Below are positions 1 to 64,000 of a stretch of 64,000 nt of DNA, piece by piece. The position numbers and the translations under genes are program-made. The notes under the pieces are model-generated. The model made no database searches. It worked only from the letters and a program-made list of their open reading frames with translations, and was not told the origin of the DNA. The stretch is from positions 974,287 to 1,038,286 of the forward strand of contig NW_002060955.1 of assembly GCF_000150275.1 (NCBI RefSeq), in the 5' to 3' direction. Position 1 is the stretch's first letter. Every line of letters begins with the position of its first letter. Source of the stretch: Trichoplax adhaerens (taxonomy: Eukaryota > Animalia > Placozoa).

Positions 1-837
1 TGGAAATAGTAAAATTTATAAAGTATTTTACTGCGGAAGTAAAGATCTTATAAGTTAACATCGTATCATTTCAGGTTATTTACTATACTAAAATTATAAT
101 CAATCAAGTCAAAGATGGTAATTTTTAAACTGCTTCAACAATGAACATATTAAATGACGATAAATTCAATACTCGAGTTAGTCACAGAATAGGGCAGTGG
201 CAAGATTTTAATATCTATAATTATAGATACAGGTAACTTTTAAATCTTTGGTTATAATATTTATAAAATAAGTCCGATTGGTAGATTATATTCTCTTATG
301 AGTTGTTGTTCTTGAACACCTGAGGTGCTAGCTTTAGCTGATCTGCTCCTAATTGGGTAACATTAATCATATTTAACTGATGTGTTTAGAAGAAGTATAT
401 ATATATAAAGTACTGTAATAAAGTAAGAAATAATTTGGTTATGAATTTCCTTTTAATGTCTTGCTTTGAGTAGAACATGTTCCCGTTCATTTGAATGGGA
501 ACTTTACCACTAGGAGTAATTGTAAATACTTTCATTTAGGCTGCTTTGCTCAAGATGTGTCGTATTAAAGTAGTAGAGCATACAAACACCAGAAGGTCTT
601 GTAATACCATAGGCTCGTCGCTTTTTACATTCATTACGTACTTTAGTTGGCAATAGAATTATACACGTAGTTCTTAGGGAGGTTTATAGTTATCATGAAT
701 GTGCTCTTTTAACAAATATTAAGAAAATTATGCTACAGCATTGAAAATTTTTTGGTTTTAGTACAGTACGTTTTTTTTTGCAAAAGTTACATATTAAACG
801 GAATGCTTCTAGGCAAAAACTTTACATCTATCGTTAC

Positions 838-3800
838 GTGAGTGGCCAGTAAATAATGCTCACTAACATTTGTTCTATTGGTTCTGTGGCGTTATGGCTG
901 CTATCAAACTTCAAATCTGGAGCATAAGATGTCAAATTATGGATCGCGATATAGACTGCTGATTTTGAAGTTAGAACCGCATTAGGCCCCGCAATAACAT
1001 TACACTGTATCCAGTAATGATTATGGTTATAATTAGTAGTGATTGCTGCTAGTTTGACTGTGAAAGATATGCTGATATTCCTATCTTCCATGGATGCATG
1101 CTTAGGTGATGAAGCCATTCCAAAATTTAAAATACCCCTACATTCAAGAAGTTAAAGCGAAATACCAAATTTAATTTTGTAATTTTGAGTGAGCATTAAA
1201 GAAACCGTAACAATGAAAAGTACAATAAAAAGATGAACTTGGCAATACATTACTTTGTCTTAGCTGCAATTGCATCTAGATCATTATTATGGTATGTAAA
1301 TAAATTATTCCATGAATTACTATAGACAGCATTGCCAACACTATCGACTTGTGCATGAACCAGTTCCAAAATTGCTTCACCTCTTGAGGCATATATTTCA
1401 ATAGTGTAATTGCTTGGAATAGGAATAGTTGTGATTTGAAGGTTAAATTCAACTTCTTGTTGTAAGTCGGTAATATTAGTTGATGTGTCAGGGCTTATAG
1501 TAATAATTGGCGATTCCGTATAGTCTATTGGATTGCTTATAGTTTTAGCAAAATATGCAATTGAAGCGACATCAGAGTAAGTTATTTCCAATGAACATTG
1601 CAGCGTATCATTAGGATTAACGATAGGAGAAACTGTCATACTAATCCAACCTACATCAGAAATGAATATAGTGCACATCTTTAATGGTTCAAATTTAATA
1701 GGATGAATTAATTGCTTGTTGGTTTGCTTAAATAAATCCAGATATATACTGTAACATTTATTTAGGAAGATTAATTTTAAGTGGCTCTGCTAACTATATC
1801 AAGCAATCATTTACGAGTATTTATATGCTAAAGTTGGACAATTTAGAACCATTTTATTGCTACAATTTCGAAATAGCTTAGAGAAGAGAAATGATTCAAT
1901 CAATTTATAACTATTTTATCGTCAAATAGATAGGCAAAACTAGTTTAAGTTTTTGCAGTAAATATTCTGAAATTTGTTGTGAGACAGAACAGTTTTATGA
2001 CATTGCATTAACTAACCTGTAATCATTTTGTGAGCGGGTAGATTATCAACTGTGACATAGATGCTAGAGTTGACAATGTAACTGTCAACATCAATAGTTA
2101 TATTACAATCACCACTGGAATTATACTGACATTTCTTATTAGAAATATCCTCAATAGAAACTTGAATAGTGTTACCACCACCGATTTTTGGATTCAATTT
2201 AGGTTTTGGATCAAACAACTGTATCGAGATGTTTTTAGCCATTTTATGCTCCGTTATATTGGTGCAAATTGTGAAGTTAAAATATACAGTATCATTGGGC
2301 TGAAAATCATTCCCAACAGTAAAGGTTGCAAAATCAATTTCTAGATAGTTGTTGCCAAAGTTATTACTTTCCGTAAAGATATCAACTTCTATTCCAGACG
2401 GTGTCGGTGCCTCTGTCGCAGGTTGTACGATATAGAGCGGCCATACCGTAGATTCGATTGATGAAGCTCCAATAGATATTGAAGTAGTGCTGTCTGGGTT
2501 GAGTTTATTAGTAAATGAAGGAGAAATGGAAAATTGAGATTGAACTTGATTCCATGCTACAATAGAATTTGATACCATACTTGTTGCAGTAGTTGCCGAA
2601 GAAGTTGAAAGCGATAGCTGCGCAGTTTGCTCACTAATAGAACTAGAAAGAAGAGCAGAAAAACTTGTAAAACTAATTGAATTAATCAGATTGCTGGTTA
2701 TCTGCGCTGTTGATTCTGTATTGAAAGATTGTTTAGCTGATATTTGATGGGATAATTGTCCGCTTAATTCACTTAAACTCGATACTGTTAATGCGTTATT
2801 ACTTATAGAACTACCGACAATTGTTGTAGCAAAAGTTGTCATGCTAGTGGCCCCAAGAGAAGAATCATCAGTTGTAGACGCAATGATGTTACTTAGAATG
2901 GATGTAGCTGAAGAAATAGCGCTGTTACTTTCTAATGAAGATGAATCAGTATTTAAAATATCTGTTGATTCACTGTTCGTAGTGTTAGTTGACATCGCGG
3001 ACGAGAAAAGATTAATTTTATTTATCGATGGTGATATTTCAATGTTGCTGGTGGTTTGAGTTGCTTCATTGATTTCAGGCTATGACAAAAATCATTAAAT
3101 TGATATTCGGCAATTTATTTGTTATGCAAAAGCTATCTTAAAGCATTAATTCAAATTTTAGATTAGATTTTCTGGCTTAAAACTATATAGTAAGTACGGT
3201 TATACTTTCGGATCTTATTTGGATACACGGTCTAATAGCTTAGCCAATGATAAATTCTTGGCAAGCATTTATGCTTATGATACCATTAGTAATGGATTTA
3301 CTTACCTCTGGATCACTATAGTATATGAAGCTGGTAGTTACGGATTTCGAAATACCAATAGCAGGCTTTACTTTTATATCAGCGTAAAATCGGGTATTAT
3401 TAACAATACTTGCATTAGATAACACTGATAGATCGATAGCTACTCTAAAAGTAGTACTGACAATCTCTTCTACCTGTATACTATTAGAAACAAGGCGCAG
3501 ATTGATACTAGATTGCCAGTTAAGATTGGAAACATTTGATGGTATCAATTTTACTGGAAATATGGATGAAATATTGATGCTTTGATCAGTTTCTGTTACA
3601 GTCATATTATTCACAGATAGCATTCCTTTTCCTAATTGAAAAGGAAGATTCACTGAAATGGTTAAGTTATTAGTAGACGATTTTGGAAGAGCAATATCAG
3701 CATTGATAGTGATGTTTTCGCCAGATGTAAGCACTGTTGTATTAGTGTTAGCAGTGATGTTCAAAGTGTTTGTGGTGTTGATTGTTGTAGATAGTAGCAT

Positions 3801-6800
3801 GCTTGATATTTGCTCACCATTTATTGTAAGGTATTTGACGTATACCTTGGGCTGTATGCTACCGAAATAGCCGAAATAAGGCGTTAGTAAGATTGATATT
3901 GAGCCAGAAACAGTAGAGCCTATGTCCACGATGTCAATGTTACCGTAAATCTGTTTGGTGTCCTGAAATATATAATAAAGATAGGGCGTACACATTTGAG
4001 GCTGTGTGGTCAGGGAATAATTGAAGGTATTAGGCACTGTTGTAATAGCATCGGAACCAAAATAAGTAATATTAAATTGATAGATGGGTGTTATGCCGGT
4101 ATTGACAGCAGTGTAATTATAGAGTAAAATATCCCCAGCATTATAGTTCAAATTTGTATCGTTGAGGCTTTGTAGCGTGAGAGTAACTGTAGGTGGTGCC
4201 TAGAAGTGCATAAAATAGAGTAAGTTGTTAGATTTTAGTTGCATCGGATTTAACAATAATTGTCGGTAAAGTATAGCTATTGCGAGGTAACGGGCTGATC
4301 TCAGAACAATTTGAAAGCAATTAAGAAAAGTATAAAAATAAGTTTAGTAAAATCAAATAAACCTATCGGTACGATTTTAGTATTTTTAAGCCTGATGGGT
4401 TATAAATTAAAATCAGAATAATACATATTGAAGGCACTCCTCAAAAATTTTTTGGAAATATTGGAATTATGCACAGTGCTTTATCAACGAACAAGAAATT
4501 TAAAATTTACAAATTGCAGTATGTCGTAGTCACTATGACATCATATCAAATCATTTGTTAGAACAACCACATTAATAAGCATTTGAGCATTACAGGAAGA
4601 GCTAAACTTAAAATTAGAATTTTAATTTTCTTATAAGCACTTATTGGTTAGAACAAAATCTTTACTAAAGTCAAATTAGTGGACAGTTTTGAGACTTTTG
4701 TTTTAAAAATTTTAACCTCTCACGATATCAACTAACCTCTTGGCGAACTGTATTGAAAATTGTCAGACCATGCATGCCAGTCCAAATTGTTTCATTTAAC
4801 GTAATAACACTGACAGCTATCCATTGCGTGCTGTTATTAATAACATATGTAGTATTTAAATAGGTTAGCGTTAAAGTGGATAGTAATTTGTCCGTTAGCA
4901 ACATTTACTCCTTGCTGCAATTCAGTACTTTCTGTATTCGTTACATTACCTATCACATCAACAATAAGTAAATAAGATAATTAATATTTTAACATAGGTA
5001 CTCTGTTATCTGATAGAGGCATCACGTTTATCAGTATTTATTCACCTAAATCTAATGTAATCCGATCGGCTTGTCCTCCTGAGAACGCGCTATGGAAGAT
5101 TGCTTTCGACGAATCGCTTATTACGACAGGTGTTACTGCAGAACCAACACTAGCTATTTCCAATGTATCCATTTGGACTTGTGTATGATTACATATTGGC
5201 AAAGCATCGATTTCAATTGAAATTGGCACAGTACCATTTCCCAATTGAACAACCAGTTCATAAGATATTTGTTGACCTGCTTCAACAGTGGTAATGTTGC
5301 GGATAGGCTGCAGTTCGATTGACGGCATTGTAGGATCCTATAATTAATCATAATTAGTCTTACTAAAACCTGTTACAGAATATTAGTTATTGTAATAAAT
5401 GCTCGATAAGGTAAATTAATTGTGTTGGTTATACGTTATTGATACTCAGTATCTTTACGCAAATATTAGGATTGATACATGATATTGAGTATTTTTTGGA
5501 CTGGGAGTTAATCTTATAGAAGAGTTAAGATATTATAGTATTAAGATATTAGTATAAGATCATTAGCTTATAATACCTATAAATACCCTGACCACATCAA
5601 AAAACAATCTAAATGGCTCATGATATCTATTCTGAATTTCCAATATCTTGTTTGTAGTTTAACATTTTAGTATTTTACTGATGCTTTAATCGTTTTTAAA
5701 CTAAAGAATAGAACTAGGTCGCAGACATGAAAGTTCTTCACTAGCGGTTAGATTTTAGAAACAAATTTTAGGAAATGCCGTATATCACATAAATTGCCGC
5801 TGATATAGAATCGTAAGTAGAAATTTGCAAGTTAAGTTAGTATATCACAGATTAGAATCTATCCAACACAGTTTTTAATATTTTGCTCATTTATTTTGTA
5901 ATGGACGCGTATTTATAATTGAATGGTCGCTTAATACGTATAATTTCTCATGCATTCAGAGGTAAAGTTAACATAATCTTTAGAATATAATATTCGAAAC
6001 GCAAAAGGAATGGATCGTTTCGGGGTTCATCTAAATTTAAAATTTAAGACGATGTGATAGATTTCTTGATATAGCTGTAAAATCAAGCAAGTGTCCGCCT
6101 TGCTGAAACTAGTATATCGTATTAGTAAATTTCAATTTCATGATAATTATTTCAACATTAGATTCCGATGTTACTATCAATGTTGATTAATCAATACCGT
6201 AATATGTACAGTATATCAGTAACGATTTCTAATTTAAGAATTTTTTAGTAATTGACTATTCGAACCGTTTCGCTGATATTAAAAGTTGCAGATCTACTGC
6301 TTAATGGAGTTAAAGGTTTATGATCTCTTAACAGTGTTATAAGTATGCATTAAGTTACTGTTTATTATAAAGTAAACCTACAATTGATAGCGGAAGACTT
6401 CGTTTCCAGCGGTGATGGACTTGCTGCCTTTCGTCTTCATATTGATAGTAAACGTATAATTTAAGGGTTATTGGTAGCCGAGTATTCTCTGTGCCTTCTT
6501 CGACGCCAATTAGTAGTTTATCTTGATAGCGATGTATTAGCTGTTTATCTATTTTGTAGTAAATTTCTCCCGTTTGAGGATTAATTCGAAATGGTGAATT
6601 TTCGTCGACGATGAAATATTTTAAATTTTGACAGCCGCAAGAGTTTTCGCAGTTATAATTAGGTTGTATTTGAAAGAAAGCTTGTCCATGCTGCAAAGTT
6701 TGGATCGATAAACTGGTATAGAAGGTGCTATTCTTAATTGCTACAATTAATTTTCAGTAAGGATGTTGTAAGTTAATATATACATATATATACAAGTTTA

Positions 6801-7367
6801 ATCCTCTCAAAATTTTTGGCACAATTTAGCTCAATATGGATGCTGCATTAATCTATTATTCTTATTTAAAATACTATGGCGATTTAATACTTATAATACC
6901 TGACAATTGGCAATTTTCTCCTATGAAGCAGTTATTGCAAATACATTTGCCGTTTATACATCTTCCGTGAATACATTCCTGATCAATCGTTCTATCAACG
7001 GCAATTTTACGCAAAAATAAAATAAGAGGTTACAGGATTTCAGCGTTGTTGTTACGGGAATTAGATATTTCTTACTTATAGCAGGAATTGTTACAAATAT
7101 CACATTTTTCCGCAAAAGTACTTTCGTCTTCGTTTAGGATCTTTCGGCAATTACATTTTTCTGAACAAGTACTAAGTTTATTTACATGGCATATTTCACT
7201 GGCGAAGGCTGTCAAATAAAGTTAAAATAAGCAAAATTTCATTTCACTTATATTGAAAATGATACTAGTAATTAAATATTGTCGTCTAGTTTTGATATAG
7301 ATTACTTACTTGGTGAGTTAATGTAGATAATTAATAAGAGTAGCAAAGATCGAAAAAAGTAAGTCAT
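838..7367 (-). CDS. Large secreted multidomain protein (signal peptide, Cys-rich + EGF-like, cadherin-like domain, furin site, repeated beta-sandwich-like units, Ser/Thr-rich tract); multi-exon; 3' end uncertain; contains an apparent frameshift
   Basis: Manual exons with GT-AG ends: 7310-7367 (MTYFFRSLLLLLIIYINSP), 7076-7208, 6900-6991 (ECIHGRCINGKCICNNCFIGENC), 6382-6740 (YFIVDENSPFRINPQTGEIY...HHRWKR), 5046-5337, 4737-4949, 3306-4199, 2017-3079, candidate micro-exon 1815-1827, 1254-1748, 838-1137. Phases are consistent except for one +1 shift near 4860. About 1300 codons in total. A possible terminal exon lies at 261-348. Confidence 0.75.
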
Positions 7368-10300
7368 TTCGAAAAGCTAGATAAGATGTTCATTAATAGC
7401 GAAAGAATTCCGTAAGCCAATTTACAGTTCAAAAATAGTAGCAATCAGAGAAAAATGCCATTGCCACAAAATAAGTATATCGCGGTGCACCTGCCAGCTA
7501 GGAATATTATTAATTCATGACGATCGCTAAAACAAATCATAATTAATGCATAACCCAGTAATACAGATAGAAATTCTTTTCATTTACGCATTGAAACCTT
7601 TGAAAAATAAATTAAATGTTGATAATAAATGCTTTAGATTACGATAGAATTTAAATAATATTAAAATTTCAAGAATAAGTAGATTGAAACTATAAGCTAC
7701 AAATTTCGACATATTTGATGATGTATTTGTGAAACTAATTTGCTAGTTTTCTGGTATTTATAGCCTAAAATTTTCTTTTTCATTCTTTTCGTAAGCAGTA
7801 ATTTTATAGTAAGATAGATTTCCGCGCGTCTTAAATTTAAAATATTATATCTCGGTTTCAAAAATTTCATCGCATAATTTTATAAAGTATCAGCTTTTTT
7901 AGACTTATTTATTACCAAATAAATCTTCTATAAATAATTGATTGAATAAGCATTTAGTTTCATTTATTAGTCTGTAGGTGAGAACGACTAGACGGTATCA
8001 AATTAGATGAATTCTTAAGAGAATTGCAATCATTGTCCATGCAATTACTGTTTAAAGTAGGTAGGTAGCAAATGAAGAACTGTTTACATTAAATTGCCAT
8101 ACGTAATTTTACCTCAGATAGTACGATAAATTGAAGTGTGCATTATACGATATAAAAGCATATAGGTACGTATATAAATGTATTGATATTAATAATCTTT
8201 ACTTTAGATGTTCACAGTTCTTTGGATTTCGAGCAAACTTGTGACAATACGTAAGTTTTATTCATCTATATAAAGAAACGATAGAGAACTACACAAAATT
8301 TACCTATGAATTCCTGCTATTTCCTACGACTAACATCTATCCTGTAAAATATAACGGACAAGAAATGTTAGTGGATAAAACTATTAATTTGGGAAATGAA
8401 TGTTTACATCAATTATTACAAACTAGGAATAATTACCAGTAACGCAATAAATTAAGATAATTAATATTTCATTCCGCCTAATTAAAAATTCGGCTTTAAC
8501 TTAATCTATCTTTTAAATAGCCAAAATTTATAGGCTCATATGATACAATTCACTTATCAAGTGGCTCATCAATCCGCCGTAGGAATGAAGATTAACTCTG
8601 TTAATGTATTCTGTTAATATAAACCATTGTAAAGCTACGCTCCTAGCAAACGAATGAATACGCTACTATTTACATATTATTCTACAACAAAGTTTAGTGG
8701 TTGCAATTAATGCTATTCTAGGCCTAGTTTGTTAATTTGAATTTTGCTTGGTAAAATTTTTTTAAAAGGGAAATTGCTTTACCAAGCATTTCCATCAATA
8801 TGAATATTTGACACTAGCAAATGCTGATATAACCTTTCGCTACGTTGGCTCGTAGAAAAGGAATTTTAAATTACCAGCAGCTACTTTTATAACATAACGA
8901 GCATGGGTATGCAGATAGCAATAGGATGAAGCTAAAAAGTGGCTATAAGATCTAATACAAAAACGTGTATAGTTAGATGTAACCGTTTAAATGATTCAAT
9001 TCGCTTTGCCGAAGTAAGTTTTGGTAAGCTGTTTCAGCCAACAGAACGTTAAGGTTTGCTGTTTAGAGTCCAATTGATTTTAGTCGTTAGAACTATTTTT
9101 GTAGTCTATAATATACATAACATATAGTTATATAATCTTGTGGATGCTCTCTGCAATGAAGATTTTAAACAAGATTGATTGAACCGTCGTATTTCGGGAT
9201 TTCAATATTGTTCCCGTTAGGGCTTTCTCGACCAGAAATAGATATTGTTTTGCTTTCAAATAAGATACTACCTTGCTGAAGGCAAGAAATAGTAAGTAGA
9301 CCTGAATCATCAGATAGAGAATATGTAAGGCTAACAATAATTTAGATACGTTTAGTATACAAAAACTTCAAGTTGCACAACGATTTCTATTCCCAACTAA
9401 GAATATCGCTTGTTAATTTATTGTTATGATGGGAATCCTTGTCAAATACGGTAAATATCCTTTAACGCTGGTCATTCCACTTTATCCCTTGGCGAGGTTA
9501 TGACCACAACGAAGCATACTTATATAGGGTACTTTAGCATCTGCTAATACAGCTTATAATTAACATGCTAGATATTGGTATAGACAATGAACCGGTCATA
9601 AATGACAAAAAAGAACATGCTGATTGATTACTGTTTACAATATATCCTTTTACATTTAGTCACAAAGTATAGAATCCCATTCTCTGTCATGTAAAAATTC
9701 ATATTTTAAGGTGTTTTGTAGGGAAAAGATTTGATCATGCTAGCCAAGAGTTAAAAATATTGCACAGTAAGCCTGTTTATTAGGTTTATACTCGACATTT
9801 ACCTGCAGTATGACTCTATTTATTGACGATGTCCTGATAGTCAGGATGCTACAGTAAGCCACTAACTAGTCTCTTTTGGATAAAACTGAACTCAAATTTT
9901 ATTGAAAACCAGTTAATATCAAGTGAAAGTACATAAACATTAAAATCATTTCTTATCAGTATATAGATAGTATTACCAAACTATACAGTTATTTTAATGA
10001 TTCAGTAAATATAATAGATATGATAAAATCCTTCTAATAAGATATCTAAGAAACTAGTTTAGGGCTACTATGTAAAAGTTACTCCGTGGCAGCACTTTAA
10101 TTTACATTTATAACCCTACACTAGTTTAATTAATTCAAGATTACCATGTGATACGCTGTTGTAGATGAATACCTAGATAAAGTGTCTCAAAAATAGCTTT
10201 TATGATACACTAATAAACTATATCACACTAGGGAACATTTATTCTCGCGCTTAGGAAATTGCGTGTCTATTAGCAAATACTACATACGTATAGTAGTTAG

Positions 10301-11412
10301 GTAATGAATATTGCCTGACCTTACTAACAAAGTAGTAAAGTTAAAAACCTCTAATTAATACAATTTATGACGACAATTGGATCCTTAGATGGTCATAAGA
10401 CGTTGACATTTATAAATTTGTTTATTTGAATAAGATTATATCTGAAGAACTTGCAACATTTCTGCATATTTTCTCTGTCTGTAGCTCCGCCTATTCCTTC
10501 CTTCCAATCCTATTCGTATAAGGTTTATTGCGCTACCACAGAGTTTTTAACGAGTCCTATGCAGTATATGATCGCCGATACTGAACGCTATCATGAAACA
10601 TAAATTTAATTTAGCTACAGCTGCATTTCTACATAAGTTAATAAATAAATTTAAAATCAATGGTTCCGTATGAGATTAACAGTTAACACAAAGGGATCTT
10701 AGCTAGCTACGAACTTTCAAAATTGAAATCCTAGAAAATTTCTTTAATTTCTTATCCAAAATTCATAGAATTTTATGCCTCACTAATCACCTGGTGTTTC
10801 TATCAATATTTTTACTTTTATTTATTATTTTTAAATCACCAGCGAATTTTAATTATATTGATTACTCATAGATTTGTATTAAAGTTTATAATAGATGGAG
10901 GGAAAAAGCTTGACCATCAAGTAAGAAATTAACGCTTAAAACACCTTGATTTGCGTAGTAAAAGGACGATGGTGTCTACTTGATCTCACCTTCTATCCTT
11001 CTATATGGAAAGGTTCCTAACTACTGTATGTGCCAATAGCATTATAGTTTACCAATGTGATTAGAAATGTGTGATTCGGTATATCTTGCGATATAATTTT
11101 TAAGCAAATATTTTATAAAAAGCTCCAGTGACGCTGATATCGCAAGATGATCACACCTAAAGACTTAGGATTTAATCCTCTAAAATATTTGATATCGCCA
11201 GCACATTTGCATAATTTTATGATATTGACGATAGCAATCTATTCAGTATTGCAGCATGCGATGACGCCCTAGGATCAAAGTCAACAAGTTATCACTAGTA
11301 CTTGCATCCAGAAAAGCAAATAGGCCACAGTAAAAATACCCTAACTATTACTGAGTTTACTCTCATTGCAGACATCAATTTGGGCGTTGTATTAGGCTTT
11401 GAATTAAATTGG

Positions 11413-11644
11413 GTAAGAAATTCGTAGATATAATTCTAAATTCTTTAAAATACAAATCGCTATCTACATCAGACCATACTGGTTACTACGAATATTTTTC
11501 GATTTTTTTCTCCTTTAGCTCATATAAAATTGTTTAGTTTTCACTTAATTTTATCCGTACGTAGTTAATATATTTAACGTGGCTTCAAATTAGCTTTCAA
11601 CTTTCATAACGAAGTTTGATCACGTTTGAATTTTAATTTTATAG
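11413..11644 (+). other. Probable 5'-UTR intron of the tropomyosin-like gene
   Basis: Donor GG|GTAAGA at 11413. T-rich acceptor ttttaattttatAG ending at 11644, 15 nt before the ATG. Confidence 0.45.
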
Positions 11645-11659
11645 AAAAAAAAAAACATA

Positions 11660-12451
11660 ATGGACAACGGCTATTCACACAGAATTACTGATTTACGGAA
11701 ACAACTGAGCACACTAACTGAACAATTAGATAGCTCGGAAAAAATGCCAGCATCGAAATGCAAACAGCTAACACTCAGCTTAAAAGAAGTTATTAGTTTG
11801 GCTAAGGAATTACAGGATGATATCAATGAAGATTCAAGGAAAGCGGAAGATATCAGTAAGGGCTTGGAATTCGATATGACAAGCTGTGAAAAACGATTAA
11901 AACATTTAAGAGCTGAATTAGATAAAGCTAACACCGGAATCGAGCAGAAGGAAGAACTTGTTCAGCAAAAGTTAGCTACATTGGAAGGTACCAGAACTAG
12001 AGCAGAGGAAATGCACCAAGGATTAGAGGGGATTGATGAAGAAGAAAATAAACTTCGCGATCAGTGTCGGAGTGAAAAGCAAAATTTAGATCGAGCTGAA
12101 ATTGCCGTAGAAGGGCTTAATCGCAGTTTGCAAGCGTTACAATTTCGCATGGACCGAATTAAATCCAGACGAATGACGGCTGAAGAGAAATTGGGTCGTT
12201 ATGGTGATGATACCGATGGAGCAAAGTTATCCAAACGGGCACCTAACGATAATGATTCCGAATCTCAGCAAGGAAATTTCGAAGAAGCTGAAACATCTAT
12301 GAATGAACTAATTGATAAATTAGCAAAAATAATGAGACGTTGGGAAGAATTGGAACGAAGAAAGAAATTCTTGCAACTTCAAATTGATAGGGTACAAGAA
12401 ATAACGGATAATATTAAAACTAAAGTTTCCGATATTGATGCCCAATTGTAA
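11660..12451 (+). CDS. Divergent tropomyosin-like coiled-coil protein, single coding exon, 263 aa
   Basis: Heptad-rich ORF, colinear by eye with vertebrate tropomyosin: KRLKHLRAELDKA ~ RRIQLVEEELDRA; LIDKLAKIMRRWEELERRKKFLQLQID ~ [27 protein letters not shown]. Confidence 0.75.
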   Translation: MDNGYSHRITDLRKQLSTLTEQLDSSEKMPASKCKQLTLSLKEVISLAKELQDDINEDSRKAEDISKGLEFDMTSCEKRLKHLRAELDKANTGIEQKEELVQQKLATLEGTRTRAEEMHQGLEGIDEEENKLRDQCRSEKQNLDRAEIAVEGLNRSLQALQFRMDRIKSRRMTAEEKLGRYGDDTDGAKLSKRAPNDNDSESQQGNFEEAETSMNELIDKLAKIMRRWEELERRKKFLQLQIDRVQEITDNIKTKVSDIDAQL

Positions 12452-15400
12452 AACACTACCATGAAGTTCTTGCTATAGTCAGTTATTGTTTTACAAAACT
12501 TCTTACGATTAATTGATATTCGTCAAGCATAAATTATCTCGAGATTAATGAAATCTTTGAATCAAGACTGACAAAATACGCAATATCTTTGTAGCATGTT
12601 TAACGATAATTTCGTAGCGTAGTTATTGGTATTAGTTTTTTACTGCTTATTTCTAACTTCGCTATTTTTATTTGTACTTGAAAAATTTATTCGTGGGATT
12701 TTTGACTGATATTGAAATTTATAAGCTCGAGCTTTAATTCTTTAATTCATACGTTTTGATACTTTTGCAGCCACAGTAGAATCCGATATTTCTGTAATCT
12801 ACTGTTATAACCGAGCATATTCAAAGCTCATGATTTGTTAATCAAATGTGATTAGATAGAAGTAGAATTTAGCTTTATAAATGCTTCATGAAATTAAACC
12901 AATTACCTCGCAAAGCTAAAAAAAGTCCTTTATTTTCAAGCAATATCGTAATGAATGCATTAGTACTGACCACTTACACTAATATTGATACGATCTGCAA
13001 AGCTAAGTGCAGCACTAGTCGCTGGATTATTAAATCTTATCGTTTAGGGGTCGAAACTTGCAATAAAATTTCTTTCAAAAATATAAAAGTCAATTTGATT
13101 ATTGTAAATAATTTAGTGATAAAAGGTAATTGGATACCAGGCAAATAGTAGATTACCAGTGCATTTTGCGGTCTGCATCTTTTTTAAAGCACAGCAGTGT
13201 AATAGTGTTATCTTAAGGTTGTGTATTTCTTATAGCTTCCTTCGAAGCGGTATCGTAAGCCAAACTTCGACCTAAGATATCCCCGTCACTTTCTGATTAC
13301 ATTAATAATTTACTTTTATCTGCATTGAAGTATTAGTGAAGACGAACAAAAATTGCGGATGATTTGAGAGTAATGGTAGACAATTTAATTATTATTGAAA
13401 ATGCATATACCAACTGTAGAGCCTTGACTTCATTGCTTCGTAAAGTATGAAGTGAGGAAGTAGTATTTTACAGATCTATTATGAGGTAAAGATCTTACTG
13501 TAAAATTATAGTTTATTCCTTTTTGCACTTACATTTTGAAATTATTCCAATTTTGTAATAAGTAATTTTTAAGCAAATTACAATTTGGGTCTTAAAATGA
13601 GATTGAATGAATAGCTGTCCAAGCCTATTTTAATGTCTGGTTATAAAGGCTACAGAGGTGAAGAAAAGCTTCAATCAAAGATACTTAGCTTTAGGCCGAA
13701 GTTGGAGATTACCTGGAAAATGTTTAAGCGATACCAACTTATTCATCTATTTTTATTATCATAAGTAGTTAAAGTAGGTAAATTAATCGATGTAAATATA
13801 ACTTGCTGCAGGAGACGTTCTCTATTAGTGTTAAAGAAATTCGCGACACCGTTTTGCATAAGGCTTCTCTTATAAAAATAGTATTATTTGGATTACAAGA
13901 GGTATTGTTCAAGCCACAAATAATTTTCAGTAAGGAATTTACAACCAAAAACTGAACTTCAATATCAGTCAAACAGGTTTTAAAGATGAAAGTTAAATTA
14001 TTGGAAACATGATTCTCTGTTGCATACAAGGACATTAAATAAAGGCAGTAAATATATAAGATTTAAACAATAGTTGGGCCATTGGCCTATTTCTGGTTTA
14101 TCCATAACTTTAGAATGACTTTATCATATCTTTATATAGAATCTATAGGTAGCACAGATCGAAAGAAGAGTACCTAGTACTCTTTTTACGCTATTCATAT
14201 CCTATTGAGGTGTATGCTTTAGTAAGTACCGCATGCGGTATCTTAATGTAGAAATTTCAAAATTGTGGTCACTCGTACATCTAGTACGAATAAGTGAATA
14301 AAAAATGCTGTCTCATCACTTAGCAGGCTTAGTTATTTGAGGTTTAAGTGCAATTAAACTTCAAATATGGAACGCTTGAATAATTATATTGTGGAATCAA
14401 ACACAATGTCGTTAGATGAGCATAAACGAATTCATACTAAGCAAAATGATGATAAGCAAGAATGCATGTGCTAGAATATGCAAAATCTCAACATCACAAG
14501 CGGCCATGATTCAATTCATGTTGTATTTAAGAATATAGTACTCATATAGTGTCTATCAGATTATGCAAATTAGATCTTTAAAGTATTCACACCTAAAATA
14601 GTGTTACGTTTGTAATACTGAATATAACATTATAAGTCCTGTGTTTTAACGAGATCACACGGACCCAAGTTCAGAATGTACTAGATATTTGTTTTCGTTG
14701 CAAAGGGTAATACCAACTGTATGTTATCTGTTTGATGAGTATAAATGCGTTTGGATTGTAAAATAAAAGGGGATTTTTGTTGCAGGTCGTTTGCGAGCGT
14801 ATTATTGTGGCGCAGTAGCTAGTTTATTGCTGAGATCTACGTCCATTTTTGGATTGTTACGTTGTAGAATAACAAATAGTAACTTAAGTCAGTTACCGTA
14901 TACGCTGACCAAAAAGTGACTTGAAAATGAATACTATGATATTATGTTGTCATAATGTAAGATACAGTATGATCAAATTAGATATGATCAAACTAGACTG
15001 AACCGTGCTGGTCTAAATCAGATGAAATCCTTGACATACCCTATGCAATAAAGTATTTTACCCCTGGATTAGTAATTTAACTCAGTTACCGCATATATAT
15101 GTCGTTTACTGTATAGATAATCGGTCATTTTGCAAACGATTATATCATTGTTATAGATCTTCTTTGTAACAAGAAACCGGGTCTTAAACACTATCTTCAC
15201 TAGTACTTGTGTTCCCAATTAACTTAGGGACCTATCGTAGTTGAACTAACTCTCAGCTACACAAAAAGCTACTATTGAGTAATAGGTTTAACTACTTTAC
15301 TTTATTTTCGTTAACCTTAGTCGTAAAATGTACTAAAGAAAAACGTAAGAATATTCTTAGCAATAATAGTCAAAAGATCCTGCAAATGACTAACTGGAAC

Positions 15401-15934
15401 TGAGAAGCTAAGCTAGTGCTCCGCTTCTTATAGTCTCGCCGATGGTACACTTGTGAATATTCTTGAAATAGTGGCTTACACCGTACAGTATACATATCAT
15501 AGTATAACAACTAGAGCCTCAAGGCCCTGCAAAGTAATTGATCTTACACTTATGGTCTGAACCGGATGCAGTGCTTGACATATACAATCTAAGCAGTTAA
15601 TAACATTGAATTTATAGCATATAAGGTAATATAGTTCAAACTTTCTCATTAACATCGAATAAAAGACAAAAATTGGAGCTTGTGCTCAGAAGATTAGCCA
15701 TAAAATAACTATACCCTGTGCACGACAGTCATACAATTGCACTGAGCTAATATTACAGTACTATTATATGTATTGCAAAGTAAAGATGCAACGGCTCCAA
15801 TTGCTAGCTAAAAATGGCGATGAGCACCTTATAGTGGATCTATAAACACTATCTCATCCCTTAGTGATCGTCCTATAGTCATTACTTTGGCGATAGACCA
15901 TAAATTGACAAGATACAATAAATTCCAAGTTGCG

Positions 15935-15955
15935 GTTGCTAAGCAAAATCACGTG
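15935..15955 (+). promoter_or_regulatory. RFX X-box-like motif plus adjacent E-box upstream of the dynein gene
   Basis: GTTGCTAAGCAAA (one mismatch to the GTTGC-N3-GCAAC palindrome) immediately followed by CACGTG, ~1.6 kb upstream of an axonemal dynein. RFX control of ciliary genes is established. Confidence 0.4.
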
Positions 15956-17560
15956 GCAGCAACAGCTTTGATAATTTCAACTTGTCATCATTGATTAAGT
16001 AACAGAATTATATTTTAGTTATTGTTTTCAACTAGACACTGAATAATAATTATAAATAGAACAAAACATTACATTACTAGACTACCGGATCATCCTTTTA
16101 ACATAAATTACTGTAACATGTCAAAATTGCCTCTTGGTAATCAGTAATTAACTGTTTTATATTGTATTGTATACGTTGAAACAAATTGCAAATAATTTCT
16201 ACCCATTTTAGTACAACAGTTACACGTCGCGATCGAAGAGTGATAACTCCTACTTTGAAAACTTTATACATTACTTTAACAGTTAGAGCGATTAACACCT
16301 CTAGATTGTCATTCACTGACACCAATATCGATACTAAGTTTTAAGTTAGATAGCGATCATGGCTTTATGTAGGCTTCTACTATCAAAATTATAAAGGTAG
16401 CGGAAACAAATACAAGTCGTTTGTAACATGGCGAGTTCTAAGAATTTACCTGTAAGTTATATTGGATTAAAATGTTCTAATGCTATTACACGAGCAATAA
16501 ATACCTGTCATAATTCTTTATCAATTCGTATATCGGAAATAATGATTCTTATTTTTAGCATGATATTCTCATCAAAAAGAAATAGTATTGACGCCCTAAA
16601 ACAAGCACCCTTAATTGTTGACAGTATTAAGGTAGAACAACGAATGTGCAAGTCTACAATCTACGCCACTATAATCGAAAACAATATAGTCATAACCACA
16701 GCAATATACTTTACACTAAGACCAAACAACGAGGACGCTGTATGTGTATTTAATTCTGTATGCCACGATAGTTGGCCAAATCGAATTGAATATGAGCTAA
16801 AATATTTTAAAAGTAACTCAATCTAAACCTATAAGAGTGATTTTAAGTAAGACTAACCCAGAACATGAACGAGTTGATACAGTTTTCTATATCTTCTATT
16901 TGCTTTTGGATTTATAAGCTACTATATGTCTTATTGAGTATAGACAGTACGATAGATAAATTATCAAATATGCCATAAATGATTAACAAGCAAGACTATT
17001 ATACCATAGAATTAAATGTAATCATCGATTCTTTTCAATTTTTGTCTTCAATTTATTTCTTTGATTTACCTTTGTCGAGGGGAAAAATAAGTAAAGTAAA
17101 GAGTAAAAGAAGTAAAGTTATTTTTATTCTTCATATCTTACAACTTATATAAATCGTCTCAATGACAGCAAATAAGAAGCTTGCGCTATCATTAAATAGT
17201 CATAGTGCATTGACTATGGCAAGCATTTCAGGCTTTTAATCTAAATCAAATTAGGTTCTACTAAGATTTAAATCGTCGTTTATATAATTTAATAAACTAA
17301 AATGATCGGTAAGTGGTCAGTTATGACTGTAATAGAAGTTTCCTAATAGTTTGGCTAGATATGGTAGTTATAAGCCATAGCATATATTTACAGCGGGCTA
17401 GTTTAGCCCTACGAAGAAACAGGATTATCATTTTAAGCAATTGATGCCTATTTACATCGATAGTGACTCATTTTAAGTAATTTAGGATGCAGTTTGACTT
17501 TTATCTTGAAGTTCACCATCTCTCATCACTTGAATGCATATCTATATATTTATCTATTAG

Positions 17561-20500
17561 CCTGGTAAAGTTGTAAGGCAGTCAGCGTTTGCCGGTGATA
17601 ATGCTCAGACAAACATCAATCATATGAATAAAACCAGTGACCTCCATGATGAGATTAACATCATGGCAAGTAATTTTAAAAGACCTGATTTCGTTTCACA
17701 TCTTCCACCATTGGATATACCACAGGTAAATTCTTTGGTAAATAATGAATCGCAATTAAACATTCATAAATGAAATGGACGGTAGCAAACGATAAAGTTA
17801 TCAAAATGTAGCGAAATAATGACAGTAATATTATCTATAGCTCTATGGCTATCAAGTAAATTTTTATTTAACAATTGTACCTTAACCTATTTAGCCTGCA
17901 TATAGTACTAAACCTAAAGTAGTTCAAGATAGCACTTGGACACATTCATCGCCAACTAAAGAAGAACGCCATTTTCGCCATGTTAGGTTCGTTAAAGATT
18001 CATTTGATGCATATATATTAATATGAAATGATTCGGAATAGAAGTGTTATCTTTAAATAATCTAACGTGGATTTTACTTACATAGTGACTCTATCGGAAA
18101 TAACTACAGCCCTAGAGCTAAAGTTTTAACTTCATCGTATGTCTACGAAGCAACTCAACCACGTAAGCTAACTCTAAGTGCTTCATTTACTATTTATAAT
18201 CAGTTCTTAATTCTGAATAATGGTAATAGCCATTCGTTTCATTTATTTCCGATCTTATTTTAAATATAGATATTGCAAATAAACGTAAGCGAACCAAGAG
18301 TTTGCCACCTATGAAGTACTCGCAAAGTATTTCGCTGTTGCAATTAAAACCTTCACATTATATAAGTTATGAAGAGGCGGATGCCACTTCTGTATCTAAC
18401 CATGGCGCTAGTAATGGGTAATTTATAATATAAGTTAATAAGAAATTATCCTTCTTCCTTTACTTTCCTTCTTTAAAGCTGCATACAGCAGCTCATAGTA
18501 ATTACAGTCTATGTCTTATTAAGTCTGGCTACCGTGCTAATCATCTATCTTTCAAACTTTACTTTCATGGCAACGAAAATCATAGAAATTCGAATTATCG
18601 AGGTAACAACCGTGATCAAGCATCGCCAAAAATGCAATATTTAGCAGGTACCAATATTGAAGAAACCTTGGCCAATGGTAATGATCGTAATAAGGCTAAA
18701 CACCTATTAGAAGGAATTCAAGAAGAAGGATTATCGTACGTTGCTCAATGATCCATTTCTACAACTTCTATTCCATTCGCTACTGAACAGGTATCGTTTT
18801 ATCTATTCAATCTAACTTCTCTCTTTTTTTGTTAACAATTAGTAAAGCCAAAGTTAGAAATGGTAGAAATGAAAGAATTAAGAATAAGAGAACTAGCTTC
18901 GCTGATCGAAATATCAAGGATAAACAAGAAATGTCCAATCTGATTATCAATGGAAGTTTCAATTATGATGAAAAGGCTGAAATAAATGGCAATTCCAAAC
19001 AAGACTCAGAAGTGACTGTTTTGCTCAATACTAGTACTTCATACGATTTCAGCAATCATGTTATTAGTATCGAAAACAGCAAAAATGCATCTAAAAATTA
19101 CTCGTTAGATAGTCATACCGATGCCGGTGATTCCGCTCATTTAGTACCCAAATCAATAAATACCAATCGTCTGGGTCGTTTTACGCCAGCCAGTAGCTTG
19201 TTTTCGAGTTCTGTAAGTTCTTTTAATCCGTCAACGCAATTACCAACGAGATTATGTTCAGCAATGTCAGACGAGGAAGTGACCGAAGCTGATCAACAGT
19301 TAGTTTACAATGGGATGTAAGTTAAAGTTAATCTACGATTCTGACATGTACAAATTGATACACTACTAGATTAACAAGAATTCTAAATCGTTTAATCACT
19401 GCTTTATTAAACCCTTTTCTAGAAATTATAGCAAAGAAGAGATAGCATGTCTAAATATTGAATTCTTACCGGCACGTTTTGTAACTGAGGGTTTAGCGCG
19501 TCCTGCAAGTCCAATAACTGAAATTCAGCTAGAACGTTATCATAATTTAATCTATAAAGCCATTCCTAATACTGTCGTACAACCTTTGAATCCAGAATGG
19601 ATAGAAAATGCGTATCATCTTGTACCACAACAATTAAGAATTAGCTACAAAGAACACGTTAAGAAATTAACAGAGGTAGTTTAATTTCACGAAACTTTGA
19701 AAGATGCCATTTAAAAGTGTTTTAAGTTTTTATTGGTGACATGCTACCATGTTGATTTCTAATTTGTCCCATACAAATATTATTTTGTATTTTTATAGCA
19801 AATGGATGAATGCTACTACCTCAGTGTTAAGAAAGCTATATTAGATTATATTTTGCTAGATAAACAAGAACAAAAGCGCTTAGGGATTGCCACCAGACCC
19901 AAGGTTCGAAGTGTGATAATATCGCAGTACCTGTCATAGTGTAAATAAAGATATTTTTAACTTTTCACTGCAACAGAAGCGTAGCTTCATTACAGTTGTT
20001 TGCAATGGTACGAAAATTTTAATTTTAGGTTATGAAAATCTATTTTGCTGCTGCTTAATTTATTTTATTAGCTTCAACTGCATGTAAGACAGCATGGAAA
20101 AGCATTAAAGTTATAATTTTTTATTTTCTGTTGTCAAATTTGTCCTACTAATACGCCAACTCAGCTACCCCTACCAGCTGGACGAGAATATTTTCCATGG
20201 CACGAATCCATGTCTGAAGCAAAACAGAATCTAGAATCCAGTCTCTTCACTACTCATGCGGTTACTAGAGAATTAATTAATCTATGGATAACAAAGTGAG
20301 CAAAATGATAGAATCGTAAAATACTATTGGTCTTCAGTGATGTTTTAAGATCAATTAGTTAGGATTGATGGGTGATATTTCCGCTACTATAATCGTTACC
20401 ACGGAATTTTATCCATGTTAATTTCATCAAAATTGTCTTCCATTTTGTATTCATTTTCATAGGAATAGTGCAACATGACAAATTAGTCTCATAGCTTAGA

Positions 20501-23500
20501 TGATAAAATTATAATCATTTAATATTAGTTTTCTACAATAGTGGGTGGAAATTTTTGCAACCATTATAACGCACCATCTGATCAATATTGATACAGGTAC
20601 AACAATTTCCGTCTATTCGATATGGATGACTTACGACGCAGCTTCTTCATGACGGTAGAAAAGTTTCATGAATATTTAAGCAAATCCAGTGAGAAAGCAG
20701 TGGCTGAATTAAAATCAACGTGGTTACCCCAATGTGGTACAATTGCAGCTTCCTTTAAGGAAGATATTGAGAAGAGAATGCCGAATGATGAGGTGATTAA
20801 GAAACTATATCAATCATCATAAATGTTGAAATTAATCGTACAACATCATTTATTTGAGCAAGTTGTACTAAGTTCATCGTCTTCAATCATTAGGAAGGAA
20901 GATTAAATAAAATGGATTCTTTTTTTGACTGCGTGGCTGGATTAATGTCTATACAAATTCGTAGTGCCGTCTTGCATTCGATCTACGATTTAGTGGAATT
21001 AACAGAAGAATATAGTAATGGCAATAACTACGATGGAGAGTATTTTCATAGTAATCAAACTAAAACCATCCATCCTATTGTCATTTTTACTGTAAGTAAA
21101 GTTGAATTTTGTTTATTCAATGATCTTACAAACATATAATAGCAAAAATTACATTGCACTTGGAAATTATTTCCTGATAGTTGCTTATTTATTCTATTTA
21201 ACGCATAGGATGGCAGTATCGAAGGGCAAGACATTATCTTTAAGCCAACCATAACTGAGATTATCGAGAAAATTAATATTATCATCAATATGATGTTAGA
21301 TAGTATTAAAGGGATACCAAGAGTTGAATATCAGTTATTTTACCTAGAAGACGATAATCAAGACATTCGTTGTATCGAAGTTCTACGAAGTGAAGAAGAA
21401 TTAGTCCTAATGGCCAAGCAAAGGATAGAAGAAGTTATTCGAAATAATTTGCACGGTCCAGTAAGGTCTGTTTGGAAATCTATCCTCTATATAGTTAATA
21501 ATTTAACTTAGCTACCATAAGAATGATTACTTATATTCATCCTCATATCTTGCTTGTCATATTTTTCTTAGATATCGATCTGTCTATCAACCATATAATT
21601 ACTTATTGACTAAAAAAGCCATTGAAGATTGTGAAATATTTGTACAAGAAGACCATTCACTCGAAGAATACGTTGCTAAAATTGAAAAATTTCAAGACAT
21701 GATCACAGAAATTGGCTCATTACCAGTTTTAGTACCGATGCATTTGTTCACTTTAAATTGCGATGGAGCGAATAGAGTTAGTTTTTAGTTGACTTTAGGC
21801 TTAAATTAATGTGATAAAATAATATTTAGGGCACCAGAAATAATTCTTATAACTTCTGTTTTTATCATACCTAGTTTTTGATCAATCAAGCGCGTATGTT
21901 AATTAATACACTGGTGCAAAATATTGTGGATAAAAGTCGGAAATTTAATCGAAAGATATGCAATGACTACAACGATATCGTGGCTAGAATGACTATGATA
22001 CCAAATAATACTGAAGAATTGGTCAAATTGTCCAATTATACAGATGGTTTACGTGGAGGGGCTTTACTGAAGCTTTTGGTAAGATTTTTAAATTACATAT
22101 AGATGCTTACAATTTTATTCCTTTGCGGCTCAATCTAAATTTTTTTTCAATAATTCCTTTATTATAATAGGATAAAATTAACATTGCTGCGGATAATGTT
22201 CTCTTCTTGATGGATTTTGCTATTTTGCCCGATGAAGATATCCAATTGAATAACATTACCTTTACTTGGCCTGCCCGCATATTGCCGATGATTAGTGCCA
22301 AGTAAGTCTAGTTAGCGAGGATATAATCATGAAATAGAGAAAGTTTATTTGTATAGATTTTTAATATCCTTGTAAATCCTTTCTGGCTGATGTTACACAA
22401 GTTTTAGCTTCTTACCAAATTTACTGTGACTGAAATTATTCTACGCTCAAAAATTCTTGATGCGAGCGTTGTTATAGTCTGCAGAAGTTTTATAGTATTC
22501 ATGAGATTTTAAAATTAAATATTTCCTGAGTTATAAGACAAGTCTAGTAATTAGTAGTAGCTTACTTATTTGCCAAGTCATAGCATGATCTATTTATGTT
22601 AGCCATAGCCTTCGAAATATAGATACTACAACGTAAGTATGCTATATATTTAGTAGTAGTCTCTAATTCTCGTCAGAGGATGAAATAAATCGATTGGCGA
22701 GAATTTATGCAGAATTCTAAATCTTATGGATTTATATACGTATTCTGTCACAGATTTAGTTTACATTGATTAGCTTTAAGCCAACTCAGAATAATAGTAT
22801 ACATAAAAAGTATTCATTTCGCAGATATGGCAATAATAAATCTTTATTTCAATTCGAAAAAATATAGCGAATTACAGATCAACGCTCGTCATGATCAAGC
22901 CGTTGCTCATTTAAATCAGTGGCTAAAAAGATTCGATTATAATACTAAGGAATTGATGAAAGATGTCCAATCATTCGAACCGAAGGAAAGATTGGCAGAG
23001 TCTGAGACTTATCATTACGAATTAAATGAAATCCAAGAGAAACTTGAAGAATTATTCGAAGAGGTAGGTACTAGTGAACGCCTTAAAATAAATTGTAATT
23101 ACCTTTCGTATTTTATAGCAACATATCAAAAATATCTCACAGTAAATAGTCATCTAATATGTAAAACAAAATCTTTTTTAACTTTATTTGATCATAGAAA
23201 CAACAAATTAATAGAGAAGAAGAATTATTAGGATGTGAAGTAAAATCTACATTTCCTATTCTACAAGAAATTGTCAGTAAGAAAGATCCATTTGACAAGT
23301 TATGGAAAACTGTTGTGACTTATAATAATAATGCTAAAAACTGGATGAATGGATCCATGCTGAAACTAAATGCCGAACAGTTGGAAGAACAGGTTTGCGC
23401 TTATCTAGATTTTTAGGATACTGCTTAAGAATTATATAGCTTTTATAAAGTATAAATACTCTATATATTATATTAGCAGTGATGTAGGATTGATAAATTT

Positions 23501-26500
23501 ACCTCACGTGTTATTGTAGATAAATTTTAATGTATTTCGAATCTTTTATTATGTTAATGCTATCACAAGGTAATGGATTTATGGAGGACCAGTTATCGAT
23601 TAACGAAAGAATTCCTACGTCAAGATCTGCCTGGACCTTTGCGAGCAACAACTAGTATTAAGGGTAAACTGGATAAATTTAAAATCTATATGCCGCTAAT
23701 TCGCGCTCTTTGCAATCCCGGATTAAAAGATCGGCATTGGCAAGCAATGAGTGAAGTTGTAAGTCTATAAGCATAATCTTTATTAGAATTAATGATACGT
23801 TAACTGAGCACAATGTAATACCACGTTGCCGAAAAGAAGCATAATGTTATAAGCAATCTTATTATACAAAGAATAATATCAACTTTATTATAATGGATAT
23901 ATTTAACCTAACCCAATATTATAAAATTTTACTGAAAAGAAATATTATAAGTAATTTTATTGATCAAAGAATAATATCAACTTTATTATACTATATAATA
24001 AGTTAACGTGATATAATACCACTTTACCGAAAAGGAATCTGAATAATATTAAAAATTTTATCGATCAGGGAAAAATATAATTCTGCTTATATTGAAAACT
24101 TCGTTATATGTCTAGGTTGGACAAGATATAACGCCGAATGACAAGACTTCCTTAAGTGATATGTTTAGTTTGGGATTGGACAAATATGTTGATCGCTTAA
24201 CAGAGATTAGTGTAATTGCCAGTAGAGAATATGCACTAGAAAAGGTAAGACTAGCTAGATAGACTTTATTGATCGAAAAGAAATTAATGCACAACATATC
24301 AGGAGAGAAAATTAGTACTTAGCCTCAATATCCTTTTATACGTATGCCTAATAAATTGACAAAGCAACTACTTCGCAATAAATAGTTACTTTTGTCGGAC
24401 TCTCACTCTCTTATTATATTGATTGGATAGCATTTAATTCAAAAGCTAAATGACACAGTTATTGAACGTTTTATTCTTGTACTGGAATCATAGGCTCTGG
24501 ATAAGATGTCTCAAGATTGGGAAACTATTCATTTTACCTTTGTGCCATATCGAGATACTGAATTAAATATTTTATCATCCTTTGATGATATTCAGGTTAG
24601 AAGGCAAAATGGAGCCTTAACTCTCCTTTTTTTGTAATATATCATCATTTATTTACCCTTATAGCATATTTAATGATGAACTGAATTTGCTAATGGTTCG
24701 CTTTAAATAGATTCTCCTGGATGATCAAATTGTTAAGACTGTCACTATGAAAATGTCACCAGTAATCGGACCATTTGCAGGACAAGTTGAAGCATGGGAG
24801 AAGAAATTGGTAAGATAGATGATGATTAATCATAATTGGCAAGGGAAATATTTATATTCGTTTTATGTAAAAATTGTTTATATCATCCATAACAGAGGAG
24901 GACACAGAACATTTTAGATGCCTGGCTTAGGGTAAGAAAAAATACTGTCCTAGATTTATTACAGCAGATAAATCGAGAAATCAAAATTTCTAAGCACATC
25001 CTCGTCATATAGGTTCAATCATCTTGGATGTATCTTGAACCTATCTTTAGTTCTAAAGATATCTGCCAGCAAATGCCAAAGGAAGGAATGAAGTTTAAGG
25101 CAGTAGACAGACAATGGTGCGTTTCTGTACATAATTTGAAATACTTCATTTAAGAGCAATCACTTCTAGTAAAAGTAGATTTCAGGAATGGAAAGCTTGA
25201 TTAATTAAAGGAGCTTAATTTTTATTGTAGGAAATCCATGATGGAAACAAGCATAGTTGATACTAAAGCGATGATTGTTGTTTCACAACCCAATATGTTA
25301 GAAGATTTGCAGGCTTCAGAGGTAATTTAACTCCGACTTGAATTGTGGATGATTATAATATTTAACTTGGAGTTTAGCATTTGATTGATAGCTCAGACCA
25401 ATAAAGTAATCTTCATACACTTTATTTCTATAAATAGTCAATGCATGCTTTTAATATTAACATAACGCCTGAAATGTTTGTCACCTTCGAACGCCGGCAT
25501 AAAATATTAAATTACTTCACATCAGAATAATATCACAATTTGCCAACGTTGTTGATTTTTTTGAGTTCAATTTTCGCGCTTGCGATATCGATATCTAGTT
25601 GACGACTAAAAGTTTTATAGGATAAACGTACATATTTGGGCGAAGTAATTCAGTCTGAGAACTTGACGTTGAATAGAAAATACTTCGGTATAGTATATAT
25701 TAATAACCGCGAGACTCTAAACCTAGATATTCATCGAAAGTAATTAATTAGATACTTTATGCATTGCACGTTTATCTGCAAATTAAAAGGCGACAATTAC
25801 TTGAGTAAAGCAAGATAATACTCCTCAGCTAAGGTGCAAGAATAATATGATAGGTGGCAATATTCTATATCAAATTATTTAGAATTATTTAGAAGTAAAT
25901 ACAATCTCCTTAGAGTTGTAAAAGAGAATTGTCTGAAATAGTAAATATCTATGCTTAGTTAGCGTTGTGCTAATTAATAACTACCAGAAAAATTGGACTT
26001 TGAGGTGTGGGTATTTGTATAGTAATGAAATTGATTCTACTTTTAATCGTCAAGAACTTTCAAACTGAAAGTATTATTTATTGCACTATAATTATTACGA
26101 TGCATTTCAAGCTATAGTTAAATCTTGATAATGATATATGAATTATTTCAACGACAAGGCTTTACTGGAAGAAATTCAGGTGGGATTGAATCGATACTTG
26201 GAAGAGAAAAGACTATTTTTCCCACGGTATATGAATATTTTCACAGTCGTTGCTTGTCATTCTATGAATTTGTTGCATTAGCAGTCTATTCTAAAGACAA
26301 TATATAAATTTTACTATCCTTGATCAAATAGATTCTTCTTCCTATCCAACGATGAATTGCTGGAAATTCTATCGGAGACGAAAGACCCATTAAGAGTACA
26401 ACCACACTTGAAAAAGATCTTTGAAGGAATAGCTAAATTGAATTTTACAGAAGACACAACTATTGTCGCGATGATTTCAGCTCAAGATGAAATTATTGAG

Positions 26501-29500
26501 TTAGTTCACCAAATATTTCCTAATGATGCAAAAGGCATGGTTGAAAAGTGGCTTCAACAAGTTAGTAGATATTGTTTAACGCATTTTCCTTTCGTATTTC
26601 ACGCCAATTACCCTTAAATTCCGAAAAGAGAAGCTGACTTGTTGTACTAAGGGGCTTATGCTCTCTTATTGTAGGTGGAATTTGCTATGAAGAAAAGTAT
26701 TAGACAAGAGATAGAAGATTCTTTAGCAGATTATTTAGATTCTTCTCGTAAAGAATGGATCCTATTATGGCCTGGCCAAGTTGTGCTAGCTTGTAGCCAA
26801 ATATTTTGGACCGCTGAAGTCTCGCAGGTAGATAGACCTTTCTATTTCGGCTTATTCAGGAATGATTTATTTGTAAATCAGTCAAATTCAGATGAGGATA
26901 TTAAAATTTTCGACTAATACCAAGGTGACGAAAAGTTTCTATAATTAAATTAATTCTTTTAGGCGATTGAAGATAACACAATCGAACACTATTTGCGAAA
27001 ATGTACCAACCAAATTAATGACAGCGTGGAATTAGTTCGCGGAGAACTGACAGCTATGTCACGTACAACTTTAGGAGCCTTAATTGTTGTTGATGTTCAC
27101 GGTGAGCAAAATAATAAAATGGTCTTTTTTTCGTAATATAAATTTCGTTATATCGATAGTATAGTTTCCATAGAATGCGCTACATTGGATTTACCTGCGG
27201 AAGAGAATAATTTTAGGTCTTTAATCGTTAGTTTACTTGCATGGCACATGCCTGACTAGAATTTACTTGATAGTAGTAAATTGTTATTTAGAATTAGTCT
27301 AATGTTGTAATTGCATTACAGCCCGGGATGTGGTAGCCAAATTGAAAGACATGAAAGTATCGTCAATACGTGACTTCCACTGGATTAGCCAAATGAGATA
27401 TTATTGGGAGGAGGAGAATGTGGTTATAAGAATGATTAACACGACTATTCCTTATGGATATGAATATTTAGGAAATACCGGACGATTGGTCATAACTCCC
27501 TTAACTGATCGATGCTACAGGTGATCATAATGAAGCTATTATCCTAAATTGGCTTATTTTCCATGCATAGAATTATTTTGTCATAGATATATTACCTAAG
27601 AAAATTGAATGCTAATAATACTAGTTCATATAAGAATTATAATATCTAATAGGGCCTTTTGCGTTTAATACCGTTTAACTTACAACATGTTTTAAGATTT
27701 TATGCAATCAGAGTAAATTTTTCTAAATTTATTTTGTAATTTAATACAATAACAAGTCAACGATCTTCTTGATTAACAGTGCTGAAATNNNNNNNNNNNN
27801 NNNNNNNNNNNNNNNNNNNNNNNNNNNNNNNNNNNNNNAAAATGAATGCTAATAATACTAGTTCATATAAGAATTATAATATCAGAGTAAACTTTTCCAA
27901 ATTTTTTTGTAATTTAATACAATAACAAGTCAACGATCTTCTTGATTAACAGTGCTGAAATTTAACCAGTTTCGATGAGAATTCTTATTGTTAGTTATTT
28001 AATAGCAACTTGCCAAATTTATATAGAACTAAATTCGACTATCATAAGCACTACCTTTTAGTACTACTTAAAATTCGAATCATTTTATCACCTAATTCTT
28101 ATTATGCAGGAGAATTTTGAGGATAGAATGCCCATCATACATCACCTATTAAAATTATTACAGTTTTACTGATTTAACGATGCAAGCCCTGATGGACTTT
28201 CTTTCTTTACTAGAACTTTAATGGGCGCTTTATCTCTTAATCTTGGTGGTGCTCCTGAAGGGCCTGCAGGAACTGGTAAAACAGAAACATGTAAAGATTT
28301 AGCCAAAGCTATTGCCAAACAGGTTGGTAATCCCCGATGCCATTATAGCGATTTCCTGTTATGTATACAATTCATTTATTGCATTTATAATTTCAAATTA
28401 TTTAAACGAAATCTTCTTTATAAGATGTACAAGCGTTGAACCAATTATAAAAAATAAGATTTTCCAACTCAATATCAATTCTGCTTGAATTTTATACTAG
28501 CATGGAGTTGTTCACCTTGTTTTAATCGTGTGCATTATTTTTAATTTATTAGTGTGTCGTATTTAATTGCTCTGATGGTCTTGATTACAAAGCCATGGGA
28601 AAATTCTTTAAAGGTTTAGCGCAAGCTGGTGCTTGGGCTTGTTTCGATGAATTTAATCGAATTGAATTAGAAGTACTCTCTGTTGTTGCCCAGCAAATAC
28701 AAAGTATTCAGCGTGCGATCTCTGAACAAGTCCAGACATTTGTCTTCGAAGGAACGAAGCTAAAACTAGATCCGTCTTGTACAATCTTTATTACTATGAA
28801 TCCTGGATATGCTGGACGAGCTGAATTACCAGATAATTTAAAGGTAACCAAGGCAGAAGCCATTATCTGATACTCACTGTCTCTACTAAGTGATCAATTT
28901 GATGCATTAGCAATATCCATGATAATCAAAGGACTAAAATGCTTACTGAAATGTCTTCATTCAGGTATTATTCCGTACTGTGGCTATGATGATCCCAGAT
29001 TATGCTATGATAGGAGAAATTGTTCTATATTCAATGGGATTTGTAGACGCAAGAAATTTATCCACCAAAATTGTGGCAACCTATCGTTTATGCTCTGAAC
29101 AGGTAATAATCTTATTTTTTTTCATTTCCACATATACAAACTTTAAAGGATATGCATGGATTGCAGTTATATTAATCGAAAAATTTCAAAAAAACTACTT
29201 TCGTAGCTTTCTTCTCAGCATCATTATGATTACGGTATGAGAGCCGTTAAAAGTGTACTGCTTGCTGCTGGCAATTTAAAATTGAAACATCCTCAAGAAT
29301 CAGAGGATAAGTTACTGCTTCGATCTCTTATGGAAGTTAATTTACCGAAGGTTAGCTTAAAATAGGAATTATGGGTGTTTTAAGACATTTTATAATGCAG
29401 TCCTTTTCTTTACGTTGTCGTAAATTAAATTTTTTGAATATGAGATTTACTCGACTTCTAGGAAGTATCGTAAATAATTGACTCTTGTTTACAGTTTTTA

Positions 29501-32500
29501 GTGCCAGATATAGTATTGTTTGAAGGAATTATTAGCGATCTTTTTCCTGGAGTCATCTTGCAAAATAAGGATTATGGTGATCTACAAGCAGCTTTACATG
29601 ACAGTATAAAGGAACAAAAATTGCAGTCTAACCCTTGGTTTATAAGAAAAATTGTTCAAGTAAATTAAAAACTTATGGTTTGCTTAGAGTTACTTAGTAA
29701 TTAAATTCTTATTTATACGATAAATAACGTAGTAATAGTAGAATATTGTGAATGTATGTTGTCATTTCTTAATACTATGGCTGTCTCTTAAAACCTAAAA
29801 TTTAGATCTACGAGATGATGCTGGTAAGACATGGATTTATGATCGTAGGAGATGCCTTAGGTGGTAAAACATCTGCCATTCGAGTATTAGCACAAGCTCT
29901 GACTAAACTGTATAACACAAAAAGTTCCTTTAAGGAGAATGCTGTAAGTATATGCTTAGTAAAAGTCTTTCAAGCCTAATTTCAGTTGCTAATACACGTA
30001 TTGAACGTTGTCGTTGCCGTAATAATTCAACAGCCATATCAATTTAAATCGAAATTATTCGGATCCTAATTCTATATAGGTTCAATATCAAATCATAAAT
30101 CCTAAAGCAGTTACTATGCAACAATTATATGGTAGCTTTGATCCTGTGTCCCACGAATGGTCTGATGGTAATCATCACTTAGCAATAATATATAAGAATG
30201 ATTAAATCAATAACTTATTCACAAATGTATTTTTTTAAATCTGATGAGGCATATTGAATTTACATTAAAATAATGATCTCATAGCCATAAGAAGAAATAT
30301 TATCAATTGTAACTGTATGCTTAACGCCCTCGTTCGATATTCTTTATTATTATAGGGGTACTAGCAAAGGTCTTTAGAGAACAGGCAGCTTCACTGACAG
30401 AAGACAGAAAATGGTGCATATTCGATGGACCTGTTGACGCTGTATGGATCGAAAATCTTAATACCGTGTTAGACGACAACAAAAAGGTTAGTTTCATGTT
30501 AGAAAAATTAGCAAAAGATTCGATAGCAATCTAAAATAGCTAATTATCTACCTCTCTCGATGTTATTAATGAAAACTTTTAAAATGTATCTATATCGATG
30601 AAACCCATCCTTTCATGTTATCATTTCATTACTTAATAGAGTTTTAGTAACTTTTATTAACAGCGACAATATTAACTAAATCGCTTGGCCTATATTAACA
30701 GCTTTGTCTGATGAGTGGTGAAATTATCCAAATGAGTCAACGGCAAAATATGATATTTGAACCTGCTAATCTTGAACAAGCATCACCAGCAACTGTTAGT
30801 CGGTAAGTAGCAGCTGAAAATTTATTGAATAATACAGATAGGTAGGGATCTACAAGAATAGAACAAGATGAATATATAGATAGACAAAAGTGTATGTTAA
30901 TGGCCACATATATCATTTTTAGATGTGGTATGATCTATATGGAGCCTTCGCAGTTAGCTCCTGCAACTCTGGTGAAATCATGGATTGAGAATTGTTTACC
31001 TAAAACCTTAACTGAGCCTCAAGTCAAAACTGTTGAGGTTAAATATCAGATTTCGCTTTGTAGATATAGCTTTCATCAATTAATGTTTGCTCTATCCCAA
31101 AATGATCATTTCTATAAATTGTATTAACCATATCTTTACCGAATGCTACTGTAGAACATGTTTAGTTGGTTATTACCACCATGTCTGGATTACGTGCAGA
31201 ATTGTCGACAATTTGTTAAGGTTTCATCAATGCATTTGACCATGTCTATGCTTCAGCTCTATGACTGTCTGGTTGAAGAATTAAGGTAAATATATATAGT
31301 AACTTTATCGGATGATATTTTCATGTTGTCGCATATCGAAGTTACTACTTATTTCTTCCATCTTGTTGAATAAGCAAGGCTTACAGAAAAATGAGCACTA
31401 AATTCCATTTTTATATTGACTTTTGAAATAGACACGAACCTCCAAAAAAAGATGAATTAGAAGAAATTATTGAAGAAGAACAGGAATCGAGAGAAAATGA
31501 TGGCGTATCTCCTACGCCCTCCAATATTAATCCTTTAACTCTTGAATCAGATAATATTAATGAGGACGGCAGACCCGATAATGTAGTTCGTGCATGGTTG
31601 CAAGCTTTATTCCAGTTCGCTTTAGTATGGAGCCTCGGAGCGGTTATTGAAGGAGATAGCCGTGCAAAGTAAAAGCGACATCACTACATGGAAATTGGAA
31701 TCTATCTATAATTAATTCTCTTACCATTATTAATAATATCCAATTATTTCTTGTAGGTTTGATGAATGGTTTAAACCATTAGCTGCTGGGACTAACAAAA
31801 ACTTTCCATTGTAAGTTCCAACGATGTCTTAAAATTGATTACATGCACCATTACTGCATCGGAGAGAATTCGATTGATTTTTTTTCCTTAAATGGTGTTG
31901 TAAACTTGATTTCAGACCAAAAGATTTGAAGATGCCGAAAAACATTCAATATCCAAACCGCGGCTCTATTTACGAATATGTATACTTAAAATCTGATGTT
32001 GGTGGAATGTGGAAGAAATGGGAACATACCCGTGAAAATATTCCTATTCCAGCAACAGCCAATGTAAGCAAAATAGGTTGCTTCGTAGATGTATAAAGTT
32101 TTAAGTCCGTAATCAAATTTTTAAGTTGTCAATAACAAAATATAAACGATACTTTGAACTCCTATTAGCTGTATTCGCTACGGTTACTTTGTCAATAATG
32201 TTACTGTAGTTTAGCCCTAAAACCATGATTACTATTTCTTTGGAAATTTTTTAGATTCATGAAATTATTGTTCCAACAATGGAAACGATTCGACAGGAAT
32301 TCTTCTTAAATGAATTCATAAAGAAAGAAAAATCTTTAATGTTTATCGGCCCTACCGGTACGGGCAAAACGGCAGTAGTTATTAACCATTTAATTAACTT
32401 ACCCAAGGAGAGGTACTGATTGGACTAAATTCCTTAATATCCATATAGCTTTTTTTAATTTTCCCAAAATGTTCTTAATTGGTTTCAATGCTAATTCTGT

Positions 32501-35500
32501 CTAATTTTATCCCTAGCTATCTACCAAATAATATCAACTTTTCAGCTCGCACTTCATCATTACAAACTATGGATTTATTCATGTCAAAATTAGATCGGTG
32601 AATATTAATCAATTATAATGAAATAGTACTTGATTAATCATCTGAACTAATGAAAGAATCCTATGATTAATCCAGGCGACGACGAGGTGTTTATGGACCA
32701 ACTCTAAGTAGGAAAATGGTCGTTTTTGTCGATGATGTTAACATGCCAATGAAAGAAAAATATGGTGCACAGCCACCAATAGAGTTACTTAGACAGCTTT
32801 TAGATCATAAGTATTGGTTTGATAGGTAAATACGTATATTAACGCAGTTCAAATGCAACTAGATGGTATTATATGCCGGCAGTATATTATTCACATTTAA
32901 AATTTGAAATTTTTCGCTTAATTTTTTTCACTAATCATTATTCTGCGATTGGTTGTTGCTGTAGGAAAGATAATAGTATCTTAACACCAGTGGATTGGAT
33001 TGTATTGGCAGCTATGGGTCCCCCTGGTGGAGGTCGAAACATGGTTTCATCTCGCTTTCTACGCCATTTTAATATTATCGGAATTGATTCATATGATGAA
33101 ATATCAATGCGGAGCATTTTTCAAGCAGTAACCGATTGGCATTTCAACAGAGGCTTTGAAAATAGTTTGAAAAAATTTTCAAGGGTAAAGTTATAGCGTC
33201 TAGACCCATCTTGAGATCATCTATAATTATTCTTAGTAAATTAAAAGGGAACAGTACTATCAGTTTGGAGTTTTATCAAATTTTAACTATCACATAATAG
33301 AATCATCTATTTTAAATTAATTTCACTTTATATATTCAGTACGGTAGCCACTTGCACTAACTTAAAGTATAATGTGATATAGTGTCTAGACTCATCTTGA
33401 GATCATCGATAATTCTCTTGTGCAAAATTGAACTGTGCATATATATATATAATTATTCATAGTAAATTAAACCGAAATTGTACTATCAGTTTCGAGTCTT
33501 TTTAGGATTTTAACTGATATAGAGTAGAATCATCTACCATAAATTAATTTCGAAGTAGCTAATGGCATTAGCTTCGGTATAATATGTTTACTTATTTATT
33601 CATAGATTGTTGTTCATGCTACACAAATGATTTACCATCTCGCTGTATCCCACTTTCTGCCAACGCCTTCCAAGTCTCATTATGTTTTCAATTTGCGCGA
33701 TTTCGCTCGCGTAATTCATGTAAGTAAATGTATTGACGATAAGTATTAGTGCCTAGGTCGATGCGGCGTTCAATGTAATCAAAGCATTATTAATTTAATC
33801 TTATCTATGAATTTTTGGAGTCTAATAATTTAATGCTAATTCCTTAAATTTCTTAAAATCTACAATTAATTGATATCCTAGGGATTTCTCCTTCTAAAAC
33901 CTGAAGCATTAAATAACTGTAGCAACCCAGCATCGAAAATTGTTCGTTTGTGGGTTCATGAAGTTTATCGCGTATTTTATGATCGTTTAGTCGATGATAA
34001 AGATCGTAAATGTTTCTTCGAGCTCGTTGAGGTGATTGTGTATGAAGTTACCTTAGTATTGTCAAAATTTAATGTATCTCGATATAATAATTATCTAACT
34101 AATCCTAATATAAAATACTTTATCTTGAATCCTCTAGAAATGTGTTGGAATGCAATTTAAACTCAAATTTAAAGAAATATTTTCTCATCTAATTGATAAT
34201 GGCTCTGAATTTACTGATGAAACTCTACGAAAGTACATATTGTAACATTCGCACCATTTCAAATATGAATCAATAATACAATCTTGATTTGAAAATATCA
34301 TTTTAAAGCTGTGCATATATTTATTACGAAATACTAAAATAGTTAAATATTCATGTCTAATGTCTTTAATGGTAGTTTGCTATTTTTGAAATAATGGCTG
34401 GGCTAAGCATAGCTTCAATATATTGTAGCGTTATCGAAGAATTTTCTATACTAATTGCAGCGATAACTATTTTACGAATTCTTTCAAAACATGCACTAAT
34501 GCTGGCCTTGAATTACACAATCAGATTGTATTTTGGTGACTATGTTGATGGTGGCCAAAGAGGATACGATGAAGTAACCGACTTTTCCGAATTGAAGGAG
34601 GTACAGTCTAGCTTAAGTGATATCAGCGAAAACGTTTTTTAACTTAATTATCTTCAAAAAACTTTGCAGTTGAAATTAATATTGAAACTGCTTATCGCAT
34701 ATTTTGATAATTTCTGTTTTAATTTACTATCCTTTATAGACTATGGGCCGCTTTCTGAACGATTACAATTCGGAGAGTAAAGCGCCCATGGATTTAGTTT
34801 TATTTGGATTCGCTATTGAACACATATCGAGAGTCAGCAGGATACTTCTACAGCCGAAAGGCCATGCTCTGCTCGTCGGTAAATGTTATCACCGTTTAAG
34901 CTATTATAATTGTATCGAAACCTTATGGTTATTCCTATATTTACTATAATTATTTCGTTCCTATTGTTTTTGATCGTAGGAATTGATGGTTGTGGTCGGC
35001 GAAGTGTGACTAGATTGGCGGCTTTTATCGCTTCCCATCAAGTTTTTCAAATAGAAGTTACGCGAAATTATTCATTTCACGACTGGAGGGATGATATCCG
35101 TAAAATGTTACAGGATGCAGGTACAAACGGCAAATCGACAGTGTTCCTATTGGCAGACAATCAACTAAAGGCAAGTTTATGTAACTACAGCTATAGTCTC
35201 ATGTCTATCTTACTACTGTAGCAAAAGCGGTATAACATATTTGGACTAGTTTAAAATTTTCGTTTATGACTCTAATATACGGTTTCAATTCAGTTGTTAT
35301 TGTTTATCTACGTGAAACTAATTAAAATAGTATTTTTCATGAGATGTCTAGTAGTTAAAATGATTGCCTCGTAGCACTATAGCAAAAATTAGTTATGTTT
35401 AAGTCAATATTATTAGTCTTCAATTTGGAAATAAATCGGAATAAAACAATATCTGATAAATATGTAGGAAGAATCTTACTTAGAAGATATTAATACATTA

Positions 35501-38500
35501 CTGAATACGGCTGATATCCCCAATCTCTACGATGCAGAAGAACGAGCTGAAATTATAGATAAGGTATAACTGATGTGTGGTAATTTAGCACATGATATTT
35601 AAATTAAGTAACGATTTCACCTAGTGAAAAATAGTAATAGCGAATACTTTGTATGGTGAAATAAATGATTTAGTTCACAAATCATTATTTTCCATCAAAA
35701 TTAGATGCAGAAAGTAGCGCAAGAACGCGGCGTTAAGGTTGAAGTAGCCACTCAGTCCTCTATGTATAATTTATTTATTGAGCGTATTCGTCAAAATTTA
35801 CATATTGTGATCGCAATGAGTCCTATCGGCGATACATTCCGAAATCGACTGAGGATGTTTCCATCTTTAATAAACTGTTGTACCATAAATTGGTTTCAAG
35901 TAAGCTGATATTTACCTTGAAGGATTTGGACCAAAACTTATATACTATTGCGACTATTTCTTTAATTTGGGAATTATTATTGTAATAGGTATGGCCTGAA
36001 GATGCTTTGGAAATGGTAGCTAATTATTATTTAGATGATGTAGAAATGGATTCTAGGATCCGAACGGAAAGTGTTAGCTTGTGTAAATACTTTCATGAAA
36101 GCATTCGGGCTTTATCGAATAGGTATCTTAAGTCATACTTAAATTTGGCTGTTGTTAGTAGAGTAAACACTATAAAGAACTTAAGACTATTTATTCAAAG
36201 TTATCTTTTTAAGCTCATGTAAATAATGAATTTTTGATAGATACGAGGAATCATTGGGACGACATAATTATGTCACACCGACATCCTATCTAGATTTAAT
36301 ACGATTATTTAAGACCCTTTTAGCCAGGAAAAGATTAGATATCCTTACATTAAAAAACCGTTATTTGACTGGCTTGCAGAAACTTGACTTTGCTTCATCT
36401 CAGGTTAGAATAGTACATGCTTTTAGGTGAGCTCCAATAATAATAACTCGGTAAATTAATTTTTATTCTATTTACTGCAATCTAGATATCAGTAATGCAA
36501 ACTGAATTGACCAACTTGAGGCCTGAGCTAATTTATACTAGTGAGGAGACGGAAAAACTGATCGATTATATAAAGGAAGAAAAGATAACAGTAGATGGAA
36601 AAAGAAAAGTTCGTTTATATTTGGAGACACTTATTCTGTTAATTTACTTATCTAATGAAAACCTATTCTTTGGTTTATAACATAACAGTTTGATGCTATA
36701 CTGCTATCGCGTTTAAAATGTTAAATAAAATGTATTCGTAAATGTTCTGAATGTAATCGTACCATTTTCTACAGGTTGTAGAAGCCGAAGAAGCGGTAGC
36801 TAATAAAGCGGCTATGGAAGCACAAGCTATTAAGGTTTATTAGCAGTAACTTAGCAGTAATCCATGGCTATTGTATATTTGTCGATATTGTTAGTAAATT
36901 TTATTTAAATATGATTCAGTCACATATCTATTGATTTGTATTTATAGCAAGATTGTGAGGAAAAACTTGCCGTAGCTTTGCCAGCGCTTAATGCTGCTAT
37001 TTCAGCATTAGATACGTTAAAACAATCAGATATCAGCACCATCAAATCTATGCAAAATCCACCAAATGGTGTTAAACTTGTCATGGAAGCTGTTTGTATT
37101 ATGAAAGTAAGTAATGCTATAATGAATAAATAAAACCATATTCTATGATATCAGAATTCATGATCGTTTATGGTTTCTAGATGCAAAAATTGTGATTAAT
37201 GCGATTATTCTGTAGGGAGTGAAATGCGAAAGACGCCCAGACCCAGCTCAGAACAACAAGCTAGCAGATGATTGGTGGTATACATCTAAAAAAGTGATGG
37301 GAGACTTAAAGTTTTTAGATTCTTTGAAAGAGTTTGATAAAGATAATATTTCAGCTAAGATTATACAGAAGATACGAAATAATTATATTAATAATCCAGA
37401 TTTCAATCCAGATGCTATCAAAAATGCATCGACAGCCGCAGAAGGCATGTGTCGTTGGGTTCGAGCAATGGAAATTTATGATCGTGTAGCTAAAGTAGTT
37501 GCTCCCAAGAGAGCGCGTTTAGCATCTGCCGAGAAAGAATTAGAAACTCAAATGGTACAGCTAGAACATAAGCGAGAAGAACTAAAAGTTGTTGTCGATA
37601 AATTGGATTTACTGAACGACAATTTTGAGGCAAAGATAAATAAAAAACAGGTATTTTGTTTGTGAATAGATACGACGCTTCAGATGAAAGTATTAGTCCT
37701 CTATTTTAAACTAATAAAATTCTCTAATTTATTTATGCAATAGGATTTAGAAGACAGTATTAAAATGACTGGAGAGAAATTAGTTCGAGCAGAAAAATTA
37801 ATTAGTGGATTAGGAGGTGAAAAAGAGAGATGGGAACGATGTGCCAAAGAACTTGGCTATAATTACTTCAATATAGTTGGCGATGTATTACTTTCCTCCG
37901 CTATTATTGCTTATTTAGGCCCTTTCACGGTGCATTTCCGCCAGGTAATTTCCTAATTTAGCGCTTGTAGAATCGTTATCTCTCCATATTAATTCGATTT
38001 TCTCATCAGTTGGAGTAAATAATGTATCTTATGAACAAAGCTAAAGATTTGCATATTTGCACCAATCGTGGACTTTATTTATTAGGAGTGTCTTCAAACC
38101 TGGATTGACTTAGTACGAGGTAGAGATATTCCGCTCTCGCGGCCATTCTCGTTAGAAAAAGCCGTAGGAGATCCAGTAAAAATTCAAACTTGGCATTTAA
38201 CCGGGCTACCAGTAGACAGGTATGTTTCTTTTTTGTCTAGTAACGCTACCTTCTACCAAAATTTATGCTTGCAATCTATTTGACTACTGCAAAAGCCAGT
38301 TCATTATCAGCTGGAGATAATTTAAGTTAAATAAATTGAAATAACTTGAGTAGTTAATAAGGATTATATTTGTACAAAGCAAAGCATGTCTTAACACAAA
38401 TACAAATAAAGGATTTGAAGTTAGCTTCAGGGTATATCACACGGTAGTTTTCACATCAATATCCTTAGGATAGACGCAGCTATGACATATACACACACTA

Positions 38501-41500
38501 TACTTTGAAATATGACGCCCGTTAATAAGACTGTTGGACGATATTTATTGTAATGGAATAGTTCTGGAATTGAAATATTACAACATGCCTATTTTATTAC
38601 TAATAAAACAGTATTCCTGTTTCAGTTTCTCCATCGAGAACGCTCTGATTGTTATGAACACACAAAGGTGGCCACTTATGATTGATCCTCAAAATCAAGC
38701 CAATAAATGGATTAAAAATCTAGAGAAACCAAATAATTTGCATGTAAAAACTTGCACTGCTTTTTATAACATATATTAGCATTCATATAAATCTTGCTTA
38801 TATTGCCTATGTTGCTACTATTATTTAAATTTTTTGATATGTGCTTATAGGTAATTAAGTTGACGGATTCCAATTACATGAGGACATTACAAAATTGTAT
38901 ACAGGTAAATAGCATATTTGCCAATTAATACGGTAATTATTCATTTTCATAGAAGTCATACCATGGTAGCTAAGGAGTGATAGAAACACAATTTTGATAG
39001 CTTAATAGCTTGATTTCGCTATAAAAGCTAATTCATCACTAAAGCATTTTTGTAGCTAGAAATGGATGCGTATTTTCAATTTAGATAGATGATCATAATT
39101 TGATTCGCCGTTGCTTTGCAGTTTGGTACACCAATTTTATTAGAAAATGTTGGTGAAGAACTGGATCCAGCATTAGAACCTCTTTTACTGAAGCTAACAT
39201 TCAAGCAGGCATGTGCTCTAATCTTAGGTTTATAAAATGGTCCTATTTAAATTGCAAATAAACATTTATATATTCAGTCTTGTTTAATAAATTATACCTC
39301 AATTTTCCTGTAAGTTGATTTGCTTATGTAATATCAGTTCTATAGCTTTACATTTTATAAAAAGATGAGTAAGGATATTAGGATTGCTTCTCCTATATAT
39401 TGAAAGTAATCTCATGTTATCGAAATTTGATTTTTTTCATTTTCTAGAATAACATTGACTATATCCGTTTAGGCGACAGTATCATTGAGTATTCGCAAGT
39501 GAGTAACAGCAGGGATAAGTTTTAAAAATACTTAACATAAAGTCCTATACTTTGGGCATTAACTGATTGTTATAAATTTCCTACATGATAGGATTTTCGA
39601 TTTTATATAACATCATGCCTAAGAAATCCACACTATCTACCAGAAGTTGCTATAAGGGTATCTATCTCTGGCCAATTGTAGCGATTGTTAAACACAGCAA
39701 TAAAAAAACTAATACAGTACTTTAATTTTAGGTAAATGTATTAAATTTTGTAATTACTGCGCCTGGGTTGGAAGACCAGATGCTAAGCATAGTGACTGCT
39801 AAAGAAAAGCCAGTGCTAGAAGAAAAGAAAAATGCATTGATTGAAGAAAGTGCTAAAAATCGTAAACAGGTACCTATACTCGTATACTCAGTAGCTACTA
39901 CACAACGAAAGGGACATCTACTTTTCTCCTAAACTTTTCATTGTAAATGTCTATTAGCTGAAAGATATCGAAGATAAGATATTAGAAGTACTTTCGTCTT
40001 CCGAAGGAAATATCTTAGAAGATGAAACTGGAGTTGAGGTACATTTTCAGTTTGTGAAATCAGATTATTAATTCATATGAGATAGAGATGAATATTATGG
40101 AGTAAAATTTCGTATGAGCACGTACGGCATTTTAAAGGAGATTGGTATATAAAATATTTGCATCTAAACTTTCACAATGGGAACATTTAATAAGATATAA
40201 AGAGGATATTCTGATTGATCCTATATTCTCTAACTTAATTGATAATTATAAAATTTCTATCATCAAAGATCCTGTCATCGAGTCGAGTGCTAGCTAGAGA
40301 AATCGCTGATAAAGAGGAAATTACAAGTAGAACTGAAAAGGAAATTGATGAAGCGCGTGAATACTTAAGACCTGTGGGTTTAATTGACTTTGAAACCGCT
40401 ACAAAAATAATAAAATATTCTCTTTGAAGGCACAATAATTACTCATCATTATTCATTCTTTGCTACTCTAGGTGGCTAACCACTCTGCAGTACTATTTTT
40501 TATTATATCTGACTTAGCCAACATTGAACCCACGTATCAATACTCTTTAACTTGGTTTATAAACTTATTTATCAGGGTATTTCTTCTTAAATTGCATACT
40601 GTATACGTAAATCGAGTACTTCTACATTTTGTAGATGGATTTATCATCATTAAAATTTTTGTTAATAATTATAATTAATAAGATATTAATAATCATAATA
40701 TATTGATCGTTTCCGTATCTTAAAGTCTATCCGGGACAGTCAGGGATCAGATGAACTAAACGAACGAATATCAGCATTAAATAAACATTTTACATATAGG
40801 TAGGGTCTAATAGCATTTGTGCTAACCTTTAGTTTAGAAGATGTGTTAAGACTATTGACTTGGAAATAGGTTATTGAAATGAATAAATTTATTTAATATA
40901 TTAATTTTTAATCTTCTAATCCAAATTTAGTATCTATCAGAACGTTAGCAGATCCTTATTTGAAAAGGATAAAATCTTATTTTCTTTGCTGCTTTGCATA
41001 GGAATTGAAAAGAATAGGTTTAAATCTTTTTATGTGTACTAAACATTCCTGTCGTTCTTATTCATTGATTGCGGCTGGTCAGCTAACCTAAATTTGTTTA
41101 AAATTAATTCTTTTATACATTATGTAGCAACGCTTTCAACGAGGGCCAGTGGCGATATTTATTGACCGGCAATATTTCAATTAATAATCCCTATAAAAAC
41201 CCAGCATCCGATTGGCTGGCAGAGAAATCATGGTCAGACATTGTAGGCTGCAACAACTTATCCAACTTTGATGGATTTGTTGAACACTTTGAAGCCAATG
41301 TAAGTCAGTTTTGATCAAAAGCAATATTCATTAAGTTTTAAATAGTCTGTTAATAATTTCATTAAACTTGTATAAGTAAAGAATCTGAAAATATCGTATC
41401 CCTAGACGCCAGCATGGGAGAGCTATTACAATTCAAAGGAGCCTCAGTCAGAGCCATTGCCCGAACCCTGGAATGAAAAACTATCAGAATTTGAAAAACT

Positions 41501-44500
41501 AATTGTACTAAGATGCTTTAGAAAAGACAAAGTACGTAATTTTATTATTTATTAAGATACTTTTAAAACATTAATGCTGGTAGGAATTATAAGAACTATG
41601 AACTAGGACGAGTATTATACATTTATCTGACAGAACTTAGTTCTGCTCGTATAAATGGCCTAGGTCAGCATAAAAATATAGAACTGGAACGACAGCATTT
41701 AATCCAAAACATCGAAACATTTAGCTTGAACGAAGAATTTTTAAAATGATAAATGTAAAACCGATACTTGAAAAGTAAACTATTTCTACTTTTACCATGT
41801 TCATGTAATTATTAGGTACCTCATGCCATTCGGGAATATATTATTAATCACCTCGGCAAAGAATATGTTGAACCACCAGCATTTGATTTAACTAGAAGTT
41901 TCTTAGAATCAAGTCATATTGTTCCTCTCATATTTGTTCTGTCACCTGGTGCAGATCCATTAAGTTTATTACTAAAATTTGCAGACGATTCAGGTTTGAG
42001 ACATGCAATGTTACGATTATAATTAGACTGAATTACAATTGTGGCTTTCATTTTCAGAATTTATTACCCATGATGTTAATTTCTTTTTTTTGGATACTAT
42101 TACTACAGGACCGGGCAGAAAAAATTGTCAGAGTATTTCTCTAGGACAGGGTCAAGGTCCTGTTGCAACCTCCTTAATTCAAAAGGTACTTAAAAATCAG
42201 CAATCTGTAAACATGATCTAAATTTAGTAACCATCGAAGAATTACAAAAATTTAAATAAAATAATTGAATTCTTCCTAAGTATTTCCTAATTACTAATTT
42301 ATGACCTTGATGACAGATCTTAGTTTGATATATGTATCAAGAACTTGCAAACTGATATTGCAATGTGAAATTCAAAAGTGTGTTTCGCACTGAATGTTAG
42401 AATAAAACTGTTGAATGCATCTGCTATTACGGTTACTAAATTATTAATCTAACTCATAGGCAATGAAAGACGGTAAATGGGTTGTTTTACAAAACTGTCA
42501 TTTAGCAGTTTCATGGTTACCAACACTAGAGAAAATCTGTGAGGAGGTGAGATTTTGAAGGATTTGGTATCTCTTCGCAAAATAGACTACTATGATTTAT
42601 CAGCTAACTATCCCATCTAAACTGATCGCGTCTTAGGAAATTGTAGCCGATAAAGCTCATGCAAACTTTAGATTATGGCTAACTAGTTACCCTTCTGAAC
42701 ACTTTCCCGTTCCAATCCTACAACGCTGTAAGTAAATTTCCTACGTACGTAATGTACATAGATTCAGAGCAGTCAATCTTAAGGCATTAAGTTTTAACTT
42801 GTTGTCTAACGTCAACTTGAACTTTGGATACAAATTTCTCTTTTCATTTAGGTGTTAAAATGACTAATGAAATTCCAAAAGGCTTAAAATCAAATCTGTT
42901 TCGATCTTACACAACGGATCCAATTTCAAATCAGCAATTTTTCAATGGCTGTGACAAGACAAAGGTAGCATTTTCTTGATAGATTTTTCGTCATACTGGA
43001 TAATAATCAGTTTTAAATTTTTATGGTCTTCTATAATCCAGGAATGGAGAAAATTATTATTTGGACTATGCTTTTTCCATGCATTGGTACAAGAACGACG
43101 ATCATTCGGTCCTTTAGGATGGAATATTCCGTATGAGTTCAATGATTCTGACCTACACATTAGTGTTAGACAAGCGCAGGTAGTTTTAATGTTGACCTTT
43201 CAAGAGATGTTATTTCACTTCTTAACCTTACTCATTGGGTTACTAATTATGTATTATGGACTATTTTGCACTAGAATTTCCTAAATGAATATGAAGTTGT
43301 TCCACTGGACGCTTTAACCTACGTTATTGGTCAATGCAATTATGGTGGTCGAGTTACTGATGATTGGGATCGCCGTTTATTACTAAGTTTACTATCGAGG
43401 TTCTTTAATCATCAACTTCTAGAGGATGAGCAATACAAATTTTGCAATAACGAAATGTATTATTCTCCTGCAGATGTAAGTGGGAATGAATTAATTGGTC
43501 TTCAATCTTACGATTTTCTAATCCCTAATAATCGATATTTTAAAAATTATATTTAGAATGATTACAACCATTACATTGACTACATCAAATCGCTACCACT
43601 TACAGCTCATCCAGAGGTATTTACAAGCAGATAATTTGAAGTCTATACCTAATTGCATGATGTTCTACGTACGATTAGTAATATATGAAAGAATAGTTTT
43701 ATTTTGAATCGGAGCGAATTATTTTGACAGTTTTAAAAAATCTTACAATAGTAAGAATTTACCTTGCTAATTATCTGGACAGTTTTAATCTTATAATAGT
43801 AACAGTTTACCTTGCTGTACTGCTGTATTTCTATGAGGTGGATTACATAACGTAAAATACTAAGAAACTAGGATATACGATCCCGCTAGACTACTTGTAT
43901 TTTGATCATCAAATTTTACTATTTAGCTTGCAATCATGCTCTGTAGTTTCTTTATAATAAATTTAGTAATCCTCGAGTCTAAAGATTGCTTTTACATTTC
44001 TTATTTGCAAGGCATACGGATTACACGAAAATGCCGATATAACACGAGAGCTAAAAGATACACAAGAGTTATTCACTGGTGTTTTAGCTACACAACCACG
44101 TGAGGTAAGTCATAAAATCCAAGTTTTGTAATTATAGAAAGCAAAATTTTCGAGCTTAAAATTAACTGCGATACTTACTTAAGGTGGCTAATAAAGGAAA
44201 ATCACCGCAAGATACTGTTTATGATATGTGCTCCGATATATTGTCAAATATGTCCGATGAATTTTCCGTTAAAGATATAACGGTAAGACGAAAAAACTAA
44301 AAATTCTTCCATTACTTGATTCCAGGGATTTAATCTACTTTATAAAATACTCGATAATTTTATGTTATTGGTTAATCTCTCGCGATGAAATTGTAATAAT
44401 AAAGTTATTGATTGTAGACCTCATATCCAGTGCGGTATGAAGATTCTATGAATACTGTTCTGACTCAAGAAATAATAAGGTATCGATCGCAGTTACTACC

Positions 44501-46346
44501 ACTTTAGAGCTCTATTTCTTATAAAGCTGTCATTTATACGAAATGTACTTACACGATTATGTACTATATAATAGATTCAATCGGCTAATTGCTGTAATCC
44601 AATCTAGTCTAAGAAACATGCAAAAAGCTATCAAAGTAAACTATTTGAATTTTAAATAAACCATACTTGGAACACAATTGAATTTCTAAATTTAAGTTTA
44701 AATTCTCTTTGAAATCTTTATTAGGGTCAAATCATAATGTCCGCTGAATTAGAGAGTGCATTTGATTGCTTATTAGCTGGCAAGGTGAATGAAATGCTTA
44801 TAATTAACTAAAATGCACTAAATTATTTTAAATAGAAATCTTTCTTGTTGGTTTTTACGTTCATGCCGCGGCCATTGGGGAATTTCTTTTATCCATGGTT
44901 CACATCTAATTAGATTTTCATTAATTGTTGACAGGTTCCAAATGCTTGGATGAAAAAATCTTATCCATCTTTGAAACCATTAGGCGGATACATACTAGAT
45001 TTATTTGCTAGATTACAATTCTTTCAGGTAGATCAGTATAGGCTTAAATTTTCATATTAGAAGTTAAATTATTGGCTTTGTTGATTTTAAATGACTGTTT
45101 TCTTATTATTAATATCAAGGAATGGGTAGCTAATGGACATCCTACCGTTTACTGGTTATCAGGATTCTACTTTACGCAGTCATTTTTAACCGGTAATAAT
45201 TCTTAAAATGCCAGTTTCAATTCACTAATTCCGACAATTTATCAACTATTTGTACAGTTATTTCACAACTTATAATTTATGTTTATATCCCTACGATGGC
45301 TACGATATTAATGGATATTTTACATATCTTTATAGCTATTACTACTTTAAACTATATTACCATGATATCTTATATTATAGGCATACTTCAGAATCATTCG
45401 CGAAAGGCAAAAATTCCGATAGATTTACTAAGTTTCGACTTTCAGGTTCTTGACAATAAATTTGAAGCTAAATCTAAGCCGGTAAGGACTATTAAAGTAG
45501 TTTAATTAGTATGAATTTGTGCAACCATATTTTTAATGATGTTATTAAAAGTGGGATGGAATATTTGTAGGTGGATGGAGTCTATGTCTACGGATTATAT
45601 TTGGAGGGGGCAAGATGGAATAACGCTGATAAGGTAAGATGCCAAAAATATACGGATCTACCCATTATCATTATTTAATTTACATAATCTCGAGTATCAT
45701 AAATGAAGCGACCGCATCAGTGTTTACGAACTTTTCTACGGTTATAGGTCCTAGCCGAATCACGCTCAACCGTGTTATATGACAGTCTTCCAAAAGTATC
45801 CTTAATATTACTTAGTATTTTCAACATAATATATATGAATATGAAGAAATGATTCTACACAATGGAGACTACGTTATATTTGTCAAAATAGAATGCACTA
45901 TGTGATAAAATTGAGCTGGAAAAGAATTTTATTATATTTTTATATAAGAGAAGAGCTTTTCATTAACTAATTCAACAGATTTGGATGAAACCGAAACTGA
46001 AAAATTCCATTGATGTTAATGGTAGATACGAGTGCCCAGTCTATAAGACAAGTGCAAGAAGAGGCATTTTGTCTACAACTGGTATATGACAATTTATTGA
46101 TTTCTACTAATTTATATAGTTGAGCGTATTTATTATATATGTTTATACTATATTGAATAAATTGCTTTAGACTGAGAGCCTCTAAAGTAGCTTTCCGCTA
46201 ATCCTGTTTTATACAAATTCTACAATCGTTATATCCATTTAGGTCATTCAACAAACTATGTGCTAGCCATTTACATGCAATCGGATAAGCCACCTAGTCA
46301 CTGGATTGACCGCGGTGTAGCTTTACTGTGTCAATTAGACGATTAA
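17561..46346 (+). CDS. DNAH3: Axonemal (inner-arm, single-headed class) dynein heavy chain, DNAH3-like; about 95 exons; first in-frame ATG at 17624
   Basis: P-loop 1 GPAGTGKT (28260-28283), [24 protein letters not shown]; P2 GDALGGKT; P3 GPTGTGKT; stalk/MTBD exon 37216-37650; WPLMIDPQ; C-terminus [15 protein letters not shown] (TAA 46344-46346). The N-terminal [25 protein letters not shown] and DWHFNRGF motifs resemble DNAH3 more than DNAH7/12 (comparison from memory). Confidence 0.9.
23800..24070. repeat. Degenerate ~100-bp tandem duplication (2-3 copies) in a dynein intron
   Basis: caaagaataatatcaactttattata occurs twice (~23867 and ~23965), and a ccgaaaag/ctgaaaag core recurs three times. 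Confidence 0.65.
27601..27961. other. Assembly gap (50 N, 27789-27838) flanked by two near-identical copies of the same intronic sequence
   Basis: 27601-27788 and 27839-27961 match apart from a few substitutions/small indels and a 63-nt insert (27647-27709) in the left copy. Confidence 0.9.
33198..33551. repeat. Diverged tandem duplication in a dynein intron
   Basis: gtctagac(c/t)catcttgagatcatc at ~33198 and ~33384; tagtaaattaaa, gtactatcagttt, tagaatcatcta and aaattaatttc are repeated in the same order. Confidence 0.75.
35171..35467 (+). other. GC-AG intron in dynein heavy chain
   Basis: AAG|GCAAGT donor joins DNQLK to EESYLEDIN, restoring the conserved AAA4 motif. Confidence 0.8.
39209..39447 (+). 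other. GC-AG intron in dynein heavy chain
   Basis: CAG|GCATGT donor joins LLLKLTFKQ to [15 protein letters not shown], colinear with the conserved AAA5 region. Confidence 0.7.
45796..45978 (+). other. Probable U12-type (minor spliceosome) GT-AG intron in dynein heavy chain
   Basis: 5' site GTATCCTT; branch-like TTTTCATTAAC ending 11 nt before the intron end; joins DSLPK to IWMKP in frame. Confidence 0.6.
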
Positions 46347-48719
46347 TGGTTATAAAATTTAACAGAATCTTAAAAAATATTAGCTGTTGTTTATATCACT
46401 AAATATACATTTTACCGAATGCGAGCGTGCGCGTGTAGAATTGATTATTAGTACTGTAATTTTATTATCTTACATTAATCATATTCACTATTGTAAAGCT
46501 ATGAAAGTAATAAATTGAAATTAATTGCCATCGCAATTTACTTTGATGATCTTGGCGATGGTATGAACGGTAATTCATAAACTAAAGTTCTTAAACAGCA
46601 AAATGAGTTTACTGTTTACCGTATCATTTATTTTTTGATTATTTCGATTCTAAAGATACTAACTGAATAGCACTAGAGGTAGCGTTATTAAAAATATTTT
46701 ATGATTTTATCTGTAACTTTTAAAATAAATATCCAACAATTGTTTCATATTATTCTTAAGAGTATGCAATGCTAACATTCATTTAGCTATTAAATTTAAA
46801 TTTAAACTTAGCTCTCATTACCGAATAAACATTGAGTCAGCCTAAATTGATGTACTTTTTATTGACTGGAAGTATTTTCAAGCAGTAAGCTATTAATTCA
46901 TATATCAATTTAATTTCGATCAGCTTTTAAAAAAATTTAGCACTTACTACTACGCTAAGCATTGTATTGCAATGTGTGTAGTTCTATAAATGAACTATCT
47001 CTTATCTATAATAAAATTAGATTATCGCGACGCTAATTATTTTATATGCGATATACTTAGATATTATTTTATCATCAAAAGACCTTGATAAAGTGTTTGA
47101 TATTTAGATAATTATGTAATTTGGTAATTTGATTAGAATAACTTTAGTGTAATTCCTAAATTCACATTAGTGTTTAAGACTGTTCATCTGCGAGTTACAG
47201 ACTAGCGAAACATGAATCCATGTACGTTTATCGTAGTAGTTACTTAGTGTTTTTTACGTTATTTATAATAGCCCAATTTAGAATTTGTTATATCATTCAG
47301 CCAAAAGCAGCCTTTCAATCTTGTCGTATTGTTTTATTCGATAAATTTAATTCTGTTTTAAAATTCAGTACATCAAATCAGAAGTAATTAACGTATAATT
47401 TTGCATGTTAAATTGCTAGTAAAGGCATATTTATGCGCTGACATTCCCTTCAACTTTTGCTCAAAGTTCAATAATTGTAGCAAGTTAGATAGAAAGAGAT
47501 ACAGATTGTATTCAATGCTTTGGTTCATACATTATTGGGAAGAAATTACGAACTTTACAGCTCTGGTATAGTTAATCAACCAGTTAAACGAATAAATGTT
47601 ATTGAAAATTGTTACTCAGTACAGTATCTTTCATATACATATTTCTGTTAGTCGTCATTATATCTACATGTATATCAGGATATGCTTGTTTTTACATTCT
47701 ACCTTAACTCAAGCAATAGCATGCTGCCGATGTGAATAAATTTTAGTTTCTGGATTAATAACGATAGCAATATTACTAAGATGCATTAAACATTTTACAA
47801 ATATTAATGTAAAATATGGGAAAAATTATTGTCTTCATGTTTATAGATCATGCAGCGTTAATTGCAATTACTGTTCATATCTCAAACCGTTAACTATGAG
47901 AGTTACTTTCACAGGTTATTAATTTTTATACTAATAAATCAGTCTAATAGAGCAAAGTGTAAGTATATAACATATATTTTGCCTAAATTGTTCAATAAAG
48001 CTAGTTAACTTTAGTTACATAGATGAAAACAGCACAGTTAATTTTCTATGATTGAAAGTTTAAAAAAAAATGGAAAGGCGTTACTAGTGTAGCAAATAAA
48101 AACGCAGGATAACAGAGCAATTTAAAATTTCTACGCAATCTATTTTTCGTGTCTAGTTCCGCATACTATATAACATGCATTAGAAGCTAAAAGCATAGCT
48201 AATCGTTCAGCAGTATCCAATTGAGCTATTCTATGATTTTGTATAGCTAATATTACAGAATCAGTAATATCAAATTAGCATATTTTATAATCCACAATAA
48301 CTGGCAGCATTAATACATTTAGCATACAAAGGAATAATTGATCATAAAAACCATATGTTGCTCTAGTAGAAATTATCAGCTATTAGAAGCAACCTATTCA
48401 TCATCTTCTATAACTTACTGCAATATTCATTAAAGCAAATTTCATCATAAACCAATTCAGAATAATGATGAAGTCAATTCCTAATTACTCTTATGGCAAT
48501 AAATATATAGCATTACATTCACTTGTTCTTATGTTAGGAGTTAAATTTGATCTTTGGTTATGCGATAAAATGTAAAATTAGATCATATCGTGTTTATAAA
48601 TGCCTTATTCAAGGCAATATTCAGGATTTTGATTTTATTCGAAATCGATTACATTTACGATTAATGATCAAATCTATCACTTCACTACATGAACCTCAAG
48701 TGGCAGTTATCGTCATGAA

Positions 48720-51700
48720 TTAAAACAACAGACCGTGTTCTTTAATATTTTTTTGTAGTATAACGTCGGTTACTGCAGCAAATACAAATACTATATTTTC
48801 TGTATCGGTAGCACACGTGAAATGAGAATAGATGGTCTTTTCTTTCCCATTACTATTGAGAGATATAAATTTCTTTTGTATATAACTTGTTGTTTCTTCA
48901 TAACTATTTGTTCCTAAAATTTAAGCGCAATTATAGGTTAGTGTATAGTTTTTTATGCTTAATTCAAGAAATAGATGTTGTGTATTAACGAATTATCTAA
49001 ACTAATTATAGCTCAGACTGTGCTTCCTAGATAATTATAGCTCATTTATTCTTTGCAATGGTTCATATTACAGTTTTTTACCATTATATTCCGGAAAACA
49101 AGTGGTAATAGGAGATTTTCTAATTTTTTCTTTAAAGATATCAGTCTTGTTTAAGAATAATATGATAGAGGTTTTCTTAAACCATTGATTATTACAGACT
49201 GAATCGAATAAATTTAGGCTTTCTTTCATTCGATTCTAATAGTTTTTTAATGAAACATGTATGTATTAGCGTTTAAAATATGATAATATTAAAAATGCTA
49301 TCAGCTGTAGCTAAACATATTCGAAGATTACAACTAATTTTCATCCGTTTTACCGTAAAATAGTCTTCCTGCAAGACCAAATCATATGCACTTAAAGCCG
49401 CGCAAAATATAACTGCAGTAACATTTTCAAAACAGTGTATCCATTTCCTTCTTTCACTACGCTGCCCACCGACATCGATCATTCTAGTTTGAGAAAGTAA
49501 TCGGTAGAAATAGAAGATTAAAGTCTATTACGTAGCCTTTGACGATAAAGTATGGCGATTGGCAGTTATGTAATGTAGTTATGAGTAAACAGAGCAGAAA
49601 TTGATGAGTGTAATGGAGAATATAGTGAAATCGACTACAATATTATTGCCGACTAAAAATTTACCTACAAGTAATTCTATATTGATATCTTACTTAAACT
49701 CAAGACCCTTGTATTCAAATTCTGTTTCTTTAATAGAGCTGGTTTTAACCCTTGCTCGTAATATATCTTGCTCCGATGGTAAATAAGAATCTTGTACCAG
49801 GCGATCTAAGTCATCTAGATAGCTAAAATAAATCGTGTTTCGTTAATACTGCAAAAGTTCCATTACCAATTCCGTCACTTTGTCTACTTGTTTATACCGT
49901 ACTTATTGGACATCGTATAAAAATTTATTATTAACTTGGTACAGATCTAGCAATTATACTGTATAGCCTCCATGAAATTTTTATATTCATTTACAGTAGT
50001 CATCGAATTTAATAGTTTATATGCATTCATTTTCCTTACTATGATGCAGAATCCATTAACTGATATTCTCTAGAGCGATTAAAACATTTCTGTACATCAG
50101 GATCATTCCACAATCGTTTCATAATCTTTTTTAACTCTGGCGTAACTTCATCAGGACTATCATATATTAATCTTAGAAAATCTTCAGCATCGATCTGATT
50201 GGACAAATCAATATTTCATTTTAATAACTTTTATTAAATTATCTATTTCTGCAATGAGCACTCCAACGATAATACTCACCTTTGTATGAGAACGTGAAAT
50301 ATCGATTTTTAAAACTTTCATAGCTTCAATAATTGCTTTTAACGAATAAATAGCATTACAATGGATTATTGATTTATATTGCTGTCGATCTTCATCTGAA
50401 TAGCCACTTTCATGGATAATCCTATATAAAATATATCGCAAGATAGATATGATAGAAGGGCATTATTGATATTATTTCATTCAGTAGCTCAAAACATTTA
50501 ATGGTTATTACTAGAAATAATGCAGAGTTGTAATTTAGAACATAGTAAAGAATTTTATTGATTTCGTACCGCATTTGCTTGGCAATTGTACTTTTACCAG
50601 ATTCACCAGCGCCTATTAATTAATAATTTGAACCAATGCGTAAAATTAGCAAATTGAAGTTGTAATTTTAATAGTAATGGGAGATGACTAACCCTAATTC
50701 TTTAACCTACACCTAGTGAACCAGTATTGTACTACTGTTACATCAGTAATGAAATAAGAATAGATAAATTCTGAAAGAAAATTATTTGCTATCATCCAAT
50801 AGTTCAATGATTCGGCAGAACCGAATCATGTGGAACTGATTAACTTTCCTATCTATATGCTCATCGCTGATGAAGAGGTGATGCAAATAAATTTTATAAA
50901 AATGCTCTACTATACAAGACTGTAAATTAAATAGCACATTTGATTAATTTTATTTTTTGTAATTTCTATTTGATAACTGAAAGCAGATATTTCAAAACTA
51001 TACAAGTTATTTTATATGCTTCATCATTATAAATTCTGAAAAATAAGAGTAGATAAGAGTGGAATAGTTACATGAAAGATGTTTTTTATTTACGTTGATT
51101 AAATCGTTATTTATTAGTAGTCGATTTCAAAGACGTAAAAGTTCCTAATGCGCCTTATGAGTCTTGATACACGATATTTCTTATTTCACTCAAGGGCCAA
51201 CTAGAAATTTTAATGTCGTCATATGTTATGCATAAATAGAGTATTATTATACTTGTTTGTTTGTTAAGACAGCACTCCATAAACATTGACAAATGACATT
51301 AGAATGAGTAAAAAATTTTCTTTCAATGTTCGATACTAAGCAAAAACGTTGACTTTCTTGTAAGGAATCGTCAATTTTTGATTGAAATGTATGCCAAACG
51401 TTTTACGTATTTAAAATAATTAACCAGCTATAAATTAATGATAACCTGCAGCTATGACTACTTTCTTAAAAGGGATAACAATAATAACAATATCACAAAC
51501 AACAACAACAAGGAAAGAAGAATTGCTGTATCAGTTGGTTAAAACTACTGTATGCTGGCCTTCTTGGTGTAGTCTGAAATGTCTATACAGTATTTGAGAT
51601 TTCATTACTAATAATGATGTTTAAATCAAGTATTACGAAATCGATAGTTTAGACCATAAAATTGTTCGAACTTGTATAAAAATTCGAAATGAGACTATTT

Positions 51701-54700
51701 TACTTAGAGTTTTCCCACAGTCTTTATTAAAAATCAAATCGTAATGCCGCTCATATTTATTCTAATGCCATTTGCTAGAAAAGGAAAGTCTAGCCTGTAG
51801 TAAACTTAAGATCAGATCTAGTTATGGCCAATTCATTGCAATCCTTAGAAAAGAGGTATAAAGCTTATAATTGTAATTTTTTAATCATTAAAGCAATTCA
51901 GAAAGCATAAATTATACTAAGAAAGTAATGGGTTCAAAAACGATCAAGATCTAATCCATGATATAGGTGCCAGATTGACAATTTGTTAAATTTGGGGAAT
52001 TTATGATGAAATTAAGTAAGCAACAAACTACTCTTTCGAAATGATTTTACAAGTATCTAGTCTTGCTAATTCTAATGTAAATTTATGAGATAGATACTCA
52101 CTTGCGCAACTAACTGGCTAAGTCCTGAATTATATCTATACCAGATTATATCACCACACAAATAAACACTATAAGATATTCCGGTTAAAACACTGCCCTT
52201 CCCAAGTAAATGCTTAGAATATATTCTTGTAGTATAATAAACTATCCTAAGTGTAATAGATCGCACGTTTTTATCCAACATCTACATCGATATTTATTTC
52301 AAGGGCAACTTAATACCTACGAGTATAGTAATATGATAACGCATCTCTAAAACGATAATGTAGGTAGTTGGACTACAAGATTACCTAAATATTTATTCAA
52401 GGAAATGAAATTTAGTATACTGTATAAATTGTATTATTTTGGCAGTGATGCCTCTATTAGGCCTATAAATGATTACTAGATTAGCCTAACAGGAGCTGGC
52501 TTTCAATTGGAACCACTAGAGCAACATAAGCGTAATTAGATAGCAGCTCGACAAGCTAAACCACTCCAGTAATTCTAAGAAAAATTGTCACCCGATTATA
52601 CAGCATAAGGTATATAAAGTAAATCCCCCGCCGCTAGAGATGTAATTATTAAATTGCATATCGGTAGAAGAACGAATTTATATTAAACTCGCACAGCGAA
52701 GTTAAGAAAAAATTAAATTTTTTGTCATTTTTTCGATGTATATTGCTGCTTTAAGCTTCATATCGTTTACTACTGTATGCTTATTTTATTTCTAAGAAAG
52801 GACTGTAAATATTTTATGATATCCTTCACTTACGCGGATATAAATTTATGTCACGGATTTAAAACTAAATTAGCTGCTCTAATTTTAGTTGCGTATCTGC
52901 CCTCAATCCTATCTCTAGAAATCGTAATCTTTCATGTGCCTTTTCTTGCTACTACGCTCCGTCCTCTTATACATTTGTTCTTGCTTGCCTATAAACTGAG
53001 TCTCACCTAATTGCTGCCACTAAGCCGAACGATATTTTCCTGTCGTCTTGATCTACCTTGTAGTACATAATCAAGAGATCTTAGTCATAATATAACTAGA
53101 GAAAATTTAAACCCGTCTTTGCCCTGAATCAACACTGATTATGGGTTGAAACCAATGTATTTCTAGTCAAAAAATTCCATATCTTTCCGTACAATTAAAG
53201 TATATTTAAAGCCTGTTCAGCTTCCATACATTTTAAAATAAGGCTTTTGGCGATAGCGCTTAATCAACACTAATGACACGGTTTATATTAATTCAAAGTT
53301 TCCTTAGCCGGAGCGTAGGCTCTTATGTACTGGTAAATGCTCCGATTGCAAATATACTTTTAATTAGCAAGTATTTTGTATAAGTTTCTTTCTTGCTTAC
53401 AATTTAAACTAATGACTACTAACACATGTAGACTAGCATACTAACATACTGGATAGCAAACAAAGTATCGTCAGATGTAACGGTATTTGTTGTTATTTAT
53501 TCAGCATTGTACTGTAGGGATAAAGGATTAATTAGAATATGGTATATTCTGCATGCGTGCTGAAAAGAGGATTTGATGCGGAAATAATATCCCACAATGC
53601 GCAATGGATTAGCTGTAGAATTAAAGAAAATTATTGTAGCCCACCTTCCATACTACAGTTCGAATACTGGGAATAATAATGCGATGAATGACTGAGTTTA
53701 CAAAAAGATTTTAGAGGCTATCGTTACTACCCATGATATTCCGATGAAAACATACGCGATATGTTCATGATCTGTTCTTGAACTGGTCGTTCCTAGATTA
53801 AATTCACGATAACTAAATATCTTCATCGTTGGCATCAATATGATATTGAACAGTTTTTTGACGAAACAGTTTGGGCTTTCTCGAAGCCCCTTTATCCCCT
53901 CTTCAATCAAATTTCTATTTATGAATGCTATCAAATACTTTTACTTCATGACAATAGACCAATAAACTATATTATAGGTATTTATACATAGATATCTATA
54001 ATCCTGCACAAAGATTAACTCCTTAAACTCCTATAGAAATTCTTTCATGATAGTAACCTACTAACAGAGGAAGTAACAAATTACAGCGTTGCTGAAATGG
54101 ATTATAATGTTAATGGTTACTACTAACAAAACATGGATAGAATACTCATAGTGTCTCTGCTATTTTAATTCTCTATGAATAAGTGTATAGCTAAGAATAA
54201 AATATGATTTGTAAGCGTTTATCGATTTGTAGGACTTGAACTGTTGTCTACATGTGAGTGAAGGCGGCAACATTTCGTGATAATGATTTTGATTACTCTA
54301 ACACTGACCTAGTTTTAAGAACAGTTAATCAGTAACATTTCATGCTGTAACTATAATATACATTCTTAGCTAATAAAAATGAAGAAATGAGCTAGCGATT
54401 GATATACGAGTATTTTCAGAGTCAACATAATGGTATATTTCCGCTTAGAACAGTGCTACAGTTAGGTAGAGGTGTATTGTAATATCAAAAGCTAAAAATT
54501 TCTACTAGCGTAAAACTATCTGCAATGCCGCATTTTATTGTACAATAATATACCAACTTCCATCATTTTGCTAATCAGGTGAGGAAAGTTATTAAATTCA
54601 GTACTGAATCAATACTATTTCATTTAACAGTAACTTTATTACCGAATAAATGAAGAAAAACAAAGAATTGAGTTTAATACTTAGAATCAAAAACATGTCA

Positions 54701-57393
54701 TTTCGATATTGAATTCACGAAGGACTGATAGTACAAAGCAGTCATATTTCTATTTTAGCCTTTTATAAATGAACAATAAACCTATCAGTTGATTGCATAC
54801 GATCAGTCATAAGCTAGATTATAGTCGAATAGTGTAATTTAAAATCCTAATCTATGTGAAATAAGTTTTTTTTCATTTGCTTCATTACGTAGAATAAAAG
54901 TATTTACTTCATCTATTTTACGATTTCCTATTACAGATATCTACGAATAAATAGTTTCAATAAACTTAGACAAGTGCTCTTAAACTAAGGAGTAGAGAGA
55001 AGGAGAAGATAAAAAGTCAATTGACTATAGTATTGCGTATTTGAAATCTCATTTATTCGAAGTATGACATCAAATTATACCAGTATTAGCTTAATACCAT
55101 AGAGAGTAAGATTGTTTATAATATTGTATAGCTATAGCCTTATCGATATTATTGGAATATAGTTGTTGAAATGTGTCAAAAATGTAACTATTACTAAAAT
55201 TGGAAAGCTTGATTATCTGTAGTATTCAACTTTATATAATGTAGTAAATGGAAAAATAAGTTGAAAACGCTTTTCAGCTGCTACGATATAGATTTAGTGA
55301 GCATTGGATATGAAGCATGAAAATTTTAACGTTATGATAGAAACAGAGTTCAATTTCTGATCAAGCATCTCAGATACTGTGATATAATGCAATATTGAAT
55401 TAATTTATTAATAATATTCTTCTGCCTACGAGATATTACCCGTGGGAAAAAATGTCATCGAAAATTGTTATCACACAGTTTTGAGGAACCAATTACTAAC
55501 AAATAGTTCGACATAGAATAAGAAACGGATCGCTGCTATAATTTTCCTTGATAGGATTGCCAACTAATCTTGTATGCCCGTGTATTAATACCATTTTAGA
55601 AAGGTATTTCATTATCATGACTTATATCTTTTATTCTTAGGGTGACAATTACTTCATAATCTTAATACTGTTACTATCACATTTCGATATGCATGATTAT
55701 TCTTTATAGCATTTTATTAATAGCTTTATTTTCTTCTATTTCTACCGTCTCATTCGTAAAATTGCTGGAGCAAATTCTTGGATGATAAGTGAAACAAATC
55801 AAAGTGTTTTTCTGTTGTTGAATAATGGTAATCTAACGTAGCGTAATTCAGTGGCCTACTTTCTTAGCTTCCTTTACCTCATGCTGGTATAGTAGTTTTG
55901 CATACGTACAGTTAAAGCTAATAGATGCATTAATTTGCTTCTTTTTATGTTTCTGAATATGAGTTTTTTCTTCATATTCAATTCCTTAATATTAGCAGGT
56001 CTACCAACGACAGACATGACCATATTGATGGCAGTTATAAAAAAACAATATTATAGCGAAATGTACTTAACTTTTAATGAGACAAGCAAATGTATAACCT
56101 GTAAAATAAACTACTTTCCACGATGGTATACAAATCAATTCATAGTTTATCTAGACAGGAAAGGATGAGAGTTTAAAAATTTAGTCCAGCCTTTTCTAAC
56201 GTTTGAGATAATTTCATATCTATGGAACAGATATCATAAAACAATCTTTATGAGGATTATAATTCTGCAACTCCAATGCTAGGTGCTAAGTATGGATGCA
56301 GTTGAGCTTTAATATTACAATTACGGTCGATTTCATGTTATATATGAACGAGGCCTACCCATCTTTAATAGGATTTACTATTATATAAAAGATTCATGTC
56401 AAGATTGAGTGTAAGAAAGTGTACTTGTTGATTAACGATTCTAAGTTCCATACGTAAAGATAGTTTTAACTAGAAAGTTCAATTTATGGGCTTCATCTCG
56501 ACATTCAATTCATTTTTTGTGATATTTTAATATGAAATCCATAGAATAAATAGGCTAAGCAGTATATCATCAGTTCCTTGAACGAACAATTACATCAAGA
56601 GAAAATGTGTTCATCGATTTGAATCATAAAAACTAATGCGTAAAATTTTTGATATAGCCGATCGTTCACAAAGTCCATAATGGATAATTATTTCTTAGTA
56701 AATACATTCAAGACACAAAAGGAAAAATAATACCGATTGCCATTCTCCGAAGATAGGATCAGTATCAATACTTTAAAACGTTATCCTATCCCTATATGCT
56801 TAATGCGTAATCAAAAGGCAACACTAGTAGGAAAGGGGTACCGTTCAGTCCGATCAGAAAATAAGACATGTAAAGGGTGGAAAGTAAATTTTATAACGTT
56901 ACACTGTATAAGTAATCTTTCTATATAGATTGTAAATATAGTTAAATAACCATAGCTTCCAGTTAAAGTAAAAATGAGTAGAAAAGTTATTGATTGTGGA
57001 GTAGTATATATATATATAGTCGATCCGTATTTGTACTGCTATGAAATTAAGACTAATCACATCCTAAATAATGCTAGAGTTTTCTGAAGTATTCTATCTA
57101 TGATAATGGAAAATTGTCAGGGAAAAATGGATGATTCTCACTGATGTACTTAAAAAAAAATTTCCTAGTCTTTTTAAAACTCGCCTTCATTTTATAGTAC
57201 ACTACAGTATCTACTATTAAAATCAATGAACGAATATTGTCTGATTTCATTTATGGATTGAAAGTAAGTACTTACCTAGAAGTAACAACTTTACTTCACT
57301 TAAGGACTTGTCTTTTTCATTTTGAATTTTCTTATCAATGTCTGTGCTCTTTTCTCGGGCGGCTTTATCTTCACCACTAACTGTAATACCCAT
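48720..57393 (-). CDS. Heterotrimeric G protein alpha subunit, divergent Gi/o family, 354 aa, 8 exons
   Basis: Exons 57276-57393, 50570-50612, 50280-50421, 50040-50194, 49694-49822, 49354-49483, 49082-49235, 48720-48913 (118/43/142/155/129/130/154/194 nt, total 1065). Motifs [30 protein letters not shown]; C-terminus [10 protein letters not shown]. The exon pattern matches vertebrate GNAI/GNAO. Confidence 0.95.
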
Positions 57394-57684
57394 AGTTTTT
57401 GTCACACTTTCAGTAGTTAACCATCGGATTAGTCGACCAAAAAGACATGGAAGGATATTTAAGGGAGTAGAGAAGAAAAAAATGTGAATGATGATAAATG
57501 ACACTTTGCAGAAAATAGAAGTTAAAAAGTATGGAATAAAGCAAAGAAACTTATTTTATTAAATTTAATAATTTAGACTAAATATAAAAACGAGATTAGT
57601 TAATATTGTTTGTATGAAGATAGAAAACGAGAGAGTATCTTTAGACCCACTAAAAATAATGAAATATTATAAAAAGTTAAGAAC

Positions 57685-57697
57685 GTTGCTATGCAAT
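57685..57697. promoter_or_regulatory. X-box-like motif ~290 nt upstream of the G-alpha start codon
   Basis: GTTGCTATGCAAT, one mismatch to the GTTGC-N3-GCAAC RFX palindrome. Confidence 0.3.
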
Positions 57698-60600
57698 TAA
57701 AATAGGTAACAAAGCTATTCTACAAGATAACAAATAATTTAAAGTGGTAGTATAGAATAAAAATTAGATAATAAATGTAAAGACAATGGCATGGATAATA
57801 GATAATGCATGAAATTTTGATCGAAAAAGTCAATTACAAAAGCGGAAAGAGGAAAATAGAAGTGAGAATATTGGAGTTAAATAGAAATTGACAGGAATAG
57901 AAAGTATACTTCAGATTCCAATATTATTATTATCATTTCTTATCAATAATTAAGATATAAAAATAAAATTGACACGGATAAAATTTGTTTTTACTTCGAT
58001 TTGCTTAGTTTTGACTCTTTTTATCTAATTGATACTGTATAATGCCGAAAGAATGGACGATAAAAAGGATTTCACTGAAAGCTATCCAAGAATGGTAGTC
58101 ATAGTAAAGAAATTTCTTCATTAAAATAGCGTAAAGCTACAGGATTAAATCAGTATAGAATCCATAGGGTATATATTAACTTAATGATTAAAAATATTAT
58201 CATGATCTCTTAGTTGTGTATTGATCAAAACTAGTGGTTAATGGATAGAGAAGGATATTAGCTATACTTCGATGAAATCTGTTTGAAAATAGAATACTTG
58301 ATTGTTATCGGCAACAGTATACAACTGAGGATCTACCAATATGGTAGCAGCTTTGTGCATTGAGACACCAATGTAAATACTCGTACGTAATTAATCAAGT
58401 CTTTAATGAACCATTTATTTTTGTGCCCCTATAATCTCGAAAAATTTGATTACGTAAAAATAAAATGGGTTACATTATTTGAAGGGATTTTATGGCATAC
58501 TAGCCGATATAAGTGATTATTCATTCTACCATGGAATATAAAACATTAATGTATGATTACATTTCAAATTATTATTCACTAATAGTCTTTTAGATATATG
58601 CAATTTGAAAAAAAGGCCTACAATATCCACGATGATGATAACTTCTACACTAATAATCAAGACTTATTTGTTAGCGATAATTTAATAAGTTGGGTATATT
58701 ACTGAATTAAATTTATTCTACGACTTTTTATTCTTTATAATACCGATCTACCGAGTTCTTAATGTGGATCAAATTATTCCATTTAAGACAATCAATAATC
58801 TATGGATTGATTATTTTGACTAGCTTTAATTTGCTTCTTATTCTAAGATATAGCAAAGAATGAATAGCCATTCATCAAAAAAAGAAGTGAAATTTAGCAG
58901 TCGGTAGATGTTCGACGGTAAATAAGTAAATCCTATATTTATTAGAAATTTGTCATCTTTAATAGTATGCGATACTATGCAACTGCTCGCTAATATTATT
59001 TTAATGCTAAGGAATAAGAAATTCTGAAACTGCTATCACATAGCGTGTTTCTGGTAATCAATAACTTAGAGCTAGCATTAAGGGTTAGTAATAGACAAAT
59101 TTATTAGATATGCTGCATAATATTTTGCGTAAAAAGGAACATATTTAAAGTTATGTATTTTTCTCCCCCTTAATTCTAACACGAAAGTGAAAATGATAAA
59201 TAATCATATTTCTCCGCTAATTTAATTATAGTCTGTAATATCAACTTTCAAGTCCAAAGTATTACAATTCATGATCAAAGGCATACGAGTGTAGCAATGG
59301 GACAATCAAATCAAATCGTTTAGGAAGTATAACAGCCTAATTATTCAATAGTAAATGCTATCAAAATTAAAAATAGTTCTAATAAATTTAGAAAGTAAGC
59401 TTGTTTATTTATTCGATCATATTTCGACGAATACGGATACTTTAACTATCTCGTTCTAGACCATAGTTCATAACTAATAAATGGGTATTCAGTATTGAAA
59501 TATGATAGTGTAGAATGAACATCAGCCGCGCTAATGAACGATCAATACCTTACATCGTACCTATTCTATAAAGAATGAAACAATTTTTTTATAAAGACAA
59601 TATTGTTCTATATGCGTAAGTAATAGATTTTTCTCTCAATGACAAGAAAACCAGTCAGGATAAAATATATTTCTTCAAATGCCTAAGCACTTTGATTTTT
59701 TATCATATTGTGAGTAAGACACACTTGCTTGGTCCCTTGTGATAATGAATAGGAGGTATACAATTGAAGAATTAGGCTGTAAACTAAATTAAGGACTGAT
59801 TTTAATAATTAAACTACAAATATCAACTATAAATTTATTGTAATAAAGTTGTAGTTAACTCTAATATGTTAACATAGTCATTTTTTACTTATACCAATTT
59901 TCATAGATAGTTTATATTGCATACTTATTGTATCAACATTATTTCGTTGCAGCATGTATTATTATAATGAAAAAAACTTCATTTCTAGTATATTATCCGT
60001 TCACGACCTTACCAGTATAATGATAACCAATAAGGCATAAAGTATTCATCATTAACGTGGTCAAATGGAATTTTACTAGCATTTATGCCACAGTAAGATG
60101 TCTATAATTGTTTAAAACGATGGTATCAGTTAGCTACTAACAGTATATTACTTTCTAATAAGGTAGTACAATAATGTTACTATTCACTAGGGCTCTAAAA
60201 TGATATTTAAGTTTAGCGATTATTTAGGCATCGTCTTATGATTTTCTACCTTTGATCTTATAAACAGGTTCTTACGCATTTTATTATTAGCGTTAAAGTA
60301 TACAATCTTCGATGGCTATTTATCTTCCTTCTTTACACTGATATCATTCTAAGAAAAGAATATACTGCAAAGTCGTAGTAGTGTCAATATTTGATTAGAA
60401 TTTAATCATAAACTAAAAATAAGATACGTTAATGATTACTTTAATGGAACTTTTTTGCCTTGCTAAAGCTTAAAATGAATACTCATTCAGTATGAAATCA
60501 TCGCATTATTTTTCCGTAACGGGATAATGCTACACATTTCAGATTTATCTCAAATATGTTAACCTAAGTATTCTACCGTACTAAGTTGATTAAATAAATT

Positions 60601-63600
60601 ATTCTTTATATTCTCTATCATTTGACAGCATGTTGTATTAAATGCTGACGTTCTACTGTTCTATTTAATTGTGTTGATTCTATAAAGATCTCTTAAATAT
60701 AAGCATGGAACTGTAATAGCCTTTCTAGTTTTACTTTAAATATACAATTTTAGAAGCATGCTTGAATGCTATATAGCTATTGATTATTTTAGATGTATGA
60801 AAAAGTAAATCACAGACAAGATTGAAAATTTATGATCATTTTCGCTAATCTTTTTCAAAAATCCCATTACATGCTAAACATTAAGTTAAAAAACAAATTC
60901 TGAAAGTGAAATTGTATGTGATTTTAAAATAATTTTAGGAAGAAATAATAGGCTCATTTAGTTAATAATATAGTGCTATATGAACAATAGTATTGTAATT
61001 TATAATATCTATGACGAATGTAATTGTTTTCACGGTTTTAAGTTTTCTATAATTAGAACTGAATAGTATCTCTTTAAAGCTATCTAGTAGGAAATGATAC
61101 GGTTGACATCTAAAATTGAAAGGAAACACAAACAAATTTCGAGATAAGAATGCAATTTAGTTAATTTGCTACGCGACTAAATTACGATAGTTAACGTTTC
61201 TAGTAATCATCGAATCCATCGGTGGCACCATCAACATTATCCTTGCTAGTATAATGGTCTTATTATCATATTGCAGTTTACTAACTCGGTACCGTTACTT
61301 CAAATAGAAATGAACTTTATTGATTCTTACAACTCTTAATAGGTAAACTTATCATTGTAACCTAACTACTCCCTTCACTACTCTGATGTCTTTACTAGAA
61401 AGTTGATTCATACATAGAGTACAGCTAAGCTATCAAAAATTCTATAATTAAGTGTTAAATTTATACTTTCGTGAAATGGGTCCGGTAATGATACAATCTT
61501 TTGTTAATATATCGCAATTAACTTTAGAGCTTTAATACTTCAAATAATAAGTAAATTTTGGCTTAATAATAAATTATTGGCTCACATAAGCTTGTTAGAT
61601 GTCCAAAACGATGCAATATTGCTCTTACTAGTATGTGTATATTGATTTTAGTGCTCTTTGTAAGTGATATTCATATAGTCGAGCTATAAAATAATTACTA
61701 ATTGAAAAGAAAACATGCTAGAATGTTTAGTCTAGGGGATGTTCGACTGCTGTAATATCCTAGCAATGAATGATGTCCAGTTCTTCGAATGATATAGAAA
61801 GTTAAATGTTGAAAAGAGAATGTGCGCAACAGATTTTACAATTTATTTTGGCTTAAACTATAGTTTGCAATAAATGTACGCAGGATGTGTAAAGCAATCA
61901 TTTGTTATATAGTTTATATGAGCGCATCCAAACGCAAAATCACGATACAGCCAGGCAGTTTATATACGTCATAGATAGTTGATTTATAAATCAAATAGGT
62001 ATTTAATTACTTCTTATTAAAACAGATAGATAAGCTGCGGAGTAGGAATGGTAATCATAGATGGAAAGAATGATAAGCTTAAAATAAACTGCTGGTATAT
62101 CCTGAAGACATAAGAAAGCGTGATGAAAGATAGAATGACAAACTGCTTTTCAAATAAATAGCCACAGTACTAGAAACTACATGGCTACATCTAGCTGGAC
62201 TAAAGTTTAGAGCTGGTAATACTAGCCGGGAAACTTCATCTATTCTGTAATAATAATATCAATACACTGTATATAATAATTCCTAAAGGAGAGTCAAGTA
62301 GCTGTATGTAGATACTTTTTACGCTGCTAACTAAAGTTTTTCCTCTCTTCAGTCATCAGTATTTAAGTTATGGTACTTTTTAAGCAGTTTCACTTCTTGG
62401 ATACAAATTTAAATTGTGTGTCCCTTCTATGCGTATTTCTTCGACTATCAACTTTATTTAGTGATATTTTTTCAAATAATACACCTAGTTTACATATTGT
62501 CAACACCTTTTTCAATCCTATACTATCTTGTTTAAACCGAAGAATAGTATACCTTTATAATAGCCCTGATTGGAGCAAATCGTTGGGCTTTGATTGGTAT
62601 GCTTAAAACATTGCCAATGTCGATTTTCAATCTTATGGCTTACTTTCTATCCCTATACCTAATAATTAGATGCTTCTGATGCAGGAAATCATTGGGTTTA
62701 CAGTACTGGTAATAATTAAAAATTCCATAGTATTACGTCGACCAATGTATAATGACGGTTTAATGTAGTTGCAGTAAACGATTGAAAAGAAATGTAAAAA
62801 TTATGTAAAAAACGTAAAGGTTCGTTTTTGATTTTAACATTTGTCAATGACAAACCATCGCAATACGACAGTTCTATTACAAAAACAATATTGCTATAGA
62901 TATAAGCTTTAATGACTGTACTGGTAGGGATCGTGTAATACTATGAAACATTCATGGGTTAATTTACTATAAAAGTAAGATTTATTGGTTACATAGTCCT
63001 TAATAAATCCTATGTTACCTTCTTTATAATGTAATATTTGCAATTTTTAGTAATTTATTGAGATAATAATGTAAGGTATATCCAATTAGTTTAATGCCTG
63101 ATTTATTCTTGCCACATAAACTACAATATAAAAACTGTCCTATATTTTTACAGTAACAATACTTCCGAGTCCTTTTATTTTAACGAAAATATCAATAAGA
63201 TAGCAAATTAAAATGTGATATTATAAACCAAATCCTTACACCACTCAGCATTAAAAGGCTCTTTTAAGTAAAATTATCGAGGTAAAAGAAGCTCTTAATC
63301 CCTATGGATATTGTAATATACACCATAAATTTAGCCATTTTTGTAAAATCAGAAATCGAAATCATGCCGATGCGCATTAAAACCGAGTTTTCAATGTTAC
63401 GATTTTGTTGAAAACGACATCACAGCGTAGCTAGTATCACATTCCTTACACATGTGATATCATGCAGAGAAGGAGAGTATCATAAAGTATAACAAAATAA
63501 TAAGAAATGAAACTGAAAGTTCCATATAAAATTTGTTTTCTCCTAATTGCAGTATTTCAGCTATAAAAGAGGCTTAGTAAACGCCAAATTAAGTTATGTT

Positions 63601-64000
63601 ATAGGTAAGAAAATGAATACACTAACTGTCGTTAAAAAGTCACTTTAAGAATAAAACTTGGCTATTATAATTGTTTATCATTTTAGCAGGAAATACCTTA
63701 TTGCTTCTATCAAATTAAGACGTCTTTCAGTTTCATAAAAATAGCAATTGATTGGGCTGACTCTATAATAAAAAAAGATGAGTATAGAAATTATAAGGCC
63801 ATGCTAATTTCTTGATGATTGCGGTACAATTTCTTCCTTTCAAGATTTAGGTGTTATCCTTATGATGTAGTCAGCATCATAATAAATCAATACTGAAATG
63901 ACTTGATTATTAATAAATTTTAGGTTGAATCCTTAATAGAAATCATTATAATTCTTGTAACAGCTATCTATTTTAATAATATAGTTAATTCATTTGCAAT

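Follow-up and report, generated by a model that had tools for sequence, protein, structure and literature searches.

A Gi-class G-alpha gene of the placozoan Trichoplax adhaerens was found to encode a serine at the switch-I position where Galpha-i1 has the RGS-contact glycine, Gly183. The gene lies on the minus strand of the window, by which I mean the whole stretch of 64,000 nucleotides of contig NW_002060955.1 that was analysed. It has already been catalogued as preGNAIc (PMC5896119), and it is its switch-I state that is described here. The gene is intact, spliced and expressed, its catalytic residues are kept, and related fragments from more diverged sources also have a residue other than glycine at the same position. 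On balance, and by analogy with engineered mutants, preGNAIc probably constitutes a Gi-class branch on which canonical RGS proteins have little or no accelerating effect.

The preGNAIc gene and its switch I

As listed in Table 1, the gene consists of eight exons on the minus strand from 57393 to 48720, and its coding sequence is 1065 nt in length, that is, 354 codons and a stop codon. Open stretches of the minus strand were matched to the Pfam profile PF00503, exon borders were set by hand at GT-AG sites, and homology and motifs were analysed on the exons one at a time, not on the joined protein. By sequence reading, all seven introns are GT-AG introns. Intron 1 is 6,663 nt long (50613-57275 of the window, minus strand), and each of the others is 85-217 nt in length. 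Positions 26-333 of PF00503, helical domain included, are matched in order by seven exon pieces. Three of these pieces are above the cut-off alone, and exon pieces were also found by the genome scan. All of the G-alpha boxes (GAGESGKST, the switch-I Arg178 and Thr181, DVGGQ, NKTD, and TCAT) are present in the exon translations.

Table 1. Exons and switch-I codons of preGNAIc (window positions) and G-alpha loci of the T. adhaerens genome (contig positions)
Feature	Position	Strand	Content and evidence
Exon 1	57276..57393	-	starts with MGITVS; ends with VKLLLL and the first base of a Gly codon; donor GTAAGT
Exon 2	50570..50612	-	P-loop GAGESGKST (G1 box), canonical; PF00503 match; joint 50420/50569 (cut +1) in three RNA or probable RNA runs
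Exon 3	50280..50421	-	start of the helical domain; joint 50194/50280 in spliced contigs
Exon 4	50040..50194	-	helical domain; joint 49822/50040 in spliced contigs
Exon 5	49694..49822	-	linker 2 and switch I; joints 49483/49694 and 49822/50040 in X15, X17, and X19
Exon 6	49354..49483	-	switch II, DVGGQR at 49476-49459; PF00503 80.9 bits; joint 49235/49354 in X17
Exon 7	49082..49235	-	switch III to G4 box, NKTD at 49151-49140; joint 48912/49081 (cut +1) in three runs
Exon 8	48720..48913	-	G5 box TCAT at 48818-48807; C-terminus KEHGLLF; stop TAA at 48722-48720
AGG Arg	49752-49750	-	equals R178
GTT Val	49749-49747	-	codon reading
AAA Lys	49746-49744	-	codon reading
ACC Thr	49743-49741	-	equals T181
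AGC Ser	49740-49738	-	replaces T182
TCT Ser	49737-49735	-	replaces the RGS-contact Gly, G183
ATT Ile	49734-49732	-	codon reading
AAA Lys	49731-49729	-	replaces V185
Two adjacent canonical Gi copies	C1402:888.6-892.9k and 905.7-907.1k	+	genome scan
Copy under study	same contig, about 116 kb beyond the Gi pair	opposite to the Gi pair	genome scan
Go-like copy and Gs	C1411, about 740 kb apart		genome scan
Gq copy	one locus		genome scan
Tandem G12 pair	C1413:8338330-8342895 (L001/L036) and 8346792-8351593 (L002)		genome scan

The PDB matches and the spliced contigs place the protein in the Gi/o class: its nearest relatives are of the Gi class, and it has eight coding exons, which is the layout typical of Gi genes. 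In phmmer searches against PDB chains, the best match of exon 5 was Gi1 (58% identity to human Gi1), and that of exon 8 was Gz (70.9 bits, versus about 67 bits for Gi). Human Galpha-i1 is likewise 354 residues long, and canonical Galpha-i proteins (human GNAI1 and the Trichoplax copies) have in common with preGNAIc this length, the eight-exon layout, the G1-G5 boxes, and Gly2. In contrast to them, preGNAIc has TSSIK instead of TTGIV in switch I and a C-terminus that is one residue longer (HGLLF), and it lacks two cysteines. The C-terminal KEHGLLF sequence has no Cys at position -4, the pertussis-toxin site, and the N-terminal MGITVS sequence has no Cys3 for palmitoylation. Since Gz and Gt are also without one or the other of these cysteines, their absence is no bar to membership in the Gi/o class. 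The Gly2 and Ser6 residues of MGITVS are compatible with N-myristoylation.

In a sequence-only reading of the window, a Gly-to-Ser substitution had been reported in exon 5 at positions 49729-49752, with the strand left unstated. The coordinates proved exact, the strand is minus, and the exon number agrees with the position in the eight-exon gene model. Read directly from 49752 to 49729, the minus strand is AGG GTT AAA ACC AGC TCT ATT AAA, which is translated as R-V-K-T-S-S-I-K. The 43-residue exon 5 was aligned without gaps to residues 155-197 of Galpha-i1 by phmmer against all PDB chains. Both the codons and this alignment bear out that the TCT serine stands for the glycine, and TCT indeed differs at two positions from every GGN codon. 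The Arg of the catalytic site, the Thr that binds Mg, and the Gln of switch II, which had been described as intact, are so in the exon translations and in the alignment. In total, the alignment of exon 5 gives three switch-I changes relative to Galpha-i1: T182S, G183S, and V185K. The first and the third had gone unremarked. In switch II, which is encoded by exon 6, the Gi residues Q204, S206, E207, K210, and H213 are all present, with an Arg in place of K209. RGS-insensitive G-alphas are a functional category that was defined with mutants, by the loss of RGS binding and RGS-stimulated GTPase at a normal intrinsic GTPase. The sequence mark of these mutants, a Ser at the Gly183 position combined with intact catalytic residues, is present in preGNAIc.

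Expression and orthologues

Is the serine codon real, and is the gene alive? One might suspect an error of assembly or base calling, or else a duplicate that is drifting as a pseudogene, as the copy has been regarded by Lokits et al. as a lineage-specific local duplication (PMC5896119) and lies on a long branch. Twenty public runs from seven studies, derived from two organisms (A and B), cover the stretch. Four of these runs, from four studies and both organisms, were compared over the region 48600-50700 of the window. X19 (organism B) is on record as RNA. X15 and X17, which belong to different studies of organism A, are guessed to be RNA, and X7 (organism B) is guessed to be DNA. No alternative letter was found in the codons at 49729-49752 in any of the four runs, and thus the codons are identical in RNA-type and DNA contigs. 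In the spliced contigs of X15, X17, and X19, the joints lie exactly at introns 2-7. In the same three runs, the RNA contigs have a loose end at 50615 whose sequence, once reverse-complemented, is that of the 3′ end of exon 1, which means that exon 1 is joined to exon 2 across the 6.66-kb intron. Thus, all seven introns are used.

Nine coding differences among the runs were recognized by a codon reading of the run-difference table. Eight of them are synonymous (positions 49717, 49798, 49465, 48777, 48861, 48728, 50304, and 50364), while the ninth, an Asn-to-Ile change at 48850, was seen in one low-depth contig. The spliced contigs and the synonymous-to-nonsynonymous ratio of 8:1 indicate that the gene is expressed, properly spliced, and under purifying selection. 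The earlier claim of a wild-type G-alpha with a natural Ser at the Gly183 position holds in this respect. An error or a decaying gene is extremely improbable, given the same codons in two organisms and four studies, the complete frame with seven GT-AG introns all in use, the 8:1 ratio, and the conserved orthologues described below; the codons, the splicing, and the ratio seen in the run contigs effectively refute it. As a separate observation, an RNA contig of X17, 2416 nt in length, extends about 1.2 kb past position 48600 of the window, that is, 3′ of the stop codon. This extension implies either that the 3′ UTR is long or that transcription reads through into the neighbouring gene.

Is the loss of the glycine peculiar to one genome? 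I performed an exhaustive phmmer search of 1.84 billion representative proteins with exon 5. The best match, P0001, is an 82-residue ORF fragment from Logan contigs that is 81% identical and reads RVETTSIKE. When P0001 was used as the query, P0152 (ENA) was retrieved, which reads RVETTAIKE. With a three-sequence profile made of exon 5, P0001, and P0152, the latter two score 116-125 bits, three further fragments score 89-90 bits, and proteins with a single matching exon score up to about 74 bits. A homologue search with exon 5 alone, confined to proteins of 0.55-1.75 times the query length, returned one unrelated fragment only. Residue 183 is Ser, Ser, and Ala in exon 5, P0001, and P0152, respectively, and Ile-Lys-Glu follows in all three. 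Of the 259 switch-I motifs in the 251 G-alpha proteins and fragments that were retrieved, 252 carry a Gly at position 183, and Lys at position 185 is confined to P0001 and P0152. The retrieved set contains a few other exceptions to Gly. P0120, a Logan fragment of 162 aa that otherwise resembles Gi, naturally carries a Ser in place of Gly183 (RVKTTSISE). P0115 and P0136 have an Arg there, and in the chytrid tandem G-alpha P0006 the residues are Lys and Asn.

Since a residue other than Gly (Ser or Ala) is common to the preGNAIc orthologues, the loss is a feature of the lineage and not of one genome. The Gly183 loss together with the Lys185 gain is, across these aligned fragments, a conserved signature of the preGNAIc lineage. 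Organism B shows an identical protein sequence across exon 5, and thus P0001 and P0152 come from more diverged sources; my guess is that these are other placozoan genera. The existence of diverged orthologue fragments means that the copy is older than one species, which contradicts the reading that it is local to T. adhaerens. The view of this paralog as a duplication private to T. adhaerens is revised in this respect.

The RGS interface

The sequence-only reading had equated the Gly-to-Ser change with the known RGS-insensitive mutation, and two papers back this. Masuho et al. (2020) used the G-to-S change as the RGS-insensitive mutation in Gi1-3, Go, Gz, Gq, G11, G14, and G15 (PMC7572916), and the mutation is also mentioned in a 2025 study (PMC12505447). 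Engineered Galpha-i1 G183S, Galpha-o G184S, Galpha-q G188S, and yeast Gpa1 G302S have the same change at the same site as preGNAIc, with the catalytic Arg, Thr, and Gln intact. When they are compared by sequence, the engineered mutants are single laboratory changes in canonical proteins, whereas preGNAIc represents a natural, conserved state with T182S and V185K in addition. Among the papers retrieved in literature searches, none reports a G-alpha with a natural G-to-S change or describes this switch I of preGNAIc, and no data were found on the effect of Ala at the Gly183 position on RGS binding.

The 2025 study on Galpha-s informs on the other two changes. F208, D229, and Q236 were found to be necessary and sufficient for the RGS resistance of Galpha-s (PMC12505447). 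F208, the counterpart of V185, attenuates RGS GAP activity, and thus the V185 position matters for RGS action. Galpha-s naturally has a Ser at the T182 position and turns fully RGS-sensitive with that Ser unchanged (PMC12505447), so that T182S is probably harmless. Galpha-s is a natural G-alpha without canonical RGS action, partly via its switch-I F208. However, it keeps the Gly, and its resistance depends mainly on D229 of switch II; in preGNAIc, switch II is Gi-like with S206 kept, and it is the Gly that is lost.

The following explanation is proposed. preGNAIc is a Gi-class G-alpha paralog that is so far known only from placozoans. GTP binding and hydrolysis at the intrinsic rate are expected because its nucleotide-binding and catalytic elements are canonical. 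Its switch I has lost the Gly that packs against the RGS domain, with Ser here and Ser or Ala in the orthologues, and the lineage has fixed a Lys at the V185 position as well. Canonical RGS domains would probably bind preGNAIc poorly and speed up its GTPase weakly or not at all. The off-rate of this placozoan Gi-type branch may then be set by intrinsic hydrolysis, not by RGS proteins. RGS insensitivity of preGNAIc is a reasonable expectation from the behaviour of the engineered G-to-S mutants, and its signals may then last longer.

What do the RGS proteins of this animal look like? The RGS profile PF00615 gave eight exon matches at about six loci in the genome scan. At least two RGS domains, at C1408:~4525.1-4525.7k and C1413:~2830.0-2830.8k, have a canonical motif facing T182/G183 (the motifs being SEYSEEN..FW and SEFSDEN..FW), and four other RGS-family loci are divergent or were read only in part. 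These loci bear on the possibility, which I consider somewhat unlikely, that preGNAIc is still under GAP control: a placozoan RGS protein, another GAP, or an effector-GAP would have co-adapted to the Ser/Ala-Ile-Lys switch I, and the substitution would alter the identity of the regulator without abolishing regulation. One of the four divergent or partly read loci could be such a matched partner, and the S182 and K185 residues, which the Gly-only engineered mutants do not have, could reshape switch I in a manner that keeps RGS binding. The persistence of the Ser/Ala-Ile-Lys signature in three lineages resembles a maintained interface rather than drift, and full conservation is seen in switch II, which forms the other half of the surface contacted by RGS proteins. 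However, the binding of G-beta-gamma and effectors accounts equally well for an unchanged switch II, both well-read RGS domains are canonical at the facing motif, and a compensating change was identified in none of the RGS domains at the genome loci.

It is also conceivable, but quite unlikely, that the substitution is near-neutral. Canonical RGS proteins would still act on preGNAIc, and what sets the paralog apart from Gi would mainly be its coupling to receptors or effectors, owing to a divergent helical domain and the KEHGLLF C-terminus. RGS proteins do tolerate T182S in the Galpha-s background (PMC12505447), and other natural G-alphas without the Gly exist, namely P0115, P0136, P0006, P0120, and the two G12-class paralogs of this genome. 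In addition, preGNAIc has diverged over its entire length, as shown in the next section. Nevertheless, the G-to-S change blocks RGS action in all G-alpha subtypes tested (PMC7572916), and the added V185K is at a position where a change is known to weaken RGS action (PMC12505447). Poor acceleration by canonical RGS proteins is the reading preferred here.

Relation to other G-alpha genes

A scan of the genome (105.6 Mb, 1414 contigs) with PF00503 gave eight G-alpha loci (Table 1). Lokits et al. (2018, BMC Evol Biol 18:51; PMC5896119) gave the name preGNAIc to a third Gi-class copy of T. adhaerens, which has eight coding exons with split codons and lies about 116 kb from two adjacent copies on one scaffold. 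The locus arrangement found here agrees with theirs; the gene under study is preGNAIc. In their tree, preGNAIc is near GNAZ, at the base of that clade. They saw neither a gene of this kind in other non-vertebrate animals nor synteny with RSPH14, argued against GNAZ orthology, and judged the copy to be a lineage-specific local duplication, without discussing its switch I or RGS proteins. The present account differs from theirs on the age of the copy, which exceeds that of a single species, and in describing the loss of Gly183.

In a per-exon tblastn analysis, the nearest paralog was the canonical Gi copy at 906k, with 57-82% identity per exon in exons 3-8 and 12 of 13 residues in exon 2. Divergence extends over the entire length of the paralog, which has about 62-67% identity to the nearest Gi copy. 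The tandem G12 pair is also without the switch-I Gly, reading RKATTNIVE (Asn) and RKATKTIVE (Thr), so that three of the eight G-alpha genes of this genome have a residue other than Gly at this position.

Vertebrate Galpha-z resembles preGNAIc in being a Gi-class protein without the pertussis-toxin Cys, and exon 8 of preGNAIc is marginally closest to Gz. Within the Gi family, Gz is the member with a slow off-rate, and its slowness is due to a changed P-loop. The Gz-type P-loop is absent from preGNAIc, which has the canonical GAGESGKST instead. Furthermore, Galpha-z keeps Gly183, as its G183S mutant had to be engineered (PMC7572916), while preGNAIc does not. A broader reading is offered tentatively and may well go too far. 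Placozoans might keep one Gi-class alpha subunit specifically for signalling that canonical RGS proteins do not curtail, a slow-off channel that arose independently of vertebrate Gz through Gly183 to Ser/Ala plus V185K, on the G-alpha side of the interface. Together with the G12 paralogs, this might mean that early-branching animals tuned signal duration by switch-I edits and not by RGS diversification.

G183S-type mutants are a standard tool for revealing the roles of RGS proteins in vivo, and a conserved and expressed wild-type counterpart would be a natural experiment of the same kind. If the preferred reading is true, a Gi-type pathway can operate in an animal lineage with no RGS protein to shut it off. 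Alternatively, the RGS interface can be rebuilt around a switch I without glycine. Either outcome informs the evolution of G-alpha/RGS selectivity, and the case is readily testable, with a protein of 354 residues and few candidate RGS partners.

Two minor observations concern the other copies. Both canonical Gi copies (C1402:888635-892862 and 905734-907092) match the plus strand, and thus they are arranged head to tail, whereas the placozoan Gi pair has been given as head to head (PMC5896119). The copy named preGNAO by Lokits et al. (C1411:4713311-4716041, L034) has the switch-I sequence RLRTTGVNQ, in which the Gly is kept, an Asn is at the V185 position, and a Gln replaces the otherwise conserved Glu186.
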